Notes under the pieces: generated by a model
Databases searched by the model: none
Seen by the model: only the letters and a program-made list of their open reading frames with translations
Told to the model about the DNA's origin: nothing
In this document: piece by piece, positions 1-36,737 of the stretch
How positions within the stretch are numbered: the stretch's first letter is position 1
Layout: each line of letters begins with the position of its first letter
Translations under genes and position numbers: made by a program
Virus genome (UHGV): UHGV-0368393
From: a virus
DNA: 36,737 nucleotides
Direction: 5' to 3' (one strand)

Positions 1-45
1 GATTATGTAAGTGTTGGTTGGGCAAAAGACATTATCCGTTCTCAT

Positions 46-381
46 ATGGGCGATGTTCCGAAGTGCAGAGAATGCAGCCGAAGAAAATTTTATATGCAAG
101 GATATGAAGATGGGAAGAAAAATGACGGTTGGATTCCGGTAAGCGAGAAATTGCCGGAAGATGATGATATGAGATTCTATATGTGTATTGTCGAAAATCA
201 CGAAGAGGATTTGCCGATGTTCTGCCAGTATGATAGTGAATATGGATTTGGATTTTGGCATGATATTTACGATTCGACAAGTTTAGGATTCGTTGATACG
301 GTGTTTGAAACAAATGATGAATTGGGGTATGAAAAGGTTGTAGCATGGCAGCCACTACCAGAACCTATGAGAAAGGAATAA
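46..381 (+). CDS. DUF551-like phage protein (frame is open to the window edge, so it may be 5'-partial)
   Basis: The track translation contains the W-I-P-V-SEKLPE motif typical of the DUF551 C-terminal domain. The reading frame stays open upstream to position 1. Confidence 0.45.
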   Translation: MGDVPKCRECSRRKFYMQGYEDGKKNDGWIPVSEKLPEDDDMRFYMCIVENHEEDLPMFCQYDSEYGFGFWHDIYDSTSLGFVDTVFETNDELGYEKVVAWQPLPEPMRKE

Positions 382-383
382 CG

Positions 384-482
384 ATGGACATTATAATCAT
401 AATCGCATTCTTAGCCCTGTACTACATCCTGGGGCTGGGAACTGTGATTGCCATAAAACAGGAATCGAAGAGGATGTAAAAC
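384..482 (+). CDS. Small hydrophobic 32-aa peptide (MDIIIIIAFLALYYILGLGTVIAIKQESKRM), translationally coupled to the upstream gene
   Basis: An ATG overlaps the upstream stop, and AAAGGA sits at an appropriate spacing. A single transmembrane-like helix is predicted. The ORF is too short to appear in the supplied track. Confidence 0.2.
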
Positions 483-579
483 CAAAAGGAGCAGATTACC
501 TTCTGGCTGGAGGATTCCCAATACTGCTATTTGTGGTGTTTTTAGATTGGATTGTGCGAAAGATAGTGAGGTAGGAAAT

Positions 580-1176
580 ATGAGAAAATTTAACTGGGAC
601 GAATTTAAAAATGAAGAAAATAAGATTGCAGTACACTGCAAGACAGAAGAGGAAGCGAAAGACTTTTGCGAAAGAATGCATAAGCAAGGAATGAAGTGGT
701 GTTCAGGCGAAAGCTACCTGAAAGAGACAAATTACGAATTCTGCGAAGAAGAAATATGTTATATCAAAGGAGAGTTTTCGCCGTATCAGTACTATAAAAG
801 CAATGGGTATGAAATCTTAGAATGGAGCGATTATATGAACAAAGAATTTACCAAGGCGGATTTGAGAGATGGGATGGTAGTTGAACAGAGAGATGGGGAC
901 ATGTATCTTGTATTGGCTGGGATGGTAGTGAGAAAAAGAGGATACAATAGTATAGTCGGTTATACTGATGGCTTGAAATGGGCAGGTTATAAAGGAGGAG
1001 ACGTCGTTAAAGTCTATAGGATTACTCCGGGATCACTCGGATGCATAGAAGATGTGTTTATTAAAAACAACCTTGAGCTCATCTGGGAACGCAAAGAACC
1101 AAAGAAAATGACTGTGGAAGAAATGCAGAAGAAGTTAGAAGAGCTGACAGGAGAGCAGATCGAGGTGACGGCATGA
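580..1176 (+). CDS. Hypothetical phage early protein
   Basis: ORF with an internal ATG at 580 preceded by GAGGTAGGAAAT as RBS. No recognisable motif. Confidence 0.5.
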   Translation: MRKFNWDEFKNEENKIAVHCKTEEEAKDFCERMHKQGMKWCSGESYLKETNYEFCEEEICYIKGEFSPYQYYKSNGYEILEWSDYMNKEFTKADLRDGMVVEQRDGDMYLVLAGMVVRKRGYNSIVGYTDGLKWAGYKGGDVVKVYRITPGSLGCIEDVFIKNNLELIWERKEPKKMTVEEMQKKLEELTGEQIEVTA

Positions 1177-1397
1177 CCAGAGAGACCATGAAGCGCAGAA
1201 GGGAGACAGCAGACACCGTGAGAAAGATAGAAGCACACAAGATGGCAACGAGAAAGCCCTGTGAGACCGCTTTAAAGCAAAAGGGGCATAAAGCCTTTGC
1301 CTGTGACTTTAAAGGCGGCGAGAGGGCGAATAAGGATACTGTGGACTACATAGCAGAGAAATACAACATAAAAGAGCGGATCCCGGGAGGTGATTGA
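1173..1397 (+). CDS. Small basic hypothetical protein
   Basis: ATGA overlap with the upstream gene and a GAGGTGA RBS. Lys/Arg-rich sequence. Confidence 0.45.
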   Translation: MTRETMKRRRETADTVRKIEAHKMATRKPCETALKQKGHKAFACDFKGGERANKDTVDYIAEKYNIKERIPGGD

Positions 1398-1806
1398 ATT
1401 GGACAAGAACGTAATCTATGAGTACATGGATGCGAAAGCATTGGTAAAAGAGACAGAGGAAGATATCAGGCGGCACAGAAGAAAGACGATCGTACAGGAC
1501 AAGGTGACAGGCAGCAATCCAGAGTTTCCGTATCAGCCACAGAGCTTTAATATCTCTGGATGTATAGAGAACACGGTGAATATAGACGAAGAGGAACGGT
1601 TGTTGGAAGAACGAAAGCTGAACGCAAAGCGGATTAAAGTAAAAGCAGAGCGAGTAATCAATAAAGCTCCGGTAAGGATGCAGCGGATTATCCGGTTCAA
1701 GGTGATGCAAGGACTGACGTGGGACACTGTAGCGATAAAAATGGGAGGGAGATGCACAAAAGACAGCGTGAGAATGGAATTTCAGAATTGGATGAAAGAA
1801 AAATAA
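1390..1806 (+). CDS. Putative late-gene transcriptional activator (ArpU/RinA-like, sigma-70 region-4-like C-terminus). Start uncertain: GTG at 1390 or TTG at 1399.
   Basis: About 135 aa. Its position immediately upstream of terS, where ArpU-family activators sit in Gram-positive siphophages, together with a C-terminal HTH-like segment (LTWDTVAIKMGGRCTKDSVRMEFQNWM) supports the call. Confidence 0.4.
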   Translation: MIELDKNVIYEYMDAKALVKETEEDIRRHRRKTIVQDKVTGSNPEFPYQPQSFNISGCIENTVNIDEEERLLEERKLNAKRIKVKAERVINKAPVRMQRIIRFKVMQGLTWDTVAIKMGGRCTKDSVRMEFQNWMKEK

Positions 1807-1905
1807 AGTTATTTCGTTTTTTTCACATTTTTCGCTTTTAGGAGTTTATAGTATAACATGGAGTTAGAAGAAAGACTCCAAAAGCTTTCCAAACAACATT
1901 CGGAA

Positions 1906-1948
1906 CACCGCCGGACTTCTGCCCTTTCTCGTCTGGCGGTGTTTTCAT
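1906..1948 (+). terminator. Rho-independent terminator
   Basis: An 11-bp stem CACCGCCGGAC/GTCTGGCGGTG (one G.U) with a 14-nt loop is followed by TTTTCAT. Confidence 0.5.
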
Positions 1949-1949
1949 G

Positions 1950-2020
1950 CGGAGTATAGCATCAATGGTAGATGCGCAGGGTCGCGCCCTGTGTCCTTGG
2001 TTCGATTCCAAGTGCTCCGC
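1950..2020 (+). tRNA. tRNA-like element, possibly a degenerate tRNA. Acceptor, D and T arms are canonical but the anticodon arm is 2 nt short. If a 7-nt loop is forced the anticodon reads CGC (Ala).
   Basis: Acceptor CGGAGTA/TGCTCCG plus discriminator C. D arm GCAT-CAATGGTAG-ATGC. T arm CTTGG-TTCGATT-CCAAG. Only 20 nt lie between the D and T arms. Confidence 0.35.
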
Positions 2021-2213
2021 TTTGTGATGTGAGTATACAGGCTGCACAGCTGAGGTCTGTTCTGGGAGTGCACACCGGACTTACATTGCAATGGTACCAA
2101 AAAGCAGATATCCGCAGATCTGCAAAACAAACAAAAATAGATTCAGCAATCTATATTTAGTGTCAGTACCCGAGTGCGGATAGGGTAAAGGGTGTCAATA
2201 AAAGGCATCCTAC

Positions 2214-2286
2214 GGGTGTATAGCTCAGTTGGTAGAGTGATCGGCTTTTAACCGACGTGTCGCAGGTTCGAATCCTGCTATACCCG
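2214..2286 (+). tRNA. tRNA-Lys (anticodon TTT)
   Basis: Cloverleaf read by hand. Acceptor GGGTGTA/TATACCC with discriminator G. D arm GCTC-AGTTGGTA-GAGT. Anticodon loop CTTTTAA. T arm GCAGG-TTCGAAT-CCTGC. No encoded CCA. Confidence 0.8.
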
Positions 2287-2290
2287 TTGT

Positions 2291-2390
2291 GGACTACTGC
2301 AAAGTTTCCTCCTTTTTTCTTATAAATTTTGATTGTGTTTTTGGTTATTTTTGTTTTTGTTGGCGTTATTAATTCTTTCAGCAGTAGTCC
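2291..2390. repeat. 10-bp perfect inverted repeat (GGACTACTGC ... GCAGTAGTCC) enclosing an ~80-nt T-rich spacer, between the tRNA and terS
   Basis: Seen directly in the sequence. Could be a pac-proximal or late-promoter regulatory structure. Confidence 0.4.
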
Positions 2391-2448
2391 TAAATTCTTA
2401 GCATCCAGAGATGGGTGCTTTTATTATGTTACAAAGGCGGTGAGTCGG

Positions 2449-2916
2449 ATGGCAAAAGGTAAATATCAAGAGTGGCTAGAGCCGGAAGGCTTGCTGAAGA
2501 TAGAGGGATGGGCGAGAGATGGTCTGACGGACGAGCAGATTGCAGATAATATCGGGATTTCCAGAAGCACATTAAATAGCTGGAAAGACAAGTATTCGGA
2601 CATTTCGGACACCCTAAAAAGAGGAAAAGAGGTCGTTGATCGTCAAGTCGAGAATGCTTTGCTAAAACGTGCGCTTGGATATGAGTACACGGAAACGACC
2701 AGAGAATACATACCGGAACTCGATGAGATGAAAACTACGAAAAAGGTCACAAAGCAAGTAGCGCCGGACACTACAGCTCAGATATTCTGGCTCAAGAACC
2801 GGAAACCGGATAAATGGAGAGATAAGCAAGAATACGAGGATAGAACAGCAATTGAAAAGCTGGATGAAATCTTGAAAGGATTGCATGACAATGCAGCTAA
2901 GCAAAAAACAGAATGA
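2449..2916 (+). CDS. terS: Terminase small subunit
   Basis: An internal ATG at 2449 gives MAKGKYQEWL with an upstream GGTGAG. It carries an HTH (GLTDEQIADNIGISRSTLNSWK) and the conserved FWLKNRKPDKWRDK tail of Gram-positive phage small terminases. The 2329 track start would add an implausible hydrophobic leader. Confidence 0.75.
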   Translation: MAKGKYQEWLEPEGLLKIEGWARDGLTDEQIADNIGISRSTLNSWKDKYSDISDTLKRGKEVVDRQVENALLKRALGYEYTETTREYIPELDEMKTTKKVTKQVAPDTTAQIFWLKNRKPDKWRDKQEYEDRTAIEKLDEILKGLHDNAAKQKTE

Positions 2917-4123
2917 GTACATCATAAACGCAACACATAGATGGAATATCAAGTCTGGAGCGGTTCGCTCTGGAAAGTCTTTTGTAGATACTGCTTATAT
3001 TGTTCCGAAAAGAATCCGAGATAGAGCTGGACTCCCCGGATTAAATGTAATCATGGGAGTCTCTAAAGAATCTATCGAGAGAAACGTACTCCAACCGATG
3101 AGGGAAATCTATACCAGCGACCTGATCGGGAACATTAACAACCGGAATGTAGCCAGAGTATGCGGAGAGGATGTTTATTGTCTCGGAGCGGAAAAGGTCA
3201 GTCAAGTCGCAAAGATACAGGGAGCGTCCATCAAGTATTGTTACGGGGATGAGATTGCAAAGTGGAACAAAGAAGTCTTCCAGATGCTGAAATCACGTCT
3301 TGATAAGACGTATTCCTGTTTTGATGGAGCTTGCAACCCGGAGAATCCGACACATTGGCTAAAAGAATTTCTCGACAATAAAAAATTAGATATCTATTTG
3401 CAGAGATACACGATTTTCGACAATCCGTTTCTGGCTCCAGATTTCGTGGAGAAGCTCTGCATCGAATATGACGGTACCGTTTATTATGACCGGTTGATTC
3501 TTGGTCTATGGAAACGAGCAGAGGGAGCGATTTACCGCAAATTTGCAGACCATCCGAAAGATTTTGTCAAAGAGCCGACTGCATCCGATCTGACAGAGAT
3601 TGTCATTGGCGTGGACTTTGGTGGTAATAAGTCTGGTCATTCTTTCGTGGCAAGAGGGTATGACCGAGACAACAACGTGTATGGATTAAATAGTGTCAGA
3701 CACATGAACAAGGATTTTAAGGACGGAATTGATTCAAACATCCTGAATGATCTGCTTATCAAATTTGTGAACGAGGTGCAAGAAAAGTATGGAAAAGTCG
3801 ACTTTATCTATTGGGACAATGCAGAGACTACGCTCGGCCAGAGTATCCGAAACGCTATGCTCAAAGCTAATCCAGCCACGATTGTAAGACCGGCCAAGAA
3901 AATCAGAATAAAAGACCGAATTGAATGCGTCTTAAAGCTCATGGGGGCTGGGCGCTTTTTTATTACAAACGACTGCGAAACATTATCTACCGCACTGCAA
4001 GAAGCGGTGTGGGATGAGAAATCTATGAAAGATGATCGACTGGATGACGGTAGTAGTGATATTGATACACTGGATGCATTTGAGTACACGATAGAACGCG
4101 ACATTAAAATGCTGACAGAGTGA
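2885..4123 (+). CDS. terL: Terminase large subunit (PBSX-like family)
   Basis: 412 aa with Walker A GAVRSGKS near the N-terminus and a nuclease C-terminal half. It overlaps the terS 3' end. Confidence 0.85.
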   Translation: MTMQLSKKQNEYIINATHRWNIKSGAVRSGKSFVDTAYIVPKRIRDRAGLPGLNVIMGVSKESIERNVLQPMREIYTSDLIGNINNRNVARVCGEDVYCLGAEKVSQVAKIQGASIKYCYGDEIAKWNKEVFQMLKSRLDKTYSCFDGACNPENPTHWLKEFLDNKKLDIYLQRYTIFDNPFLAPDFVEKLCIEYDGTVYYDRLILGLWKRAEGAIYRKFADHPKDFVKEPTASDLTEIVIGVDFGGNKSGHSFVARGYDRDNNVYGLNSVRHMNKDFKDGIDSNILNDLLIKFVNEVQEKYGKVDFIYWDNAETTLGQSIRNAMLKANPATIVRPAKKIRIKDRIECVLKLMGAGRFFITNDCETLSTALQEAVWDEKSMKDDRLDDGSSDIDTLDAFEYTIERDIKMLTE

Positions 4124-4131
4124 GGTGCAAG

Positions 4132-5466
4132 ATGTTTAAGTTTATTAACAAGGTTATTACAGGAGTGTTTAACATGATAAGCAGAACCACGATGAAGCAG
4201 GTGTTGAGAGAATCTCCTGCAATTACAAGCACAATGGTGCAGAAAATAAATGAATGGAACAGCATGCTCTCTGGGAATGCAGACTGGTGCAAGGATTATG
4301 TGAAGTCCCTGAGGATTGAACAGGGGATATGTAGAGAGTTTGCAGATGTTGTGCTGTCGGAAATGGAAATAAAAATATCGAACGATAAGCTCTTAAAACT
4401 GTTTGAGAAAACCACAGAGAGCCTGAATGAGAATCTACAGGACGGTCTTGGACTTGGTTCGTTCTGCCTAAAACCCCTTGGAAATGAACAGGCAGAGTTC
4501 GTGACAGCAGATAAGTTCATCCCGGTGAGCTTTGGAAATGATGAGAAGCCGAACGATATCGTCTTTCTGGACTTCCGGGATATTGACGACTCAAAGTACT
4601 ATGTACGATTGGAGCGGCACAGTATTAAGAATGGATTCCTTGAGATCACGAACGAAGCATACAGTTCATCTACCAGATATGGATTTGACCGTAAAATCCC
4701 GTTGGAAAGCCTAGAAGCATGGAGAGGACTGCCGGAGCACGTAGCATATCCAGGAGTGAAAGAAATGGATTTTGGATATTACCGGAATCCGATCAAGAAC
4801 AGGATTGATGATACGCCTTGTGGTGTGTCTATTTTTGATTATGCGATCGATTTGATCCGGAAAGCGGACGTGCAGAGTGCAAGGATAGACTGGGAGTTTG
4901 AGTCTGGTGAGAGGGCGATTCATGTGGATGCTGTGGCTATCAAGCGAGAGTCAGACGGACAGAATGGCGTATCCAAGTTAAATAAAAGATTGTACCGAGG
5001 AATTGACGGCGAAGAGGGATTTTTCAAAGAATTTTCACCGGAGCTTAGAGACCAGAACTTGATTAACGGTCTCGAGAATTACTTTAGACAGATCGAGTTT
5101 GTAGTTGGTCTTGCGTTCGGCGATTTAAGCAATCCGCAGAGCGTGGATAAGACAGCAACAGAGGTTAAAGCGTCAAAAAACCGGAAATACAATCGTGTCA
5201 AAGCAATCCAAGATAACTTACGAGATTGCTTTGAGGATTTTGTGAGAGGTCTGGCGTTCCACGAAGGAATGCTTCATTCAGGATATGAGTTTATCTGCAG
5301 TTTTAAAGACTCAATTCTGACAGATGAGGAAACGGATCGTCAGTTGATGCTAAATGAGATAGCAGCCGGAATCAGATCACACTGGGAGTACAGGGTTCGA
5401 TTCCTCGGGGAGGATGAAGAAACTGCAAAAGCGAATGTGCCGGATCAAGGTGGAGTAATGGAGTGA
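4132..5466 (+). CDS. Portal protein (SPP1 gp6-like)
   Basis: About 445 aa, directly after terL. GAGGTG RBS precedes the ATG at 4132. Size and position match a portal. Confidence 0.65.
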   Translation: MFKFINKVITGVFNMISRTTMKQVLRESPAITSTMVQKINEWNSMLSGNADWCKDYVKSLRIEQGICREFADVVLSEMEIKISNDKLLKLFEKTTESLNENLQDGLGLGSFCLKPLGNEQAEFVTADKFIPVSFGNDEKPNDIVFLDFRDIDDSKYYVRLERHSIKNGFLEITNEAYSSSTRYGFDRKIPLESLEAWRGLPEHVAYPGVKEMDFGYYRNPIKNRIDDTPCGVSIFDYAIDLIRKADVQSARIDWEFESGERAIHVDAVAIKRESDGQNGVSKLNKRLYRGIDGEEGFFKEFSPELRDQNLINGLENYFRQIEFVVGLAFGDLSNPQSVDKTATEVKASKNRKYNRVKAIQDNLRDCFEDFVRGLAFHEGMLHSGYEFICSFKDSILTDEETDRQLMLNEIAAGIRSHWEYRVRFLGEDEETAKANVPDQGGVME

Positions 5467-5472
5467 TAGGTA

Positions 5473-6630
5473 ATGGATAAGCCAGATGTCGTAAAAATGT
5501 CTCTCAGAATGGAATCTATCTGGATGGATGCTGAGAACCGGATCATACAGGATATCGTTCGCAGGATACGCAAGACCGGAAAGATCACATCCACTGCCGA
5601 TTACCAGATTAACAGACTGGTGGAGATGGGAAAGAGCACAGAAGAGGTGGAAAAAATCCTACAAGATGCTCTTAAAGCCACTTATCCAGAGATGTTTAAG
5701 CTGTATGACGAGATAGCGGAGTGGCAGTATGTAAGGGATAGGGACTTATATGAGCAGATCAACCGGGAATTTATTCCGGCAGAGGAAAACGAACAGCTCA
5801 AACAGGTGTCGCAGGCCGTCAGGAAGCAGACACAGGACAAGTTGCATAACCTTGCAAGGTCTTATGGATTCTCGGTCTTAATGGGTAATCGTCGCGTATT
5901 TATGCCGTTTTCGGAGTATTACCAGCGATATGTCGATATGGCAATCACAGACGTGATAAGCGGTGCCTTTGATTACAACACAGTCATCCGTAGAGTTGTT
6001 ACACAGATGACGAACAGTGGCTTAAGGACTGTAGACTACGCCACCGGACACAGCAACAGAGTACATGTGGCAGTGCGAAGAAGCGTATTGACTGGAGTAT
6101 CGCAGATCACAGGAGAAATGAACAGGATCAATGCTGACAAGCTTGGCACGAATTATTACGAGGTAGACTGGCATCCAGGAGCCAGACCGGAACACCGGAA
6201 GTGGCAAGGAAAAGTGTACAGCAAAGAAGAACTGGCGTCTGTGTGCGGTCTTGGAACTGCTACTGGCCTACAAGGAGCTAACTGCTACCACGATTATTAC
6301 CCATTTGTAAAAGGAGCGTCTGAACGGCAGTGGACGGATGAATGGTTAAAAAAGCAGAATGCCATAGAAAACAAAACAAAGAGGTGGCAAGGTAAAGAGT
6401 TGGATGCTTACGGAATTACACAGCAACAGCGAAGAATGGAAACCGCAATGAGAGCGCAGCGGTCTAAGATCATGGCACTCAAGACTGCCAGAGCAGATCC
6501 AGACAATATATTGACCATGAGAGTAAAATACAAAGCCCAACTGTACGAATACACAAAGTTCTGTCGGAAGATGGGCGTAGAACAACAAAGAGAACGGATA
6601 TACATGGATATGTTAGGGAGAGTCGCATAG
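5473..6630 (+). CDS. Minor capsid / head morphogenesis protein (Phage_min_cap2 / SPP1 gp7-like)
   Basis: 385 aa following the portal, with conserved HSNRVHVAVRRSVLTG and HPGARPEHRKWQGKVYS segments. Confidence 0.6.
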   Translation: MDKPDVVKMSLRMESIWMDAENRIIQDIVRRIRKTGKITSTADYQINRLVEMGKSTEEVEKILQDALKATYPEMFKLYDEIAEWQYVRDRDLYEQINREFIPAEENEQLKQVSQAVRKQTQDKLHNLARSYGFSVLMGNRRVFMPFSEYYQRYVDMAITDVISGAFDYNTVIRRVVTQMTNSGLRTVDYATGHSNRVHVAVRRSVLTGVSQITGEMNRINADKLGTNYYEVDWHPGARPEHRKWQGKVYSKEELASVCGLGTATGLQGANCYHDYYPFVKGASERQWTDEWLKKQNAIENKTKRWQGKELDAYGITQQQRRMETAMRAQRSKIMALKTARADPDNILTMRVKYKAQLYEYTKFCRKMGVEQQRERIYMDMLGRVA

Positions 6631-6646
6631 GCGGCTCTTTTATTTT
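6620..6646 (+). terminator. Hairpin plus U-tract (attenuator/terminator-like) at the end of the minor capsid gene
   Basis: GAGTCGC-ATAG-GCGGCTC followed by TTTTATTTT. Confidence 0.35.
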
Positions 6647-6732
6647 GTCCTGCCAGATGACGAGAAACTGGGTACTTACTTGAGACATGTGGTGCGACCA
6701 CGAGAAAAAGCGAAGCGAAAGGAAGATGAAAC

Positions 6733-7281
6733 ATGAAAAGAGAGTTTTTAGAAGAAATGGGATTGGAAAAAGAACAGATTGATAAGATTCTGGACGCCAA
6801 TTCCACAGATGTCGGTAAAGCAAAAAAAGATTATGACAACATCAAATCGGAGCTTGACACGACAAAACAGCAGCTTACAGACGCAAACACAGCCATTGAG
6901 GGATTCGGAGACTATGAAGAAATCAAAGGTCAGGTAGCCGATTACAAAGCAAAATACGAAGCATCCGAAGCAGAGAAAGCGCAGATTAAACAGGATTATG
7001 AGTTTAACGGAAAACTTGAAGCCGCAGCTAAGAAGCACGGTGCAAGAGCTTTAAAAGCGGTTCTTCCGTACTTAAAAACGGATGATCTGAAAGCATCCAA
7101 AAATCAGGATACGGATATTGAAAATGCATTCAAAGACCTGAAAGAGAACGAAGAAAGCAAATTCCTGTTTGCGGATGATGAACCGATTAAAAATCCAGTG
7201 CTTGGAAGCGGAGCCGAGAAGCCAGGTGCGTTTGATGCGGTAGCTGCTGCTATGGGACTCACAGAAAAAGATTTTAAATGA
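6733..7281 (+). CDS. Scaffolding protein (Phage_GP20-like)
   Basis: 182 aa, acidic, alpha-helical and coiled-coil-like, lying between the portal/minor capsid and major capsid genes. Confidence 0.65.
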   Translation: MKREFLEEMGLEKEQIDKILDANSTDVGKAKKDYDNIKSELDTTKQQLTDANTAIEGFGDYEEIKGQVADYKAKYEASEAEKAQIKQDYEFNGKLEAAAKKHGARALKAVLPYLKTDDLKASKNQDTDIENAFKDLKENEESKFLFADDEPIKNPVLGSGAEKPGAFDAVAAAMGLTEKDFK

Positions 7282-7295
7282 TAAGGAGATAAGAT

Positions 7296-8153
7296 ATGCC
7301 AAATTCAATTACGCTTAGAAAACAGTATTCTACGATGCTCGACCTCGTGTATAAGAAAAGTTCACTGACATCTATCTTAGATGGCCCGAGTGAGCTGATC
7401 CGAGAGGGAGCAAATGCAAACGAAATCTTGATTCCGAAAATGTCCATGCAGGGACTTGCAAACTATGATAAGTCCTCTGGATACGTCAACGGTGATGTAA
7501 CTCTGGACTACGAGACAGTTAAATGCGACTACGACAGAGGTCGTAAATTTAATGTAGATGCAATGGATAATATTGAGTCTGCTGGCGTAGCATTTGGACG
7601 TCTTGCAGGGGAGTTTATCCGCACGCAGGTAGTGCCCGAGTTGGATGCATGGAGATTTTCCAAGTATGCACAGATTTCTGGTATCACAACAGCAGAAGGC
7701 GCACTGAACGATGGAAAAGCAGCACTTGCAGCGTTAAGAGCCGCAAGAAACGCGATCGAAGATGCAGAGGGAGATGTATCTACATGCTATCTGTTTATCA
7801 ATCCAGCATTGGTTGGAATGGTTGAAGACTTAGATACAACTGCATCCAGAAGAGCATTGGAAGGATGGGCTGGAATCGTGAAAGTACCGTCCGCAAGATT
7901 TTACACAAAAGTTGACTTGACAGCAAACGGAGCTGGTGGATTCGCTAAGAATTCAGACGGAAAAGCAATCAACTTTATGGCAATTGACCGGAACGCGGCT
8001 ATCCAGTACCAGAAACACACAGTTCCGAAGATTATTTCCCCAGACCAGAACCAGGCTGCTGATGCTTATATGTACGCATACAGAACAGTCGGAATGTGTG
8101 ATGCCTACGAAAATAAAGTAAAAGGAATTTACTGTCATCACGTGGGGGAATAG
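7296..8153 (+). CDS. Major capsid protein
   Basis: 285 aa, immediately after the scaffold gene. GGAGATAAG RBS. Position within the module supports the call. Confidence 0.7.
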
Positions 8154-8243
8154 CACCCCCTGAAGATCTCGCCTTGGTAGGCAGGGGGAAAGTAGGCAAG
8201 GCAAAAGCAGGTAAAGCAAAATAGTATAATGGAGGTATTCAAA

Positions 8244-8609
8244 ATGGCATACGAACCAACTACATGGAATAATGATGACGTTATTACAGCAGAGAAACTG
8301 AATAAGTTAGAGCAGGGCGTAAAGAATGAGCAGGTTGGAGCAGTAGGACCAGCAGGAGCAGTAGGACCGGCAGGACCAGCAGGAGCAGTAGGACCGGCAA
8401 GACCGAAAGGAGACAAGGGAGATCCAGGCGCACAGGGACCTGCGGGACCAAGCTACACTCTTCCAGCGGCGAACAAAACAACGCTGGGCGGTGTGAAACA
8501 GATGGCTTTGATTGCAGATTTGTCCACAGAAACAACAACTGACCTGAAAAATAAAATCAATGAGATTCTTGCGGAGATGGAAAAACAGGGGATCATGGCG
8601 AATCAGTAA
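8244..8609 (+). CDS. Collagen-like (Gly-X-Y) repeat protein, candidate head decoration/fibre protein
   Basis: GGAGG RBS 8 nt before the ATG at 8244 (the 8229 track start is the RBS read as codons). It carries a [38 protein letters not shown] triple-helix segment encoded by 18-bp tandem DNA repeats. Confidence 0.6.
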
Positions 8610-8618
8610 GGAGTACAC

Positions 8619-8990
8619 ATGTTAGTAGATTACAAATACTACATTGAGGACTTTGGTGGAGAGAAAATCTCCACTGAGTCCGCGTTTAAAAAGACTCGTG
8701 ATCTTGCGGATGTTTATATGTATGATTTCACGTCCGGAAGAGCAGAAAGCGACACGGAAAATGAGCACCGTATCAAATCGTGTCTTTGTGAGATGTGCGA
8801 TGTCATCTATAATTTGACAGCAAATGACGGAAAGATCGTAAAATCCGAAAATACAGACGGGTACTCTGTGTCTTATGTAACAGAGCGTATTGACGGACAG
8901 GATGCGGAAAAAGTGCTTGAGAATAAGCTGTACCGGATTGCGAAAGTCTATCTCGGTAATACCGGCTTACTGTATCGCGGAGTATGCTAA
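8619..8990 (+). CDS. Head-tail connector (gp6-like)
   Basis: Size and position as the first of four small head-tail joining genes. Confidence 0.4.
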   Translation: MLVDYKYYIEDFGGEKISTESAFKKTRDLADVYMYDFTSGRAESDTENEHRIKSCLCEMCDVIYNLTANDGKIVKSENTDGYSVSYVTERIDGQDAEKVLENKLYRIAKVYLGNTGLLYRGVC

Positions 8991-9319
8991 CAAATTCAGA
9001 CGCCACCCTGTACAGCCGGAAGTATAACCCGTCTACTCGGCTGGATGAGTGGGAACGAACCTACATCCCGGAAGTGTGGTGGTACAAAAACGAAAAGTCG
9101 CAGATCACGACAGATGGATTAAAACAGGCTGATACGTACACAATCAGGATCTCTGACACGAGCGTAGCAATAAAAAAAGACGATTACCTTGTCAAAGGAG
9201 ATTGTCAGATTGTGATGCAGACAATCAAAGACTTGGACGGATTTGACAAGACCAGAGTCACATCCGTAAACTACAACGCATTCGGCGGCAATCCGCATAT
9301 TAAGGTGGTGGGAGTGTAA
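8984..9319 (+). CDS. Head closure / head-tail adaptor protein
   Basis: Position and size. Overlapping start/stop coupling with its neighbours. Confidence 0.4.
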   Translation: MLTNSDATLYSRKYNPSTRLDEWERTYIPEVWWYKNEKSQITTDGLKQADTYTIRISDTSVAIKKDDYLVKGDCQIVMQTIKDLDGFDKTRVTSVNYNAFGGNPHIKVVGV

Positions 9320-9720
9320 TGGCAAGAGGAAAGAAAAAATTCCAGATTGAGACGCCGAGAGGCAAGATATCAACTTACACGATTTCCAAGGGAAATTTGA
9401 AAGGAAGGACAATAGCGAGACTCGACTGGAATCCGAACTTTAGACCGAATATGGAATCCGGTTTCGCAAACGCACAGTCTTTTGTTGATTCTGAATGCGT
9501 AAGAAGAATGGCGCCTGAAACACCAAAGAGATCCGGCGTTTTAATTAAATCTGCAACACTTGGAACAGTGATCGGAAGTGGAGAAATTAACCAGATCGCA
9601 CCTTATGCACGTAGACAATATTATGAGCATAAGGAAAAATCACGATGGTTTGAGCGAATGAAAAATCGTCACAAAGACTCTATCCTGAAAGGAGCGGCTA
9701 AGTATGTCAAATCTCATTGA
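9319..9720 (+). CDS. HK97 gp10-like tail-component protein
   Basis: The APETPKRSGVLIKS segment resembles the aP.dTG.Lr.S motif of the HK97 gp10 family. Confidence 0.45.
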   Translation: MARGKKKFQIETPRGKISTYTISKGNLKGRTIARLDWNPNFRPNMESGFANAQSFVDSECVRRMAPETPKRSGVLIKSATLGTVIGSGEINQIAPYARRQYYEHKEKSRWFERMKNRHKDSILKGAAKYVKSH

Positions 9721-10123
9721 CAGCGTCAGATCATATATTCTCACATGTCCGTTTTTAAGTGATGGACGTGTGAACGTGGACTACATTGGAACGGATATGG
9801 GGTACTCTGTTGACCCTCTCCCTTGCGATCCGATCATGCAGAGATACATGGACGGTGGGGCAAAGAAGCAGTTCCAATTCGCATTTACAAGCCAAGAAGA
9901 ATATGACCAAGACGCGCGAATTAACATTGAAAACAGTGGATTCTTCCAGAGCTTCGAAGAGTGGTTGGAACAGCAGAGTTTCAATAATAACCTGCCGGAG
10001 CTTGGAGAAAAGAAGAACCCAATATCAATTGAAACTTTAAACAGCGGTTACTTGTACGATATGAACGGTGAAAACGCAAAGTATCGTATTGAGTGCCGCT
10101 TAATTTATACACAGGAGGTATAA
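9704..10123 (+). CDS. Tail terminator / tail completion protein
   Basis: Last small gene before the major tail protein. Confidence 0.35.
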   Translation: MSNLIDSVRSYILTCPFLSDGRVNVDYIGTDMGYSVDPLPCDPIMQRYMDGGAKKQFQFAFTSQEEYDQDARINIENSGFFQSFEEWLEQQSFNNNLPELGEKKNPISIETLNSGYLYDMNGENAKYRIECRLIYTQEV

Positions 10124-10125
10124 GT

Positions 10126-10650
10126 ATGTCAGGAACAGCACCAAAATTAGTAGGCAGACATTTGCGTGTGGCATTCATGAACACGGATGCAACGGGCAGC
10201 TCTCCGAAATTTGAAAGAATGACCAATTTTACCGCAATGACAAACGGGAAAAATCCAAAAGAGTACTCACGCCAGTACGTGGATGAAAGCACCGAGAGAT
10301 CAGATGTAGTTGGATATGCTCCGGCTACAGAGTACTCTTTTGATATGTATGCAGGGAATCCTGTACATGAGCGAATTGCAAAAATCCATGACGGTGAGAA
10401 AGTTGCGGATGATGCACATGTGGAAGTGGTCACGGTGGATTTTTACAAAAAGAACACGGAAGGTGACAAGTGTTACGCAACAAAGAGAACTTACGCAGTT
10501 ATCCCGGATTCGGACGGAGATGGAACAGACGCATTGGTTTACAATGGATCGCTGAAAGCTGTATCCGATCTTGAGGAAGGATACGTTACGGAAACTGACA
10601 TTACATCCAAGACAGTTACTTACGCCAAGGGAGATTACATGGGGGAGTAG
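10126..10650 (+). CDS. Major tail protein
   Basis: AGGAGG RBS precedes the ATG at 10126. About 175 aa, Thr/Asp-rich, located between the connector and tail-assembly chaperone genes. Confidence 0.6.
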   Translation: MSGTAPKLVGRHLRVAFMNTDATGSSPKFERMTNFTAMTNGKNPKEYSRQYVDESTERSDVVGYAPATEYSFDMYAGNPVHERIAKIHDGEKVADDAHVEVVTVDFYKKNTEGDKCYATKRTYAVIPDSDGDGTDALVYNGSLKAVSDLEEGYVTETDITSKTVTYAKGDYMGE

Positions 10651-10705
10651 CTGCCGCCGATTTTAAGGCGGTAAAAAATACGAGAAAGAATAGGAGAGTG
10701 AGCCA

Positions 10706-11071
10706 ATGAACCAGTGGAAATGGAACGATGTAGAACTTGAAATAGATATGGATGACGTAGAGTTTTTGGAAAGATACGAAAAAGTATTTGAAAGCATTGA
10801 GCCGAGAGAGAAGAACCTTGAAAAGGTTGGGAAGATATCGGAAATAACCAGAGAATATTGTTTGTTGTTTTATGATATTTTTGACGGAATTTTCGGGGAA
10901 GGTACTTCTGAAAAACTTTTTGACGGGAAAATGAATTTGAGAGTTTGCGAAGAGTGCTATGATTCGTTCATTGCTGTATGTGAAAAAGAAATCAATGCCG
11001 TAAATAAGAGACGGAACTCTGTTGTTAGCAAATACACACCGAATAGAGCACAGAGACGGGCGAAGAAATAA
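10706..11071 (+). CDS. Tail assembly chaperone (gpG-like)
   Basis: Acidic 121-aa protein between the major tail and tape measure genes. Confidence 0.5.
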   Translation: MNQWKWNDVELEIDMDDVEFLERYEKVFESIEPREKNLEKVGKISEITREYCLLFYDIFDGIFGEGTSEKLFDGKMNLRVCEECYDSFIAVCEKEINAVNKRRNSVVSKYTPNRAQRRAKK

Positions 11072-11655
11072 TGAACTTTTTTTATGAAGAGTTACCGAGC
11101 ACAGTAAATGTAAGAGGGGAAAATATCAAGGTTATTACGGATTTCCGTGAATACATCAGGCTTTTGGACATGTTGAAAGACCAAGAGCTTGATGCTCTCC
11201 AAAAATTCGCGATCATACAGCAGTATTTTATTGATGATGTAGTTGCAGATGAAGAAGCTATAAGCGCATTGTCCCACTTTATAACGATGGATACAAACTG
11301 TGCAAAGGTTGCGGAGACAGGTGATTGTGAAGAACCGCAAGAAAAGTTGCAAGAAAAGCCGAAGAAAAATTTATTCTCGTACTCCATTGATTATCCATAT
11401 ATATTATCCGGCTTTCTCAGAGATTATGGAATTGATTTAATCGACATTAAATATATGCATTGGTGGAAATTCCGGATGCTTTTTGATGGTTTGTCTGACG
11501 ATACAGAGATTAAACAGCGAATAATGTACCGCAGTGTTGATTTATCGGAAATTAAAGACAAAGAAGAGAAAAAACGAATTAAAAAGATCCAGAAATCAAT
11601 TCAATTGCCATCTGAGAGCCTGACGGATTATGATATCGGAAATGCTTTTATGTGA
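11071..11655 (+). CDS. Tail assembly chaperone (Gp15/gpT-like)
   Basis: TAATG overlap with the upstream chaperone, in the -1 frame. Position supports the call. Confidence 0.5.
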   Translation: MNFFYEELPSTVNVRGENIKVITDFREYIRLLDMLKDQELDALQKFAIIQQYFIDDVVADEEAISALSHFITMDTNCAKVAETGDCEEPQEKLQEKPKKNLFSYSIDYPYILSGFLRDYGIDLIDIKYMHWWKFRMLFDGLSDDTEIKQRIMYRSVDLSEIKDKEEKKRIKKIQKSIQLPSESLTDYDIGNAFM

Positions 11656-11663
11656 GGTGACAG

Positions 11664-11819
11664 ATGAGTTGTAAAATTAAAAAACCATCACTTGAGAGAA
11701 AGTGGTATAAGTGTCCTTTTTGCGGGTGCAAGCTATTGATTTATAACAACAATTCCGTTTGCACCAATGCATTTATCAAGTGCCGGACGTGCAAAAAAGA
11801 AGTAGAGATTAAGATTTAA
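11664..11819 (+). CDS. Small zinc-ribbon protein (51 aa; CPFCGC...C..C...CRTC)
   Basis: ORF with GAGGTG upstream and four CxxC-type cysteine pairs. Too short for the track. Confidence 0.35.
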   Translation: MSCKIKKPSLERKWYKCPFCGCKLLIYNNNSVCTNAFIKCRTCKKEVEIKI

Positions 11820-11870
11820 GCACTTTAAATTGAGCCATTGAGCCTGTGCTATCCATAAAGGAGGGATAGT

Positions 11871-14201
11871 ATGGGTTATGATGGCTCATTAAAATTTAAC
11901 ACAGAAATAAACGAATCCGGATTCAATTCAGGAATTTCCAAACTTGGCAGCGTTGCAAGCGGAGGATTAAAAGTGATTGCCGGATCAGTAGCTGGCGTTG
12001 CTGCAGCATTTGGAGCGGTGTCAAAAATGTCTCTTGATTCCGTTGCGAGTCTTGAGCAGAACATAGGCGGTGTCGAGACGCTGTTTAAAGATAGTGCGCA
12101 GACAGTGATCGATAATGCGAACAATGCGTATAAGACAGCTGGCGTATCTGCAAATAAGTACATGGAGACTGTAACAAGCTTTTCTGCATCACTTTTACAG
12201 GGACTCGGAAACAATACCGCAGAAGCCGCCAGAATAGCAGACATGGCAATGGTAGACATGTCAGACAATGCAAATAAATTTGGTTCCAACATGACGGATA
12301 TCCAAAACGCTTATCAGGGATTTGCGAAGCAGAACTACACAATGTTGGATAACCTGAAACTTGGATATGGTGGAACGCAGACTGAAATGATCCGCTTGAT
12401 TAACGACAGCGGCATTCTCAACGAAAAAATAGAGAATCTTGACAATGTGTCGTTCGACCAGATCATTCAGGCAATCCACAAGATTCAAGAAAATATGGGT
12501 ATTGCCGGAACGACAAGCGAAGAAGCATTGACTACCATAGAGGGTTCTGTGCAATCCGCAAAAGCGGCGTTTGATAACTTTTTGAATGGTTCAAGTTCAC
12601 CTCAGGAGTTGGCAGATGCTGTAAAGTCCGCAGCTGAAAATATAACAAATAATTTGATGCAGATCGTCCCAAGACTTGCAAAAGAACTCCCAGAAGTCGG
12701 AAACCTGTTGATGGAAAGTCTTTCGCAGTCACTTAACTCCGGAAAACTCGGAGAAATGATGCAGATAGGTGGACAAGTCATTTCCAACATAACAACGGGA
12801 ATTATACAAGCATTGCCCGGAATTGTGACTGCATCAGCACAGATTATAAGTTCGTTTGCAGAAAATATCAGCACAAGTATACCGCAACTGTTGTCGTCTG
12901 GGATCCAGATCATACAGGCAATAATAAGCGGTATGATGCAGGTATTGCCGTCTGTCGGCTTGCTTATAACTCAGCTTATTACAACTCTATACGAGCAGAT
13001 AACATCGCAGGGGCCAAGTCTGCTGCAGCAAGGCTATGAATTGTTAAGCAATCTGATTGACGGATTTGTAAAGGCAATTCCAGAAGCGTTGCCGAAAGTG
13101 CTTGATTTTATACAGGGCATCGGAGAAAAACTTGCAGAAGCTGCACCTGTAATGATTCAAAAAGGTTTTGAGTTGCTACAGAAATTGGTCGAGGGAATCG
13201 TAACCGCAATACCGATATTGATTGAGCGAGTCCCAGAGATTATTTCTACATTTGCAAACATTATTAACGACAATTTTCCAACAATTCTTATGAAGGGCGC
13301 GGAATTACTTGGACAGTTGGCACTCGGACTTATCCAGGCAATACCAACTCTGATTGCAAACATTCCGCAGATTATAGCAGCTATTGTTGACACACTGATG
13401 GCATTCCAGTGGCTGAACCTTGGTAAAACCATTATAACCGCACTGGGAAATGGAATTAAGTCTATGGTCGGATTCGTGAAGCAATGCGGGGAAAGTATAT
13501 TGGAAGGAATTAAGACTTCTGTACAGAATTTACCAAATACATTGATGAACATAGGAAGAACTGCAATGTCGGGACTTGGAAATGTTATATCGTCAGCTGT
13601 AGGTTCTCTTAAAGGTGCAGCTTCAAACATTGTAAACGCCATTGTAAGCACGATCTCTTCTATTCCGGGACAGATGGCTTCTATCGGAAGCAATATCGTC
13701 CAGGGATTGTGGAATGGTATTTCGAACATGACAGGATGGATTATTGACAAAATTGGAGGTTTTGCAAGCAGTGTAGTTTCATCCATTAAGGATTTCTTTG
13801 GCATTCATTCCCCGTCCAGAGTTATGCGAGATCAGGTTGGTAAGTACCTTGCGATGGGAGTCGGTGCCGGATACGAAGAGTACATGCCGTACAAAGAGAT
13901 GAAAAAAGTATCCGGTAAGGTGGTGTCTCAGTTGTCTGCATCTGTGAGCGGTATAACGTTATCAGTGCCGGAAAGTGCTGGAAGTCAAACTTACCAGAAA
14001 AGCGTTGGAATCCGGAAGTCTGAAAATAACAACGAGCTACTCTACGCAGTAGATCGTCTATCCAGACTTGCCAACAGACCACTAGAGATTGTTAATAAAA
14101 TTGACTCTGTAGAGACATCCAGAGTACTTGCAACACCAATGGAAAAACAAATAGAAAAGAATTCAAGTTTTCGGAAGATGTTAGGAGGGGATAGAAATTG
14201 A
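11871..14201 (+). CDS. Tail tape measure protein
   Basis: 776 aa, helical and Ala/Gly/Ile-rich with repeats, in the canonical position. Confidence 0.8.
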   Translation: MGYDGSLKFNTEINESGFNSGISKLGSVASGGLKVIAGSVAGVAAAFGAVSKMSLDSVASLEQNIGGVETLFKDSAQTVIDNANNAYKTAGVSANKYMETVTSFSASLLQGLGNNTAEAARIADMAMVDMSDNANKFGSNMTDIQNAYQGFAKQNYTMLDNLKLGYGGTQTEMIRLINDSGILNEKIENLDNVSFDQIIQAIHKIQENMGIAGTTSEEALTTIEGSVQSAKAAFDNFLNGSSSPQELADAVKSAAENITNNLMQIVPRLAKELPEVGNLLMESLSQSLNSGKLGEMMQIGGQVISNITTGIIQALPGIVTASAQIISSFAENISTSIPQLLSSGIQIIQAIISGMMQVLPSVGLLITQLITTLYEQITSQGPSLLQQGYELLSNLIDGFVKAIPEALPKVLDFIQGIGEKLAEAAPVMIQKGFELLQKLVEGIVTAIPILIERVPEIISTFANIINDNFPTILMKGAELLGQLALGLIQAIPTLIANIPQIIAAIVDTLMAFQWLNLGKTIITALGNGIKSMVGFVKQCGESILEGIKTSVQNLPNTLMNIGRTAMSGLGNVISSAVGSLKGAASNIVNAIVSTISSIPGQMASIGSNIVQGLWNGISNMTGWIIDKIGGFASSVVSSIKDFFGIHSPSRVMRDQVGKYLAMGVGAGYEEYMPYKEMKKVSGKVVSQLSASVSGITLSVPESAGSQTYQKSVGIRKSENNNELLYAVDRLSRLANRPLEIVNKIDSVETSRVLATPMEKQIEKNSSFRKMLGGDRN

Positions 14202-15670
14202 GCCTATCAGTAAAATTTGACGATCAGGAACTCGGGCGATACTTAAGTGTATTGTCCGGGTTCTCTCCGTTTAGTGGAGTAAATAGAGAGTCAGGACTTC
14301 TTGACGGAGCAGAAAGTGCAAAAGGAGAGGATTTTGGCTATACAACATATAAATCAAAGACGCTTGAAATGCCATTTGAAATTAAAGGAGACATCTTAGC
14401 AAGCTATGACGCGATTCAGAAAATCCTAAACGTCACAGAGCCGAAAAAACTTGTTTTTGGGAATTATCCAGATCGCTACTTTTATGCGATACCGGACGGA
14501 AACCTTGATGTGACACAGGTTGCGATTTTTGGGAAAGGCACAATCACTTGGCTTATCCCGGATGGGGTAGCGTACTCTGTCGGCGAATTTGAATTTGACG
14601 GTGTACAGCAAGACGGATACCAGACAATTACCATCCAAAACAACGGCACCGAATGGGCAGACGTGGACTATGAGATCACGCACCAACACGAAAACGGATT
14701 TATCGGACTTGTGAGCCAGTATGGAGTGATCCAGCTCGGAAAACAGGAAGAGGCGGACGGAGAGAACTACGAAGCGTCCGAAGAACTGTTTAACGGTTAC
14801 GGCTTGTTTCAAGATGATCATGGCACCTCTTATCAGAATCCGGAAAACACCACACAGGGAACACTCGAAGTCAAGAATGTTGCCGGATATAACGTCATGG
14901 CATTAAAAGGTGGACAATCCACATCCGGGTACTGGAACGGCGGAATGAGAACGCTTACTATCCCGGTGGACAGCGAGGGCAGACGTGGAGCGAAGAACTT
15001 TTACTGTTACACCCAGCACTGGTTCGAGACAGGTTTGATGGGACAGACTGGAGCGCAGACCATTGCATTCCTGACTGGAGATAACAAGGTGATATGCGCC
15101 ATGTCTATTAACAAGAGTGATACGGTTGGCAATACGGCACATGTGGACTGGTTCGCACCACAAAACAAGAAGATCAAGACACTGGATTTCCAGCCGACAG
15201 CTTATGAGGGAAACCCGTTTAATTTAAAGATGGGTGGCGGTCATAATGATTTTTTAAAAGAGGGTGACAAGCTACGGATCTTTTGGTACGGTCAGTATTA
15301 TTACTTTACTATCCCGGAGATTAAAGACATGGTGTGTGAGAAGATACAGGTCTGGATCGGGCAGTGGGGAAGTAGAGATCTTGGAAATCAGCTGGTTACG
15401 CACAATTATTTAAAAAGTATCTGGTTCCGCAAGGATAACGTGGAAAAATACCGAGATGTGCCAAACCGGTATCGTGCCGGAGATGTGGTGTCTATAGATG
15501 GAGAGAGTACAAAGGTCTATGTAAACGGGATGCCGGCAAAAGGAGATGAGATTAATGGATCCAATTATCCAAAAGTTCCACCGGGGACAACGGAAGTCCA
15601 GTTCTGCTATTCTTCCTTTTCATCTCCACCGCCGCATATTAAAGCGAAAATACGGGAGGTATATTTGTAA
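14198..15670 (+). CDS. Distal tail protein (Dit, Sipho_tail family), extended to 490 aa
   Basis: It follows the tape measure with a 4-nt overlap. Length suggests insertion domains. Confidence 0.6.
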   Translation: MSLSVKFDDQELGRYLSVLSGFSPFSGVNRESGLLDGAESAKGEDFGYTTYKSKTLEMPFEIKGDILASYDAIQKILNVTEPKKLVFGNYPDRYFYAIPDGNLDVTQVAIFGKGTITWLIPDGVAYSVGEFEFDGVQQDGYQTITIQNNGTEWADVDYEITHQHENGFIGLVSQYGVIQLGKQEEADGENYEASEELFNGYGLFQDDHGTSYQNPENTTQGTLEVKNVAGYNVMALKGGQSTSGYWNGGMRTLTIPVDSEGRRGAKNFYCYTQHWFETGLMGQTGAQTIAFLTGDNKVICAMSINKSDTVGNTAHVDWFAPQNKKIKTLDFQPTAYEGNPFNLKMGGGHNDFLKEGDKLRIFWYGQYYYFTIPEIKDMVCEKIQVWIGQWGSRDLGNQLVTHNYLKSIWFRKDNVEKYRDVPNRYRAGDVVSIDGESTKVYVNGMPAKGDEINGSNYPKVPPGTTEVQFCYSSFSSPPPHIKAKIREVYL

Positions 15671-18600
15671 TGGATAACATCAGAATTGCGATTTTAAGCG
15701 CAAATAACACGCCAGTAGCGTTTATGGATAATGCACATAAAAAGTCCATGCACTACTGGAATGATGATCTACACGAATACTTACAGGGTACGGCGAATAC
15801 TTACACTTTTACGGTAAATGCAAAGCATCCAGACGCACAGCATATCAAAGCTGGGAATAAGGTGGCATTTACTTACAAGGGGAAATCATACTACTTAAAC
15901 ATTGTAAATACCGATAAAACGGAACAGACGATTACTGCTACGGCATGGTCACTGTCGTTTGAGCTTATTAACGAGGATGCTGGAGAATACAAAGCTGGAA
16001 AAGCCATGAGTTTTGAAGAGTACCTCGCCGTCTTTGATGCTGAGAGAACGCTTAAATTGGGACTCAATGAGGTGTCGGACAAACGGATCACCAACGAATG
16101 GACAGGTACAACGTCCGTATTAAAGAGATTATTCTCCCTGGCTAATGTATTTTCTGCGGAGATCGAGTTTGAGACAGTGCTTAACAGCGATTACTCCTTA
16201 AAAGAGATTGTGCTGAATGTATATCGGAAACACTCCGATACAGACAGCGGAGTCGGAGAATACCGGAATGACATCGTACTGAGGTACGGGAAAGGGATTA
16301 CCGGAATCCGTAAGACCACGGATGCAGAAAAGTTATATACATGCATCCAGCCGACCGGAAAGGACGGTCTGACAATCAATGGTCTTGACAAGAAAGAATA
16401 CGATGAAAACGGGAATATCGAGTACTTTACAGACGGTGCGATCATCCGCGCACCACAGGCAAGGGACCGGTTCCCATCCAACATCGTAAATAAGGCTGAT
16501 GCTTATATCCTGATGCGTAAAGAGTACGATACAGACAGCAAGGACAAGCTCTATAGCATGGCTCTGTCTGATCTTAAAACAGCATCTGAACCGGTGGTGA
16601 CTTACGAGGTGGACGGATATTTTGACACCAACATCGGGGATACGGTAAGGATGCAGGATCAGGAGTGGACACCAGTCCTTTATCTACAGGCAAGAGTATC
16701 AGAACAGATCAGGAGTCTTACCAATCCAAAAACAGCAAAGACGGTATTTACAAACTACAAAGAGCTTACATCCGAAATTTCGGACAGCTTATTACAGAGG
16801 ATGCAAGACCTTATTAATAAAAATAAGGTTTATACTTGCTCTATCTCAACAAACAACGGCATTATCTTTAAAAATGGCATCGGTAGCACTACTCTGACAG
16901 CTTACGCTTACGATAACGGCGTGGATGTGGCAGACAAGCTACAATTCCGATGGAGCAAGGATGGACATGAGTTTTATGTTGGTAAGAGCGTTACGGTAAA
17001 TGCTACTGACGTGGATACAAAGGCGGTGTACTCATTTGAGGCTCTAGAAAATGGGATAAAACGTGGGTATTACGAGGTCACAATCACGGATGTAATGGAT
17101 GGAGAGGATGGAAAAGACGGGGAACAGGGTCCGCAAGGTGAGAAAGGAGAGCAAGGCGAACAGGGACCTCCTGGTCCACAAGGCGCTCCGGGATTGGATG
17201 GTATACAGGGTCCAAAAGGGGATCAAGGAATCCCGGGAAAAGACGGAGTTGACGGAAAAACACAGTACACTCACATTTCTTATGCAAACAGTGCAGACGG
17301 GTCTAAAGATTTTTCTGTATCCGACAGCAATCGGGATTATGTCGGAATGTACGTTGATTTTACGCAAAATGACAGCACAGACCCGAAAAAATACGCGTGG
17401 AGTAAGATCAAAGGTGCGGACGGAGCAAACGGAACACCCGGAAAGCCGGGAGCTGATGGAAAGACCCCGTATTTACATATCGCCTATGCAAACAGTGCTG
17501 ATGGAAAGACAGGGTTTGATGTTTCGAACAGCACTGGGAAGTTTTATATTGGACAGTATACAGATTTTACGCAAGAGGATTCTACAGACCCGACGAAATA
17601 CGCATGGACAAAAATAAAAGGCGAACAGGGGGAACAAGGTCCGCAGGGAGTTCCCGGTCTGCAAGGAGTGCAAGGTCCCAAAGGTGAACAAGGGATACAG
17701 GGTCCCAAAGGAGATACTGGAGCTGCAGGTGTAAACTACTGGAGATCATCAGCAACGATAGACTTATCTGATACTAAAACTTACGATGTAAATAAATGGT
17801 ATCCCGTTGTGGGGAGTCAGCTTCCAACGAGTGTTTATAATCGTATTTTGGTTAATGTGTCTTTAAATAGTGGAACAAAACCATCCTGGAGTACACATGT
17901 TAGCGGATTCTCGGTGAATTTAGATCTGGCTTCCATTGGATCTGGGTGGGGAACTACTTCTGGCGAATGTATTATTTATGCAGACACGTATTCATTCTGT
18001 TCAGTGTCGCCTGCCAGCTATACACAACTGACTTATGGATCAATCCCTGTATTATATTTAAGAGGTGGCGGTAAATATTTTGTAAAGACTGATTTTGTGG
18101 TCAACTGGACGCCTAAGCCAACAGGATATACATGGCAGAATGGAAATTATAAGCAGACAGCACCTGTCTTAGATAGCAGACCTGTACCAAGCGGAACCAA
18201 TATTAAAGGGAAGAGCACCTATTTTCACATCAAGTATTCCGCAGTATCGAATCCAACCACCTCTAACCAGATGACAGAGATACCTAACACATATATTGGT
18301 ACTTACGTAGACTTCACACGGGAAGATAGCACGGATCCAAAGAAATATACCTGGTCACGTTTCCAAGGAGCCCAGGGTCCCCAGGGAACGCAGGGAATTC
18401 CGGGAACAAACGGCACAAACGGCAAGACAAGTTATCTGCACATTAAATATTCCAATGATGGAGGAAAAACGTTTACCGGAAACAGCGGAGAAGATGTGGG
18501 AACGCATATCGGTACTTGTGTGGATTACAATCAGTCCGATCCTGCAAGTGTTGGATCTTATAAGTGGGCGAAGATTAAAGGAGAACAAGGTGCTACAGGA

Positions 18601-20037
18601 CCACAAGGAGCAACGGGACCACAAGGGCCGGCGGGGACATCAGGAAGAGGGATAAAAACCATTACAGAATATTATTTGATTTCTTCCGCAAAAACAGGAA
18701 TTACAACAGCGTCAAGCGGTTGGAGTACATCAGTTCCGACGATGACAGCAACAAATAAATACTTGTGGAACTATGAAAAATTTACGTTTACAGATAATAC
18801 CACAGCGACCACTACGCCAAAAATAATCGGGATATACGGAGACAAAGGAACAACAGGAGCTACTGGTCCGCAAGGACCTCAAGGAAATGCAGGTGCAACA
18901 GGTCCCCAGGGGCCACAAGGAGCGACTGGCCCGAAAGGACCGCAGGGGGCAACTGGTGCAACGGGACCACAAGGGGTAACTGGAAACGGAATAAAGTCTA
19001 TCACGAATTATTATCTTGCAACGGCAAGCGGAAGCGGTGTGTCGGCGTCCACATCAGGATGGACTACAACTGTACAAGCAATAACGGCGTCAAAAAAATA
19101 TCTGTGGAATTATGAAGTTGTTACCTATACAAATGGTAGCACGTATCAATCAGCACCATGTATCATCGGAGTATATGGTGATAAGGGAGCGACAGGTGCT
19201 ACAGGAGCAACAGGACCAAGTGGCATAATTGTATCTTCTACGGCTCCGTCAAATCCTAAAGTTGGCCAGTTATGGCAAACGGCATCCGGTCAGCCGATCA
19301 AGCGGTGGGATGGAAGTAGGTGGGTGATCCATTATATTTCTGTTGATAACTTAAACGCACAGACTTTAAGTGCGATAGCGGCAGATCTTGGAACTGTAAC
19401 TGCCGGACTTATTAAGGATAAGAATGGAACAATGCTTATCGATGTTACATCCGGAAAGATTATTAGCAAGAAAATCGTGCAAGGAGCAGTGGAAAATGTT
19501 GCGTCATTGAGTAATGCGTATTTGGCTTTCTCTGGTAAGGCTCCGACAACAGATCGAGCTACTATGAGCGTGAACTTGCAAAACATCATGTTTACAAATG
19601 AAAATACAAGAAAAGCAACGACAATCCAGTTTGAGGATGAAATGATATATGCAAGAAATTCTGTATCCCCACGTATAAGCATATATGCGTATCGCAATTA
19701 CGATTCCGGCACCGTGAAAGGTCCATATACAAGTACAAACTCCGCTAATAACATCCGTATAGAACTAAAAAGAAGAGGATTTATGGTAACATGCAAGATC
19801 ACAATGCTTGCACAATTTCCAGGAAGTGGCGAATACGGGCCATTCAACGAGGTGAAAATTCCAGTAGGATATCGACCGGTTGTGGATTTCTTTGCTCCCT
19901 ATAGTGAAGTTGTAGGACCTAACATATTTGGAACGGGAAGATACGGCATAGGAAAAGATGGGGGGATCAAGATTTATGTGGAGAATGCCGTATGGACAGA
20001 ACGTCACGCAACGTTCACGTGGATTACAGATGATTGA
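15670..20037 (+). CDS. Tail fibre / host-specificity protein with a prophage-tail N-terminal domain, several collagen-like tracts and duplicated receptor-binding-like modules
   Basis: 1455 aa with several G-X-Y runs. The ~45-aa module Y.HI.Y.NS.DG...F.....YIG.Y.DFT..DSTDP.KY.W..IKG occurs four times. The module GIK[ST]IT.YYL...WNYE...GIYGDKG occurs twice. Confidence 0.8.
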
Positions 20038-20055
20038 TTAAAGGAGATTATATGG

Positions 20056-20080
20056 AGATTAGGGCAAGACCGTGTTGGTC
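20056..20080 (+). terminator. Rho-independent terminator after the late structural operon
   Basis: AAGACC-GTGTT-GGTCTT followed by ATTTTTAT. Confidence 0.5.
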
Positions 20081-20118
20081 TTATTTTTATACTTAAAACC
20101 AGAAAGGAAAGTGAGGAT

Positions 20119-20571
20119 ATGAAGAAAATGGAACAGTTGGCAAATGTAAAAGCGTTTTTATGCATGGTGTTTGGAGCCATTGTTGGAGGATTTGTAAATC
20201 TGATTGGAGGATGGTCCGAGGATTTGACTACATTACTTATTTTTATGGGAGCAGACTTTGTTCTCGGACTTCTGATCGCTGCCTTTTGGAAAAAGAGCAA
20301 CAAATCAGAGAACGGGGCACTGAGCAGCTACTCTGCATGGAAAGGTCTGTGCAGAAAAGGGGTATCCCTACTGATCGTACTTATTGCATATCGGCTGGAT
20401 GTCACTCTCGGCGTAGACTACATCCGCACAGCCGTAGTACTGGCATTTATAGCAAATGAGGGTATCTCGATTTTGGAAAATGTTGGAATTATGGGTGTGA
20501 AATATCCGGAAGCGTTAAAAAAAGCACTGGATGTTTTAACAAATAAATCACGGGAGCAGGAGGGCGAGTAA
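20119..20571 (+). CDS. Holin (TcdE / phage_holin_4_1-like)
   Basis: 150 aa with three predicted TM helices and a charged C-terminus. AAAGTGAGGAT RBS. Confidence 0.75.
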   Translation: MKKMEQLANVKAFLCMVFGAIVGGFVNLIGGWSEDLTTLLIFMGADFVLGLLIAAFWKKSNKSENGALSSYSAWKGLCRKGVSLLIVLIAYRLDVTLGVDYIRTAVVLAFIANEGISILENVGIMGVKYPEALKKALDVLTNKSREQEGE

Positions 20572-20616
20572 TCGTCCTCTTTTATTGTGCGATTGCACGG
20601 AAAGGAATTAAGAATT

Positions 20617-20883
20617 ATGGGTAGCAGAGAATTTTTAAACATTTGCAAAGCAAAGGTAGCGGATTATTTTAATCAGAATAAAGACAAGACTGATACATCT
20701 GACAACATGACGGTAGATGATGTATTTGTAGTTTGGTATTGCAAAACACTGCAAAATCACAAGGCATTGCTTAGTACGCCAGTAAGTGATGGTATGTATT
20801 ACGAGATCACTTACAATGGGGATAAAAATGAGATCTATTTTGATGCTTATAAAAAGTGGGAAAACATTAAATTTGATATGTAA
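20617..20883 (+). CDS. Hypothetical protein between holin and endolysin
   Basis: An internal ATG at 20617 (MGSREFLN) is preceded by a GGAAAGGA RBS. The RBS lies inside the conserved TTGTGCGA-N-TCGCACGGAAAGGA element. Confidence 0.45.
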   Translation: MGSREFLNICKAKVADYFNQNKDKTDTSDNMTVDDVFVVWYCKTLQNHKALLSTPVSDGMYYEITYNGDKNEIYFDAYKKWENIKFDM

Positions 20884-20917
20884 TTGTGCGACATCGCACG
20901 GAAAGGAGGTGAGAACA

Positions 20918-21006
20918 TGAGCGAACAGAACGAATTTGGAAGAATAACAGCAGAGGAACTGGAAAAGGTATTTGAGACAGAAGAACAGGAGGAAGAGAAA
21001 GAATGA
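20918..21006 (+). CDS. 29-aa highly acidic peptide (MSEQNEFGRITAEELEKVFETEEQEEEKE)
   Basis: Very strong RBS AAAGGAGGTGAG with 5-nt spacing. Its stop overlaps the amidase ATG (ATGA). Confidence 0.35.
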
Positions 21007-21809
21007 AAATTGGCTTAAGGGGAGGACACTCCCCAAATTGTAAAGGTGCAATCGGTCTGATCGATGAGCAGGCAGAAGTACGGAAGATCTACAATGAGCT
21101 TGTACCAATGCTACAGGCTGTCGGTCATACTGTGGTTGATTGTAATTCCAACGCATCCAATGCGTCTGGTGAACTGTCTGACGGCACAAATAAGGCGAAT
21201 GGAGCAGGATGCGATATTTATGTCACCTTGCACATGAACGCCGCAGGAGCGACATCAGCAGGGGGCACAGAGGTGTGGTTATACGATGCATCTAACCAGA
21301 CAATGAACACGATCGCAAGCAATATCTGCCAGAATTTCGCAAATAAAGGATTTGCTAACCGTGGTGTAAAGTACAGTTCGGGATACCATGATCTGAATGT
21401 ATCTAATATGCCTGGCATGATCGTGGAGACATTATTCTGCACTGGCACAGGTGATGTGGCCAGATATCGAAATTTAGGTACAAAAGGAATTGCTGAGCTG
21501 ATTGCAAAGGCAATCGACAGTAGAGCGTCTGCATGCAGCGAACAAAAAAATAACCAGAATACAGGAATCGAACAGGAAGGAGAAGAAGAGATGAAATGTT
21601 TATTTACAGTAGAGGGAAAAGGTGCAGTGTATTATTTTGACGGTCAAAAAGTAATAACATTGGGTCATCCAGACGAATTAAAAATCATCCAGCAGATTTA
21701 CAAGGACAACAATGGTAAGGACATGCCGTGTTACAAGTGGAGTCCTAAAGCGCCATGGTATGCAAGGCTCATGTCGGTAATTTACAGTAAAGAGACCACA
21801 TCTATTTAA
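21003..21809 (+). CDS. Endolysin: N-acetylmuramoyl-L-alanine amidase (Amidase_3) with a C-terminal binding domain
   Basis: N-terminal MKIGLRGGHS...DIYVTLHMNA...GTEVW...ETLFCTG pattern typical of Amidase_3. Confidence 0.8.
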   Translation: MKIGLRGGHSPNCKGAIGLIDEQAEVRKIYNELVPMLQAVGHTVVDCNSNASNASGELSDGTNKANGAGCDIYVTLHMNAAGATSAGGTEVWLYDASNQTMNTIASNICQNFANKGFANRGVKYSSGYHDLNVSNMPGMIVETLFCTGTGDVARYRNLGTKGIAELIAKAIDSRASACSEQKNNQNTGIEQEGEEEMKCLFTVEGKGAVYYFDGQKVITLGHPDELKIIQQIYKDNNGKDMPCYKWSPKAPWYARLMSVIYSKETTSI

Positions 21810-21811
21810 TA

Positions 21812-21847
21812 AAAATCCCCTCGGAGATCAGCTCTCTGAGGGGTGAA
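21812..21847. terminator. Hairpin with flanking A/T tracts (bidirectional terminator candidate) after the endolysin
   Basis: AAAAATCCCCTCGGAGA-TCAGC-TCTCTGAGGGG, with A's on the 5' side and a T-rich 3' side. Confidence 0.4.
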
Positions 21848-21881
21848 TATTGTATCAATCTTATTGAATAAAAACATTCTA

Positions 21882-21903
21882 TTTACAACACACTTACAAC
21901 AAA
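21882..21903. repeat. 22-bp direct repeat copy 1 (TTTACAACACACTTACAACAAA)
   Basis: A perfect second copy lies at 22079..22100. Confidence 0.9.
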
Positions 21904-21974
21904 AATGCCAACAAAGCCCGTAAAACCGTCAATAATATTTAAGCAATCTTAAGATTTATTGATTTTCAAAGATT

Positions 21975-22025
21975 CCCGTGGTTGACGCAAAAACTTCAAA
22001 AAACGTGTCAACCACGGGCTTTTTG
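21975..22025 (+). terminator. Strong rho-independent terminator inside the candidate attP region
   Basis: 12-bp perfect GC-rich stem CCCGTGGTTGAC/GTCAACCACGGG with a 20-nt loop, followed by CTTTTTG. Confidence 0.5.
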
Positions 22026-22078
22026 TCGAATAAAATGCAATCAAAAAAGAATTGATTTCAGGTAGAATAATCGAACCG

Positions 22079-22100
22079 TTTACAACACACTTACAACAAA
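22079..22100. repeat. 22-bp direct repeat copy 2, overlapping the integrase stop codon
   Basis: Identical to 21882..21903. Confidence 0.9.
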
Positions 22101-23245
22101 TTGATTTCTATTTTTTCAATCTCATTTCTTAAGTCTTCCAATGTCCGGTGACCATATGTGTCATTTGTAATATCACCTATCTTATGTCCAAGCATTCTTT
22201 TTCGATCATTCTCCGCGACTTTATATTTTTCGCACAATTTTGAAAATGTGTGCCGGCAATCATGTGGAGTATGCTTTTCAATTCCAAGTGCGGACAGTTG
22301 CGCATACATCTTATCCCGGAATATATCGATTCTATCAGGCAGGATATAACCCTGTACTTTTATCCTGTGCTTTACAAGATTTAAAATCCCGGAATAAATC
22401 GGAACGGTTCTGTTTTTCCCAGCATCCGTTTTGATACCACCCAAAAAATAACGTTCTTTCAAATGGACTTCTAAAGTCTTATATTCAGAGATTCGAAAGC
22501 CGGAGTAGCACATGATCAGAATCATCTCGGACACTTCATTTTCTTTTGTTTCCCACAATTTCTTCAAATCTTCATCAGTAAATGGAATGCCATGCTCGTC
22601 ATCGTCATCCTGTGTGATTTCGACATAAGACGAATAATCTTTTGTACATAAATTGTTTGCCATAGCATACTTGTACATGTGATAGTATAGATTTTGGATG
22701 TGTTCTATGCTGGCGTGTCTAAGTGGACAAGCGTCCATTACTTCCTGTAGATCGTCTGTAACAAGCTCTGCGAAAATTCTGTTGTGTAGGGCAGCGGAGT
22801 TCTTGAATCCTGCGCGTAGCGTATATTCTAAGCTGGTACGTTTTACTTTTTTCGCATCGTATTCATGCCCAAACTTTTTAACATTGAATTTCCGGTATAC
22901 TTCCGCAAATGTTAATTGTGGCTCTTCCTTTGATTTAATTCCTTGCACCTGATTATAATTTGCAAGCAGAGACTGGATAAAATCCTCCGCATTCTTTTTG
23001 TCATCCACCTGGATATCATTTTCCATGCCGGGAGTATAGGTGCCGGCTTTGTATGCTGTCAGTACTGCGAAGCCGATCATCCAGTCAGAAACATAGCATA
23101 TTGCTTTCTGTGGCTTCATTTGCCCGTTTTCGTATTCTTCTTTAGCTGGCGGGTAAACGCCGTAAGGATTGCGGCGCCCTTTGCCGAGAAAGCGTATCTG
23201 ACCGTAACCATTGGGCAAACGAGGATGCTTTTTTCTTTTGGCCAT
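22091..23245 (-). CDS. int: Tyrosine recombinase / phage integrase
   Basis: Catalytic signature HDCRHTF plus a downstream tyrosine (TNDTYGHR). Real start MAKRKKHP with an AAAGGAG RBS. The 23314 track start adds an artefactual leader. Confidence 0.85.
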   Translation of the reverse strand: MAKRKKHPRLPNGYGQIRFLGKGRRNPYGVYPPAKEEYENGQMKPQKAICYVSDWMIGFAVLTAYKAGTYTPGMENDIQVDDKKNAEDFIQSLLANYNQVQGIKSKEEPQLTFAEVYRKFNVKKFGHEYDAKKVKRTSLEYTLRAGFKNSAALHNRIFAELVTDDLQEVMDACPLRHASIEHIQNLYYHMYKYAMANNLCTKDYSSYVEITQDDDDEHGIPFTDEDLKKLWETKENEVSEMILIMCYSGFRISEYKTLEVHLKERYFLGGIKTDAGKNRTVPIYSGILNLVKHRIKVQGYILPDRIDIFRDKMYAQLSALGIEKHTPHDCRHTFSKLCEKYKVAENDRKRMLGHKIGDITNDTYGHRTLEDLRNEIEKIEINLL

Positions 23246-23414
23246 ACAATCATCTCCTTTAAAATTAAGTATAAAAATAACAGCCAGCACATGAACAAAT
23301 GTTCTGGATTGCAAGCTGTTTCCGAAGATGATACAATATTCTTGGATTTCAATCGCATATCTTCGGATATGTAGACCGTCTCAGTGTTGGTAGCACTGGG
23401 GCGGTTTTTCTATT

Positions 23415-23945
23415 TTATTGTACGGCGATTTTTTGAGTGTCTTTTTTGTTGTCAAACGATATCATATCAGATGCTTCAATCGTGAGTTCTGTGTCACTCT
23501 TTAATTTATACACCTGACACACTTCAACGGTTCCACCTGGCTGTACTTCGTTCAAGGCGTAGTTGTTCATAGAGTCGTTCTGTTCAGTCATGATTCCTAT
23601 TTCACACTCACTGCCATCTTGGAAACACTGCACGTTTGCTGTAATTCCAGCTGTTGCATTTTCATCAGAATTGTTCGTGAAAGTGTAGTAGTAAAGCAGA
23701 CATTTATTTCCCTCATAATCATTCGCAAATTCATGTCGTACATATTTTACATTAAATTTTTCTGCTGTAAAATCTATGATTCCGTCATCCACTGGCTGAG
23801 CTTCTTCTTTTGGCTCTTCTTTCTGCTCTGTTGTTGCTTCTGTCGTTGTCTCGGCGTCTCTGGATGGTTCGGCATCCCCACCACATGCTGTAATGGATAA
23901 TGCCATAGCTCCTACTAATAACATTGCTACAATTTTCTTTTTCAT
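23415..23945 (-). CDS. Lipoprotein (candidate superinfection-exclusion / lysogenic-conversion protein)
   Basis: Signal peptide with the lipobox LSITAC, then a Thr/Glu-rich linker and a beta-rich domain. Sits between int and the repressor. Confidence 0.7.
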   Translation of the reverse strand: MKKKIVAMLLVGAMALSITACGGDAEPSRDAETTTEATTEQKEEPKEEAQPVDDGIIDFTAEKFNVKYVRHEFANDYEGNKCLLYYYTFTNNSDENATAGITANVQCFQDGSECEIGIMTEQNDSMNNYALNEVQPGGTVEVCQVYKLKSDTELTIEASDMISFDNKKDTQKIAVQ

Positions 23946-24005
23946 ATTTTCCTCTTTTCTCCTGTACCTTTAACACCACTTTACTCTATATAAACGCCGA
24001 AGCGG

Positions 24006-24491
24006 TTATATCATTTCCATAACTGCTAAATTAGGAATAAAATAAATAACATAATTATCTACAGTAGTACATTCACCATATTTTCCAGTATAGCAGTCAA
24101 TAGCTTCCTGCAGATATTCTTCTGTGACATGTAGATGTTCTGCAACTTCATATCGATTCTGGCATCCAGCATTAAAAGCGGATATGATACCACGTAACCC
24201 GATCATTCGGTTATATCCGCGTAATCGACCTTTTTGTTCTTGCTTTAGATTTTCAATATTCATTTGGTCAATGATATTTCCAACAGCAGTGAAATGATGT
24301 CCCATTTCTTCTGCGAGTACACACGCTTTTTCTGTTGATGTTCTTAACCTATCAGATATTGCAATTCTATTTCTGAATATTCGTCCATCACTCCCGGACA
24401 GAGGCTTCTCACGGACTACGAGTCCGCTATTTTTCGCCTCTTCTAAAAGTTCCTCATAAATTGTCATCGTATCACTCCCATTCAGAGTCAT
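24006..24491 (-). CDS. ImmA/IrrE-family metallopeptidase (anti-repressor protease of the immunity module)
   Basis: HEMGHH HExxH motif. Co-oriented with and overlapping the 3' end of the XRE repressor gene. Confidence 0.75.
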   Translation of the reverse strand: MTLNGSDTMTIYEELLEEAKNSGLVVREKPLSGSDGRIFRNRIAISDRLRTSTEKACVLAEEMGHHFTAVGNIIDQMNIENLKQEQKGRLRGYNRMIGLRGIISAFNAGCQNRYEVAEHLHVTEEYLQEAIDCYTGKYGECTTVDNYVIYFIPNLAVMEMI

Positions 24492-24963
24492 CCATCATGA
24501 TGTCATCATCATGTTTTCTCATTTCATTGGTTACTTTAATATCGGTACGTTCGTGAGCCGCCATTACTGATAGATCATCATCCATTTGTTGTATAGATAG
24601 CAATTGTTCAATGTAATTATCGGCTTTTCTTCTATTCATCTCAATCAACTGCAAATACTTTTTAAAATGAGTCTTTTCTCTCGAAGATAATGCGCCAATG
24701 TTATCAATTATATTTTCGAGATTATCATTTGTAAATACGTTTTCAATGTATTTATCGGTAGCTGAATCTAAATCCATGAGATAGGTAGGTGAGCAATCAA
24801 AAATTTCTGACATTTTCGCAATAGTAGAACGTTTTATATTCTTAACTCGCCCATTCTCATATTTTGCTATCGCAGATTTTTGAAGCCCCAACTTCTGTGC
24901 AAGCTCTTCTTGGGTGAGCCCAACTTCTTTTCTTTTGCTCTTTATTCTATCTGACATTGCCAT
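24472..24963 (-). CDS. XRE-family HTH repressor (CI-like)
   Basis: N-terminal HTH_3 (LTQEELAQKLGLQKSAIAKYENG) plus a C-terminal oligomerisation region. Transcribed divergently from the cro-like gene. Confidence 0.8.
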   Translation of the reverse strand: MAMSDRIKSKRKEVGLTQEELAQKLGLQKSAIAKYENGRVKNIKRSTIAKMSEIFDCSPTYLMDLDSATDKYIENVFTNDNLENIIDNIGALSSREKTHFKKYLQLIEMNRRKADNYIEQLLSIQQMDDDLSVMAAHERTDIKVTNEMRKHDDDIMMDDSEWE

Positions 24964-25060
24964 GTTTCTGTTCTCCTTTCGATGTGTCTTAATTTTACTA
25001 CATTAAATACGAGATTGCAAGCTTTTTGCGAAAAAGTGTCTTAAAAATATAAAAAAGTTG

Positions 25061-25089
25061 TTGACAATAAAGACACCCAGTGCTATTCT
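25061..25089 (+). promoter_or_regulatory. Sigma-70-type early promoter (TTGACA-17-TATTCT) for the cro-like operon
   Basis: Consensus -35 with 17-nt spacing to the -10. AAAGGAGG RBS lies downstream. Confidence 0.55.
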
Positions 25090-25093
25090 GTAA

Positions 25094-25110
25094 GTGTCTT
25101 AAACAGACAC
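25094..25110. promoter_or_regulatory. Operator palindrome GTGTCT-N5-AGACAC overlapping the early promoter start site
   Basis: Perfect inverted repeat. GTGTCTTAA half-sites also occur at 24984 and 25036. A second full palindrome lies at 25347. Confidence 0.55.
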
Positions 25111-25136
25111 AAATAAATTAAAGGAGGTTTGGTAGG

Positions 25137-25343
25137 ATGAATAAAAACATGCTAGAGTCGGTCATGAAGCTAAATGGTGACACGGGAACTTCCCTTGCTT
25201 CTTATTTAGGGATTGCACGAGGTACGTTTTCCGCAAAAATCAACGAAACAAACGGTGCGGAATTTACTCAAGGAGAAATTTCTAGAATTAAGCAGAAGTA
25301 TTCTTTGTGTGGGGAAGATATTGAAAAAATTTTTTTTAATTAA
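25137..25343 (+). CDS. Cro-like small HTH regulator
   Basis: 68 aa with the HTH-like segment TSLASYLGIARGTFSAK, divergent from the repressor. Confidence 0.55.
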   Translation: MNKNMLESVMKLNGDTGTSLASYLGIARGTFSAKINETNGAEFTQGEISRIKQKYSLCGEDIEKIFFN

Positions 25344-25346
25344 AAA

Positions 25347-25363
25347 GTGTCTAAAAAAGACAC
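25347..25363. promoter_or_regulatory. Second copy of the operator palindrome GTGTCT-N5-AGACAC between the cro-like and antirepressor genes
   Basis: Seen directly in the sequence. Confidence 0.5.
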
Positions 25364-25376
25364 AGAAAGAGGAAGT

Positions 25377-26153
25377 ATGAACAATTTAACAGTATTTGAA
25401 CAAAACGGTCAGTTACTCACCGACAGTAGAGAAGTGGCAATGATGGTAGGAAAAGACCATGCAAAACTATTAAGAGATATAAGAGAGTATTGCAAACATT
25501 TGAACGAATCCAATTTTGGATTGGTTGATTTCTTCATCGAATCAACTTACACAGATTCAAAGGGAGAAGTAAGACCATGTTACCTCTGCACAAAGAAAGG
25601 GTGCGACATGATCGCCAACAAAATGACCGGAAAGAAAGGTGTCATTTTCACAGCTACATATATTGAAGCATTCGAGAAGATGAAAGATTTCATCGAAAAA
25701 GGAACACAGTACGTTGGCATTCCATTAAAAGAACAGGTGGAATCACTGGAAGTGGTAGCAAGCATGTTAAGAATGAACGATGCAAGCAAGTTGCTGATGC
25801 TGAAAGGGTTCTATGATTCTTACCATATTCCGACAGGATTCTTACCGAATTATGAGTTCAACGGCAATAGGGAAATGAAGTCACTCACAGCACTACTGAA
25901 AGAAAATAATCTCGGAATCAGTGCAGTGCAGTTCAATAAGAAGCTTCTATCTGCCGGAATCTTGGAAGAAAAGGAACGCAAGTCCAGTAAGGGAATGGTG
26001 AAGAAGTTCAAATCACTGACGGAGAAAGGTTTGAAATACGGCGAGAATGCAGTCAGTCCTCATAATCAGAAAGAAGTGCAGCCGTTGTATTACAGTGACA
26101 CGTTTAATGAACTGTTTGATATGGTGATGACTGCTGACTTATCGGAATGGTAG
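25377..26153 (+). CDS. Antirepressor, Rha family (Phage_pRha N-terminal domain)
   Basis: Starts MNNLTVFEQNGQLLTDSREVAMMVGKDHAKLLRDIREY after an AGAGGAAGT RBS. Matches the Rha signature. Confidence 0.65.
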   Translation: MNNLTVFEQNGQLLTDSREVAMMVGKDHAKLLRDIREYCKHLNESNFGLVDFFIESTYTDSKGEVRPCYLCTKKGCDMIANKMTGKKGVIFTATYIEAFEKMKDFIEKGTQYVGIPLKEQVESLEVVASMLRMNDASKLLMLKGFYDSYHIPTGFLPNYEFNGNREMKSLTALLKENNLGISAVQFNKKLLSAGILEEKERKSSKGMVKKFKSLTEKGLKYGENAVSPHNQKEVQPLYYSDTFNELFDMVMTADLSEW

Positions 26154-26392
26154 AGGGCAGAGTAGTAGGAAATGTGGTGATAAAAATGGGAGCTACAAAG
26201 AGTTTAGCAAGGTATGTGCAAGAGAACTCAGTCAATCTTTCGGCAATGTCAAGAGAAACTGGTATTCCGTACATGGCGTTGTATGACAGCCTTGCAAATA
26301 AAAAAAGAGCTCGTCTGCTATCGTTTGATGAAGCACTTGTTATATGCAGATTTCTTGGAGTAAACCCGATGGATTTTGCGGAGGAAAAGTGA
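26147..26392 (+). CDS. Small XRE-type HTH protein
   Basis: SAMSRETGIPYMALYDSLANKK HTH-like core. About 70-80 aa depending on start. Confidence 0.5.
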   Translation: MVEGRVVGNVVIKMGATKSLARYVQENSVNLSAMSRETGIPYMALYDSLANKKRARLLSFDEALVICRFLGVNPMDFAEEK

Positions 26393-26395
26393 AAA

Positions 26396-26575
26396 ATGAA
26401 GATAGGCGTAGATACAGAAAACAGAGAAGAATATTTATTAAAAATTCTAAAAGAAGATATTCCGGTCAAGGAGATGGAAGAGCGTATTTTTAAAGAAATT
26501 GGAGAAAGACCTATTATAGATATGAACTGTGGGATGGAACCAGGAGTTTCAGGAAAGCCAGAATCTACTTTATAG
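26396..26575 (+). CDS. 59-aa hypothetical protein
   Basis: GGAGGAAAAGTGAAAA RBS. Its 3' end overlaps the 3' end of the convergent minus-strand gene. Confidence 0.35.
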   Translation: MKIGVDTENREEYLLKILKEDIPVKEMEERIFKEIGERPIIDMNCGMEPGVSGKPESTL

Positions 26576-27320
26576 ATTCTGACAAACCGAAAATATTTGA
26601 AATTTCGATTAATGCGCTACGACATTCTGCAGCGGAAATGGATATCCATTCCAGTAAAGCATCCGACAAAGAACTTGTATCACTTATATTGCAGAGAAGT
26701 GGAACAGCACTCCAAGTATTCGGATGCGATTGAAAAATAGGAAGCAATCGGTTAGCTATATACGAATTCATATCTCGCAGATATGGATCAGAATCTAATT
26801 TTTTTGCAAGCTGTGTTTTTGGTGTTTTACAAAGCTGCGATATTTCAAATGGAATTGCTTTTTGCACATCATTTTCAACATAAGTTTTAAAACAAGGATA
26901 GTACAATTGTCCGTCTGCAGTCATTAGGTTAATGGCGGTATTTTGCCAATATTCGGAAAGTTTTGGTAAAAAATAGTATGACGAAAGTTCACAAATGGAC
27001 TCTTCAAGCCATCGTAAATTCTGTTGTACTTTTCCATGAATGACTGTGTGACACATTTCATGAGCAAGCTGATATGCAAGTCGTGACCACGAGGATGGAT
27101 TTGAGTTCAAGATAATCAAATCTGACTCTTTAAAACAAGCGGGGCATTCCCGTTCCTTCTGAATAGTTATTGTGGTTGAAACGCTTTGTATAGGGAGAAC
27201 TTCGTTCATTACTCGAAGAAGCGTATCTATTACAAGCAACATATTTTCATCTGCTGTATCCGATTTACCGCAATTGAAATGAATTTGAGGAAAAGAATTA
27301 ATAGAAATAAGCTTTCCCAT
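26565..27320 (-). CDS. ImmA/IrrE-like HExxH metallopeptidase domain with a ~130-aa C-terminal extension of unknown function (opposite-strand moron)
   Basis: SRLAYQLAHEMCHTVIHG followed by LEESICELSSYYFLP, matching the ImmA HExxH...EE..FA.ELL.P arrangement. True start MGKLISINS after GGAGG. The 27335 GTG track start is the RBS read as codons. Confidence 0.6.
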   Translation of the reverse strand: MGKLISINSFPQIHFNCGKSDTADENMLLVIDTLLRVMNEVLPIQSVSTTITIQKERECPACFKESDLIILNSNPSSWSRLAYQLAHEMCHTVIHGKVQQNLRWLEESICELSSYYFLPKLSEYWQNTAINLMTADGQLYYPCFKTYVENDVQKAIPFEISQLCKTPKTQLAKKLDSDPYLRDMNSYIANRLLPIFQSHPNTWSAVPLLCNISDTSSLSDALLEWISISAAECRSALIEISNIFGLSESIK

Positions 27321-27348
27321 TTTAAAAACCTCCACATTAAATGATTAT

Positions 27349-27381
27349 GAAAATATTTTAACATGAAGTTAAAATATTTTC
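27349..27381. promoter_or_regulatory. 14-bp perfect inverted repeat with a 5-bp spacer (GAAAATATTTTAAC-ATGAA-GTTAAAATATTTTC), a candidate operator
   Basis: Located in the divergent intergenic region just upstream of the minus-strand ImmA-like gene. Confidence 0.6.
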
Positions 27382-27768
27382 AAGTTTCAAAGGGAAACAA
27401 ACCGATTTTAGAAAGGAGAAAAAATGAAAACAAGAAAAGATTTTTTAACAGATGAACAGGTAGAACAGGAAATTGAAAGATTGAATCAATCTGATGCCGC
27501 ACAGCTTTTTATATAGGAACAGCGCATTAAATATAAGAGGAGACAGTACCTGTATCAACTCAGATGCCATGAGAAGAGAGGAAAGCAGTTAATCCGTGAC
27601 GGAGTGAAGATGGAACAGCTTGAGTTGATGGAAAAGGAGATGGAAGAGTGATGTTGGAAGTACTTGGAAGTATCGCTACTATTGCAGCAACAATAGTACA
27701 AGCTGTAAGCGTAGTGCGTCTTATGAAGATTGAAAAGGAACTGAATAAAATGTACAAAAGGAGATCAA

Positions 27769-28530
27769 ATGAACGAATTAAAAGTAATTGAAAATGAACT
27801 TGTCCCAGTATACGAGACAAGTACAGGAGAAAAAGTAGTATACGGTTCAGAACTGCATGAGGTTCTGGGAGCACCAAGTGTTTACCGCGAATGGGTGAAA
27901 CGCAGATTATCAGATATTGATGCTATTGAAAATGAAGATTTTCAAGGCGTAGAAATTCCTACACCTTCCGGTCAGACTAAAAAAGACCACATAATCAAAC
28001 TGGATACTGCCAAAGAAATGGCAATGCTTGAGCGGAACGAAAAAGGAAAGCAAGTACGCAGATATTTCATCCGGGTAGAAAAGAAATACAAAGCGGCATC
28101 TCTTGCCACACAAGAACTCTCACCGCAGTTACAGGTCATGATTAACTTGGAAATTGAGCAGAAGCGTCAGGCAGAGAAGCTTGAGCACGTGGAAGAACGG
28201 ATTGAAAGCATCCGTGAGGTTGTTGCAATCGATACAACATCATGGAGAGAAGATACCGGAAGAATCTTGAGAAAAATTGGTATGGAGTGCGGAGACAGCA
28301 AGTCTTATCAAGATGTAAGGGCAGAATCCTATCAGTTGTTAGAAAAACGTATGGGAGTGAATGTAAAGCAGAGACTCACAAACAAACGTAGAAGAATGGC
28401 AGATGAGGGTGTTTGCAAATCCAGAAGAGACAAATTGAATTATCTGGATGTGATCGCTGATGATAAGAAGCTGATTGAGGGATATACGGCTATCGTAAAA
28501 GAGTTGGCTATTAAATACGGAGTGGCGTAG
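27769..28530 (+). CDS. Antirepressor, AntA-family N-terminal domain with a C-terminal coiled-coil domain
   Basis: ELVPVYE...GSELHEVLG...YREWVKRRL...ENEDFQ matches the AntA signature. AAAAGGAG RBS. Confidence 0.65.
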   Translation: MNELKVIENELVPVYETSTGEKVVYGSELHEVLGAPSVYREWVKRRLSDIDAIENEDFQGVEIPTPSGQTKKDHIIKLDTAKEMAMLERNEKGKQVRRYFIRVEKKYKAASLATQELSPQLQVMINLEIEQKRQAEKLEHVEERIESIREVVAIDTTSWREDTGRILRKIGMECGDSKSYQDVRAESYQLLEKRMGVNVKQRLTNKRRRMADEGVCKSRRDKLNYLDVIADDKKLIEGYTAIVKELAIKYGVA

Positions 28531-28544
28531 CAGGGAGGATTGAC

Positions 28545-28730
28545 ATGGAAATTGTAATAGCAAGCATCATCTGCTCGATCATGGTTTCTGTTGTTACAAG
28601 CATTATTATTACAAGGGAATACATGAGCGTTACTCAAAACGAGGTAGATAGGATGTTCAACATGAGTATTAAGCTTGTCGAGGATGCTGTGAAAATGATG
28701 GCTGATAGATTTGGAGCAGACCAGAAATAA
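28545..28730 (+). CDS. Small membrane protein (61 aa)
   Basis: N-terminal TM helix IVIASIICSIMVSVVTSIIIT. Confidence 0.4.
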   Translation: MEIVIASIICSIMVSVVTSIIITREYMSVTQNEVDRMFNMSIKLVEDAVKMMADRFGADQK

Positions 28731-28772
28731 ATTACGACAATCCAACCTGCATACATAAGTGAGGTGATAAAA

Positions 28773-29003
28773 ATGAACACCGCAATTGCATTAAAAGAAA
28801 CATTAAAAACGGCGGAAATCGCAAAGATTACCGGTTGCTCCGTGAACGAAGTACGATACCGCATGAGACACAACATCTGGACATTTGGAGTCGTGCGGAA
28901 GACCGGGGCAGTAAAGAAACACTATGAAGCTACTATTTCCGAAGTGGCTGAGTTCTTCAGACTGAGCCGGGAGGAAGTGATAGAAAGATTGGAAAGGAAG
29001 TGA
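28773..29003 (+). CDS. Small HTH DNA-binding protein
   Basis: GTGAGGTGA RBS. LKTAEIAKITGCSVNEVRYRM HTH-like segment. Confidence 0.4.
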   Translation: MNTAIALKETLKTAEIAKITGCSVNEVRYRMRHNIWTFGVVRKTGAVKKHYEATISEVAEFFRLSREEVIERLERK

Positions 29004-29007
29004 CGAT

Positions 29008-29193
29008 GTGAAAAGACTGACAGTAAATCAGATCGAGAAATTTATCCAGACTCTGAAATCCGTAGAAAAGATAGACGGTGATTCTGAGGAGCAGAAGCAA
29101 GTCGCAATCTCGTATCTAACGAACTATCGCGTCAGATTGGAAGAGCGCGGAAAGAGATCCGTAAAACTAAAGGAGGACAAGCATGGAAATTAA
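29008..29193 (+). CDS. Hypothetical protein (GTG start)
   Basis: ORF only. Confidence 0.3.
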   Translation: MKRLTVNQIEKFIQTLKSVEKIDGDSEEQKQVAISYLTNYRVRLEERGKRSVKLKEDKHGN

Positions 29194-29368
29194 AGGAACT
29201 TACCATTGCCAGACAACCCACCACCCCAACGCATTGAATAGCTGGGACATCCGGTCAGTATCGGTTGAGTTGCCGGAGCAGGACAAGCCTTACTGGCACA
29301 AGGTCGCGGCATCCGTGATCGGGTTTGCGCTGGTGCTACTGGCGTGGTGGCTAGTGGTTGGGTATTAA
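29183..29368 (+). CDS. Small C-tail-anchored membrane protein
   Basis: AAAGGAGG RBS. C-terminal TM helix VIGFALVLLAWWLVVGY. Confidence 0.45.
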   Translation: MEIKGTYHCQTTHHPNALNSWDIRSVSVELPEQDKPYWHKVAASVIGFALVLLAWWLVVGY

Positions 29369-29451
29369 AAATGAGCACCTACGGAAAGGGTAGATGTAGG
29401 TACTCAGGTAAAAAATCAATTTAATTTTAAGCGAAAAGGAGAGAAATGTAA

Positions 29452-29964
29452 ATGAAAAAATTTGAATTAACCAGCGAATTTGTAACTTTTTTAGGAAAGA
29501 CGCTCTTTAGAATCAAGGCTCTTGTGTCGTTTGGTGATGTAGCAGAGGGAGAATTGGGCGGATTTATAGAAAGGGAGAATAATCTTGACCAGTCCGGTGA
29601 CGCTTGGGTATACGGTGACGCTCAGGTATACGGTGACGCTCAGGTATACGGTAACGCTCAGGTATCCGGTGACGCTCGGGTATACGGTGACGCTCATGTA
29701 TACGGTAACGCTTGGGTATACGGTGACGCTTGGGTTCAAAACTGCCGTGATTATTCTGCTACAAGCTGCTTCGGATCGGAAAATAGGACGACAACATTTT
29801 TCCGCACGAAAGACGGCGGAATCAGCGTGAGATGTGGATGTTTTTACGGAACACTGAGGGAATTTAGAGAAAAGGTGAAAGAACGACACGGAGACAGTCG
29901 ACTGGCAAAGGAATATTTGATGCTGGCAGATTTGATGGAGTTTAGATTGTCTAAGGATGAGTAG
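29452..29964 (+). CDS. Hexapeptide-repeat (left-handed beta-helix-like) protein
   Basis: Seven tandem [AW/Q]VYG[DN]A hexapeptides encoded by 18-bp tandem DNA repeats (29602-29745). Cys-rich C-terminal region. Confidence 0.55.
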   Translation: MKKFELTSEFVTFLGKTLFRIKALVSFGDVAEGELGGFIERENNLDQSGDAWVYGDAQVYGDAQVYGNAQVSGDARVYGDAHVYGNAWVYGDAWVQNCRDYSATSCFGSENRTTTFFRTKDGGISVRCGCFYGTLREFREKVKERHGDSRLAKEYLMLADLMEFRLSKDE

Positions 29965-29975
29965 GAGGATAAGCA

Positions 29976-30242
29976 ATGGATAGAAAGAAAATACATGAAC
30001 TTTTAGACTTAATTCTTGAGATTCAAGAGCGCGGAGAAGGTAAGGATGGGTATCCGTACGTAAACATTGAATTTTCGAACTACGGTAGCAGAATAGTTCT
30101 CTGGGCGCAAGAAAACGGATTTGTTGCTGATGAAGATTTCGATTTGTTTGACGGTATTGAAACAGATAAGCAACTAGATGATGCAATTATTTTAGTTGGG
30201 GTATTGCTGGAAATGGCAGTGGACAAGACGGAGGACGAATGA
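29976..30242 (+). CDS. Hypothetical acidic protein
   Basis: ORF with an RBS. Confidence 0.4.
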   Translation: MDRKKIHELLDLILEIQERGEGKDGYPYVNIEFSNYGSRIVLWAQENGFVADEDFDLFDGIETDKQLDDAIILVGVLLEMAVDKTEDE

Positions 30243-30454
30243 TGTATGTAGGTATCGGACCAGAGAAAGGAAAGAAAGTGCATGACGAAGATGCCTTTTC
30301 TTACGCCTGCGAACGAATAAACAATGGTACGGAAAGAGAACAGGAAACATTTATGCAGATCATGAAAGAAGCTGAGAGTTTTTACATGGCGGTGGTCACA
30401 GTTGTGCTGTGGTATTTTTCCGGAAATTGGGTGTACGAGGAGGTGGCTCTATGA
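30239..30454 (+). CDS. Hypothetical protein
   Basis: ORF with an ATGA overlap to the upstream gene. Confidence 0.35.
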   Translation: MMYVGIGPEKGKKVHDEDAFSYACERINNGTEREQETFMQIMKEAESFYMAVVTVVLWYFSGNWVYEEVAL

Positions 30455-30612
30455 TTACGATGCAGCAGCGCAAGGAGAGAATTGAAGATCTATTGGATGA
30501 GCGTCTCGGGATGATTGAGAATGGGGAGGTGAATACATATTACCAGACAAGGGATATAGCAAATCTGACGCAGGCACTTTTAAATATTACAAGGATCATG
30601 AAGGAGGAATGA
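30451..30612 (+). CDS. Hypothetical protein
   Basis: GGAGGTGG RBS precedes the ATG at 30451. Confidence 0.35.
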   Translation: MITMQQRKERIEDLLDERLGMIENGEVNTYYQTRDIANLTQALLNITRIMKEE

Positions 30613-31340
30613 ATATGAATATATATCAAAAAATGAGTGCAATTACAGCAGAAATCACAGCTGTTGCGAAAAATCTGAATGTAGGTTGGGGGCAAAATTC
30701 TTACAAGGCCGTAGGCGAAGCAGATGTTCTGGCCGCTGTAAAACCAATCGAAGAAAAACACGGTGTTTACAGTTATCCTGTCAACCGACATATTATGGAC
30801 ACATCCGTTTTAACTTCAGTCAATTCAAAGGGCAACGAAGTTAGACAGTTATTTATGAGAATCGAAACTACATATAGATTCGTTAATGCTGAAATGCCAG
30901 AAGAGTACATTGACATCAAAACGTATGGTGATGGAGTAGATTCACAGGATAAGGCACCGGGGAAAGCGATGACATATGCGGATAAATACGCATTGTTGAA
31001 AGCTTATAAGATTATCACTGGTGATGATCCAGATCAGGAATGCAGCAAAGAACTGAAAGGAAAAGCAGCCAAACCTGCAAAATCATGTAAATCAGAAGCG
31101 ACAGTAAGGCAATTAGAATCAAAAGAGTCCGGCGAGCAGTCAAAAAACACGAGTAATGAGCTATTAAGCAGCGCAGAACGCTCTGCTATTGAGAGTCGAT
31201 GTAAGGAAGATGGGGTTGATGCAGATAAGTTATTATCTTTGTACAGCCTTAGCTCATTCGAAGGAATGAAATATAAACATTACGATAATATTTTGAAAAA
31301 CTGGGAAAAAGTAAAAGAAAAATGCGGAGGTGCAAAATAA
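30609..31340 (+). CDS. ERF-family single-strand annealing recombinase
   Basis: N-terminal IYQKM..I..EI..VAK...YKAV.E.DVL.AVKP...HG pattern of the ERF superfamily, plus a low-complexity C-terminus. The likely start is the second ATG at 30615. Confidence 0.55.
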   Translation: MNMNIYQKMSAITAEITAVAKNLNVGWGQNSYKAVGEADVLAAVKPIEEKHGVYSYPVNRHIMDTSVLTSVNSKGNEVRQLFMRIETTYRFVNAEMPEEYIDIKTYGDGVDSQDKAPGKAMTYADKYALLKAYKIITGDDPDQECSKELKGKAAKPAKSCKSEATVRQLESKESGEQSKNTSNELLSSAERSAIESRCKEDGVDADKLLSLYSLSSFEGMKYKHYDNILKNWEKVKEKCGGAK

Positions 31341-31753
31341 TGAACAGCGTAAATTTAACAGGTAGATTAACCAGAGATCCAGAAATCAGATATACAGATG
31401 CAGGGCTTTCGATTGCAAGATTTTCCATTGCTGTAGACAGGAGATTTTATAAGGACGGTGAGCAATCAGCGGATTTTATAAACATCGTATCATTCGGAAA
31501 AACAGCAGAATTCATTGAAAAGTGGTTTAAGAAAGGGACGAAAATTGAAGTATCCGGAAGAATTCAGACAGGATCATATGCAAACAATGACGGGGTAAAG
31601 GTTTATACAACAGACGTTGTTGCGGAGCAAGTCGGTTTCGCAGAGAGTAAGAACTCGCAAAATTCAGGAGCTAACAGAGTATCAGAATCACATGATGATG
31701 GGTTCGTAAATATTCCGGACGGAGTAATCGACGAAGAAATGCCGTTTAATTAG
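31340..31753 (+). CDS. ssb: Single-stranded DNA-binding protein
   Basis: OB-fold SSB N-terminus (NSVNLTGRLTRDPEIRYT...ARFSIAV) and an acidic C-terminal tail ending DEEMPFN. GGAGGTG RBS. Confidence 0.85.
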   Translation: MNSVNLTGRLTRDPEIRYTDAGLSIARFSIAVDRRFYKDGEQSADFINIVSFGKTAEFIEKWFKKGTKIEVSGRIQTGSYANNDGVKVYTTDVVAEQVGFAESKNSQNSGANRVSESHDDGFVNIPDGVIDEEMPFN

Positions 31754-31755
31754 GA

Positions 31756-32268
31756 GTGATTTTATTGGTTATACAAATAGACAGTAGGGAAAAATCGAGA
31801 GCGATTAAAAAAATCATAAAAACATTTGATGAGAAAGGCGTGAAGCATCCAGTATCTAAGTTAATGGTCGGAGATTATATGAACTATGACAACCCACGTC
31901 TTGTCGTTGACAGAAAACAGAATTTAACAGAGGTGTGCTGCAATGTTTGTCAAGACCACGAAAGATTCAGAAGAGAACTGGTGAAAGCAAATGAAAATGG
32001 AATTAAAATCATATTTCTTGTTGAGCACGGAAAAGATATTGAAACTTTGGAAGATGTTATCTGGTGGGAAAATCCGAGGGGTGCGAAGCGGCAACGGAAC
32101 AAAGAAACAGGGAAATGGGAAACTGTTAAGACGAAAGCAATGACCGGAAGAACTCTGTACAAAGTCCTATGTACCATCCAGAGGAAGTATGAATGCGAAT
32201 TCTTGTTTTGCGAGAAAAACGATACCGGAAAGAAGATTATTGAGTTATTGGACGAAAGACATGAATAA
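31756..32268 (+). CDS. ERCC4/Mus81-type nuclease (Holliday-junction resolvase-like)
   Basis: IDSREK...GDY...VVDRKQ..E motif order is typical of ERCC4-fold nucleases. Likely TTG start at 31765. Confidence 0.45.
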   Translation: MILLVIQIDSREKSRAIKKIIKTFDEKGVKHPVSKLMVGDYMNYDNPRLVVDRKQNLTEVCCNVCQDHERFRRELVKANENGIKIIFLVEHGKDIETLEDVIWWENPRGAKRQRNKETGKWETVKTKAMTGRTLYKVLCTIQRKYECEFLFCEKNDTGKKIIELLDERHE

Positions 32269-32752
32269 AGAAGAGATTAAACATTCACACAGCATGAGAG
32301 AGATTGTGGAAAGATATGGGTTCCATGTAAATCGGGCGGGGTTTATTCACTGCCCGTTCCACAAGGGAGACAAGGGAGCATCATTAAAAATCTACCCAGA
32401 TAGCTTCCATTGTTTCGGATGCGGAACAAATGGAGATATCTTTACATTCGTACAGCTAATTGACCACGTTGATTTCAAAGAAGCGTTCCAGAGTCTTGGT
32501 GGAACTTATGAAAAGCCGACATTCCAGTCGAAATTGGCGATATACAGGAGCCGGAAGAAGGCAGAGCAGAGAAAGCGAGAAGAGGAAAAGCTCCGGAGAA
32601 AAAGGGAGCTGAACAATATTCTGATTGATGTGTACCGCGATTATATGAATAAGTCGGAACCATTCAGTGACGTCTGGTGCGATTGCTGCAATGCGTTGCA
32701 GTACCAGTTATATTTGCATGAAATATTAAACAGAGAAGAGGTGAGGAAATGA
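32261..32752 (+). CDS. CHC2 zinc-finger protein (DnaG-type primase zinc-binding domain)
   Basis: CPFHKGDKGASLKIY...FHCFGCGTNGDIFTFV is the classic zf-CHC2 motif. Confidence 0.7.
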   Translation: MNKEEIKHSHSMREIVERYGFHVNRAGFIHCPFHKGDKGASLKIYPDSFHCFGCGTNGDIFTFVQLIDHVDFKEAFQSLGGTYEKPTFQSKLAIYRSRKKAEQRKREEEKLRRKRELNNILIDVYRDYMNKSEPFSDVWCDCCNALQYQLYLHEILNREEVRK

Positions 32753-34617
32753 GGGAAATGAACGAATTCGATGCAGACAGCATATTGGATGATGAAGTTT
32801 TCATCGAATTATTTGAAATGGAAGATCCGATTCTCCGGTCAAAAACAAAAGTGCAGCTCATCAGAAGAGCGAAGCAGCTGGGAGTCAAGTCGGATTTTGA
32901 AGAGATTTTGAAAGGATACAATCAGGCTGACCGAGAAATGAAGAGACAGGAACGGGAAAACAGAACTGTTTGCACAGTAGATAACTATACGAATTTCACA
33001 GGACCTCACGATCGTATGTATTGCGGCGCCTGGATTGCGGATGATCGCGGCGTGTTCGCACAGAATTCCGGAAGGGTTGATGAAGTGGCTTGCTATCACC
33101 CAATCCTGCCAGTAGAGCGGCTGCGAAACTTAGAGACCGGGGAAGAGCAAATAAAACTGTCGTACAGGCGAAATAACCAGTGGCACGATATTGTGGTTCC
33201 AAAAACGATGATCACATCGGCGAATAAGATCGTGGCATTATCCGGAAGAGGGATTGCAGTTACGTCAGAAAATGCAAAATTGCTAGTCAAGTATCTGGCT
33301 GACGTAGAAAATGGAAATGATGATTACATAGATGTGCAGTATTCCACTAGTAAACTTGGGTGGATCAAGGATCAGTTTATCCCCTATGATACAGACATCA
33401 TTTTTGACGGGGATAATCGATTTAAGCAGACCTTTGAAAGCGTGTCGGAGCATGGAAGTTTCGATGTGTGGTTGAATCACGTTCGAGAACTGAGGGCAGC
33501 TGGAAGAATGGAGGTAAAATTCTTGTTGGCTGCATCATTCGCAAGTGTGCTGGTTCATATTCTGGGTGGACTCCCTTTCTTCGTGGATCTGTGGGGTGAA
33601 ACCGAGGGTGGAAAGACAGTCTCTCTCATGGTAGCCACATCTGTGTGGGCAAATCCAGACGAAAGCAGATATATTGGAGACTTTAAAACAACGGACGTTG
33701 CACTGGAAGCGAAAGCGGATATGTTGAATCATCTTCCGATGTTTCTGGACGATACGAGCAAAACATCCGCAAGAATCAGGGATAACTTCGAGGGAATTGT
33801 TTATGATCTGTGTTCCGGAAAAGGAAAGAGCCGGTCAAATAAAGACCTCGGAATCAATCGAGAGAATCGGTGGCGGAATGTAATGATCTGTAATGGTGAG
33901 AGACCGCTTAGTAGCTATGTCAGTCAGGGCGGTGCAATCAACAGAATTCTGGAGGTTGAGTGTGGCGAGAAAATCTATCAGGATCCGCAGAAGACAGCGG
34001 AAACGGTAAAACGGAATTACGGTCACGCAGGTAGGAAATTTGTGGAGATCATCAAAGAAATGGGAGAAGATGAAATTCGTTCTATCCAGAAAGAGTTTCA
34101 GAAGGAGTTATTTAACACGGACAAGATGCAGAAGCAGAGTATTTCACTTTCTATCGTTCTGACAGCCGATAAAATAGCCACAGATCTGATTTTTAAGGAT
34201 GGGCAGTATATTTCAATGGACGAAGCGAAACAGGTGCTTATAAACCGAAATGAGCTGTCTGACAATGAGCGATGCTACCAATATATCCTTGATAAAATCG
34301 CAATGAACAGCCAGAGATTTGATGTGTCTTCAAATTGTGAAAAATGGGGAATTATTGAAGACGGATACGCAGTGATTTACGGACAGGCATTTAAGGAAAT
34401 CTGTGAATCTGGGAAATTCTCAAAAAAGTCCTTCTTGTCATGGGCTGCAAAGAAAGGCGTTATCCAGCAGGACAGCAAGGGAAACCCAACAAAGCCGAAA
34501 AAGATAGACGGAAGAGCGGCGAGATGCGTGTTTTTGCAACTTGAATCGAAAGGAAATACGGATAATGATGGGTTTGAAAGCATCGATGAAACACAAGAAA
34601 AGCTACCTTTTAGTTAA
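32749..34617 (+). CDS. DUF927-type replicative helicase/primase C-terminal ATPase
   Basis: Walker A GETEGGKT and Walker B MFLDD within a DUF927-like core. 622 aa. Confidence 0.65.
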   Translation: MREMNEFDADSILDDEVFIELFEMEDPILRSKTKVQLIRRAKQLGVKSDFEEILKGYNQADREMKRQERENRTVCTVDNYTNFTGPHDRMYCGAWIADDRGVFAQNSGRVDEVACYHPILPVERLRNLETGEEQIKLSYRRNNQWHDIVVPKTMITSANKIVALSGRGIAVTSENAKLLVKYLADVENGNDDYIDVQYSTSKLGWIKDQFIPYDTDIIFDGDNRFKQTFESVSEHGSFDVWLNHVRELRAAGRMEVKFLLAASFASVLVHILGGLPFFVDLWGETEGGKTVSLMVATSVWANPDESRYIGDFKTTDVALEAKADMLNHLPMFLDDTSKTSARIRDNFEGIVYDLCSGKGKSRSNKDLGINRENRWRNVMICNGERPLSSYVSQGGAINRILEVECGEKIYQDPQKTAETVKRNYGHAGRKFVEIIKEMGEDEIRSIQKEFQKELFNTDKMQKQSISLSIVLTADKIATDLIFKDGQYISMDEAKQVLINRNELSDNERCYQYILDKIAMNSQRFDVSSNCEKWGIIEDGYAVIYGQAFKEICESGKFSKKSFLSWAAKKGVIQQDSKGNPTKPKKIDGRAARCVFLQLESKGNTDNDGFESIDETQEKLPFS

Positions 34618-34630
34618 GAGGAGGAAATAC

Positions 34631-34807
34631 AATGTCAAAAGTTGTGAGGATTAGTAATGAAAACTATGATTTTATTGAATGCATGGCGTTCAGGAATGGA
34701 GTTCCGATAAATGCAATATTAAATGAGGTGCTGGAAAAATTCAAAAATTCGTCGCCGAATGATGTGATTTCAGTGGAATATCGGGGCAGAAAAGTTGCGA
34801 TAAGGTA
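34631..34807 (+). CDS. 58-aa ribbon-helix-helix-like DNA-binding protein
   Basis: Strong AAGAGGAGG RBS. Predicted beta-strand (KVVRISNENYDFIE) followed by two helices. Its stop overlaps the first GTAACAA iteron. Too short for the track. Confidence 0.4.
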
Positions 34808-35005
34808 ACAAGTAACAAAAGTAACAACAGGAAATCGCGCTATATATACGGAATAAAAATGTGAGAAATTCAAAAATATGAAGTCCCTATATAGGGTAAA
34901 AATCATTGTTACTTTTGTTACCAACCTCAAAAACCTGTCAACCATGCTGGTTTGATAGGGTAACAGACTTTTGTTACCGGAAGAAAAATTTTGTTGCTTT
35001 GTTAC
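34804..35005. repeat. Iteron cluster (about 8 copies of GTAACAA/TTGTTAC in both orientations) flanking a 12-bp palindrome CCCTATATAGGG: candidate replication origin
   Basis: GTAACAA direct copies at 34804, 34811 and 34820. Inverted copies near 34907-34923, 34972 and 34990-35003. Palindrome at 34885-34896 in an AT-rich core. Confidence 0.55.
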
Positions 35006-35019
35006 GAAGAGGGTAGTGT

Positions 35020-35223
35020 ATGCACGAAAAAATAACAGATATCCAGAATTTGTTCTGGAAAGCGTATAAAAATTATAAAGGTACCGGCTCAATGAGTCAA
35101 TACAATGCAGATGTCGATGGGATTATTGAGAAGTACAGGGATGATCATGCTATGTTGAATTTCTGCAAAAACTTGGCAATATCATGGGCGCCGGTTATTA
35201 ACAAAATGAAAGAAGATGATTAA
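35020..35223 (+). CDS. Hypothetical protein
   Basis: ORF with a GAGGGTAG RBS. Confidence 0.4.
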   Translation: MHEKITDIQNLFWKAYKNYKGTGSMSQYNADVDGIIEKYRDDHAMLNFCKNLAISWAPVINKMKEDD

Positions 35224-35559
35224 ATGCAAGAAAGAAAAAGGGACTTATACGAGCCGTATTTGGACGAAATAAGGCAAATGCTTGAAGATGGGTGCGTAAT
35301 TACCCATATACACAAGGAAATTGCGAAAAAGAGCGGAATTGACGCAAATGTTAAGACGATGAAGCGTTTTATGAGAGAAAAAGGCTTAATCCAGGAGTCT
35401 GAATGCGAAAAGACCGAAATCAATAAATTGATAAAGGATAAGTTTAAGGGAATCAGTGAATACATGGATTTCTACGAACGTTGGGTGCGGACCAGTTGCC
35501 GGCTCAACAGGGCGATGTCGAATCCAAACCGGATATTAATGCGGAGGTATTTACAGTAG
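35224..35559 (+). CDS. Hypothetical protein with a possible HTH
   Basis: ORF only. KEIAKKSGIDANVKTMKRFMREKGL HTH-like segment. Confidence 0.35.
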   Translation: MQERKRDLYEPYLDEIRQMLEDGCVITHIHKEIAKKSGIDANVKTMKRFMREKGLIQESECEKTEINKLIKDKFKGISEYMDFYERWVRTSCRLNRAMSNPNRILMRRYLQ

Positions 35560-35714
35560 CTATGAAAAAAAAAGAAAGAGAAACCAAAGAAAAATGAAGT
35601 ACATATCTGCTCTTCCTGCGGACGGGAAATTATCGGAGATTTTGAGTATGTAAAGACAAAGAGAAGGACGGAATTGTATTTTTGTAAAGATATGAGGTGT
35701 AGGAGGAATGACTA

Positions 35715-36104
35715 ATGCCAAAAACAGAAGAAACATGGATGGATGGGATCACTACAGAAATGATGGAGTATATATGCGACGACCTGTGCAGGCATCCAGA
35801 TCATTTAAGTGGTGAAGCACTGGAAGATAAATGCGCAGAATGCAAGATGGGACGGTTTGTGTGCGATATTTTGAACCAGTATGACAAGGTGAATGATTTT
35901 GCAAACAGCCAGTGCGAGAAGTTGATGTGTGAGATGCATGAGCTGAAAGAACGAGATACGGCAAAGAAGCCGAATATAATGGACTACATACTTGGTGACA
36001 TTAACTTTAAATGCCCTACGTGCAAAAGTGAATATATTTGTGAAAAAGGATATGAACATTTTTATTGCCCGAATTGCGGTCAGAAAATTAAATGGAGTGA
36101 GTAA
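35715..36104 (+). CDS. Cys-rich zinc-ribbon protein
   Basis: TAGGAGGA RBS. Multiple CxxC pairs including a C-terminal KCPTCK...YCPNCG ribbon. Confidence 0.5.
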   Translation: MPKTEETWMDGITTEMMEYICDDLCRHPDHLSGEALEDKCAECKMGRFVCDILNQYDKVNDFANSQCEKLMCEMHELKERDTAKKPNIMDYILGDINFKCPTCKSEYICEKGYEHFYCPNCGQKIKWSE

Positions 36105-36105
36105 C

Positions 36106-36327
36106 ATGGAAGAATTAAAGAAATGCCCGTTTTGTGGTGGAGAAGCAAGAATAAAAATGGAAAGAAAAAATAATGTTGGTTGGACTATTTGGTGTGAATG
36201 CAAAAAATGTTATGCAAAAGCAGAAGGATATTGTCCTAGTATGCAAAATGCAGACAACGCACTAAATAGTATTAATACTTGCAAAATAAATGCAATCGAA
36301 GCATGGAATAGGAGATGGAATAAATGA
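36106..36327 (+). CDS. Lar-family restriction alleviation (anti-restriction) protein
   Basis: LKKCPFCGG...WTIWCECKKC...AIEAWNRRW matches the Lar_restr_allev pattern. GGAGTGAG RBS. Confidence 0.6.
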   Translation: MEELKKCPFCGGEARIKMERKNNVGWTIWCECKKCYAKAEGYCPSMQNADNALNSINTCKINAIEAWNRRWNK

Positions 36328-36647
36328 AATACAAAATAGGTCAAATCCTAACATCAAATTGTGATATAGAAGTAGAGAAGATGTTTGGAGAAAAAGTAAT
36401 TATTCCAAAAGGGAATAAAATAATTATTGGAGCTGACGAATTTGCACATCATTTAAAAGATGGAATGATTCAACCTTTACAGAAAGATACTATTGTCGAA
36501 GAATATGATACAGAGGGAATAGCAGAATACTTAATGAAAAAACTGTCTGAAGTATTTCCATTAGAAGAAATGCTTGAAGATTATGGTATTGAAAAAGAAG
36601 AATTTGAAGAAGAAATTGGTTTTTTCTTAGATGATATAGGATTTTAG
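36324..36647 (+). CDS. Acidic hypothetical protein
   Basis: ORF with an ATGA overlap to the upstream gene. Confidence 0.4.
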   Translation: MKYKIGQILTSNCDIEVEKMFGEKVIIPKGNKIIIGADEFAHHLKDGMIQPLQKDTIVEEYDTEGIAEYLMKKLSEVFPLEEMLEDYGIEKEEFEEEIGFFLDDIGF

Positions 36648-36659
36648 GAGAGTGGAATA

Positions 36660-36737
36660 ATGGAGAACGTATTAGAGAAGATTTTGGAAGAGATTGAAGA
36701 TCATGCGATAGAGTTTAAATCATTCGGAATGTGTGAT
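36660..36737 (+). CDS. Hypothetical protein, 3'-truncated by the window edge
   Basis: GGAGAGTGG RBS. The ORF runs off the end of the window. Confidence 0.3.
   Translation, partial: MENVLEKILEEIEDHAIEFKSFGMCD

What the first reader, a model, noticed from the sequence alone, without database searches (positions are those of the whole stretch)
26147..27791. Opposite-strand ImmA-like protease with extra C-terminal domain, convergent XRE gene and its own operator, embedded between two antirepressor genes
The canonical immunity pair (XRE repressor 24472-24963 and ImmA 24006-24491) is already present. Two kilobases away sits a second HExxH/ImmA-like protein of about 251 aa (26565..27320). It carries an ~130-aa C-terminal extension of unknown function and is the only minus-strand gene in the early region. 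A small plus-strand XRE protein and a 59-aa ORF converge on it, with 3' ends overlapping by about 10 bp. A 14-bp perfect palindrome lies upstream. Three tiny ORFs follow on the plus side (30 aa, 13 aa, and a 46-aa hydrophobic peptide). This looks like a self-contained regulatory, sensor or defence-like moron. It could be a second protease-based derepression switch or a phage-borne anti-phage / superinfection module, and it does not match the standard ImmR/ImmA architecture.
Basis: partly seen in the sequence, partly recalled or inferred. Interest (0 to 1): 0.75.

Follow-up and report, generated by a model that had tools for sequence, protein, structure and literature searches.

The report
Orphan zinc protease with collagen-tagged partner
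A Ruminococcus gnavus prophage carries an optional gene cassette whose protein is not a second ImmA but a member of a large, unnamed family of thermolysin/M1-like zinc proteases. Across distant bacteria this protease sits tail-to-tail with a small protein that carries a short collagen-like Gly-x-x tag, probably its dedicated target.

Summary
The ORFs and coordinates are real. The gene at 26565..27320 (-) encodes a 251-aa HExxH protein, the only reverse-oriented gene between the Rha and AntA antirepressor genes. A 59-aa ORF overlaps its 3' end by 11 bp. A perfect 15+15 nt inverted repeat lies upstream.

The "ImmA plus extra C-terminal domain" reading is not supported:
- The whole protein folds as one compact gluzincin domain (pLDDT 95).
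- It falls below the Pfam M78 cut-off.
- It shows no profile similarity to the phage's own ImmA (hhalign 0.4%).

The protein belongs to an unannotated family of about 1,650 clusters at 50% identity, spread over many phyla.

New observation: in Firmicutes prophages and in Proteobacteria, the gene converges on a small ORF carrying a collagen-like G-x-x-G-x-x-G motif. This holds for 37/62 convergent partner ORFs against 18/744 control ORFs. Enzyme and partner are both cytoplasmic, or both carry signal peptides.

In close relatives the 1.4-kb block 26377-27777 is nearly identical while its flanks are mosaic. It is present in only 11 of 43 relatives and absent from six isolated R. gnavus phages. 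So it is a moron-like cassette.

Best model (inferred): the protease acts on the tagged early protein.

The parts
26565..27320 (-). Stand-alone gluzincin gene ('GLZ'), 251 aa. HEMCH at residues 87-91 and WLEESIC at 104-110 (E107 is the predicted third zinc ligand). No signal peptide.
26396..26575 (+). 59-aa partner ORF, last gene of the plus-strand run that converges on GLZ. GGAGG upstream. C-terminal tail ...NCGMEPGVSGKPESTL.
   Evidence: Always present with GLZ and never found without at least a GLZ remnant in 43 relatives. The 40%-identical homologue next to the 61%-identical GLZ (L231) keeps G-x-x-G-K-P-E and the same 11-nt overlap. Only close homologues (>=93% identity) exist in the protein database.
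26528..26563 (+). Collagen-like tail of the partner (CGMEPGVSGKPE, residues 45-56). This is a degenerate form of the G-x-x-G-x-x-G motif seen in partners at other loci.
   Evidence: Motif survey. The window copy satisfies only the relaxed form (G-x-x-G-K-P-E).
26565..26575 (.). 11-bp overlap of the two convergent 3' ends.
   Evidence: Coordinates. Convergent overlaps of 3-124 nt recur in about 30 of 40 distinct viral loci.
27329..27333 (-). Shine-Dalgarno GGAGG, 8 nt before the ATG of GLZ.
   Evidence: Read directly from the sequence.
27348..27382 (.). Perfect inverted repeat TGAAAATATTTTAAC-N5-GTTAAAATATTTTCA in the divergent intergenic region.
   Evidence: RNA fold z = -6.9. Found in 18/18 loci with this GLZ allele and in none without it. 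No perfect repeat with arms of 15 nt or more lies upstream of GLZ in any other clade; three loci have 8-nt arms.
27355..27383 (-). Promoter-like site for GLZ (TTGAAA-17-TAAAAT with TG), inside the inverted repeat. A mirror site on the + strand lies at 27347-27375.
   Evidence: Consensus scan only. The number of sites in the region is no higher than in shuffles, so this is a prediction, not evidence.
26377..27777 (.). Extent of the exchanged cassette (partner ORF, GLZ, inverted repeat, interrupted 76-aa ORF, most of the 46-aa ORF).
   Evidence: 0-2 mismatches per 100 nt against five relatives, while the flanks reach 30-50 mismatches per 100 nt.
26147..26392 (+). Cro/C1-type HTH gene (HTH_26). 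It is a positional neighbour and not part of the conserved block.
   Evidence: Pfam 2e-05. Allele swapped in L083/L084, and present without GLZ in L081 and L097.
27424..27651 (+). 76-aa ORF interrupted by an in-frame TAG (27514-27516).
   Evidence: Translation. Intact 76-aa homologue in L091, 3160..3390.
27648..27791 (+). 46/47-aa ORF with a hydrophobic N-terminus, overlapping the AntA start.
   Evidence: Versions at 71-76% identity lie upstream of AntA in GLZ-less relatives.

Best explanation
The locus is a horizontally exchanged, optional two-gene module in a Mediterraneibacter (Ruminococcus) gnavus prophage. It pairs (i) a cytoplasmic, stand-alone zinc metallopeptidase of the thermolysin/M1 ('gluzincin') type from a large uncharacterised family with (ii) a small protein encoded tail-to-tail with it at the end of the early lytic run. 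The small protein carries a short collagen-like Gly-x-x-Gly tail.

Shown:
- the fold and the invariant HExxH...E site;
- the accessory distribution and the cassette boundaries;
- the orientation, which matches the integrase, repressor and ImmA genes;
- the recurrent pairing of this protease family with convergent small ORFs carrying a G-x-x-G-x-x-G motif, in unrelated partner families and in two phyla, with matching cell compartments.

Inferred mechanism: the collagen-like tag is the recognition or cleavage site of the protease.
- In the lysogen, the protease would be made from its own promoter, which lies inside the 15-bp inverted repeat.
- There it would remove any tagged early protein produced by leaky expression of the prophage or by an incoming related phage.
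- That would hold back the early lytic programme.
- Full early transcription runs antisense through the protease gene. By transcriptional interference or antisense pairing it would shut the gene off.

The adjacent XRE gene is a positional neighbour, not a specific partner.
For: Fold and active site:
- AF2 pLDDT 95.2, pTM 0.93.
- HE[ML]CH...W[LF]EES[IVL]C is invariant. By my reading it aligns residue for residue with the M1 motif HExxH...WLNEGFA.

Family size and lack of annotation:
- 1,648 clusters.
- No hit above threshold in Pfam, NCBIfam or PDB sequences. All source names are 'hypothetical protein', apart from one 'peptidase'.

Accessory cassette.

Partner association:
- Convergent overlapping small ORFs occur in about 30 of 40 distinct viral loci.
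- The G..G..G motif is in 37/62 partner ORFs against 18/744 other small ORFs from the same loci (odds ratio 60, p about 1e-33). Shuffling each partner's own composition predicts 2.8.
- At least 16 mutually non-homologous partner families carry the motif.
- Codon usage varies within the motif, so it is selected at the peptide level, not the DNA level.
- The motif sits at either the N- or the C-terminus.
- Proteobacterial enzymes and their partners both have signal peptides.
- The window's partner tail G-x-x-G-K-P-E is conserved at 40% overall identity.

Orientation and placement in the lysogeny/early switch region in all Firmicutes phage contexts examined.
Against: - No experiment or co-fold links enzyme and partner.
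- The window's own partner has only a degenerate motif (EPGVSGKPE), not the strict G-x-x-G-x-x-G.
- Some family members have no such partner: L003, L034/L036, the Thiothrix operons, and the XRE-GLZ-RelA/SpoT loci.
- A natural deletion variant keeps the partner without the protease (L103 and MT838860). The pair is therefore not obligatory for the phage.
- Expression in the lysogen is inferred from orientation alone. The promoter-like sites are not enriched over shuffles.
- Loci are phylogenetically related, so the p-value overstates independence.
- Substrate and inhibitor roles cannot be told apart from sequence.
Confidence: 0.45

Rival explanations
1. Prophage-encoded anti-phage or superinfection-exclusion protease. 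The gluzincin, made in the lysogen, attacks a protein of incoming phages or a host protein in an abortive-infection manner. The small collagen-tagged protein is its pseudo-substrate inhibitor. It is produced from the early operon so that the prophage's own lytic cycle is spared.
For: - Accessory, moron-like distribution in a slot that carries other reverse-oriented cargo in relatives.
- In L231 the pair sits next to an Abi_alpha / PADLOC PDC-S47 gene in the same orientation.
- Same orientation as the lysogeny genes.
- Small inhibitors encoded beside metalloproteases are a known pattern (serralysin/Inh, protealysin/emfourin; from my own knowledge).
Against: - PADLOC gives no hit beyond local HExxH matches.
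- Partners are structurally unrelated and share only a short terminal tag. That looks more like a recognition tag than a folded inhibitor.
- The position right after cro in many phages points to the switch itself.
- Periplasmic pairs occur in non-phage Proteobacterial loci.
Confidence: 0.22
2. One reading: a second ImmA-type derepression switch, in which the protease cleaves an XRE repressor (the adjacent HTH_26 protein or the main repressor) in response to a signal.
For: - Weak local matches of the HExxH region to M78-type models: Pfam E 0.004, PADLOC RmrA 3.5e-5, CapP 6.6e-4, NCBIfam spr1629 1e-3.
- An XRE gene lies next door.
- In a rumen Lachnospiraceae subclade, an XRE gene sits directly upstream and co-directional with the homologue, as in immR-immA.
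Against: - Below the Pfam cut-off.
- hhalign against the phage's own ImmA family gives 0.4% probability over 13 columns.
- The fold is closest to M1/thermolysin. IrrE-like domains cover only the zincin core (TMq 0.35).
- The HTH_26 allele is replaced (49% identity) beside an identical cassette, and it occurs without the protease.
- The cassette occurs with three different immunity modules.
- The arrangement is convergent, not an operon.
Confidence: 0.1
3. Toxin-antitoxin-like addiction pair. The protease is toxic and the small protein, or the antisense overlap of the two transcripts, neutralises it, stabilising the prophage.
For: - Convergent genes with overlapping 3' ends resemble type I TA layouts in Firmicutes prophages (own knowledge).
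- The deletion variant lost the protease but kept the small ORF.
- Homologues sit beside a RelA/SpoT-type gene in some genomes.
Against: - The putative antitoxin belongs to the lytic operon, which should be silent in the lysogen.
- Many family members lack a partner.
- No similarity to any TA family was found.
Confidence: 0.08
4. No dedicated partner. The gene is a generic accessory peptidase, and the convergent small ORFs and their Gly motif are coincidental features of early-region ORFs.
For: - The small ORFs are unannotated and mostly unrelated to one another.
- In L029-L031, two consecutive small early ORFs both start with the motif. It may therefore be a general feature of such ORFs.
Against: - 60-fold enrichment relative to other small ORFs in the same loci.
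- Recurrence in Proteobacteria with matched signal peptides.
- Strict co-occurrence of orf59 with the gene among close relatives.
Confidence: 0.1

Closest known systems
ImmA/IrrE (MEROPS M78, Pfam PF06114) anti-repressor proteases with XRE repressors (ImmR/ImmA of ICEBs1, IrrE/DdrO, CapP/CapH)
   Same: A cytoplasmic HExxH zinc protease encoded in the regulatory region of a mobile element, next to HTH regulators. It is likely to act on one dedicated small protein.
   Different: - Below the family threshold, with no profile similarity to the phage's real ImmA.
- A complete two-subdomain M1/thermolysin-like fold, not the compact M78 core.
- Convergent arrangement, not an operon.
- The conserved neighbour is a collagen-tagged small protein, not an XRE repressor.
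M1 aminopeptidases / thermolysin-type gluzincins (clan MA(E))
   Same: Best structural matches. The HExxH helix is followed by a helix carrying the Glu ligand. The local motif HE[LM][AC]H...W[LF][NE]E[GS][FI][AC] matches, and there is a helical C-terminal subdomain.
   Different: - Only the catalytic domain (about 250 aa), without the N-terminal beta-saddle or the C-terminal ERAP-type domains.
- The spacer between HExxH and Glu is 3 residues shorter.
- No GxMEN exopeptidase motif.
- No sequence-level hit to Pfam Peptidase_M1.
Listeria monocytogenes phage-derived Mtz/Tim locus (Boichis et al. 2021, PMC8235301)
   Same: A phage-type CI/Cro switch region carries a zinc metalloprotease and a small partner protein that the protease cleaves. 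The locus is accessory.
   Different: - Mtz is a secreted metzincin and Tim a TIMP-like lipoprotein.
- Their genes are co-directional, downstream of cro, and act on the cell wall.
- Here the enzyme is a cytoplasmic gluzincin, the partner is a 59-aa soluble protein with a Gly-x-x tail, and the genes converge.
Lambda CII / FtsH (HflB) / OOP antisense RNA (own knowledge)
   Same: - A small labile early protein is encoded just downstream of cro.
- An HExxH zinc protease degrades it.
- A convergent transcript overlaps its 3' end.
   Different: In lambda the protease is a host membrane AAA+ enzyme and OOP is non-coding. Here the phage would bring its own soluble protease, whose mRNA is the antisense transcript. 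This is an analogy only and was not tested.

Membership tests
ImmA/IrrE, Peptidase_M78 (PF06114) | Sequence match above the curated family threshold | tested here: not met
   17.3 bits against a gathering score of 22, covering only residues 66-129. phrog_87, the ImmA phrog, scores E 0.056, against 7.8e-31 for the phage's real ImmA.
ImmA/IrrE, Peptidase_M78 (PF06114) | Profile-profile similarity to bona fide ImmA proteins | tested here: not met
   hhalign of the 37-sequence family alignment against 23 ImmA homologues of this phage: probability 0.4%, E 0.15, 13 columns around the HExxH helix.
ImmA/IrrE, Peptidase_M78 (PF06114) | Fold closest to IrrE-type domains | tested here: not met
ImmA/IrrE, Peptidase_M78 (PF06114) | Encoded in an operon with, and cleaving, a cognate XRE repressor | tested here: not met
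   The arrangement is convergent. The XRE allele is swapped beside an identical cassette and occurs without the protease. Cleavage itself cannot be tested here.
Gluzincins of the thermolysin/M1 type (clan MA(E)) | HExxH plus a Glu ligand on the following helix, conserved across the family | tested here: met
   H87, E88, H91, E106 and E107 are invariant in 37 sequences. HExxH lies in helix 78-93 and the Glu residues in helix 100-127.
Gluzincins of the thermolysin/M1 type (clan MA(E)) | Two-subdomain catalytic fold (beta-sheet plus active-site helix, then a helical subdomain) | tested here: met
MEROPS M1 family proper (Pfam Peptidase_M1) | Sequence membership and the GxMEN exopeptidase motif | tested here: not met
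   No Pfam M1 hit at E <= 1. No GxMEN in the sequence. The HExxH-to-Glu spacing is 3 residues shorter than HExxH-X18-E.
Gluzincins (any) | Zinc binding and peptidase activity | not testable with these tools
   Needs purified protein.
Known anti-phage defence systems (PADLOC-DB v2) | Match to a defence-protein model over most of its length | tested here: not met
   Only local hits of 36-55 residues around HExxH to RmrA and CapP models, 14-21 bits.
Metzincin/TIMP-like pair (Listeria Mtz/Tim) | HExxHxxGxxH motif and secretion signals | tested here: not met
   The sequence reads HEMCHTVIHGK, with no Gly at +3 and no conserved third His. There is no signal peptide.
Proposed 'gluzincin + collagen-tagged partner' module (defined here) | Convergent small ORF at the 3' end carrying G-x-x-G-x-x-G | tested here: inconclusive
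   The convergent 59-aa ORF with an 11-bp overlap is present. Its tail is EPGVSGKPE (G-x-x-G-K-P-E), which meets only the relaxed motif. The tail is conserved in the 40%-identical homologue.

The most novel reading that the evidence does not exclude
The protein defines a widespread, unrecognised protease-plus-tag system. A minimal M1-like gluzincin family would recognise short collagen-like Gly-x-x-Gly tags on otherwise unrelated small proteins. In temperate Firmicutes phages this pair would be wired antisense to the cro operon. That would make it a new, phage-encoded way of gating the lysis-lysogeny switch or excluding related phages: a self-supplied counterpart of lambda's FtsH/CII/OOP circuit.
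Probability: 0.3. Interest if true: 0.8.

Novelty: new variant of a known kind. Interest (0 to 1): 0.62.

Why it matters
If the pairing is functional, it would do three things:
- assign a first activity and a recognisable substrate tag to a protein family of more than 1,600 sequence clusters that has no name in Pfam, NCBIfam, PHROGs or the PDB;
- add a second, structurally different class of dedicated protease, besides ImmA/IrrE, to the regulatory regions of temperate phages of gut Firmicutes and streptococci;
- give a simple, testable handle (enzyme plus a 59-aa protein) on how R. gnavus prophages, which are associated with inflammatory bowel disease cohorts, control induction or exclude relatives.

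It also corrects an easy annotation error. 'HExxH next to an XRE gene' does not mean ImmA.

Tried and rejected
The key structural test could not be run.
- The AFDB50 fold library was unavailable.
- Sequence search of the PDB with the family profile found nothing.
- Pfam, NCBIfam and PHROGs gave no family for the enzyme, ten partner ORFs or the Proteobacterial pairs.
- N-terminally extended homologues (345-485 aa) carry no informative fused domain apart from one SLH case.
- A conserved operator: no inverted repeat with arms of 15 nt or more lies upstream of homologues in other clades, though three loci have 8-nt arms. Near-copies of the half-site elsewhere in the window are at chance level (7 found, 3.3 expected).
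- An intrinsic terminator between the convergent genes: none predicted.
- TAG recoding as the explanation for the in-frame stop: the window has no suppressor tRNA, only tRNA-Ala and tRNA-Lys.
- Four literature searches found no paper on this family. The pneumococcal 'szaL' zinc protein (PMC12637031) is described as surface-exposed, and I judged it unrelated.
- Alternative reverse-oriented cargo genes in the same slot of relatives have no PADLOC hit.


Full report
**1. What is in the sequence**

- A 251-aa ORF runs on the minus strand from the ATG at 27320 to 26565. A GGAGG lies 8 nt upstream.
- It sits between a Rha-type gene (25347-26153, PF09669, 6e-25) and an AntA-type gene (27769-28530, PF08346, 5e-16).
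- It is the only minus-strand gene among the early genes. It has the same orientation as the integrase (22091-23314), a lipoprotein gene (23415-23945), ImmA (24006-24491) and the XRE repressor (24472-24963).
- Upstream on the plus strand lie a Cro/C1-type HTH gene (26147-26392; HTH_26, 25.2 bits against a cut-off of 22) and a 59-aa ORF (26396-26575). The 59-aa ORF overlaps the 3' end of the minus-strand gene by 11 bp.
- The divergent intergenic region holds a perfect inverted repeat with 15-nt arms and a 5-nt spacer, at 27348-27382. Folded as RNA it scores z = -6.9 against shuffles. It overlaps promoter-like hexamers on both strands. The number of such sites in the region is not above the shuffle expectation, so they are predictions only.

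**2. The protein is not an ImmA with an added domain**

Sequence evidence:
- Pfam M78 scores 17.3 bits, below the cut-off of 22, and covers only the HExxH helix.
- PADLOC (RmrA, CapP), NCBIfam (spr1629) and PHROGs give only short local matches.
- A profile-profile comparison of the family against 23 homologues of the phage's own ImmA gives 0.4% probability over 13 columns.

Structure evidence:
- The AlphaFold2 model, built on 37 homologues, is a single compact domain (pLDDT 95.2, pTM 0.93).
- Foldseek against the PDB and BFVD agrees. IrrE-like domains appear only at ranks 20 and 31 in BFVD and cover only the zincin core.
- The '130-aa extension' is therefore the helical C-terminal subdomain of a gluzincin.

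Active site:
- H87, E88, C90, H91, W104, E106, E107, S108, I109 and C110 are invariant, as are Y140, Y147, R182 and N185.
- By my reading, HE[ML]CH...WLEESIC lines up with the M1 signature HExxH...WLNEGFA. E107 would be the third zinc ligand.
- The M1 GxMEN motif is absent, so an aminopeptidase mode is not implied.
- There is no signal peptide.

**3. The family**
- A word-indexed search found 57 homologues of 236-266 aa, none with a Pfam domain.
- A full profile search found 1,648 clusters at 50% identity with E <= 1e-3, and 1,052 with E <= 1e-10.
- Members occur in Lachnospiraceae, Oscillospiraceae, streptococci, Lactococcus, Lapidilactobacillus, Oceanobacillus, Thiothrix, Betaproteobacteria, Planctomycetota, Verrucomicrobiota and Bacteroidota.
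- Source names are 'hypothetical protein', with one 'peptidase'. The exact window protein is common in Mediterraneibacter gnavus genomes.
- The family profile finds no relative among PDB sequences.
- I found no paper on this family.

**4. It is an optional cassette**
- Among 43 IMG/VR relatives whose AntA is at least 86% identical, 11 carry the gene. Every one of these contigs that extends far enough upstream also carries the 59-aa ORF. The ORF is never found without at least a remnant of the gene.
- The block 26377-27777 shows 0-2 mismatches per 100 nt in five relatives. The HTH gene on one side and the start of AntA on the other reach 30-50 mismatches per 100 nt.
- The cassette occurs with different immunity modules and integrases.
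- Six isolated R. gnavus phages (MT980836-41) share 92-95% nucleotide identity over about half of an 8-kb query around the cassette and lack it. Their Rha-AntA slot holds other small reverse-oriented genes. So do L081 and L091.
- A deletion variant seen in two datasets (L103 and MT838860) lacks 26683-27544 but keeps the 59-aa ORF.
- The HTH_26 gene is not part of the unit. Its allele is swapped (49% identity) in L083/L084, and it occurs without the protease in L081 and L097.

**5. The conserved partner**

Placement in Firmicutes:
- In every Firmicutes phage context inspected, the gene lies in the lysogeny/early switch region. It points the same way as the repressor and integrase, typically two genes downstream of the Cro-like gene.
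- In about 30 of 40 distinct viral loci, a small ORF (54-134 aa) converges on it and overlaps its 3' end by 3-124 nt.

The shared motif:
- These ORFs are mostly unrelated to one another and have no family assignment, apart from one that matches phrog_28679, a family of unknown function.
- They share a short collagen-like motif: GEPGVKG, GEPGPQG, GAPGPQG, GKPGVPG, GPAGVPG, GLRGEPGP and similar. It sits at either the N- or the C-terminus.
- Codons within the motif vary, so the signal is at the peptide level.

Statistics:
- With an unbiased ORF selection, 37 of 62 convergent partners carry G..G..G, against 18 of 744 other small ORFs in the same loci (odds ratio 60, p about 1e-33). Shuffling each partner's composition predicts 2.8.
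- At least 16 mutually non-homologous partner families carry the motif. The ORF choice in that count was slightly biased towards motif-bearing ORFs.

Proteobacteria:
- The homologues there have signal peptides.
- The convergent downstream ORFs also have signal peptides and carry GAAGPSGP, GQAGRAGPE or GVPGLMG.
- Enzyme and partner are therefore in the same compartment in both lineages.

The window's own partner:
- It ends ...NCGMEPGVSGKPESTL, a degenerate form of the motif.
- Its 40%-identical homologue lies next to the 61%-identical enzyme (L231). That homologue ends ...CGAPGKPEPIK, conserving G-x-x-G-K-P-E and the 11-nt overlap.
- In L231 the pair lies beside an Abi_alpha / PDC-S47 gene.

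**6. Exceptions**
- Some members lack the partner (L003, L034/L036).
- Thiothrix loci place the gene between a two-component system and an M23 peptidase.
- A rumen Lachnospiraceae subclade has XRE-enzyme-RelA/SpoT-UPF0158, all co-directional. This last arrangement keeps an ImmA-like role alive for part of the family.

**7. Mechanism**

Shown:
- a conserved, probably active gluzincin;
- an accessory cassette;
- an orientation matching the lysogeny genes;
- a statistically strong and phylogenetically broad pairing with collagen-tagged small proteins.

Inferred: the tag is the enzyme's recognition or cleavage site.

I favour a substrate role (0.45). A short terminal tag shared by unrelated small proteins behaves like a degron rather than a folded inhibitor. 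The partner also occupies the position just after cro, where labile decision factors such as lambda CII are encoded.

Under this model:
- the protease, made in the lysogen, clears the tagged early protein of the prophage or of related incoming phages;
- strong early transcription runs antisense across the protease gene and silences it.

Rivals:
- defence protease with a pseudo-substrate self-inhibitor (0.22);
- ImmA-like cleavage of an XRE repressor (0.10);
- no real partner (0.10);
- TA-like addiction (0.08).

**8. Verdict**

The 'second ImmA with an extra domain and its own XRE/operator' reading is largely wrong. The 'self-contained moron that does not fit ImmR/ImmA' reading is right.

The closest known systems are ImmA/ImmR-type pairs and the Listeria Mtz/Tim pair (PMC8235301). 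This is a different protease family, a different partner type and a different gene arrangement, so I rate it a new variant of a known kind. Interest is moderate to high because of the unexpected, cross-phylum protease-tag association.

Noticed in passing
An intact homologue in L091 (3160..3390) has Gln at that position. The stop is present in all cassette-carrying relatives, whose block is essentially identical (0-2 mismatches per 100 nt). It is either a pseudogene or a read-through/recoding site. The window contains no suppressor tRNA.
   Followed up: partly
window 24006-24491 (-), residues 61-65: The phage's genuine ImmA reads AEEMGHH, with EExxH in place of HExxH. E61, E62 and H65 are invariant in 23 homologues. 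Many members of this ImmA subfamily still pass the Pfam M78 threshold despite lacking the first His ligand.
   Followed up: partly
L034 2927-3679 and 4001-4759: One viral contig carries two tandem, diverged copies of the gluzincin gene.
   Followed up: no
L091 3595-4414 (-); L081 4018-4461 (-); L229 4704-4859 (-); L230 4264-4488 (-): The slot between Rha and AntA in related R. gnavus phages holds other reverse-oriented genes: 142+132 aa, 147 aa, 51 aa and 74 aa. The 51-aa and 74-aa genes converge on a small plus-strand ORF (for the other two this was not checked). None has a PADLOC hit. The slot looks like a hotspot for antisense cargo.
   Followed up: partly
L165 2966-5215 (also L162, L167, L168, L169; L172 only partly): In rumen Lachnospiraceae genomes the homologue sits in a co-directional run: XRE (114 aa), gluzincin, RelA/SpoT-domain protein (293 aa), UPF0158. 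L172 has the XRE but a different downstream gene. The layout resembles an XRE-protease-toxSAS arrangement.
   Followed up: partly
window 29452-29964 (+): A 170-aa ORF contains a run of about seven tandem 6-residue repeats (GDAQVY/GNAQVS/GDARVY...). A long antisense ORF (29491-30186) overlaps it, and the gene callers left this region unannotated in L001.
   Followed up: no
window 23415-23945 (-): A 176-aa lipoprotein (signal peptide ending in a ...SITAC lipobox) lies between the integrase and ImmA. This is the usual position of superinfection-exclusion lipoproteins. Relatives annotate the equivalent gene as a 'beta-sandwich domain' or 'superinfection exclusion' protein.
   Followed up: no
window 1949-2287 (+): Two tRNA genes (Ala-CGC, Lys-TTT) lie near the start of the window. 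They may be host flank or phage cargo.
   Followed up: no
L029/L030 (convergent 105-aa ORF and the next 67-aa ORF); L031: In some phages two consecutive small early ORFs both begin with the collagen-like tag (MCYPGLKGERG..., ...PIGEKGEKG...). One protease may therefore have several tagged clients.
   Followed up: no

What the first reader, a model, noticed from the sequence alone, without database searches (positions are those of the whole stretch)
34631..35019. RHH-like mini-protein plus bidirectional GTAACAA iteron field and CCCTATATAGGG palindrome: candidate origin of replication
An unannotated 58-aa protein with a strong RBS lies immediately downstream of the DUF927 helicase gene. Its stop is embedded in the first of three direct GTAACAA heptamers. 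Further copies follow in inverted orientation, around an AT-rich core with a perfect 12-bp palindrome. Iterons near a replication gene are the usual hallmark of a phage or plasmid origin. The small RHH protein could be the origin-binding or copy-control factor.
Basis: partly seen in the sequence, partly recalled or inferred. Interest (0 to 1): 0.6.

Follow-up and report, generated by a model that had tools for sequence, protein, structure and literature searches.

The report
Phage replication origin with helicase-read iterons
The repeat-filled gap after the helicase gene of this Ruminococcus gnavus phage is very probably its replication origin, of the kind already proven in staphylococcal pathogenicity islands, and the repeats are most likely read by the helicase itself rather than by the small neighbouring protein.

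Summary
A 58-aa ORF (34632-34808) follows the DUF927 helicase gene, and its TAA stop lies inside the first of three direct GTAACAA heptamers. Seven exact and two degenerate copies fill 34805-35005. Left and right sets point in opposite directions around a 78-bp AT-rich spacer that holds CCCTATATAGGG.

The origin reading is supported. The helicase is a homologue of the SaPI Rep and SCCmec Cch self-loading helicases. Published work places the SaPI origin directly 3' of rep, with 6-12 iterons flanking an AT-rich centre. All 15 independent helicase homologues examined carry a field with this layout at that position, with lineage-specific repeats. One of them is a real SaPI. Across relatives, iteron columns vary in 8% of positions and spacers in 68%.

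The part about the small protein is not supported as stated. It is probably Arc-like and is always wedged between helicase and origin. But Roseburia phage Jekyll has the same iterons at the same spacing with no such gene. The protein's predicted DNA-reading strand also stays nearly constant while the iterons change.

Verdict: an ordinary but well-defined new member of a known origin type. It carries a lineage-specific accessory gene of unknown role.

The parts
32189..32752 (+). CHC2 zinc-ribbon protein ('primase' in related records), part of the replication module
   Evidence: Pfam Zn_ribbon_DnaG E 4e-14 and no catalytic domain found. The same domain is fused to the helicase in THSA-485A and FP_Epona.
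32749..34617 (+). DUF927 / MCM-like helicase with C-terminal HTH_56 (Cch winged-helix) domain; the proposed initiator and iteron reader
   Evidence: Pfam DUF927 E 2.6e-40 and HTH_56 E 5e-19. PDB 8tch 'Pathogenicity island protein' E 3.5e-31 and 5dgk Cch E 5.6e-9. tblastn to the SaPI PT1028/SaPINY940 Rep E 2e-29.
34632..34808 (+). 58-aa Arc/RHH-like protein, a lineage-specific insertion between helicase gene and origin
   Evidence: Real gene: column variability by codon position is 31/17/63% across relatives. The AF2 model has an extended N-terminus, two helices and a C-terminal beta-hairpin, pLDDT 78. RHH proteins dominate non-significant Foldseek hits. Identity to P22 Arc is 32%, pairwise E 2e-4. 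There is no Pfam hit. Every family member with context follows a DUF927 helicase.
34805..34827 (+). Left iteron set: three direct GTAACAA (34805, 34812, 34821; spacing 7 and 9 bp); the first contains the RHH stop codon
   Evidence: Invariant in relatives whose RHH protein is 71-78% identical. Jekyll has the same 7/9 spacing.
34828..34905 (.). AT-rich spacer, the candidate unwinding region, with a TATATATA box at 34841-48
   Evidence: GC 0.31, core 0.25. The least stable 41-bp stretch starts at 34840, z +2.7, top 0.3% of the genome. The spacer sequence diverges but stays AT-rich in relatives.
34885..34896 (.). CCCTATATAGGG palindrome at the right edge of the spacer
   Evidence: Unique in the window. 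A CCTATA(TA)GG-like core recurs at the same place in L016, L018, L022 and L023. The last two lack the RHH gene.
34906..34921 (-). Right iteron set: two inverted GTAACAA (34906, 34915), forming a perfect 16-bp inverted repeat with 34812-27
   Evidence: Invariant in all 13 distinct relatives.
34922..34959 (.). Second spacer, containing ATGCTGGTTT (34944-53), a one-mismatch copy of a conserved origin box AAACCCGCAT in inverted orientation
   Evidence: The exact 10-mer sits in the equivalent origin spacer (read directly in L022, L023, L024, L025 and L034; within the field in the rest) of 15 loci, including THSA-485A (twice) and AC844P1. A hairpin here is not supported.
34960..35005 (.). Distal iteron cluster: GTAACAg (+, 34960) facing TTGTTAC (-, 34971), then TTGTTgC (34991) and TTGTTAC (34999)
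   Evidence: The degenerate copies are exact GTAACAA in L016, L018 or L020. THSA-485A and L033 have a facing pair at the equivalent place.
35020..35223 (+). First gene after the origin (67 aa, unknown function)
   Evidence: phrog_23374 E 2.2e-17. It marks the right-hand border of the non-coding field.

Best explanation
The non-coding field 34805-35005 is the phage's origin of replication, of the type defined in staphylococcal pathogenicity islands (SaPIs).

**Proposed mechanism.**
1. The DUF927/MCM-like helicase encoded just upstream (32749-34617) acts as its own initiator.
2. Its C-terminal winged-helix (HTH_56) domain reads the GTAACAA heptamers.
3. Helicase hexamers assemble on the oppositely oriented left (34805-27) and right (34906-21) iteron sets.
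4. The AT-rich 78-bp spacer between them, least stable around 34840-80, is melted.
5. The helicases load there, and priming follows with the CHC2 zinc-ribbon protein, SSB and host enzymes.

The distal iterons (34960-35005) probably add binding sites.

**The 58-aa protein.** It is a lineage-specific accessory gene inserted between rep and ori. Its role is unresolved, and it is probably not the iteron reader.

**Shown here:**
- the repeats, their enrichment and their selective conservation;
- helicase homology to SaPI Rep and Cch;
- a field of the same layout, with its own repeat, after every helicase homologue examined, with or without the RHH gene.

**Inferred:**
- binding of the helicase C-terminal domain to the iterons;
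- melting and loading;
- actual origin activity.
For: **1. Helicase identity.**
- Pfam DUF927 plus HTH_56.
- PDB 8tch SaPI protein E 3.5e-31 and Cch 5dgk E 5.6e-9.
- tblastn hit to the Rep of PT1028, which is SaPINY940.

**2. Published definition of the SaPI origin.**
- It has 6-12 short iterons immediately downstream of rep.
- It has an AT-rich centre, with at least two iterons on each side in opposite directions.
- The iterons are read by the Rep C-terminal winged helix (PMC9371898; PMC7581432).
- The window shows 9 iterons: 3 on the left, a 78-bp AT-rich centre, 2 inverted on the right, and a distal cluster.

**3. Comparative test.** All 15 independent helicase homologues examined have a 160-365-nt non-coding gap with iterons after the gene. 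The core layout (direct iterons after the stop, an AT-rich tract, then inverted iterons) recurs, with extra sets in the most distant members. The repeats are lineage-specific:
- GTAACA(A), GTTACA(A) and GTAACC in the closer relatives;
- AGGTAACCGA in THSA-485A, 10 copies;
- TAGGTGAAAC in FP_Epona, 10 copies;
- AGTTCCC in the SaPI, 9 copies.

**4. Purifying selection on the heptamers.** 8% of iteron columns vary, against 68% of spacer columns and 63% of third codon positions. This is over 13 distinct relatives whose RHH protein is down to 71% identical.

**5. The iterons do not depend on the RHH gene.**
- Jekyll (helicase 62% identical) has GTAACA iterons at the same 7/9-bp spacing and no RHH gene.
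- L022 and L023 also lack it.

**6. Helicase C-terminal domains group by iteron type**.

**7. No other initiator.** No other initiator gene is annotated in the early region (integrase to helicase) of the 96%-identical phage phiRg507T2_2, and none was found among the window's replication-module ORFs.
Against: - There is no experimental evidence for this phage or any close relative. The paper describing the related R. gnavus phages does not mention an origin.
- The AT-rich spacer is only moderately AT-rich. It ranks about the top 6% of 78-nt windows by GC, and about the 10th least stable region genome-wide.
- Grouping of C-terminal domains with iteron type cannot be separated from shared ancestry.
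- The field is separated from the helicase gene by the RHH gene, unlike in SaPIs.
- The RHH family's strict linkage to this position leaves open that it also binds within the field.
Confidence: 0.8

Rival explanations
1. The heptamers are operators for the 58-aa RHH protein. RHH dimers bind the direct and inverted GTAACAA repeats, as the omega repressor binds heptads. They would repress or time a promoter for the downstream gene block, or directly license the origin as the main origin-binding protein.
For: - The protein is Arc-like.
- RHH proteins are known to bind short tandem or inverted repeats, including 7-bp heptads (own knowledge of omega, CopG and Arc).
- The first two heptamers are contiguous at 7-bp spacing.
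- Every member of this small protein family sits immediately before such a field.
Against: - Jekyll has the same iterons and spacing without any RHH homologue, with tblastn at E up to 1.
- Six helicase homologues have a field of the same core layout and no small gene in between.
- The predicted DNA-contacting strand MSKV(V/I)(R/K)IS hardly changes while iterons switch between GTAACAA, GTTACAA and GTAACC.
- No sigma-70-like + strand promoter lies in the field in the window, L016 or L018.
Confidence: 0.12
2. The field is a packaging (pac) or partition (centromere-like) site made of protein-binding repeats, not an origin.
For: - Repeat arrays bound by small DNA-binding proteins also mark pac sites and plasmid centromeres. 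RHH proteins such as ParG and omega serve as centromere binders (own knowledge).
- The linear RG-TP1 record starts about 750 bp upstream of the RHH gene.
Against: - The field travels with the helicase gene across elements as different as gut, thermophile and Faecalibacterium phages and a SaPI, where origin function is published.
- It lies about 4 kb from the candidate large-terminase ORF at 2885-4123, assigned by position only.
- The phage has an integrase, and no ParA gene is annotated in the early region or around the helicase in the 96%-identical relative.
Confidence: 0.03
3. The repeats are a non-functional relic or a chance cluster in an AT-rich intergenic region.
For: Short A/T-rich heptamers recur easily in AT-rich DNA. 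Six other GTAACAA copies are scattered through the window at about the chance rate.
Against: - 7 copies in 201 bp compares with about 0.03 expected there (from 5.4 in the whole window).
- Shuffled genomes never exceed 4 copies per 200 nt.
- Heptamers are invariant while the spacers between them diverge.
- All copies changed in concert to GTTACAA in a sister lineage with the layout preserved.
Confidence: 0.02

Closest known systems
SaPI replication origin with Rep self-loading helicase (SaPIbov1, SaPI1; Ubeda 2007 and 2012 as summarised in PMC9371898 and PMC7581432)
   Same: - Homologous DUF927 helicase (PDB 8tch E 3.5e-31).
- The origin is 3' of the helicase gene.
- 9 short iterons, within the SaPI range of 6-12.
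- AT-rich centre with oppositely oriented iterons on each side.
- Lineage-specific iteron sequence.
- PT1028/SaPINY940 shows three direct iterons after the stop, an AT-rich tract and inverted iterons, plus an extra left-hand set the window lacks.
   Different: - Host and element type: a temperate siphophage of a gut clostridial bacterium, not a staphylococcal satellite.
- A heptamer GTAACAA rather than a penta- or hexamer.
- A 58-aa RHH-like gene sits between rep and ori.
- The partner protein is a bare CHC2 zinc ribbon, where SaPIs encode a separate primase.
- No experiments exist.
SCCmec Cch / Cch2 helicases and the putative SCCmec origin (PMC7581432)
   Same: - Cch carries DUF927 and the HTH_56 domain that gives the Pfam family its name.
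- For Cch2, the C-terminal domain binds direct repeats just downstream of the gene.
   Different: - Cch2 belongs to a different helicase family and its site has only three AAGTG iterons.
- No origin had been identified for SCC elements before that study, which proposed one only for the Cch2-type operons.
- The window has a fuller, bipartite field.
pRN1 replication operon orf56/orf904 of Sulfolobus (PMC4234260, abstract)
   Same: A small transcriptional repressor is encoded beside the replication protein, and essential sequence lies downstream of the replication operon.
   Different: - In pRN1 the repressor gene lies upstream of rep and represses the operon promoter.
- Here the small gene lies downstream of rep and abuts the origin.
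- There is no detectable sequence relationship.
Omega repressor / ParG heptad arrays (RHH proteins binding 7-bp repeats; own knowledge)
   Same: A small RHH-type protein next to 7-bp repeats in direct and inverted orientation.
   Different: - Omega sites are long uninterrupted heptad runs at promoters.
- Here the repeats are split around an AT-rich spacer.
- They occur identically without the RHH gene and track the helicase.

Membership tests
SaPI-type origin (Rep/Cch self-loading helicase origin) | Cognate initiator is a DUF927/MCM-like helicase with a C-terminal winged-helix DNA-binding domain | tested here: met
   Pfam DUF927 E 2.6e-40 and HTH_56 E 5e-19. PDB 8tch E 3.5e-31 and 5dgk E 5.6e-9.
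SaPI-type origin (Rep/Cch self-loading helicase origin) | Origin lies immediately downstream of the helicase (rep) gene | tested here: met
   The field starts 188 nt after the helicase stop, and only the 177-nt RHH gene intervenes. In RHH-less relatives the first iteron is 2-25 nt after the stop.
SaPI-type origin (Rep/Cch self-loading helicase origin) | Six to twelve short iterons | tested here: met
   7 exact and 2 degenerate GTAACAA copies in 201 bp, strongly enriched.
SaPI-type origin (Rep/Cch self-loading helicase origin) | AT-rich region near the centre with at least two iterons on each side pointing in opposite directions | tested here: met
   3 (+) copies, then a 78-bp spacer of GC 0.31 with a stability minimum at 34840-80, then 2 (-) copies. 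The AT-richness is moderate.
SaPI-type origin (Rep/Cch self-loading helicase origin) | Iteron sequence is specific to the cognate Rep lineage | tested here: met
   Six or more iteron types across 15 helicase lineages, and C-terminal domains group with iteron type. This is confounded with phylogeny.
SaPI-type origin (Rep/Cch self-loading helicase origin) | Rep binds and melts the origin; the origin supports replication with rep in trans | not testable with these tools
   Needs EMSA or footprinting and a replication assay.
Ribbon-helix-helix (Arc/MetJ/CopG) superfamily, for the 58-aa protein | N-terminal beta-strand followed by two helices | tested here: inconclusive
   The AF2 model (pLDDT 78) has an extended N-terminus at 1-8 and helices at 9-22 and 26-39. 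Foldseek gave no hit below E 0.7, but AvtR, VapB, CdbA, Arc, CopG and TacA lead the list. Identity to P22 Arc is 32%, pairwise E 2e-4. Pfam gave no hit.
Ribbon-helix-helix (Arc/MetJ/CopG) superfamily, for the 58-aa protein | Dimer whose paired strands bind repeated DNA subsites | not testable with these tools
   Only single-chain prediction is available. Comparative data argue against the iterons as its site.
Iteron origin with a separate initiator (lambda O, plasmid RepA/Rep_3, DnaD-like replisome organiser) | A dedicated non-helicase initiator gene next to or containing the iterons | tested here: not met
   The replication-module ORFs scanned are ERF, SSB, ERCC4 nuclease, a zinc ribbon and the DUF927 helicase. 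No such initiator is annotated in the early region of the 96%-identical phiRg507T2_2.
RHH centromere / omega-type heptad operator | Repeats depend on and co-occur with the RHH protein, with a ParA partner or a target promoter | tested here: not met
   The same field occurs without the RHH gene. No ParA is annotated in the early region or around the helicase of the relative. No promoter-like site lies on the + strand.

The most novel reading that the evidence does not exclude
The 58-aa Arc-like protein may be a dedicated regulator of a self-loading helicase origin. It would gate helicase loading or set copy number, for example during lysogeny or early after induction. It could do so by binding a conserved element of the origin that is not the variable part of the iterons, or by binding the helicase C-terminal domain. 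That would be a regulatory layer not described for SaPI Rep or Cch systems. Its family is tiny and is found only wedged between a DUF927 helicase gene and its iteron field.
Probability: 0.2. Interest if true: 0.55.

Novelty: new member of a known kind. Interest (0 to 1): 0.35.

Why it matters
- It assigns a concrete, testable origin and initiator to a group of Ruminococcus/Mediterraneibacter gnavus temperate phages. The paper describing the related phages does not mention an origin.
- It suggests that the SaPI Rep/Cch mode of initiation, a self-loading helicase with downstream iterons, extends beyond staphylococcal satellites. The same module appears in phages of gut Clostridia, Faecalibacterium and Thermoanaerobacterium.
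- The set of related helicases with GTAACAA, GTTACAA, GTAACC and more distant iterons is a natural series. It could be used to work out how the winged-helix domain reads its iteron, and to build orthogonal replicons for hard-to-engineer gut anaerobes.
- The tightly linked RHH gene is a small open question.

Tried and rejected
- **GC and cumulative skew.** It rises with gene orientation, falls only over the - strand lysogeny genes at 21.5-24.5 kb, and shows no signal at 34.8 kb. It is not informative for origin placement here.
- **Promoter and terminator scan.** No + strand promoter lies in the field. An 11/12 - strand site at 35100-35072 is not conserved in L016 or L018, so it was treated as chance. 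No terminator follows the RHH gene.
- **Rfam scan of 34400-35400 at E up to 1.** Nothing found.
- **Hairpin in the second spacer (AAACC...GGTTT).** DNA folds of seven homologous stretches gave z-scores from -1.7 to +0.6. The structure was rejected. The sequence box AAACCCGCAT is conserved instead.
- **Family assignment of the RHH protein.** Pfam gave no hit, PHROGs only phrog_8688 at E 0.088, and the PDB sequence search only an anti-CRISPR N-terminus at E 0.053. Foldseek gave nothing significant.
- **Search for more RHH loci.** The genome-contig scan found none. The second viral-contig scan found only the same 13 close relatives.
- **Deciding the iteron reader by covariation.** Helicase C-terminal domain, RHH protein and iteron type all follow the same phylogeny. 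Only the RHH-less loci discriminate between them.
- **15-nt repeat GAAAAATTCAAAAAT at 34734 / 34863.** By eye it is not conserved in L016 or L018, so it was treated as chance.
- **Original SaPI origin papers (PMC1964853, PMC3804134).** They are not held, so their content is cited through PMC9371898 and PMC7581432.

Full report
**What the window is.** It is a temperate siphophage of Ruminococcus (Mediterraneibacter) gnavus.
- Bases 32700-36737 are 96% identical to phage phiRg507T2_2 (MT980836), and related to RG-TP1 (PQ571303).
- The finding lies at the end of the replication module: ERF recombinase (30609), SSB (31322), ERCC4 nuclease (31756), a CHC2 zinc-ribbon protein (32189), and a 622-aa helicase (32749-34617).
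- The helicase carries Pfam DUF927 (E 2.6e-40) and a C-terminal HTH_56 'Cch helix-turn-helix' domain (E 5e-19).

- A 58-aa ORF (34632-34808) with a GAGGAGG ribosome-binding site starts 14 nt after the helicase stop.
- Its TAA stop lies inside the first of three direct GTAACAA heptamers (34805, 34812, 34821).
- Four exact inverted copies follow (34906, 34915, 34971, 34999), plus two one-mismatch copies (34960 +, 34991 -).
- Seven of the window's 13 copies lie in 201 bp. The expectation is 5.4 for the whole window, and none of 100 shuffles reached 13.
- No shuffled genome had more than 4 copies of any heptamer in 200 nt, against 6 here.
- Heptamers 2-3 and the first inverted pair form a perfect 16-bp inverted repeat 78 nt apart.
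- The 78-nt spacer has GC 0.31 against 0.42 for the window. It holds a helix-stability minimum at 34840-34880, in the top 0.3% of the genome.
- CCCTATATAGGG (34885-96) is unique in the window.
- The gene is not unannotated in public records. Its 93-97% identical counterparts are called 'DNA binding regulatory protein' and 'Arc-like repressor'.

**The heptamers are under selection.** I compared 13 distinct related sequences. They include loci L016 and L018-L020, whose small protein is 78% and 71% identical.

| Column class | Variable columns |
|---|---|
| Iteron | 8% |
| Spacer | 68% |
| Third codon positions of the small gene | 63% |

The same analysis shows the small ORF evolving as a protein, with 31/17/63% variable columns at codon positions 1/2/3. 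The two degenerate copies in the window are exact GTAACAA in relatives.

**What the upstream gene implies.**
- The helicase matches solved structures: 8tch 'Pathogenicity island protein' at E 3.5e-31 and 5dgk, the SCCmec Cch helicase, at E 5.6e-9.
- By tblastn it matches the Rep of 'phage' PT1028 at E 2e-29. PT1028 is the island SaPINY940 (PMC8989297).
- Two papers summarise the SaPI system (PMC9371898; PMC7581432):
  - Rep is both helicase and initiator.
  - Its C-terminal winged helix recognises short iterons.
  - Six to twelve iterons lie immediately downstream of rep.
  - An AT-rich region sits near the centre.
  - At least two iterons lie on each side, pointing in opposite directions.
  - Cch (DUF927) is related to SaPIbov1 Rep.
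- The window's field fits each of these points.

**The comparative test.** I fetched the DNA after the helicase gene in every phage-collection homologue, and in metagenomic loci reached through the small protein. All 15 independent loci have a 160-365-nt non-coding gap after the helicase gene, or after the small gene where present. Each gap is filled with a lineage-specific repeat. The core layout recurs: direct copies just after the stop, an AT-rich tract, then inverted copies. Most loci also have a facing pair beyond. The most distant members (THSA-485A, FP_Epona, PT1028) carry an extra iteron set on the left.

| Locus or phage | Helicase identity | Iteron |
|---|---|---|
| Window, L016, L018 | - | GTAACAA |
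| Roseburia phage Jekyll | 62% | GTAACA |
| L029, L034, L036 | - | GTTACA(A) |
| L022, L023, L030, L032, Anaerostipes AC844P1 | - | GTAACC or GGTAACC |
| THSA-485A | 31% | AGGTAACCGA, 10 copies |
| FP_Epona | 29% | TAGGTGAAAC, 10 copies |
| PT1028 (SaPI) | 25.5% | AGTTCCC, 9 copies |

- L029 reads GGTTACAAGTTACAAAAGTTACA where the window reads GGTAACAAGTAACAAAAGTAACA. The layout and spacing are the same, with one base changed in every copy. That concerted change is what a co-evolving reader protein would produce.
- Other origin elements are shared too:
  - a TATATA box after the left set;
  - a CCTATA(TA)GG-like palindrome before the right set;
  - the 10-mer AAACCCGCAT in the second spacer. 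It is exact in 15 loci, in either orientation, and has one mismatch in the window at 34944-53.
- The field is therefore homologous to a proven origin type, not merely similar to one.

**Which protein reads the iterons.** The small protein is probably Arc-like.
- The AlphaFold model (pLDDT 78) has an extended N-terminus, two helices and an extra C-terminal beta-hairpin.
- Foldseek gave no significant hit, but its list is led by ribbon-helix-helix proteins.
- It aligns to P22 Arc at 32% identity, pairwise E 2e-4, using an Arc sequence taken from memory.
- Pfam finds nothing.
- The family is tiny, about a dozen clusters among 1.84 billion representatives. Every member with known context sits 9-19 nt after a DUF927 plus HTH_56 helicase, with its stop abutting the first iteron. 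It is clearly tied to this module.

Three observations argue that it is not the iteron reader.
- Jekyll has the same GTAACA iterons at the same 7- and 9-bp spacing, but no such gene and no tblastn match at E up to 1.
- L022, L023, AC844P1, THSA-485A, FP_Epona and the SaPI have fields of the same core layout and no small gene.
- The N-terminal strand, which contacts bases in this fold, stays MSKV(V/I)(R/K)IS while the iterons switch among three types.

The helicase C-terminal domains do group by iteron type. So does everything else, because phylogeny is shared, so that point is only consistent and not decisive. The experimentally established SaPI precedent tips the balance to the helicase.

**Rivals.**
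- An RHH operator field gets about 0.12.
- A pac or partition site gets about 0.03. The field follows the helicase across unrelated phages. No ParA is annotated in the early region or around the helicase of the 96%-identical relative, and the phage has an integrase.
- Chance or relic is excluded by the conservation pattern.
- No second initiator gene was seen in the scanned or annotated early region.
- No promoter, terminator, Rfam family or supported hairpin was found in the field.
- GC skew is uninformative because it follows gene orientation.

**Verdict.** This is a SaPI/Cch-type origin served by a self-loading DUF927 helicase, so it is a new member of a known kind. The proposal that the small RHH protein is the origin binder is not supported. 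Its role is open, and it is the only mildly novel element.

- Confidence in the origin assignment is 0.8, pending any experiment.
- Interest is 0.35. A specialist would not be surprised. Still, the locus gives a defined origin for R. gnavus phages and a natural series of helicase and iteron specificities.

Noticed in passing
window 29595-29735 (inside ORF 29452-29964): An 18-nt tandem repeat of 7.6 copies (TRF) lies in an ORF with a Pfam YdcK beta-solenoid repeat. It is the only other place in the window with heptamer density equal to the origin field. It looks like a coding repeat, not an origin.
   Followed up: partly
window 34590-34614 (helicase C-terminus); SSB 31322-31753: The helicase ends in an acidic tail plus LPFS. 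All 13 homologues aligned end in acidic residues plus (L/V/P)PF or VF. This resembles the SSB C-terminal tip, and the phage's own SSB ends DEEMPFN. It might be a docking peptide for host replication proteins.
   Followed up: no
window 32189-32752: The gene annotated 'DNA primase' in relatives shows only a CHC2 zinc ribbon in Pfam and no catalytic primase domain. The same ribbon is fused to the N-terminus of the helicase in THSA-485A and FP_Epona. Where priming activity resides is unclear.
   Followed up: partly
window 34944-34953; L022, L023, L024, L025 (x2), L034, L036 and close relatives: The 10-mer AAACCCGCAT (or its complement) is conserved in or near the spacer after the inverted iteron pair in 15 loci, across helicases down to 31% identity. 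The window has a one-base variant, ATGCTGGTTT. Its binding partner is unknown, and a hairpin is not supported.
   Followed up: partly
window 35100-35072, - strand: A near-consensus sigma-70-like promoter, TTGACT-17-TATAAT (11/12), lies inside ORF 35020-35223 and points leftward into the origin. No equivalent site exists in L016 or L018, so it is probably chance.
   Followed up: yes
58-aa protein (34632-34808) versus PDB 9wa8: The N-terminal 39 residues weakly resemble the N-terminus of a 123-aa solved 'Anti-CRISPR protein' (E 0.053). This is probably a shared ribbon-helix-helix-type module.
   Followed up: no
window 36106-36327: A small zinc-ribbon protein matches Lar-like restriction alleviation PHROGs (phrog_599, E 7e-12). 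It is annotated the same way in phiRg507T2_2.
   Followed up: no
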